From: a bacterium
Lineage (GTDB): Bacteria; J088; JAWLBW01
NCBI GenBank assembly: GCA_041690355.1
Contig: JAWLHK010000006.1
Coordinates: 236,116-256,115 of the forward strand
Direction of reading: 5' to 3'
DNA length: 20,000 nt
The notes beneath the pieces were generated by a model. It worked only from the letters and a program-made list of their open reading frames with translations. It was not told the origin of the DNA and searched no databases. Shown piece after piece: positions 1-20,000 of this stretch (position 1 is its first letter; every line of letters starts with the position of its first letter). Position numbers and translations under genes: made by a program.

Positions 1-2
1 TC

Positions 3-65
3 TTCGGAGGGGGGAATTCTTCTGTCGGCGTCAGCTTCTCCGACGGCGCGATGTATCTTCCCTGA
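3..65 (+). CDS. possible 3' end of an upstream CDS (partial, ...FGGGNSSVGVSFSDGAMYLP*)
   Basis: Open frame from the window edge to TGA at 63-65, followed by a plus-strand terminator at 149-184. Too short to identify. Confidence 0.35.
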   Translation, partial: FGGGNSSVGVSFSDGAMYLP

Positions 66-130
66 CCTGATCGGGCCTGAGCGGGGGCCTGAGCGCCTGA
101 GCGGGGCCTGACCCGGCCTGGAGTCTGAGC
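61..130. repeat. degenerate short repeat cluster with CCTGA core
   Basis: CCTGA at 61, 66, 76, 88, 96 and 107, plus variants CCTGG at 117 and TCTGA at 124; irregular spacing. Confidence 0.6.
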
Positions 131-148
131 CGGGGCGGGCGCAACATG

Positions 149-184
149 AGCGGAGCCCGTCGGCGACGACGCGCTCCGCTTTTT
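149..184 (+). terminator. rho-independent terminator
   Basis: AGCGGAGC (149-156) pairs with GCTCCGCT (173-180), CGTCG (158-162) pairs with CGACG (167-171), GCGA tetraloop, T-run at 180-184. Confidence 0.75.
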
Positions 185-204
185 CATGCCGCGAATTCCG
201 GCCT

Positions 205-618
205 TCAGGGGCGTCGCTCTTCGGGCGGCAACGGTCCCGACTGCCTGGCAGAAGGCGGCGGCAGCCGCTGATCCCGGCCCGGCATGCGCGCCGGCCCATG
301 GTCTTCGGCCGTTGCCTGCCCGGCCCCTTCTTCGGGCCATGTCTGCTGGCCCCGGCCGGGGTCGGCGCCCGTGGGACCGCGCCGGTCTCCCGGTCGTTCG
401 AGAACCGTCTTCCAGTTCTCCCGGCCCGAACGGCGGAACAGGAGCCCGGCGGCGAGAAGGCCGATGCTGAAGGCCAGACCGAAGAGAAACGCCGGAACGT
501 CGCCTTCGATGAGTCCCACCACGCTCCACAGGCCGACAATCAGCGCCAGCGAGTAGAACATGATCCCTGAAATCAATCGTCCCCGCTGGCGGCGGGGTAC
601 CTGTCGATATTCAACCAC
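205..618 (-). CDS. hypothetical membrane protein (two TM helices, charged/proline-rich C-terminal tail)
   Basis: Two hydrophobic segments (LISGIMFYSLALIVGLWSVVGLI; AFLFGLAFSIGLLAAGLLF) followed by a positive patch (RRSGR). Start codon uncertain. Confidence 0.65.
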   Translation of the reverse strand: MVEYRQVPRRQRGRLISGIMFYSLALIVGLWSVVGLIEGDVPAFLFGLAFSIGLLAAGLLFRRSGRENWKTVLERPGDRRGPTGADPGRGQQTWPEEGAGQATAEDHGPARMPGRDQRLPPPSARQSGPLPPEERRP

Positions 619-722
619 GAGTTCACCCTGGCTCCATTGTCACCCGGTTTCGGCGGAAAGGGAGTGGTAAGCGGCAGGGGGACGCCCGGCCGCTTTCCAT
701 GAGCAGCGGGATATGCTTCCCG

Positions 723-1310
723 TCAGCCGCACTCGCCGCCGAGCAGTCCGGTGCGCAGACCGGGGTTCGGCGGATTCGGGCCGATGAAGATGCGCATGAA
801 GGTCTCGGCGAAGTCCTGATCGTCGATGACCCCGAGCTCCTGGCCGTTGCGGGTGACCTGCAGGCCGGCCTCGGGCCGATACGTGAAGCCGAGGTCGTCG
901 CCCCGCTTGAGATCGACCATCCACGAGGTCAAGCGGTCGAGATCGGCCTGAAAGCGGCCCATGCTCTGCCCGGCGTTCTTGGCGAACCCCTCGCGCCAGG
1001 CTTCGTTGATGTCCTTGCGGCCGACGTCGCGCACGAAGCTCAGGCTGAGGTGCCGCGGACTGTCTTCGAGGTCGAGCAGCTCGTTCGCCCCCTGAACGTC
1101 TCCGGGCGCATAGAGCCCGGCAACGTATACGTCGACGTTGAAGGCGGTCGCTTCGCGCAGGCCGAGCCCGTGCAGCGGCATCTCGGTGCCGCCGAGTTCA
1201 ATCTGGTCGGGAAAGCGCACGCCGGCGCATTCCGCCGCGTGAACGGCCGCCGGGGCCGCCAAAAGGCAGATTCCCAAGGCAGCCGCCGCGATCCTGTGGC
1301 GTGAATTCAT
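723..1310 (-). CDS. secreted chalcone isomerase-like (CHI-fold) protein
   Basis: Signal peptide (MNSRHRIAAAALGICLLAAPAAVHA). Motifs GVRFPDQI, LHGLGLR, VDVYVAGLY, F..IFIG..P and LR..LLG are typical of bacterial CHI-like proteins. Start moved to ATG 1310. Confidence 0.85.
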   Translation of the reverse strand: MNSRHRIAAAALGICLLAAPAAVHAAECAGVRFPDQIELGGTEMPLHGLGLREATAFNVDVYVAGLYAPGDVQGANELLDLEDSPRHLSLSFVRDVGRKDINEAWREGFAKNAGQSMGRFQADLDRLTSWMVDLKRGDDLGFTYRPEAGLQVTRNGQELGVIDDQDFAETFMRIFIGPNPPNPGLRTGLLGGECG

Positions 1311-1551
1311 GATGAGATCCTCCTGGGCGCAGGCTCGCACTCGCGGTTTCGGGCGGCAACTCCGGTGCGCTCAGACCCCTTCCGCAGCCCGGCAGGGAGA
1401 GGCATCATGGGAACTGGACGGTAACCGGCCGGACAACGTGAGGGACGCCGCCGAAAGCGACCGTGCCCGCAGGCGGCTACAGGGATACAATGCAGGGATC
1501 GCTTCTCCCGGCCTTGCGCGCCGGCGAGGGCGCTTCGAGGGAGTGAATGGC

Positions 1552-2952
1552 ATGATGCGAATGGACGCCGTCGTCGTCGGTGCGGGCACTGCGGGGAGCG
1601 CCGCGGCCTATCACCTGGCACGCAAGGGGCTGCGGGTTCTTCTGCTCGATCGCAGGGGGGCCGATGAAGCGGGCGCGTCCTGGGTCAACGGCGTCCCCCC
1701 GGGGATGTTCGAAGAGGCCGACATTCCGCTGCCCGAAGAACCGGAGCGGTGCGGGCACGCAGGGGCCTTTCACGTGCTCTCTCCCACCGGCGATGCCCGC
1801 GTAACCGTACCGGAAAGTCCCGTGTGGCAGGTCGACATGCGCCTTCTGGTGCGCCGCCTGCAGCGCATGGCCCGCAGCGCCGGCGCCGAAGTGCGCTTCG
1901 GGATGCGGCCGGTGCGGCTCGAGGGGGACGCCAGACGCGGGCGCACCCTCGTCTGCCAGGCCGGTGACGGATCGCAGAAGACCCGGCTGCTGCGCATCGA
2001 AGCCCCCCTGTTTGTGGATGCCGGCGGCCTTGCCGGAGCGCTGGGCCGGTTGCGCCCGGGACGGCCGACGGCGCTGCCGCGCGAAGATCTCTGCGCCGCC
2101 GCGCAGGAGGTGCGCGTCATCCGCGACCGCGCCGGGGCCGAAGCCTTTCTCGAGGCCATGCGGGCCCGCCCGGGCGACGCCCTGGCGTGGACCGGTTTCG
2201 AGGGGGGCTACTCGACGCTCGCCGTCACCGTGACCCCCGACTTCGAAGAGGTGCATCTGCTTACGGGCGCCGCCGCGCTACCCGGTTTGCGCTCGGGAAA
2301 ACGCATTCTCGACGACTTCGCGGCCGAACGGGACTGGGTCGGCGAGACGATCTTCGGCGGGGCAGGGGTCATCCCCATCTGCCGCTCGGCCGATCGCTTT
2401 GTCGAGCCGGGGATTGCCTCGATCGGCGACAGCGCCCTCCATGTCTTTCCGGCGCACGGCAGCGGTATCGGGAACGGTCTGGTGGCCGCGCGCCTTCTCG
2501 CCGAGGCCGTAGGCGAGGCGCTCAATCCGGGGTCGCCCGAGGTGCTCTGGGGCTACCAGTGTGCCTGGCAGCGCGGGCGGGGGGCGGTGGCCGCCGCCTA
2601 CGACGAATTCCGCCGGTTTTCGCAAAGCGTTGCGCCCGGCGATCTGGCGGCCCTGATGGCCTCGGGCTTGCTGCAGGCTGAACTCGTGGCGGCCGGTCTG
2701 GCCCAGGAAATGCCGCGGATCACCCCCGCGCTGATCGCCCGCATGGCCCCCGCCGCGCGCCGGCGGCCGGATCTGGCCGGGCGCCTGCTGCCCGTGGTCG
2801 CACGCATGCGAGCGGTACACGCGCTGTACCGCCGATTTCCCAGACGCGACGGGTGGCGCTATGCGGCATGGCGCGAAGCGGTCACGCGCCTGCGAACGCA
2901 GGGCGCCCCCGGAAAAGACCCCCTGCCGGAGATCGACGTCGAGGCGGCGTGA
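1552..2952 (+). CDS. FAD-dependent oxidoreductase, geranylgeranyl reductase-like
   Basis: N-terminal DAVVVGAGTAG Rossmann motif, VDAGG and IGDSA..FPAHGSGIG fingerprints. GAGGGAG RBS-like sequence upstream of ATG 1552; TACAAT at 1486-1491. Confidence 0.8.
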   Translation: MMRMDAVVVGAGTAGSAAAYHLARKGLRVLLLDRRGADEAGASWVNGVPPGMFEEADIPLPEEPERCGHAGAFHVLSPTGDARVTVPESPVWQVDMRLLVRRLQRMARSAGAEVRFGMRPVRLEGDARRGRTLVCQAGDGSQKTRLLRIEAPLFVDAGGLAGALGRLRPGRPTALPREDLCAAAQEVRVIRDRAGAEAFLEAMRARPGDALAWTGFEGGYSTLAVTVTPDFEEVHLLTGAAALPGLRSGKRILDDFAAERDWVGETIFGGAGVIPICRSADRFVEPGIASIGDSALHVFPAHGSGIGNGLVAARLLAEAVGEALNPGSPEVLWGYQCAWQRGRGAVAAAYDEFRRFSQSVAPGDLAALMASGLLQAELVAAGLAQEMPRITPALIARMAPAARRRPDLAGRLLPVVARMRAVHALYRRFPRRDGWRYAAWREAVTRLRTQGAPGKDPLPEIDVEAA

Positions 2953-2971
2953 CGGACCGGACGTGACCGAA

Positions 2972-3541
2972 ATGCCGGCCGCGCAGGAGATCGGGGGTCG
3001 CGGGCGCACTCTGGCGCGCCTGTTTCTGTGGGTCGCCTTTCCCCTGCAGACGCACCTGGGGCCCGGTTCAAAGGCGCTCCTTTTTCTTCACCAGTGGAGC
3101 TGGGGGCTTCTCAACACATTGGTGGGTCTCGCGGCCGGCGGCGTCGCGGTGATGCTGCTTCACGGGCGGGTCCGCCGGCGCCGGTCGGCCACGGTCGTGC
3201 TCGTTCCCGGGCGGCGTTGGTTCGGCGTCGCCCTCGGCCCGGTGCTGCTGGTCAGCGACCGGGTTCCCGCGCATGTCCTGGATCACGAAACCGGCCACTG
3301 GTTGCAGAGCATCCTTCTGGGGCCGTTCTATTGGCCGGTGATCGGCCTGCCGAGCGTGCTGCATGCCCTCTGGTTCAGGCGTCAGAACAGGGCGCCGCTC
3401 GATTACTACCGCTTCTACACCGAGTCGTGGGCCGACCGCTGGGGCGGCGTGCGAACGGTCGGCGGCATTCGCCGTGCGCCTCCGAGTGCGACGCCATCCC
3501 GTGCAGAGGGGGCGACGCCCGGAGAGTCGGCGGATTCCTGA
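2972..3541 (+). CDS. hypothetical membrane protein with HExxH zincin-like motif
   Basis: LDHETGHWLQS, a hydrophobic LLGPFYWPVIGLPS segment and a downstream YTESWAD. Start is ATG 2972 or GTG 2963, just after the flavoprotein stop. Confidence 0.7.
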   Translation: MPAAQEIGGRGRTLARLFLWVAFPLQTHLGPGSKALLFLHQWSWGLLNTLVGLAAGGVAVMLLHGRVRRRRSATVVLVPGRRWFGVALGPVLLVSDRVPAHVLDHETGHWLQSILLGPFYWPVIGLPSVLHALWFRRQNRAPLDYYRFYTESWADRWGGVRTVGGIRRAPPSATPSRAEGATPGESADS

Positions 3542-3657
3542 CGGGGCCTTGCGCTCACGCCGACCATCGGGCCTTGTTCATCATGGGTTCGGTCACGCGC
3601 ATGGACACACGGAAACCGTTTCCGCTTGTTTTCAGCGCGCCAGAGGGAGACCCGAAG

Positions 3658-4296
3658 ATGGCCGAAAAAGCCCATCGTACGGCGGCGACCGTTCACAAGC
3701 TCAAAGAGAGCGATACGGAATCGTTCTACCAGGTGTTCGACGCGGCCATCTCTGCGCTCGACCGCGCCCGCATCATGTATCTGGTCGGTGGCGGAATTGC
3801 GGCCAAGGCGTTCGGCCGCGAGCGCACGACCCATGACATCGATTTCTTCGTCAAGCCTGCCGACGCCGAACGTTCGCTCGACGCGCTCGCGAATGCGGGA
3901 TTCGACACTGAAATGACGAATCCCAAGTGGCTCTTCAAGGCCTTCAAGGAAGAAGTGATGGTCGACATCATCTTCGCCTCGACGGGCGAGATCCGCGTCG
4001 ACGACCGGATGATGGAGCATTCGCGCATCTCTGACTTCGCCGGGCGTCACGTGCGCACGCTGCCGCCCGAGGATCTGCTCATGATGAAAATCATGATTAC
4101 CGACGAAGACATGCCGCGCCACTGGCACGACGCCCTCGGGGTTATCCGCTGGATCGAAGTGGACTGGGAGTACCTGCTCAGCCGTGCACGCTACGGCCCC
4201 CGCCGGCTGCTCAGTCTGCTGCTGTTCGCCCAGAGCATGGATCTGCAGGTGCCCAACCGCGTCATTCAACGCCTTTTCCGCATGGTCTACGAGTGA
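3658..4296 (+). CDS. nucleotidyltransferase family protein (Pol-beta superfamily, NTP_transf_5/AbiEii-like)
   Basis: LVGGGIA...RTTHDIDFFV (GG plus DxD), third Asp in VDIIF, PEDLLMMK...RHWHD C-terminal motif. GAGGGAG RBS before ATG 3658. Confidence 0.85.
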   Translation: MAEKAHRTAATVHKLKESDTESFYQVFDAAISALDRARIMYLVGGGIAAKAFGRERTTHDIDFFVKPADAERSLDALANAGFDTEMTNPKWLFKAFKEEVMVDIIFASTGEIRVDDRMMEHSRISDFAGRHVRTLPPEDLLMMKIMITDEDMPRHWHDALGVIRWIEVDWEYLLSRARYGPRRLLSLLLFAQSMDLQVPNRVIQRLFRMVYE

Positions 4297-4306
4297 GGGG
4301 CGCACC

Positions 4307-4576
4307 ATGACATCGAGCGATTACCTGGTCGCGCACCTGCGCGAGGCTCTGGCCGCCCATCCGGATGTGGGCATGCTCGATCTCTACCTCGAGGTCACGG
4401 ATCGGTCTGTTCATGTGTCGGGGGTCGTCGATTGCGAGAGCAAGCGCGATGCGGCCCTGGCCCTCGTGCGCCGGATGGCGGCTCCCCGGGAGGTGGTCGA
4501 CAACACGAAGCTGCTCAATCTTCTTCCTTCGGAACCCCCCGAGGTCCTGCATGATCCGTCTGGCGGCCATCGCTGA
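4307..4576 (+). CDS. single BON-domain protein without signal peptide
   Basis: 89 aa: LREALAAHP..., VEV-like LEVTDRSVHVSGVVD, ALALVRRM, EVVDNTKL fit the BON alpha/beta pattern. GAGGGG RBS; starts 10 nt after the NTase stop. Confidence 0.7.
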   Translation: MTSSDYLVAHLREALAAHPDVGMLDLYLEVTDRSVHVSGVVDCESKRDAALALVRRMAAPREVVDNTKLLNLLPSEPPEVLHDPSGGHR

Positions 4577-5309
4577 CACCCATTGCACGCAGCGTACGTG
4601 CGACCGCCTGTCGCCGGTCTGGCGCGAGCTCAACGACAAGGCCGATCTCTTTCTCGTCGCCGGCGACCTCACGACGACCGGCACGGCGCAGGAGGCCGAG
4701 ATTCTCGCCCGCGAGCTGTCGGTGGTCGACGTGCCGGTGGCCGTCGTCCTCGGCAATCATGATTACCATGCCGGAGCCGAGGGCGAAGTCACCCGGATCC
4801 TGCGCGATGCCGGCATTCACGTGCTCGAGGGTGACTCGCTCACGCTGCAGATCAACGGCGAGTCGGTCGGCGTCGCGGGCATCAAGGGGTTCGGCGGCGG
4901 GTTCGTCGGGGCCTGCGCCACCGACTTCGGCGAGCCCGAGATGAAGTCGTTCGTGCGCCACGGTACCCGGGCCGCCGCGCGGCTGCGCGACGCACTGGCG
5001 CGTCTCGACACCGACTATCGCATCGTGCTCATGCACTACAGCCCCATCGACACGACGCTGAATGGAGAGCCGCCGCCGATCTATCCGTTTCTGGGAAGCT
5101 ATCTCTTCGCCGAGGTCGTCGACGAGATCGGGGCCGACCTGGTGCTGCACGGGCATGCGCATCACGGGTCGGAGAAGGGGGTGACCGCGCGGGGCATTCC
5201 CGTGCGCAACGTCGCCATGCCGCTCGTGCGCCATCCCTACGTCATGTTCCACCTCGAGCACACCGAGGGCTACCTGCCGTTTCCGATCCGGCTCACCGAA
5301 CACCGATAG
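4551..5309 (+). CDS. calcineurin-like metallophosphoesterase
   Basis: All five motifs present: ADTH, AGDL, GNHD, MHY, HGHAH. ATG 4551 overlaps the BON gene by 26 nt. Confidence 0.9.
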   Translation: MIRLAAIADTHCTQRTCDRLSPVWRELNDKADLFLVAGDLTTTGTAQEAEILARELSVVDVPVAVVLGNHDYHAGAEGEVTRILRDAGIHVLEGDSLTLQINGESVGVAGIKGFGGGFVGACATDFGEPEMKSFVRHGTRAAARLRDALARLDTDYRIVLMHYSPIDTTLNGEPPPIYPFLGSYLFAEVVDEIGADLVLHGHAHHGSEKGVTARGIPVRNVAMPLVRHPYVMFHLEHTEGYLPFPIRLTEHR

Positions 5310-5314
5310 AAGGA

Positions 5315-5444
5315 CAGTCGTCAGTCTTCGGTCACAGGTCTTCCGTCAGGATTCGCGTCACGTGGCAGACAGACACGATGAAGGGACTCGCCGGCCGACT
5401 GCGGACTGACGACTGACGATTCAGGATGGCGACTGAGGACTGGC
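5315..5444. repeat. inverted pair of heptamer repeat arrays (CAGTCNN / GACTGNN)
   Basis: CAGTCGT-CAGTCTT-CGGTCAC from 5315; GACTGCG-GACTGAC-GACTGAC at 5397-5417; GACTGAG-GACTGGC at 5431-5444. Perfect 12-bp inverted repeat 5315-5326 / 5404-5415. Confidence 0.75.
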
Positions 5445-5487
5445 AACGGAGTCAGCCCTCCGCCACATGTCCATCCGCGGACGCACT

Positions 5488-5496
5488 TGCTACAAT
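5488..5496 (+). promoter_or_regulatory. extended -10 promoter element (TGcTACAAT) for ampG
   Basis: TG at 5488-5489 and TACAAT at 5491-5496, 6 nt before ATG 5503. Confidence 0.6.
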
Positions 5497-5502
5497 GGCG
5501 CG

Positions 5503-6759
5503 ATGGGTTCCATCCTGCGCTCCGTATTCACCGGCCGCATGCTCGTCGTGCTGCTGATGGGTTTCTCGTCCGGGCTTCCGCTCATGCTCATCGGCAGCAC
5601 GCTGAAGGCCTGGCTGCGGCAGGAGGGGATCGACCTGTCGACCATCGGCTTCTTCTCGCTCGCCGGACTTCCGTACACGGTGAAGTTTCTCTGGGCGCCG
5701 CTGATGGATCGCTACGTGCCCGGCCTGCTCGGCCGGCGCCGCGGATGGCTGCTGATCGCGCAGATTGCGCTGATGGCCGGATTCGCCGGCATGGCGAGCA
5801 TCGAGCCGGCGTCGTCGCTGCAGACCCTGGCCGTGCTCGCCGTGATCGTCGGGTTCTTCAGTGCGAGCCAGGACATCGCCGTCGACGCGTACCGCCGCGA
5901 GGTCCTGCGGGATGAGGAGCTCGGCTTCGGATCATCCCTTGCCATCAACGGCTACCGCGTCGCCATTTACGTCTCGGGCGCACTCGCGCTCATTCTGGCG
6001 GGGCTTTTCTCCTGGCAGACGACCTATCTGCTCATGGCCGGCTTCATGGTCATCGGTTTTCTGACGACCATCTTCGCCCCCGAACCGGTGACCGAAGAGG
6101 CGCCGCCGCGCAGTCTGCGCGAAGCGGTCGTCGGACCCTTTCGGGACTTCTTCTCCCGGAAAGGCGCCATCGCGATTCTCGCCTTCATTCTGCTGTACAA
6201 ACTCGGCGACTCGATGGCCAGCGAGATGATGAACCCCTTTTACATCGATACGGGTTTTTCGCTGGAGGAGATCGGGGCCATCGCCAAGACGCTCGGTCTC
6301 ATGGGTACCTTCGGCGGCGCAGCGGTCGGCGGCCTGCTCATGATCCGCCTCGGCATCGCCCGGTCGCTCTGGGTGTTCGGCGTGCTGCAGGCGGTATCCA
6401 CGGCCTGTTTCGCCTTTCTCGCCATGGTCGGCCACAGCATCCCGATGCTGTCGCTGGTCATCGGTTTCGAGACCTTCTCGGGGGGGATGGGGACGGCCGC
6501 CTACGCCGGGTTCATGGCCAGCATCACGAACCGGCGCTTCACGGCCACGCAGTATGCGCTGCTGACCAGCCTCATGGGGGTGCCGCGCGTGATCTTCGGG
6601 GCCACCACCGGCGTGCTCGCCGAGGCCATGGGCTGGCAGGGGTTCTTCGTCTTCTGTACGGTCATCGCGTTGCCGGGCATGCTGCTTCTTCTTCAGGTAG
6701 CCCCGTGGTCGCAGCCGGCCCCCGGAGAGCCGGCGAAGCCTGTGCGCGAATCGGCCTGA
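5503..6759 (+). CDS. ampG: AmpG family muropeptide MFS transporter
   Basis: LMGFSSGLP, GLPYTVKFLWAPLMDRY, GRRRGWLL, SASQDIAVDAYRRE, YKLGD and ATQYALLTS motifs; multiple TM helices. Confidence 0.92.
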   Translation: MGSILRSVFTGRMLVVLLMGFSSGLPLMLIGSTLKAWLRQEGIDLSTIGFFSLAGLPYTVKFLWAPLMDRYVPGLLGRRRGWLLIAQIALMAGFAGMASIEPASSLQTLAVLAVIVGFFSASQDIAVDAYRREVLRDEELGFGSSLAINGYRVAIYVSGALALILAGLFSWQTTYLLMAGFMVIGFLTTIFAPEPVTEEAPPRSLREAVVGPFRDFFSRKGAIAILAFILLYKLGDSMASEMMNPFYIDTGFSLEEIGAIAKTLGLMGTFGGAAVGGLLMIRLGIARSLWVFGVLQAVSTACFAFLAMVGHSIPMLSLVIGFETFSGGMGTAAYAGFMASITNRRFTATQYALLTSLMGVPRVIFGATTGVLAEAMGWQGFFVFCTVIALPGMLLLLQVAPWSQPAPGEPAKPVRESA

Positions 6760-6811
6760 GAAAACGTCCCGAGCCCCCGCCTCGAACGCGTCCATAAGGC
6801 GCCGCTCACCC

Positions 6812-6840
6812 TTGTCCGCCCGGGTGCCGGCTGCTACAGT
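6812..6840 (+). promoter_or_regulatory. sigma70-type promoter TTGTCC-N17-TACAGT with extended TG
   Basis: -35 at 6812-6817, TG at 6832-6833, -10 at 6835-6840; intergenic, upstream of the 6915-9900 gene run. Confidence 0.6.
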
Positions 6841-6888
6841 ACAGAGATACGCTCCTGTTTCCTGCCCCTCGGCTTGCAGGGGCGCCTT

Positions 6889-6914
6889 TGTGACGCACCC
6901 GTGTGACGCACCCG
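6889..6914. repeat. perfect 13-bp tandem direct repeat (TGTGACGCACCCG x2)
   Basis: 6889-6901 and 6902-6914 are identical and abut ATG 6915. Confidence 0.9.
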
Positions 6915-7433
6915 ATGGAGCAACCTCCTTTCCCCTTCAAGAACCCGGTCGAGGGCTATCTGCGGCTGACCGCCGACGGCGTCTGGCTGTACAAAGGCGA
7001 GCCGATCACGCACCCGGGCCTGGTTCATATTCTCGAGAGCAATTACGGTCACGGCCCCGAGGGGGGCTTCGAGGTGCGCCTCGGCTTCCAGCGCGTGACG
7101 GTCGAGGTCGAAGACACGCCGTACTTCATCCGCGCGCTCGAGTGCAACGGGGACGACTGCTGGATTCACGTGAACGACGGCACGCGCCAGGTGCTCGAGC
7201 CGGCACGCGTCTGCATCGGCGCACACGATCGAACCTACGTGACGCTCCCGTCCGGTGACGACGCGCGGTTCCTGCGCAAGGCCGAGCTCGACCTGGGCGC
7301 ATTTCTCGAGGAACAGGACGGCAGGCTCGGTCTGCGTCTCGGCGGGCGCTGGACGCCCCTCGGGTCGCGCGATTCGGGCGCGGCTCTGGCGTCTCGGGCC
7401 GGGGCGGACGAAAGCGAAAAGGGGGCGTCGTGA
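6915..7433 (+). CDS. DUF1285-like protein
   Basis: LRLTADGVWLYKGEPITHPGLV and VTVEVEDTPYFI match the DUF1285 pattern. Start is ATG 6915 or GTG 6903; stop overlaps the next start (GTGA). Confidence 0.75.
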   Translation: MEQPPFPFKNPVEGYLRLTADGVWLYKGEPITHPGLVHILESNYGHGPEGGFEVRLGFQRVTVEVEDTPYFIRALECNGDDCWIHVNDGTRQVLEPARVCIGAHDRTYVTLPSGDDARFLRKAELDLGAFLEEQDGRLGLRLGGRWTPLGSRDSGAALASRAGADESEKGAS

Positions 7434-8854
7434 AGCCGATCCAGTTCGGTACGAGCGGCTGGCGCGCTCTCTACCATACGGATTTCACCTGGGCGAACAT
7501 CGACCGCGTGCTCCAGGCCATCGCCGAAGAAGCATCCCGCTCGCCCCGCGCGGCCGCCGGGGTCGCCGTCGGCTACGACGTACGCTTCATGGGGCGCAGC
7601 TTTGCCGAGCGCGCCTGCGAGATTCTGGCCGGCAACGGGTTGCGCGCAGTGCTGCCGCCGCGCGACATTCCCACGCCGGTGCTGAGCCACCTGATTGTCT
7701 CCCGCAAGCTGGCGGGGGGCGTCAACTTCACGGCAAGCCACAATCCTGCGGAATACAACGGCATCAAATATTCCCCCGAGAGCGGCGGCCCCGCGCTTCC
7801 CGAAACGACCCGGCGAATCGAGGCGCGTATCGCCGAGCTGGGCGAAGCCGACGTGCGCGGCCTTTCGCTGGCCGACGCGCGCGCCCGCGGCCTCGTCGAA
7901 GACGTCGACCCCCGCCACGATTACTTCGCGGCGCTCGACGCCCTGGTCCAGCACAAAGTGTTCTCGCGGCTGCGGGGCCGGCGCATCGCCGTCGATTGCA
8001 AGTACGCGGTCGCGAGAGGGTACCTCGACGATTATCTGAGCGAGCGCGGCGTGGGGGTGCTGAGCCTGCACGCCACGGCCGACCCGTATTTCGGCGGTGA
8101 GCACCCCGAACCCGCGGCGGGGCACGTCGATGCGCTCCAGGCCTTCGTTCGCGAGCACGGCGACGTCGTGCTCGGGCTCGCCTGTGACGGCGATGCCGAT
8201 CGCTTCGGCATCGTCGACGGCGACGGCACCTTCGTCGAAGCCAACGTCGTGCTCGCCGTGCTGCTCGATTATCTCGTGACCAGCCGCGGGTGGACCGGCG
8301 CCGTGGCCCGCAGCGTGGCGACGACGCACCTGATCGACGCGGTCGCGCGCCATCACGGCCTGCTCGTGCACGAGACCCCCGTCGGCTTCAAGTACATCGG
8401 CGACCTGCTGACCCGCGGCGAAATCGTTTTCGGGGGTGAAGAAAGCGCCGGGCTTACGATTCAGGGGCATCTACCCGAGAAGGACGGCATCCTCGCCTGC
8501 GTCCTGGTGGCCGAAATGGTTTCGGCGACCGGGCGAAGCGTCGGCGACCTCGTGGCCGACCTGTTTCAACGGGTCGGTGCCGTTCATGACCGGCGCGCCG
8601 GCCTCAAGCTGACCCCCGATATGACGGCGGCCTTCGCGTCGCGGATAGATGCCCCCCCGGCCGAGATCGCCGGGCGCAAGGTCTTGAAAATCGACCGCAC
8701 CGACGGCACCAAGCTGCTGCTCGATTCCGGCGAATGGGTGCTGCTGCGCAAGTCGGGTACGGAACCGCTCGTGCGGCTTTATGCGGAATCGACGCAGCCC
8801 GCGCGGCTCGATCCGCTGCTGCAGGCCTGCGCCGCTTGGCTGGGCGCCGCCTGA
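7430..8854 (+). CDS. phosphoglucomutase/phosphomannomutase family (alpha-D-phosphohexomutase)
   Basis: FGTSGWR, catalytic TASHNP, metal loop DGDADR, GGEESAG and RKSGTEP motifs. Confidence 0.93.
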   Translation: MKPIQFGTSGWRALYHTDFTWANIDRVLQAIAEEASRSPRAAAGVAVGYDVRFMGRSFAERACEILAGNGLRAVLPPRDIPTPVLSHLIVSRKLAGGVNFTASHNPAEYNGIKYSPESGGPALPETTRRIEARIAELGEADVRGLSLADARARGLVEDVDPRHDYFAALDALVQHKVFSRLRGRRIAVDCKYAVARGYLDDYLSERGVGVLSLHATADPYFGGEHPEPAAGHVDALQAFVREHGDVVLGLACDGDADRFGIVDGDGTFVEANVVLAVLLDYLVTSRGWTGAVARSVATTHLIDAVARHHGLLVHETPVGFKYIGDLLTRGEIVFGGEESAGLTIQGHLPEKDGILACVLVAEMVSATGRSVGDLVADLFQRVGAVHDRRAGLKLTPDMTAAFASRIDAPPAEIAGRKVLKIDRTDGTKLLLDSGEWVLLRKSGTEPLVRLYAESTQPARLDPLLQACAAWLGAA

Positions 8855-8877
8855 TTTCGCGTTCCGGGAGAAGACCG

Positions 8878-9900
8878 ATGCGACAGATCTGGATTTCGAA
8901 GACCGGCGGCCCCGAGATGCTCGAGCTGCGCGAGGCGCCCGACCCCGCGCCGGGTCCGGGCGAAGTGCGCATCCGGGTCGAGCGCGCCGGGGTCAACTTC
9001 GCCGACATCATGGCACGCCAGGGGCTTTATCCCGATGCGCCCAGGCTCCCCGCCGTGGTGGGATACGAGGTGGCGGGAAACATCGATGCCATCGGCGCCG
9101 GCGTGCGCGAGTTCAAGGCCGGCGACCCCGTGCTGGCCATCACCCGCTTCGGCGGCTACAGCGATACGGTCTGCGTGCCCGAAGCGCAGGCCTTCTGGCG
9201 ACCGGCCGGAATGTCGGCCGATCAGGGGGCCGCATTTCCGGTCGTCTACCTGACGGCCTACCAGATGCTCGTGGCCATGGGGCGCGTGGGCCCGGGTCAG
9301 CGGGTGCTCATCCATCAGGCGGCCGGCGGGGTCGGGCTCGCCGCGCTGGATATCTGCCAGGTATTGCTGGCGACCACGTTCGGCACCGCCTCGGCTTCGA
9401 AGCACGAGTTTCTTCTCGAACGCGGGCTCGATTTCGCCATCGACTACCACGCCCGTGACTTCGTGGCCGAAGTGCACCGGCTCACCGACGGCAAAGGGGT
9501 GCACGCGGCGCTCGACCCGGTCGGCGGCGAATCGTGGCGGCGCAGCTACGAAACCCTGGCGCCGACGGGGCGCCTCGTGATCTTCGGGTTCTCGAGCCTC
9601 GTGCACGGCGGCGAGCGATCGCTGCGCCGGCTCATCGAGCGCGTCATCCGCACGCCGTGGATCAAGTTCAACCCGCTGACGCTCATGAACGAGAACAAGG
9701 GGATTCTCGGCGCCAACCTGGGCCACATGTGGGATCAGGTGCCGACCATGCGCGCGTGGATGAAGGAACTGCTCGACTGGTATCTGGAAGGAAAGCTGCA
9801 CCCGCACGTCGACCGCGTGTTCCCCCTCGACCAGGCGGGCGATGCCCACCGGTACGTGGAAGAACGGCGCAACATCGGCAAGGTGCTTCTGGCCCCCTGA
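8878..9900 (+). CDS. zinc-independent medium-chain reductase, VAT-1/NADPH:quinone reductase-like
   Basis: GVNFADIMARQGLY, VGYEVAG, VLIHQAAGGVG and RRNIGKVLL motifs; no Zn ligands seen. GGGAG RBS before ATG 8878. Confidence 0.88.
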   Translation: MRQIWISKTGGPEMLELREAPDPAPGPGEVRIRVERAGVNFADIMARQGLYPDAPRLPAVVGYEVAGNIDAIGAGVREFKAGDPVLAITRFGGYSDTVCVPEAQAFWRPAGMSADQGAAFPVVYLTAYQMLVAMGRVGPGQRVLIHQAAGGVGLAALDICQVLLATTFGTASASKHEFLLERGLDFAIDYHARDFVAEVHRLTDGKGVHAALDPVGGESWRRSYETLAPTGRLVIFGFSSLVHGGERSLRRLIERVIRTPWIKFNPLTLMNENKGILGANLGHMWDQVPTMRAWMKELLDWYLEGKLHPHVDRVFPLDQAGDAHRYVEERRNIGKVLLAP

Positions 9901-9947
9901 GTCGGGCGGCAGCGCAGGGGTCGCTATCGGCGAAGACCGTGACCCTG

Positions 9948-11012
9948 CTAGGGAACCCGCCAGGAAACCGCCGGGATGGTGACTACCATCGAGGCGATTC
10001 CCTTGAGCTTCGGATTTTTCGCGTCGGCGACCTTGATCTGCACGGTGAGCGTTGCCGCTCCGTAGCAGGTCGAACCGTTGCAGGTGGCTTCGGTCCACTC
10101 GTCGACGCTGATGCTCACCTGGGCGGTCTCGGCGCCGAGCCGGGCCACCCGGTAGCGTTTTTCGCAGATCAGCTCGAAATTGACCAGGTTGAAGAGCAGG
10201 CCGAGGTCGGTGCCGACGCCGGGCGCCACCGGGTCGGTGGTCGTTCCGTTGAAACCCAGATACGAGCCGCGTTCGCCGGTGATCGAGATGTTCAGATCGT
10301 TCGGGTTGTTTGCGCCGTAGGTCATCAGGATATCGATGCCCGGATCGAGCATGGGCACCCGGTGATAGCAGACGACCCGGTCGTCGTCGAGCACTTCGAG
10401 AATCATCGTGTCAGGGGTCGGCTCCAGGCTCGGGAGCGGTTCGATGAGCGCCACGAAAGGGCTCAGGCTGTAGGTGTTGCCGGCCAGGGTCTTCGTGTCG
10501 GAGTCGATGCTCAGGTTCGCCAGATCTTCCCACCCCGTGGTGGCATCCTTATGCCCGATGAACACGCGTTCGAACGCCGCGCCGCTGACCTCTTCGGCGT
10601 AGGGCACGGTCACCCGGGCGGGCAGGGCGAGTCGTCCCGTATCCCACTTGCCCTCGAGCATGCGCACCTCGGCCTCGACCACCGGTCCGATGGGGGTCCC
10701 GTCTGTCAGGTCGACGGCAAAGCTTGCCGCGTGCTGAATGATGAGCATGGCGTCAGCGACGGTGCGCGGCAGCGCCCCGCCCGGGATGGCAACCGCCGCC
10801 CCCTGAATCGGGCTGCCCTCGGTCGTGATGCGCAGTTGAACCGGGTCGCCGCCCCGAAAGCGGATGGCGTCGCCCCCGGCGGCCCGGGCCGCTTTGCGCG
10901 CTTTTTCGAAGGCGGCGCGCTTCATGTCTTCGGCGGCATCTTCGGCCGTGCTGCAGGCGGCGAGAAGAAGCGGGGCGATCAGAAGCGTACGAAGGAAAAG
11001 GGAGTTGCGCAT
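9948..11012 (-). CDS. lipoprotein with N-terminal ZU5-like domain and unknown C-terminal domain
   Basis: Lipobox LLLAAC. AIPGGAL...IGPVVE...LPARVTVPY...GWEDL...TYSLSPF resembles a ZU5 domain. Start moved to ATG 11012. Confidence 0.65.
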   Translation of the reverse strand: MRNSLFLRTLLIAPLLLAACSTAEDAAEDMKRAAFEKARKAARAAGGDAIRFRGGDPVQLRITTEGSPIQGAAVAIPGGALPRTVADAMLIIQHAASFAVDLTDGTPIGPVVEAEVRMLEGKWDTGRLALPARVTVPYAEEVSGAAFERVFIGHKDATTGWEDLANLSIDSDTKTLAGNTYSLSPFVALIEPLPSLEPTPDTMILEVLDDDRVVCYHRVPMLDPGIDILMTYGANNPNDLNISITGERGSYLGFNGTTTDPVAPGVGTDLGLLFNLVNFELICEKRYRVARLGAETAQVSISVDEWTEATCNGSTCYGAATLTVQIKVADAKNPKLKGIASMVVTIPAVSWRVP

Positions 11013-11018
11013 GGGCCT

Positions 11019-11047
11019 CGGGTAGCGAAGGGGTCCGGGAGTCGCAA
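11019..11047 (-). promoter_or_regulatory. candidate sigma70 promoter TTGCGA-N17-TACCCG
   Basis: -35 at 11047-11042 and imperfect -10 at 11024-11019, 6 nt before ATG 11012. Confidence 0.35.
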
Positions 11048-11110
11048 TGATTTTCCCACCCGGGGCGCGACCGGTCAAGTGCGGCGCAAGGCCGAGCCCT
11101 TTGCCGGAAC

Positions 11111-12592
11111 TCAAGCCGCCGTGGCCGCCGTTTCGGGACGCCAGTCAGAAAAATAGCGGGCCGGAGGGACCCAGCCCCCGAAGGCGCGTTCGAGCTCGAG
11201 CCCCGCGGCGATGGTGACGTGATCATTGCCGTCGATGCCGACAACCTGCACCCCCAGCGGAAGCCCGGCGGCGTTGAGCCCGAGCGGCGTCTGCGTCACC
11301 GGAAGCTCCATCACGTTGAGGATGGCCGTGTAGACCCAGTTGAACGGCATGGCCAGGGGGCGCAGGTGGCTCGGCGCAGGGTGGGAGTAGGAGGGGAACA
11401 GCAGGATGCCGTCGCTGCCGATGAGCGACGTCAGTTCCGCGCGCAGGGCCACGCCCATCTCGACGAATTTCTGCATCCGCTTCGGCATCAGCTTGTTGAG
11501 CGGCTCGATGGCGGCCAGGATGAGCGCGGGCAGCGTGTGATCCGATTTGCGCACCGACCACTTGAGCATTTCCTTGAGCACGCCGATCTCTTCGCCGCCG
11601 CCCATCATGCTCGAGAACGACGGACCGCCGGCCGCGCCCAGCATCGCCCCCCAGATGTCGAAGGAGTGCTTGAGCTTGTCGATGCGCACGGTGCGCACCT
11701 CGCAGCCGAGCGAGGCGAAGTGTTCGGCGGCCCGTTTCTGGGCGGCCATGAGGTCGGGATCCACTTTTACCGCGCCGTTCTCTTCGATGTTGATGACCCG
11801 CAGCTTCCGGACATCCACCTCGGCCGGATCGCCAAGGGTGCGGTCCTTGCATGCGGCATCTTCCGGGTCCGATCCGGCAAGGATCCGCAGGAGCGGCATC
11901 AGGTCTTCGGCGCGGCGGGCGAGGGGACCCGTCGTCAGAAACGGCTGGGCCTCTTCTGCGGCGATGGGGAACTGACCGGCATTGGGGATCATGAGGCTCG
12001 ACGGTTTGTGCCCGAAGACTCCGTTGAAGAAGGCGGGCATCCGGATGGAGCCGCCCACATCCGAACCGAGGCCGAACGGCGATGCGCCCGAACCCACGAT
12101 GGCCCCTTCACCGCCCGAGCTGCCGCCGACGATGCGGGTCGGGTCGTAGGGATTGTTCGTGCGCCCGTAGATGCGGTTGTGGGTTTCCATCCACATGCAG
12201 AGCTCGGGCACGTTCGTGATGCCGAGGGGGATGCCGCCGGCCTGGCGGATGCGCCGTACCGTGGGGGCGTCTTTCTGCGCGATCGTATCCTTCCGCGACA
12301 CCAGCCCGCCCGTCTGGCGGAAGCCTTCGAACCCGAAGCACTCCTTGATGGTGCAGGGTACGCCGTGGAATACGGGGAGGTTTTCGGCGCCCTTTTCCTT
12401 CAGCGTCCTGTCGGCCCGATCGGCGTCGGCGAGGGCCTGCTCGAACCGATCCCAGACGATGGCGTTGAGTTCGGGATTGACGGTTTTCGCGTGCTGGACG
12501 TGCGTTTCGACCGCTTCACGGGAGGTGATCTCACCGGTGCGGATCAGTTCGGCCAGGCGCGAGGCGCTGAGGGTCAGGAGCGTCTTGTTCAT
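11111..12592 (-). CDS. amidase signature family protein (FAAH2-like)
   Basis: GVPCTIKE (Lys), GGSSGGEG and GSDVGGSIRMPA give the Ser-cisSer-Lys triad; GLPLGVQVVG C-terminal motif. GAGGG RBS. Confidence 0.93.
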   Translation of the reverse strand: MNKTLLTLSASRLAELIRTGEITSREAVETHVQHAKTVNPELNAIVWDRFEQALADADRADRTLKEKGAENLPVFHGVPCTIKECFGFEGFRQTGGLVSRKDTIAQKDAPTVRRIRQAGGIPLGITNVPELCMWMETHNRIYGRTNNPYDPTRIVGGSSGGEGAIVGSGASPFGLGSDVGGSIRMPAFFNGVFGHKPSSLMIPNAGQFPIAAEEAQPFLTTGPLARRAEDLMPLLRILAGSDPEDAACKDRTLGDPAEVDVRKLRVINIEENGAVKVDPDLMAAQKRAAEHFASLGCEVRTVRIDKLKHSFDIWGAMLGAAGGPSFSSMMGGGEEIGVLKEMLKWSVRKSDHTLPALILAAIEPLNKLMPKRMQKFVEMGVALRAELTSLIGSDGILLFPSYSHPAPSHLRPLAMPFNWVYTAILNVMELPVTQTPLGLNAAGLPLGVQVVGIDGNDHVTIAAGLELERAFGGWVPPARYFSDWRPETAATAA

Positions 12593-12656
12593 AAGCCCTC
12601 AGGGTAGCCGGGAGGCGGGTGCGGGGTCAACTGGTGCGCGGCGGACTTGAGGAGGA

Positions 12657-12690
12657 GGGGGAGAGTGGGGGAGTGGGAGAGTGGGGGAGA
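12657..12690 (+). repeat. purine-rich 8-mer tandem repeat (GGGRGAGT), G-quadruplex-compatible
   Basis: GGGAGAGT-GGGGGAGT-GGGAGAGT-GGGGGAGA at 12659-12690. Confidence 0.8.
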
Positions 12691-12789
12691 AACAAGGGAC
12701 GGAACGAACCAAGGCGCGCGTCACGGGTGAAGCGCCAAGCCCCAAGCACCAACGAAGCAGGCGCCTTCTACAACAGGTCCTTTCCGGCA

Positions 12790-12817
12790 AATCGTCAATC
12801 GTAAATTGTCAATCGGC
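12790..12817. repeat. heptamer tandem repeat (AATCGTC-like x4)
   Basis: AATCGTC-AATCGTA-AATTGTC-AATCGGC, directly abutting the predicted dnaE -35. Confidence 0.75.
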
Positions 12818-12846
12818 TTGCCCGTCCCGCACCGGATTGATACGAT
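12818..12846 (+). promoter_or_regulatory. sigma70-type promoter for dnaE, TTGCCC-N17-TACGAT with extended TG
   Basis: -35 at 12818-12823, TG at 12838-12839, -10 at 12841-12846; RBS AAGGA at 12879-12883. Confidence 0.6.
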
Positions 12847-12891
12847 CCTACCCTTAGTTTCCCTCCCTGTTCCCCCGCAAGGAAGTATCCC

Positions 12892-16401
<3,510 letters not shown>

Positions 16402-16404
16402 CGG

Positions 16405-16439
16405 CAGTCGTCAGTCACCAGTCTACAGTCGTCAGCCCA
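16405..16439. repeat. heptamer tandem repeat (CAGTCNN)
   Basis: CAGTCGT-CAGTCAC-CAGTCTA-CAGTCGT-CAGCCCA starting 3 nt after the dnaE stop; shares CAGTCGTCAGTC with 5315-5326. Confidence 0.8.
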
Positions 16440-16512
16440 GTGACCCGTCAGCCGTGGCGGGGGCCTTGGCGCTGGCAGATGACGTTCGGGCGTCGGCCCG
16501 GAACCCGCGGTT

Positions 16513-16550
16513 ATTGATCATTGACCATTGATCATTGACCATTGATCATT
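16513..16550. repeat. heptamer tandem repeat ATTGAYC x5 (14-bp superperiod)
   Basis: ATTGATC-ATTGACC-ATTGATC-ATTGACC-ATTGATC-ATT. Confidence 0.92.
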
Positions 16551-16571
16551 AAAGGGGCGGCGGCAGTGAAA

Positions 16572-17696
16572 TCACTCGCTCGCAGGTTCGCCGCCCGGCT
16601 GGTCTATCCATTCTGCGCTCGCGTCGGCCAGGGCCTGAACCCACTCGGCCATCGTCTGGCCGTTTTCCTGCACCACCGTATACTCGTCGGTGAAGGCGAT
16701 GGTGTGCTCGGAACCCGGCAGGAAAACCCGCCGGAAGCGCTCCGGGTGCTTTTTGTGGATGGCGTCGGTGGTCTCGCGCAGGAGGTCCAGATAGGCGCCC
16801 CCCAGACCCAGGTAGCCGACCGACAGGGTCAGGTCGTATTCGTACGAGAACAGGCCGATGCGCAGCTTGCGGTCGCGGGCCAATACGTAATCGGCGAGGT
16901 AGATGAGCTGCTCGTCGCATTTCTCGCAGTCTTCGGGCAGAATCGAACGCAGCTTCCATTCGTCCATGATGGCCGCCTGCATCGTTTCTTTTTTCGGATT
17001 GAAGAGCCAGGGGCCCGAATCGTTCCACACGGCCATGTCGGCGTCGGGGAACCGATGGCGGGCGACGAGATACCCCATCATGGTCCCGTATCCGCCCGCG
17101 CTGCTCCCCGCGACGACCACCCGGCTCGCGTCGGGGAACCGGGAGGCCAGCGCGTGAACGGCGGCCGACGTGTTGGCCATCCCGCGGTGCCAGGTCTGAA
17201 TGCCACCGTAGACCGGCTCGCCGTCGCCCGACCAGACGCTCCCGTCGCAGTAAGACGCGAAGGCCACCGTGTACTCGCGAAAGCCCCCCTGATCGGACCG
17301 GGCGGCGAAAAACGGCTTGTCTTCCATCCAGCGGGGGATGGGCTCCGAGGTACGCTTGGCCAGCGGCGTCGAGCCGTGGCAGCTCTCAAAGTCCCAGCAG
17401 GCGCCGCCCCCTTCGAGGTAGAGCAGCAGCTTGTCGGGATCTCCCTTGCGCACCGAGACGACGAAGGGGCTGCCGTCGAGGCAGCGGGCGGGGCCTGCGG
17501 GATCGAAGCGCAGCAGCTCCCAGTCGCGGTCCCATGTGACCGACGCGGGCTCGATCGCGTCGTAACGGTCGAGGCCCAGTTTCTCGAGCACGGGGCCGAT
17601 CTTCGGCGGTTCGGGAAGCGGCTGCGTCTCGACACAGCCGAACAGAAGCAGAGTGGCAGCGGCCAGAGTTCGGGGGAGGGAGCGTTCAGCGTTCAT
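16572..17696 (-). CDS. pectinacetylesterase/Notum-like hydrolase, lipoprotein
   Basis: Lipobox LLFGC; CLDGSP, LYLEGGGACW, YCDGSVWSGD, nucleophile motif GSSAGG, DSG, C-terminal EH. Confidence 0.88.
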   Translation of the reverse strand: MNAERSLPRTLAAATLLLFGCVETQPLPEPPKIGPVLEKLGLDRYDAIEPASVTWDRDWELLRFDPAGPARCLDGSPFVVSVRKGDPDKLLLYLEGGGACWDFESCHGSTPLAKRTSEPIPRWMEDKPFFAARSDQGGFREYTVAFASYCDGSVWSGDGEPVYGGIQTWHRGMANTSAAVHALASRFPDASRVVVAGSSAGGYGTMMGYLVARHRFPDADMAVWNDSGPWLFNPKKETMQAAIMDEWKLRSILPEDCEKCDEQLIYLADYVLARDRKLRIGLFSYEYDLTLSVGYLGLGGAYLDLLRETTDAIHKKHPERFRRVFLPGSEHTIAFTDEYTVVQENGQTMAEWVQALADASAEWIDQPGGEPASE

Positions 17697-17701
17697 GCCT
17701 T

Positions 17702-17730
17702 ATCTTACCGACGGCTGGATCTGTACACAA
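17702..17730 (-). promoter_or_regulatory. sigma70-type promoter TTGTGT-N17-TAAGAT
   Basis: -35 at 17730-17725 and -10 at 17707-17702, 5 nt before ATG 17696. Confidence 0.5.
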
Positions 17731-17765
17731 CTCAACCGTCAGCGTTTCGAACGATATATCTGAGA

Positions 17766-17794
17766 TTGACCAGGGCGCAGCGGCTTGATAGAGT
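17766..17794 (+). promoter_or_regulatory. sigma70-type promoter TTGACC-N17-TAGAGT with extended TG
   Basis: -35 at 17766-17771, TG at 17786-17787, -10 at 17789-17794; RBS GAGGTG at 17810-17815. Confidence 0.65.
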
Positions 17795-17823
17795 CACGTT
17801 TCCTGACACGAGGTGACGTGAGC

Positions 17824-18626
17824 ATGAGATATCCGGCAATCCTGTTGATAATGTTGGTCTTGCAGAATTGCGTGCCGGACACGACCACGATAGTGCCAGA
17901 CCTTTCAGGAGAGGTACCCATTTCTTTTGCTCCCGCTCCAGAGGGACCTGTTCTGTTGACTGCCCATATCAAAGTTCGCACGATGGTTGGACAAGAAGAG
18001 GTGCTTCACGCGAAAGGGATCGGATTTTCCGCAACTTACCCCTCCTACCAAATTCCAGACCAGGGCTCAATTCTAGGTGCGACATACCTCGGCGGAGAAG
18101 CCCTCGTTCTCTACTCGACCGAGGGCGATAGCTGGCACCTGGTTGGGACAAGCAGCTTGTTGTCATGGGATTTGGGCCGCCACACCGCGTTTTCACTCCC
18201 TGAAATGCAAGCTTGGGCAAAAGAGGGGGAGGGAGTCGTCACATTCTCTGAGTATGCAACCCGACGCGACATGCGTGTTCCCATCTTTACTCTGGATTTC
18301 GCCAGGAACGTGGCAGAACGTAGCGAGGCTCTTGTGGCTCATTGCCTGCCCGGTGGCTGTTATACGATTGCTCAGGAGAAAGAGGGCTTCTCACTCAATT
18401 CAGTGACAACTACGACTTCTACCTTAACCGTCACAGGATACATCCCTGGCGGGCTTGTACTTGGTGGCCAGGCATTTTCCTGTGCGAGTGCGAAGGATCC
18501 GAATCGCTTCGTTGCTGTGAGCGGCAACGCATATTTCGATGCCCATGTGACTGACAGGACCCTTGCCGTGTCTCTGGCAGATGAACAACTCCTGGCACAG
18601 TTGACAGGTAACAATCGCATCGAGTG
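17824..18626 (+). pseudogene. exported/lipoprotein-like hypothetical gene interrupted by IS256 (reading frame runs on to 18708 inside the IS)
   Basis: Signal-like N-terminus MRYPAILLIMLVLQNC, good RBS and promoter, lower GC. No stop codon before the IS terminus at 18627. Confidence 0.65.
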
Positions 18627-18656
18627 GAGCTTCCGTCAAATTGTGTGTAAATTCGA

Positions 18657-19898
18657 TCAGGCGGCGACCTTCTCCTCTCCCGTCGTGACCTGCACGCCAT
18701 CGCTGTAGGTTGCTCCATCGGCAACCTCTGCCAGCTTGTCAGGCGCGTTGAGTTTGCGGAAATTCTTTTCGGCGACCAGCAGCATTCTCCATATCACGGC
18801 GGTCGCATTCTCGACCTTCTTGAATCGCTTCGCTGCAGTCGTGCGTAGTCGCACGACCGCGAAAGGAGACTCGACGATGTTGGTCGTGCGGAGATGGAGC
18901 CAGTGCTCTTTTGGAAAGCTGTAAAAGGTGACCATGCGCTCCCAGTCATGGTCGAGCAGTGCCGCAGCCTTTTGGTGTTTCTCGCCGCACCAGTCCTGAA
19001 ACTCCTTCTTGCGTCGCTCAGCATCGGCCCGTGTTTCAGCTCTTGGAATGGCCGTCACAAGGCGTCGCGCGACTTCCTGATCCTTCTGGTTGATCCGGTC
19101 CAGGACATTCATCACGCGGTGATTCCAACACCTCTGTTCCCGGGCGTCTGGGAACACGTTCGCCAGCGCCCCCCAGAGCCCCAGATGACCGTCGCCCATC
19201 ACGAGGCGCGGACAGTTCATGCCGCGTCGTTTCAAGTCTCGCAGAATTGCCGACCAGGCTTCAGTCGACTCGCGGTGCCCGGCCTCAACGGTCAACACGG
19301 TCTTGGTGCCGTCGCGTAGACCCGCAATGATCGTCAATAGGGCCGCCTTCTCGCGCTCAAGGCCCGCTTTCACATAGACTCCATCGCACCACAGATATAC
19401 GACGTCGACCCCGTGCAGGGAGCGGTGGCGCCACTGCTCATACTCTGCCTGCCATTTCGTCTTCAGACGCGCGATTGTACTCGCTGACAGAGGGGCGTCG
19501 TCGCCGAGCAGGCCCCGGAGAGCAAGCTCGAAATCCCCGAGCGAGAGGCCATGCAGATAAAGTTCGGGGAGCGCGTCCCCAAGCTCCTGGCTGCGCTTCT
19601 TAAATAGGGGAAGAACCTTACTCTCAAATCGTTCCTCCAGCCCACGTATACGTGGCCGGCGAACCTCGACGGTCCCGCTACTCATGGTGAGCTTACGAGG
19701 CTTGGCGTAGCCGTTACGCGAACCTTCCTGTGGGGCGACCCCATCACGCCGCTCGTACCGGTCGCGGCCAAGAAAGGCCGAAACCTCTTGCTCAAGTATT
19801 TCCTGGATGAAGCCCTGGACCTTCGACCGGACCATCGTTTCGAGGTTATCCCAAGTGATGATTGACACGTCCGTTACGTCTGTGGTGTTCTGTTTCAT
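18657..19898 (-). CDS. IS256-family (mutator-type) DDE transposase
   Basis: RNGY..R.L, LWCDGVY (D), VMGDG (D), QRCWNH (CxxH), RTTNIVES (E); 413 aa, uninterrupted. GAAAGGA RBS. Confidence 0.95.
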   Translation of the reverse strand: MKQNTTDVTDVSIITWDNLETMVRSKVQGFIQEILEQEVSAFLGRDRYERRDGVAPQEGSRNGYAKPRKLTMSSGTVEVRRPRIRGLEERFESKVLPLFKKRSQELGDALPELYLHGLSLGDFELALRGLLGDDAPLSASTIARLKTKWQAEYEQWRHRSLHGVDVVYLWCDGVYVKAGLEREKAALLTIIAGLRDGTKTVLTVEAGHRESTEAWSAILRDLKRRGMNCPRLVMGDGHLGLWGALANVFPDAREQRCWNHRVMNVLDRINQKDQEVARRLVTAIPRAETRADAERRKKEFQDWCGEKHQKAAALLDHDWERMVTFYSFPKEHWLHLRTTNIVESPFAVVRLRTTAAKRFKKVENATAVIWRMLLVAEKNFRKLNAPDKLAEVADGATYSDGVQVTTGEEKVAA

Positions 19899-19966
19899 GG
19901 TGGTGTATTCCTTTCACCGGGCGGCAACCCGGAGGTTTGGTTTGGTTATCGAAAGGATACACCGCC
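19899..19966 (-). promoter_or_regulatory. stem-loop occluding the transposase ribosome-binding site
   Basis: GGTGGTGTATTCCTTTC (19899-19915) is nearly complementary to GAAAGGATACACCGCC (19951-19966); inner CCGGG/CCCGG hairpin at 19917-19932. Confidence 0.7.
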
Positions 19967-20000
19967 TTTTTCGTTTTTACACACCTTTTGAGGCTACCTC

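Follow-up and report, generated by a model that had tools for sequence, protein, structure and literature searches.

Three genes packed together on the forward strand of the window, the 20,000-nucleotide stretch of DNA analysed here, encode a nucleotidyltransferase (NTase), a BON-domain protein and a metallophosphoesterase (MPE), and they raise the question of which task could require these three proteins to be made together. The genes and their translation signals are arranged as follows:

3643-3649, + strand: Shine-Dalgarno-like sequence GAGGGAG, 8 nt 5' of the NTase start codon
3658-4296, + strand: gene 1, Pol-beta nucleotidyltransferase (P0001), 212 aa, with stop codon TGA at 4294-4296
4307-4576, + strand: gene 2, predicted cytosolic single-BON-domain protein (P0002), 89 aa
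4551-4576, + strand: 26-nt overlap between the BON stop region and the MPE start
4551-5309, + strand: gene 3, predicted binuclear metallophosphoesterase (P0003), 252 aa

The NTase and BON genes are separated by 10 nt (4297-4306), and the 26-nt overlap that follows suggests translational coupling from BON to the MPE; in related loci, too, BON stops and the MPE starts only a few bases apart. Shine-Dalgarno-like purine runs also precede the second and third starts (GAGGGG at 4295-4300 for BON, GAGG at 4541-4544 for the MPE). Gaps of 116 nt upstream (3542-3657) and 157 nt downstream (5310-5466) flank the trio. An earlier note, made from the DNA letters, had described three co-oriented, packed genes with this short gap, this overlap and gaps on both sides, and its coordinates were confirmed exactly. 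The neighbours in the window are of the housekeeping kind (an oxidoreductase, an MFS protein, a phosphoglucomutase and DnaE), and the upstream ORF at 2861-3541 has neither a Pfam match nor synteny in the closest relative. Between 3000 and 5700, scans returned 0 sigma-70-like promoters and 2 terminator-like sites versus 1.4 expected; the hairpin 3' of the MPE stop is not significant (z = -1.6), and no Rfam family or tRNA was found in the window.

The trio is one co-inherited unit, present in at least five bacterial phyla. A search of genome contigs gave 360 relatives, of which the best 80 loci were kept for counts, and 69 of these 80 have the order NTase-BON-MPE on one strand and within 700 nt. 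Because this order is repeated in 69/80 loci from several phyla, the arrangement lies far beyond chance, and the objection foreseen in the earlier note, that the genes might not be co-conserved, fails on this neighbourhood comparison. The note had also mentioned similar trios from Actinobacteria and myxobacteria, and they were indeed found: the loci include Acidimicrobiales, Polyangia and Myxococcota, and a full trio is carried on a plasmid of Streptomyces fungicidicus. Across 68 sequences, from 67 related loci and the window itself, the pairwise identities of the NTase and the MPE correlate (r = 0.77). Apart from one shadow cluster, no ORF family of at least 100 aa occurs in more than 10 of the 80 loci, which gives no fourth conserved gene; the shadow cluster spans 24 loci, and in its example member the ORF runs antisense within the NTase gene. 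The NTase stands alone in 6/80 loci (L009, L025, L026, L027, L044 and L067), next to mutually unrelated genes (HNH, M74 peptidase, MBL-fold hydrolase, ABC ATPase, DNA ligase, and an ECF sigma factor with MGMT), and three Myxococcota loci (L051, L066 and L065, the last classed as 'other') have no BON gene between the NTase and the MPE.

Gene fusions join the same partners. Among the best 80 of 360 loci, the NTase and BON form one open frame in 15, with linkers from a few residues to about 65, and BON and the MPE do so in 3. Database gene calls of 280-294 aa (P0107, P0113 and P0115) carry both the NTase and the BON Pfam domains, and a 'BON + DUF2204' architecture is catalogued in Table 1 of PMC7806268. 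A triple fusion was found in none of the 80 loci; a search among longer proteins gave 4 matches of 377-394 aa, none of them with an MPE domain, which is weak evidence. Since BON is fused to the NTase in some lineages and to the MPE in others, it may therefore act as a tether that holds the two enzymes together.

Gene 1 is confirmed as a member of the Pol-beta nucleotidyltransferase superfamily by its motifs, its third carboxylate and its fold. Its product matches DUF2204 (PF09970; 8.5e-16, 58.5 bits against a cut-off of 20.3), NTP_transf_5 (PF14907; 7.2e-10, 39.3 bits against 31.2) and AbiEii (PF08843; 1.6e-6, 28.7 bits against 22.5), and its catalytic elements are located as follows:

3790-3843, + strand: catalytic loop G45-G46...G53-R54-x-R56-x-T58-x-D60-x-D62 (hG[GS]...DxD), invariant in a 20-sequence alignment
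3964-3966, + strand: third catalytic carboxylate D103, kept in 80/80 relatives
4087-4131, + strand: C-terminal motif K144...E150...R154-H155-W156-H157-D158, conserved in relatives

Among the best 80 of 360 relatives, GG, R54, R56, D60 and D62 are kept in 80/80, as are K144, W156 and D158, while E150 and H155 are kept in 78/80; position 58 is T in 73, S in 6 and N in 1, that is, T or S in 79/80. The 20-sequence alignment has 41 invariant columns. With its catalytic residues intact, the NTase looks active. Its AlphaFold2 model (pLDDT 88.1) has its best fold match in MenT1 (8an4_A; Z 16.9, rmsd 2.2 A over 167 residues by VIA-align), which leads the next match by 3.5 Z units and is the top Foldseek match as well. 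Searched against the PDB, the NTase-family profile also matches MenT1 (E 7e-4), and T58, D60 and K144 face its T39, D41 and catalytic-lysine region. MenT1 (Rv0078A) is a toxin that extends tRNA 3' ends. The NTase has in common with the MenT-AbiEii (DUF1814) toxins the compact Pol-beta plus helical C-domain fold, and with MenT1 itself the GG...DxD core, the lysine and the catalytic-loop threonine, described for MenT1 as an auto-phosphorylation site (T39; PMC11375011). However, it is only about 19% identical to MenT1 and fits DUF2204 and NTP_transf_5 better.

Gene 3 appears to encode an active binuclear metallophosphoesterase of the phosphodiesterase type, belonging to a very conserved and unstudied family. 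It matches Metallophos (PF00149; 3.2e-16, 60.7 bits against a cut-off of 21.5), and it carries the five metal-binding motifs together with a loop of its own:

4575-4583, + strand: motif I, D9-x-H11, kept in 67/67 full-length relatives
4662-4667, + strand: motif II, G38-D39, 67/67
4752-4763, + strand: motif III, G68-N69-H70-D71; G68, N69 and H70 in 67/67, D71 as 66 D and 1 E
4884-4946, + strand: family-specific glycine-rich loop K112-G-F-G-G-G-F-x-G-A-C...F-G-E-P-E-M-K132, with many invariant columns
5034-5036, + strand: motif IV, H162, 67/67
5151-5162, + strand: motif V, G201-H202-A-H204, 67/67

The catalytic motifs that the earlier note had named in both enzymes are thus present, and near-invariant in the 80 NTases and 67 full-length MPEs compared. 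The MPE alignment has a mean column identity of 64% and 52 invariant columns, those of the loop region being G110, G113-G117, F118, A121, F126, G127 and E128; the model is good overall (pLDDT 88.5) and less sure at this loop (blocks of pLDDT 74 and 64). By VIA-align, the fold matches tie at Z 18-21 (Aq_1956, TT1561, PptH, MPPED2, Lmo2642, Mre11, Rv0805 and GpdQ), with diesterases, nucleases and monoesterases all among them and no class standing out; Foldseek matches Rv0805 at E 6e-10. PPP phosphatases are absent from the 50 VIA-align matches listed, a list that does not rule out families outside it; the MPE motifs read DxH/GD/GNHD, the PPP-type signature being GDxHG/GDxVDRG/GNHE. The sequence has 0 PDB matches at E 0.01 or better, and the family profile matches distant MPEs only, with Lmo2642 first (2.6e-5 across some 50 residues). 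The protein also falls below every NCBIfam equivalog cut-off, with at best 29.4 bits against cut-offs of 56-420 (CpdA, SpdA, YaeI, LpxG/LpxH, ApaH, SbcD and YfcE; for example, SpdA 29 against 400 and CpdA 15 against 225), and ESM Atlas returns generic 'metallophosphoesterase' clusters only. Since the fold matches tie and the NCBIfam scores lie far below their cut-offs, more than one class of reaction would fit. The MPE shares its fold and the D-x-H/GD/GNHD/H/GHxH ligands with Rv0805/CpdA, GpdQ, MPPED2, Lmo2642, PptH, Aq_1956 and TT1561, and it is set apart from these phosphodiesterase-type enzymes by its invariant glycine-rich loop (110-132) and by a dedicated, predicted BON subunit.

The BON protein matches PF04972 (3.3e-7, 30.9 bits against a cut-off of 27), and the BON family profile has matches in 72 of the best 80 of 360 loci. 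BON domains also occur in OsmY, DolP and Kbp, of which Kbp is cytosolic like the protein described here (PMC7806268), but the product of gene 2 has a single BON domain within 89 aa and no signal peptide, lipobox or LysM domain. Features of the periplasmic OsmY/DolP type are absent by eye, there being one BON domain and no hydrophobic N-terminus, and other lineages have the domain fused to the NTase, a cytosolic enzyme, in agreement with the earlier note, which had seen no signal peptide. A further difference lies in the C-terminal tail, which is conserved and, by prediction, docks on an enzyme:

4514-4549, + strand: BON C-terminal tail, residues 70-81 including E79 and L81, for which the complex model predicts pairing with the final beta-strand of the MPE

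This model comes from a prediction with three chains (NTase, BON and MPE), in which BON was the partner, with own alignments, 3 runs and 3 controls. BON reached an ipSAE of 0.74 (runs 0.81, 0.74 and 0.64) versus 0.00 for the best of 3 controls, a value to which the calibrated mark (58/80 solved complexes versus 2/110 mismatched pairs) applies roughly, given the own alignments and the three-chain job. The runs share at least 61% of contacts, with a partner pLDDT of at least 78. The predicted contacts link BON residues 70-85, 40-46 and 19-25 to MPE residues 227-238, R219, 11, 42-43, 70 and 204-205; residues 11, 42-43, 70 and 204-205 are metal ligands or their neighbours, and the model places BON loop 40-46 at the rim of the active site. 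The contacts of lowest error join BON 78-81 to MPE 231-236 and R219. Position 79 is E in 67/72 BON sequences, and R219 is replaced in one locus only (by Y in L039), which also lacks E79. Because the MPE has no close solved homologue by sequence, it is unlikely that the prediction merely repeats a structure seen in training. BON is therefore a predicted subunit of the MPE, whose tail would add a strand, with E79 against R219, and whose domain would sit at the active-site rim. Confident contacts to the NTase chain were not listed in the three-chain prediction, which is no evidence against NTase binding.

A link with stress comes from the Alphaproteobacteria, where NTase-MPE pairs occur on chromids or plasmids of Sinorhizobium, Rhizobium, Sphingobium, Azospirillum and Skermanella. 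In Sinorhizobium meliloti, the MPE has its homologue in SMb20081 (41% identity, E 5e-57), family loop included, and the NTase in SMb20082 (30% identity, E 3e-17). As in the trio, SMb20082-SMb20081 and the Rhizobium, Sphingobium and Azospirillum pairs keep the NTase-MPE order, with genes that overlap or abut; in contrast to the trio, they have no BON gene or domain (the BON profile does not match SMb20082, probability 0.2%), and their NTases are longer (257-300 aa as annotated). These genes have been annotated as hypothetical to date. In 6/8 alphaproteobacterial loci, the motif GGAAC-N16-[CT]GTT is found at the NTase start or shortly 5' of it, the Rhizobiaceae matches being mutually non-independent, and a transcription start mapped at pSymB 94285 (-) is right 3' of the motif (supplement of PMC3616915). 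Published data show that the S. meliloti homologues are induced by the general-stress sigma factor RpoE2: upon its overexpression, the log fold change is 4.00 for SMb20082 (adjusted P 1e-26) and 2.21 for SMb20081 (2e-19) in Data Set S1 of PMC6180224, with the columns taken as limma output. Since the rhizobial core pair is driven by a general-stress sigma factor, the switch proposed below would probably be used in stress or stationary phase. RpoE2/EcfG control is a feature of the alphaproteobacterial pairs and is not established for the window organism; these pairs form a distant, BON-less subfamily in another phylum, and the stress link may not transfer.

The model tentatively proposed here, at somewhat short of an even chance, is that the trio forms one operon and one enzyme system, a writer/eraser switch that acts on an acceptor under stress. 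The NTase would add an NMP, as a phosphodiester, to a hydroxyl acceptor, and the BON-gated MPE would remove it. The acceptor would most likely be an RNA or tRNA 3' end, and less likely a protein or the T58 loop of the NTase itself. BON would be both the tether of the two enzymes and an adaptor or regulatory subunit. We infer the chemistry, the acceptor and the opposition of the two enzymes from the chemistry of the domains. Such a switch of opposing activities would be built like GlnD, which combines NTase, HD and ACT domains in one protein acting on PII, with addition and removal under joint control. The likeness to GlnD, to the CCA-adding enzyme with an HD domain and to RelA/SpoT would be one of design only, that is, an NTase joined to a metal-dependent phosphohydrolase and a small alpha/beta (in GlnD, sensor) domain. 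Unlike GlnD, the trio has a calcineurin-like MPE instead of HD and BON instead of ACT (Pfam finds no HD or ACT domain in it), its genes are separate or variably fused, and there is no sequence kinship.

Several observations weigh on parts of this model. All three proteins are acidic, with median pI values among relatives of 5.4 for the NTase, 4.7 for BON and 5.4 for the MPE. An acidic pI is unusual for an RNA-binding enzyme, and this counts against an RNA acceptor. The 6/80 loci with the NTase alone (best 80 of 360) count against the model as well, and BON is dispensable for the core, as three NTase-MPE loci and the alphaproteobacterial subfamily lack it. Sequential action, in which end healing precedes tailing, could replace opposition. 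A narrower version of the model, rather unlikely in its full detail, is a reversible, stress-gated translation brake, in which the MenT-type NTase would extend tRNA 3' ends or inactivate itself through T58, in the manner of the auto-phosphorylation of MenT toxins, and the BON-gated MPE would erase the mark on recovery, restoring the tRNA or the NTase.

It could be argued that the trio is instead a toxin-antidote or abortive-infection module, in which a MenT-like NTase blocks tRNA acceptor ends and a BON-MPE antidote sequesters it or reverses its action until released or lost upon phage attack or plasmid loss. The closest relative of the NTase in fold and sequence is indeed the toxin MenT1, and the AbiEii score lies above its cut-off (28.7 against 22.5 bits). 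The MPE family is sporadic, being found in 12/151 genomes sampled from the order of G005 (11/150 without the unpublished G140) and in 10/151 from the phylum of G006; about 50% sequence identity kept across phyla, together with variable neighbours, fits a horizontally moving cassette, and copies are found on plasmids and chromids. However, the partners here are BON and the MPE, and no antitoxin of the MenA/AbiEi type (COG5340 or COG4861) adjoins the NTase, which also differs from those toxins in being highly conserved, single-copy and set among housekeeping genes or in a stress regulon. The housekeeping surroundings in the window, the single copy of the MPE in 5/5 genomes checked, the 52 invariant MPE and 41 invariant NTase columns and the membership of the S. 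meliloti pair in the general-stress regulon all speak against conflict. PADLOC-DB 2.0 gave weak matches (AbiEii at E 0.0065 and 0.0096 for the NTase, none for BON, and PDC-S10 at 38.7 bits for the MPE, with its best stretch at 10-99 of 223 profile positions), and the phage collection held no MPE match at E 1e-10 or better. A toxin-antidote module is therefore improbable.

Healing and tailing of RNA ends in sequence would follow a logic known from the CCA-adding enzyme with an HD domain and from Pnkp: the MPE would clear the 2',3'-cyclic phosphate or 3'-phosphate of damaged RNA or tRNA, and the tethered NTase would rebuild or mark the 3' end. A tether such as BON suits two steps at the same substrate end, the closest fold match of the NTase is an enzyme of tRNA 3' ends, the best NCBIfam match of the MPE, far below its cut-off, is a 2',3'-cNMP phosphodiesterase, stress induction fits repair, and an MPE domain does the same job in Clostridium thermocellum Pnkp (PMC2190708). 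Against this, no ligase, kinase or Hen1-like neighbour is conserved, the proteins are acidic, and the window holds no tRNA or RNA gene. The present data do not separate this reading, itself decidedly unlikely, from the model of opposing activities.

That BON is the covalent target, nucleotidylated by the NTase and de-nucleotidylated by the MPE as PII is under GlnD, is very improbable. Its gene does lie between those of writer and eraser and is fused to either, the modelled loop 40-46 reaches the active-site rim, and position 43 is Thr or Ser in most of 24 aligned BON sequences. But this position is Cys here and in L004, and other sequences have Leu, Asn, Asp or Val there; G39 is the sole invariant position in that alignment; and BON is missing from the alphaproteobacterial subfamily and from three loci with an NTase-MPE pair. 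Because no Ser, Thr, Tyr, His or Lys is invariant, BON offers no invariant nucleophile and looks like an adaptor or regulator and not like a modification target. Of the switch with a target or adaptor envisaged in the earlier note, the writer/eraser logic stands as the most economical reading and BON as its adaptor, while BON as its target is disfavoured by the lone invariant G39, the BON-less loci and the complex model. Scarcely probable, too, is a second-messenger module, with the NTase as the maker of a signal nucleotide, the MPE as the enzyme that degrades it and BON as the sensor of a cue. In its favour, two cyclic-nucleotide phosphodiesterases, Rv0805 and Lmo2642, are among the fold neighbours of the MPE, and genes for cNMP-binding domains lie near two relatives (L025 and L086). 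Against it, the NTase fold is of the small MenT/ANT/Lnu type (the CD-NTase CdnE matches at Z 7.4 only), and no effector or receptor gene is conserved beside the trio. Neither of the other modules that the note had offered, toxin-antidote or second messenger, gained support, given the weak PADLOC matches, the lack of phage matches, the housekeeping context and the lack of a conserved effector.

A functional description of the trio, of which the note knew none, was not found in the literature searched, bioRxiv supplements and subscription journals being outside its reach, and no characterised pathway that accounts for the trio was found there. The same literature gave nothing for a BON domain, a metallophosphoesterase and a nucleotidyltransferase together, nor for RpoE2 with a phosphoesterase or the general stress response with EcfG and a metallophosphoesterase; among the papers listed that combine two of BON domain, calcineurin-like and nucleotidyltransferase, none appears to concern the trio. 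DUF2204 appeared only in the architecture table of PMC7806268, PF14907/PF09970/NTP_transf_5 in two papers, of which the one listed is a phosphonate-biosynthesis study whose title and abstract mark it as unrelated, and SM_b20081 only as a row of a BolA expression table.

To our knowledge, MenT/AbiEii NTases are known only as toxins checked by antitoxins. The trio gives them a new set of partners, since in at least five phyla a MenT-like fold is linked to a BON adaptor and a phosphodiesterase, which points to a built-in eraser and to a physiological role, not one in conflict. If the predicted complex is true, a cytosolic BON domain would have its first concrete job, as an enzyme subunit with a specific interface (E79 against R219). 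If the translation brake is true, the MPE would be the first enzyme to serve the MenT/AbiEii family as a reversal partner, BON would be the cytosolic sensor or lid of a phosphodiesterase, and a toxin fold would also work in the general stress response, as a physiological regulator encoded on the chromosome. The SMb20082/SMb20081 core pair puts the function within reach in S. meliloti, which is harmless and genetically tractable.

The Pol-beta nucleotidyltransferase (NTase, DUF2204/AbiEii type), the BON protein and the metallophosphoesterase (MPE) lie co-oriented in the window, and reading of the sequence has shown that the coordinates claimed for them by the earlier note are exact. All three domain calls are confirmed by Pfam. 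The features of the window that are needed here are the following.

3658-4296, + strand: NTase (translation, Pfam)
4307-4576, + strand: BON protein (translation, Pfam)
4551-5309, + strand: MPE (translation, Pfam)
18657-19898, - strand: Mutator-family (PF00872) transposase, at the far end of the window (Pfam)

A gap of 10 nt separates NTase from BON, BON and MPE overlap by 26 nt, and the trio is flanked by intergenic stretches of 116 nt (5') and 157 nt (3'). Each of the three starts has a ribosome-binding-like purine-rich run just upstream in the sequence, and the three proteins are all acidic. None of them is assigned by NCBIfam to a characterised equivalog, and PADLOC gives nothing stronger than weak superfamily-level matches for the trio. 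The other genes of the window are housekeeping ones (FAD oxidoreductase, MFS transporter, DUF1285-like protein, phosphoglucomutase, alcohol dehydrogenase, amidase and DnaE), and its G+C content is about 65-70% across most of its length. This content drops to 0.55-0.59 over 18001-20000, around the transposase gene, which is probably that of an insertion element.

On the 5' side, the stretch that separates the upstream ORF from the operon contains a terminator-like hairpin (3610-3624), T-rich in its tail, 34 nt ahead of the NTase start; in a scan of the region, the number of terminator-like sites around the operon is not above chance. On the 3' side, a 19-nt inverted repeat (5315-5333 and 5397-5415, 84% complementary, 63 nt apart) directly follows the MPE stop, and the long hairpin that it could form is no more stable than shuffled sequences (z -1.6). 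The upstream ORF itself (2861-3541, + strand) encodes 226 aa with a hydrophobic middle and no Pfam match, and its conserved stretch 3149-3451 recurs in L004, the locus of the closest relative. As L004 has this stretch on the strand opposite to the trio, some 3.3 kb away, the upstream ORF is regarded as lying outside the unit. The trio and the genes downstream of it are syntenic between L004 and the window.

Among the five genomes searched in the phylum, the NTase is present in both members of the window's family, namely the window's own genome and one other. The database holds 484 relatives of it at E 0.001 or better, with about 50% identity retained across phyla. Scanning of species-representative genomes with the NTase alignment gave 360 relatives, and the best 80 of these 360, on which all locus counts are based, span Acidimicrobiales and other Actinomycetota, Gammaproteobacteria, Myxococcota, Bdellovibrionota and Dormibacterota/Chloroflexota. 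With single window proteins as queries, MPE is detected in 73 of the 80 loci and BON in 37, the latter figure rising to 72 when the BON profile is iterated on the same loci. The neighbourhood search that the earlier note had called for thus bears out the co-conservation of the trio, which keeps the same order on one strand in most of the loci.

Arrangement of the trio in the best 80 of 360 loci
NTase-BON-MPE in this order on a single strand, within 700 nt: 69
NTase alone: 6
NTase-MPE, BON nowhere in the locus: 2
Other arrangements: 2
Contig end directly after BON: 1

Locus L065, counted among the two other arrangements, has NTase and MPE with nothing between them and a BON-like ORF 2.8 kb away. 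In the variant locus L075, BON and MPE occupy the strand opposite to the NTase and diverge from it, and the NTase is followed downstream by another BON-like ORF, distinct from the first. More than 10 of the 80 loci have no additional ORF family in common, except for one cluster of 24 loci, an example of which runs antisense within the NTase gene. The divergence of NTase correlates with that of MPE (r = 0.77; n = 68 sequences, from 67 loci and the window's own pair). The MPE family is single-copy in all five genomes checked, and it occurs in at least 12 of 151 genomes sampled from the order of genome G005 (at least 11 of 150 without the unpublished genome G140) and in at least 10 of 151 sampled from the phylum of genome G006, counts that may miss some copies, as up to 18 first-look candidates were scored per genome. 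The trio looks like a self-contained cassette, strongly conserved and sporadic. A second relative of the NTase in the window's genome (locus L002, G000:C7:155252-155731, - strand) is very weak (28% identity, E 2.2e-4). One of the loci with the NTase alone has, 3' of it and on the same strand, a gene of the metallo-beta-lactamase fold with a weak match to the anti-Pycsar Apyc1 family (L027:4368-5552, +); MPE may have been swapped there for another phosphodiesterase fold.

The structure model of the NTase (pLDDT 88.1) has its best match in MenT1, the tRNA-extending toxin of Mycobacterium tuberculosis (Z 16.9, rmsd 2.2 Å over 167 residues), followed by ANT(2'')-Ia (Z 13.4) and TM1012 (Z 13.1), with MenT3, LnuA and MenT4 lower. 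Foldseek agrees on MenT1, and the family profile finds it in the PDB at E 7e-4, in an alignment that places T58, D60 and K144 on T39, D41 and the lysine region of the toxin. Residues G45, G46, D60, D62, D103, K144 and D158 are invariant in the 80 loci, and position 58 is T in 73, S in 6 and N in 1. MenT1 is inactivated by auto-phosphorylation at T39, and its nucleotide binding depends on D41 and K137 (PMC11375011); the excerpts of that paper name no phosphatase (PMC11375011). Because of this kinship, the most likely acceptor of the NTase would be the 3' end of RNA or tRNA. The same kinship to MenT1 leaves as a rival a MenT-like toxin accompanied by an antidote, either enzymatic or sequestering, and an RNA acceptor would also suit a second rival, in which an RNA end is healed and then tailed in sequence.

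MPE is very conserved in sequence: mean column identity is 64%, and 52 columns are invariant. Its metal ligands are retained in 67 of 67 sequences and D71 in 66 of 67. Matches to its model (pLDDT 88.5) tie at Z 18-21 among Aq_1956, TT1561, PptH, MPPED2, Lmo2642, Mre11, Rv0805 and GpdQ, so that the modelled fold points to a phosphodiesterase-type MPE and to nothing more specific. BON is far less conserved than MPE, with 42% mean column identity and G39 as the sole invariant residue.

Physical association of the parts is indicated by gene fusions. NTase and BON share a single open frame in 15 of the 80 loci, mostly in Bdellovibrionota, with linkers free of stop codons whose length varies between a few and about 65 residues, and BON and MPE do so in 3; all three genes are in one frame in none of the 80. 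Independent gene calls of 280-294 aa contain the NTase and BON Pfam domains together, and the domain table of the DolP paper lists the architecture "one x BON and 1 x DUF2204" for 80 proteins, 77 of them actinobacterial (PMC7806268). In a three-chain complex prediction with custom alignments and BON as the scored partner, BON reaches an ipSAE of 0.74 (runs 0.81, 0.74 and 0.64), the highest of three controls giving 0.00, with at least 61% contact agreement between runs and a partner pLDDT of at least 78; the ipSAE mark, passed in calibration by 58 of 80 solved complexes and 2 of 110 mismatched pairs, is a rough guide for three chains with custom alignments. As a sequence comparison finds no solved structure closely homologous to MPE, the prediction is unlikely to reproduce a complex that was already known. 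Every confident predicted contact is of BON with MPE: the BON tail (70-85) is predicted to run alongside MPE 227-238, with E79 against R219, and BON 19-25 and 40-46 to contact MPE 11, 42-43, 70 and 204-205, at or adjoining the metal ligands. E79 is E in 67 of 72 BON sequences; L039, the only locus whose MPE lacks R219 (Y there), lacks E79 too, and two more exceptions are BON-MPE fusions. A rival would make BON, thus placed, the covalent target of the NTase.

A protein search of plasmid records matched 128, one of them being a fully annotated trio on plasmid p1 of Streptomyces fungicidicus (L084), whose neighbours encode an alkaline phosphatase of the PhoD family and a cation P-type ATPase. Many of the rest hold NTase and MPE as a two-gene pair, on chromids or plasmids of Sinorhizobium, Rhizobium, Sphingobium, Azospirillum and Skermanella, and BON is not detectable in these alphaproteobacterial pairs. 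The pair of S. meliloti 1021, SMb20082/SMb20081, lies on the minus strand of pSymB (92735-94344); its MPE is 41% (E 5e-57) and its NTase 30% (E 3e-17) identical to that of the window. GGAAC-N16-[CT]GTT, which we take to be the general-stress (EcfG/RpoE2) promoter type of alphaproteobacteria, occurs at the NTase start or immediately ahead of it in six of eight alphaproteobacterial loci, against a background of 0.14 per kb per strand; the six are five mutually non-independent Rhizobiaceae and one Sphingobium, and the Azospirillum and Skermanella loci lack it.

The motif predicts a transcription start near pSymB 94285, where SMb_TSS0199 is mapped (94285, minus strand; boxes GGAACTT and GTGTTG at 94293-94318) in a supplement sheet of Schlueter et al. 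2013 that, judging from the boxes and neighbouring rows, we infer to be the one for RpoE2, the general-stress sigma factor of S. meliloti (PMC3616915). On RpoE2 overexpression versus control, the log fold changes are 4.00 for SMb20082 and 2.21 for SMb20081, with adjusted P about 1e-26 and 2e-19, the columns being taken as limma output, and small adjoining genes are also induced (Lang et al. 2018 Data Set S1, PMC6180224). The annotated N-terminus of SMb20082 (L089, pSymB 93442-94344) is uncertain, because its start at 94344 lies upstream of the mapped stress-promoter start at 94285 and a row proposing an alternative start codon gives the CDS as 93442-94260; a second transcription start is mapped at 94399 (PMC3616915). 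Five Rhizobiaceae loci (L085, L087, L088, L092 and L093) carry a second GGAAC-N16/17-CGTT in the opposite direction, facing small divergent hypothetical genes, and in the R. lentis and the S. meliloti locus alike a long gene for protein-L-isoaspartate O-methyltransferase is found no more than about 2 kb away, so that these surroundings look like a small stress-gene neighbourhood. This stress evidence comes from a subfamily that is only distantly related and lacks BON, and it may not hold for the organism of the window.

GlnD unites an NTase, a phosphohydrolase and a small sensor domain, and the switch proposed for the trio is like it in design. The favoured chemistry is an opposing switch, as the earlier note had proposed, in which NTase and MPE would act on one and the same molecule, the former as writer and the latter as eraser; a second-messenger pair is the remaining rival. 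The best fit to the trio is one enzyme system in which BON would serve as a tether and probable phosphodiesterase gate. A literature search, with subscription-journal papers and preprint supplements outside its scope, turned up no account of what the trio or the core NTase-MPE pair does, the mentions being limited to the BON and DUF2204 architecture and to rows of expression tables. The superfamilies of the parts are known, and what is new is their partnership and the proposed role of BON in it.
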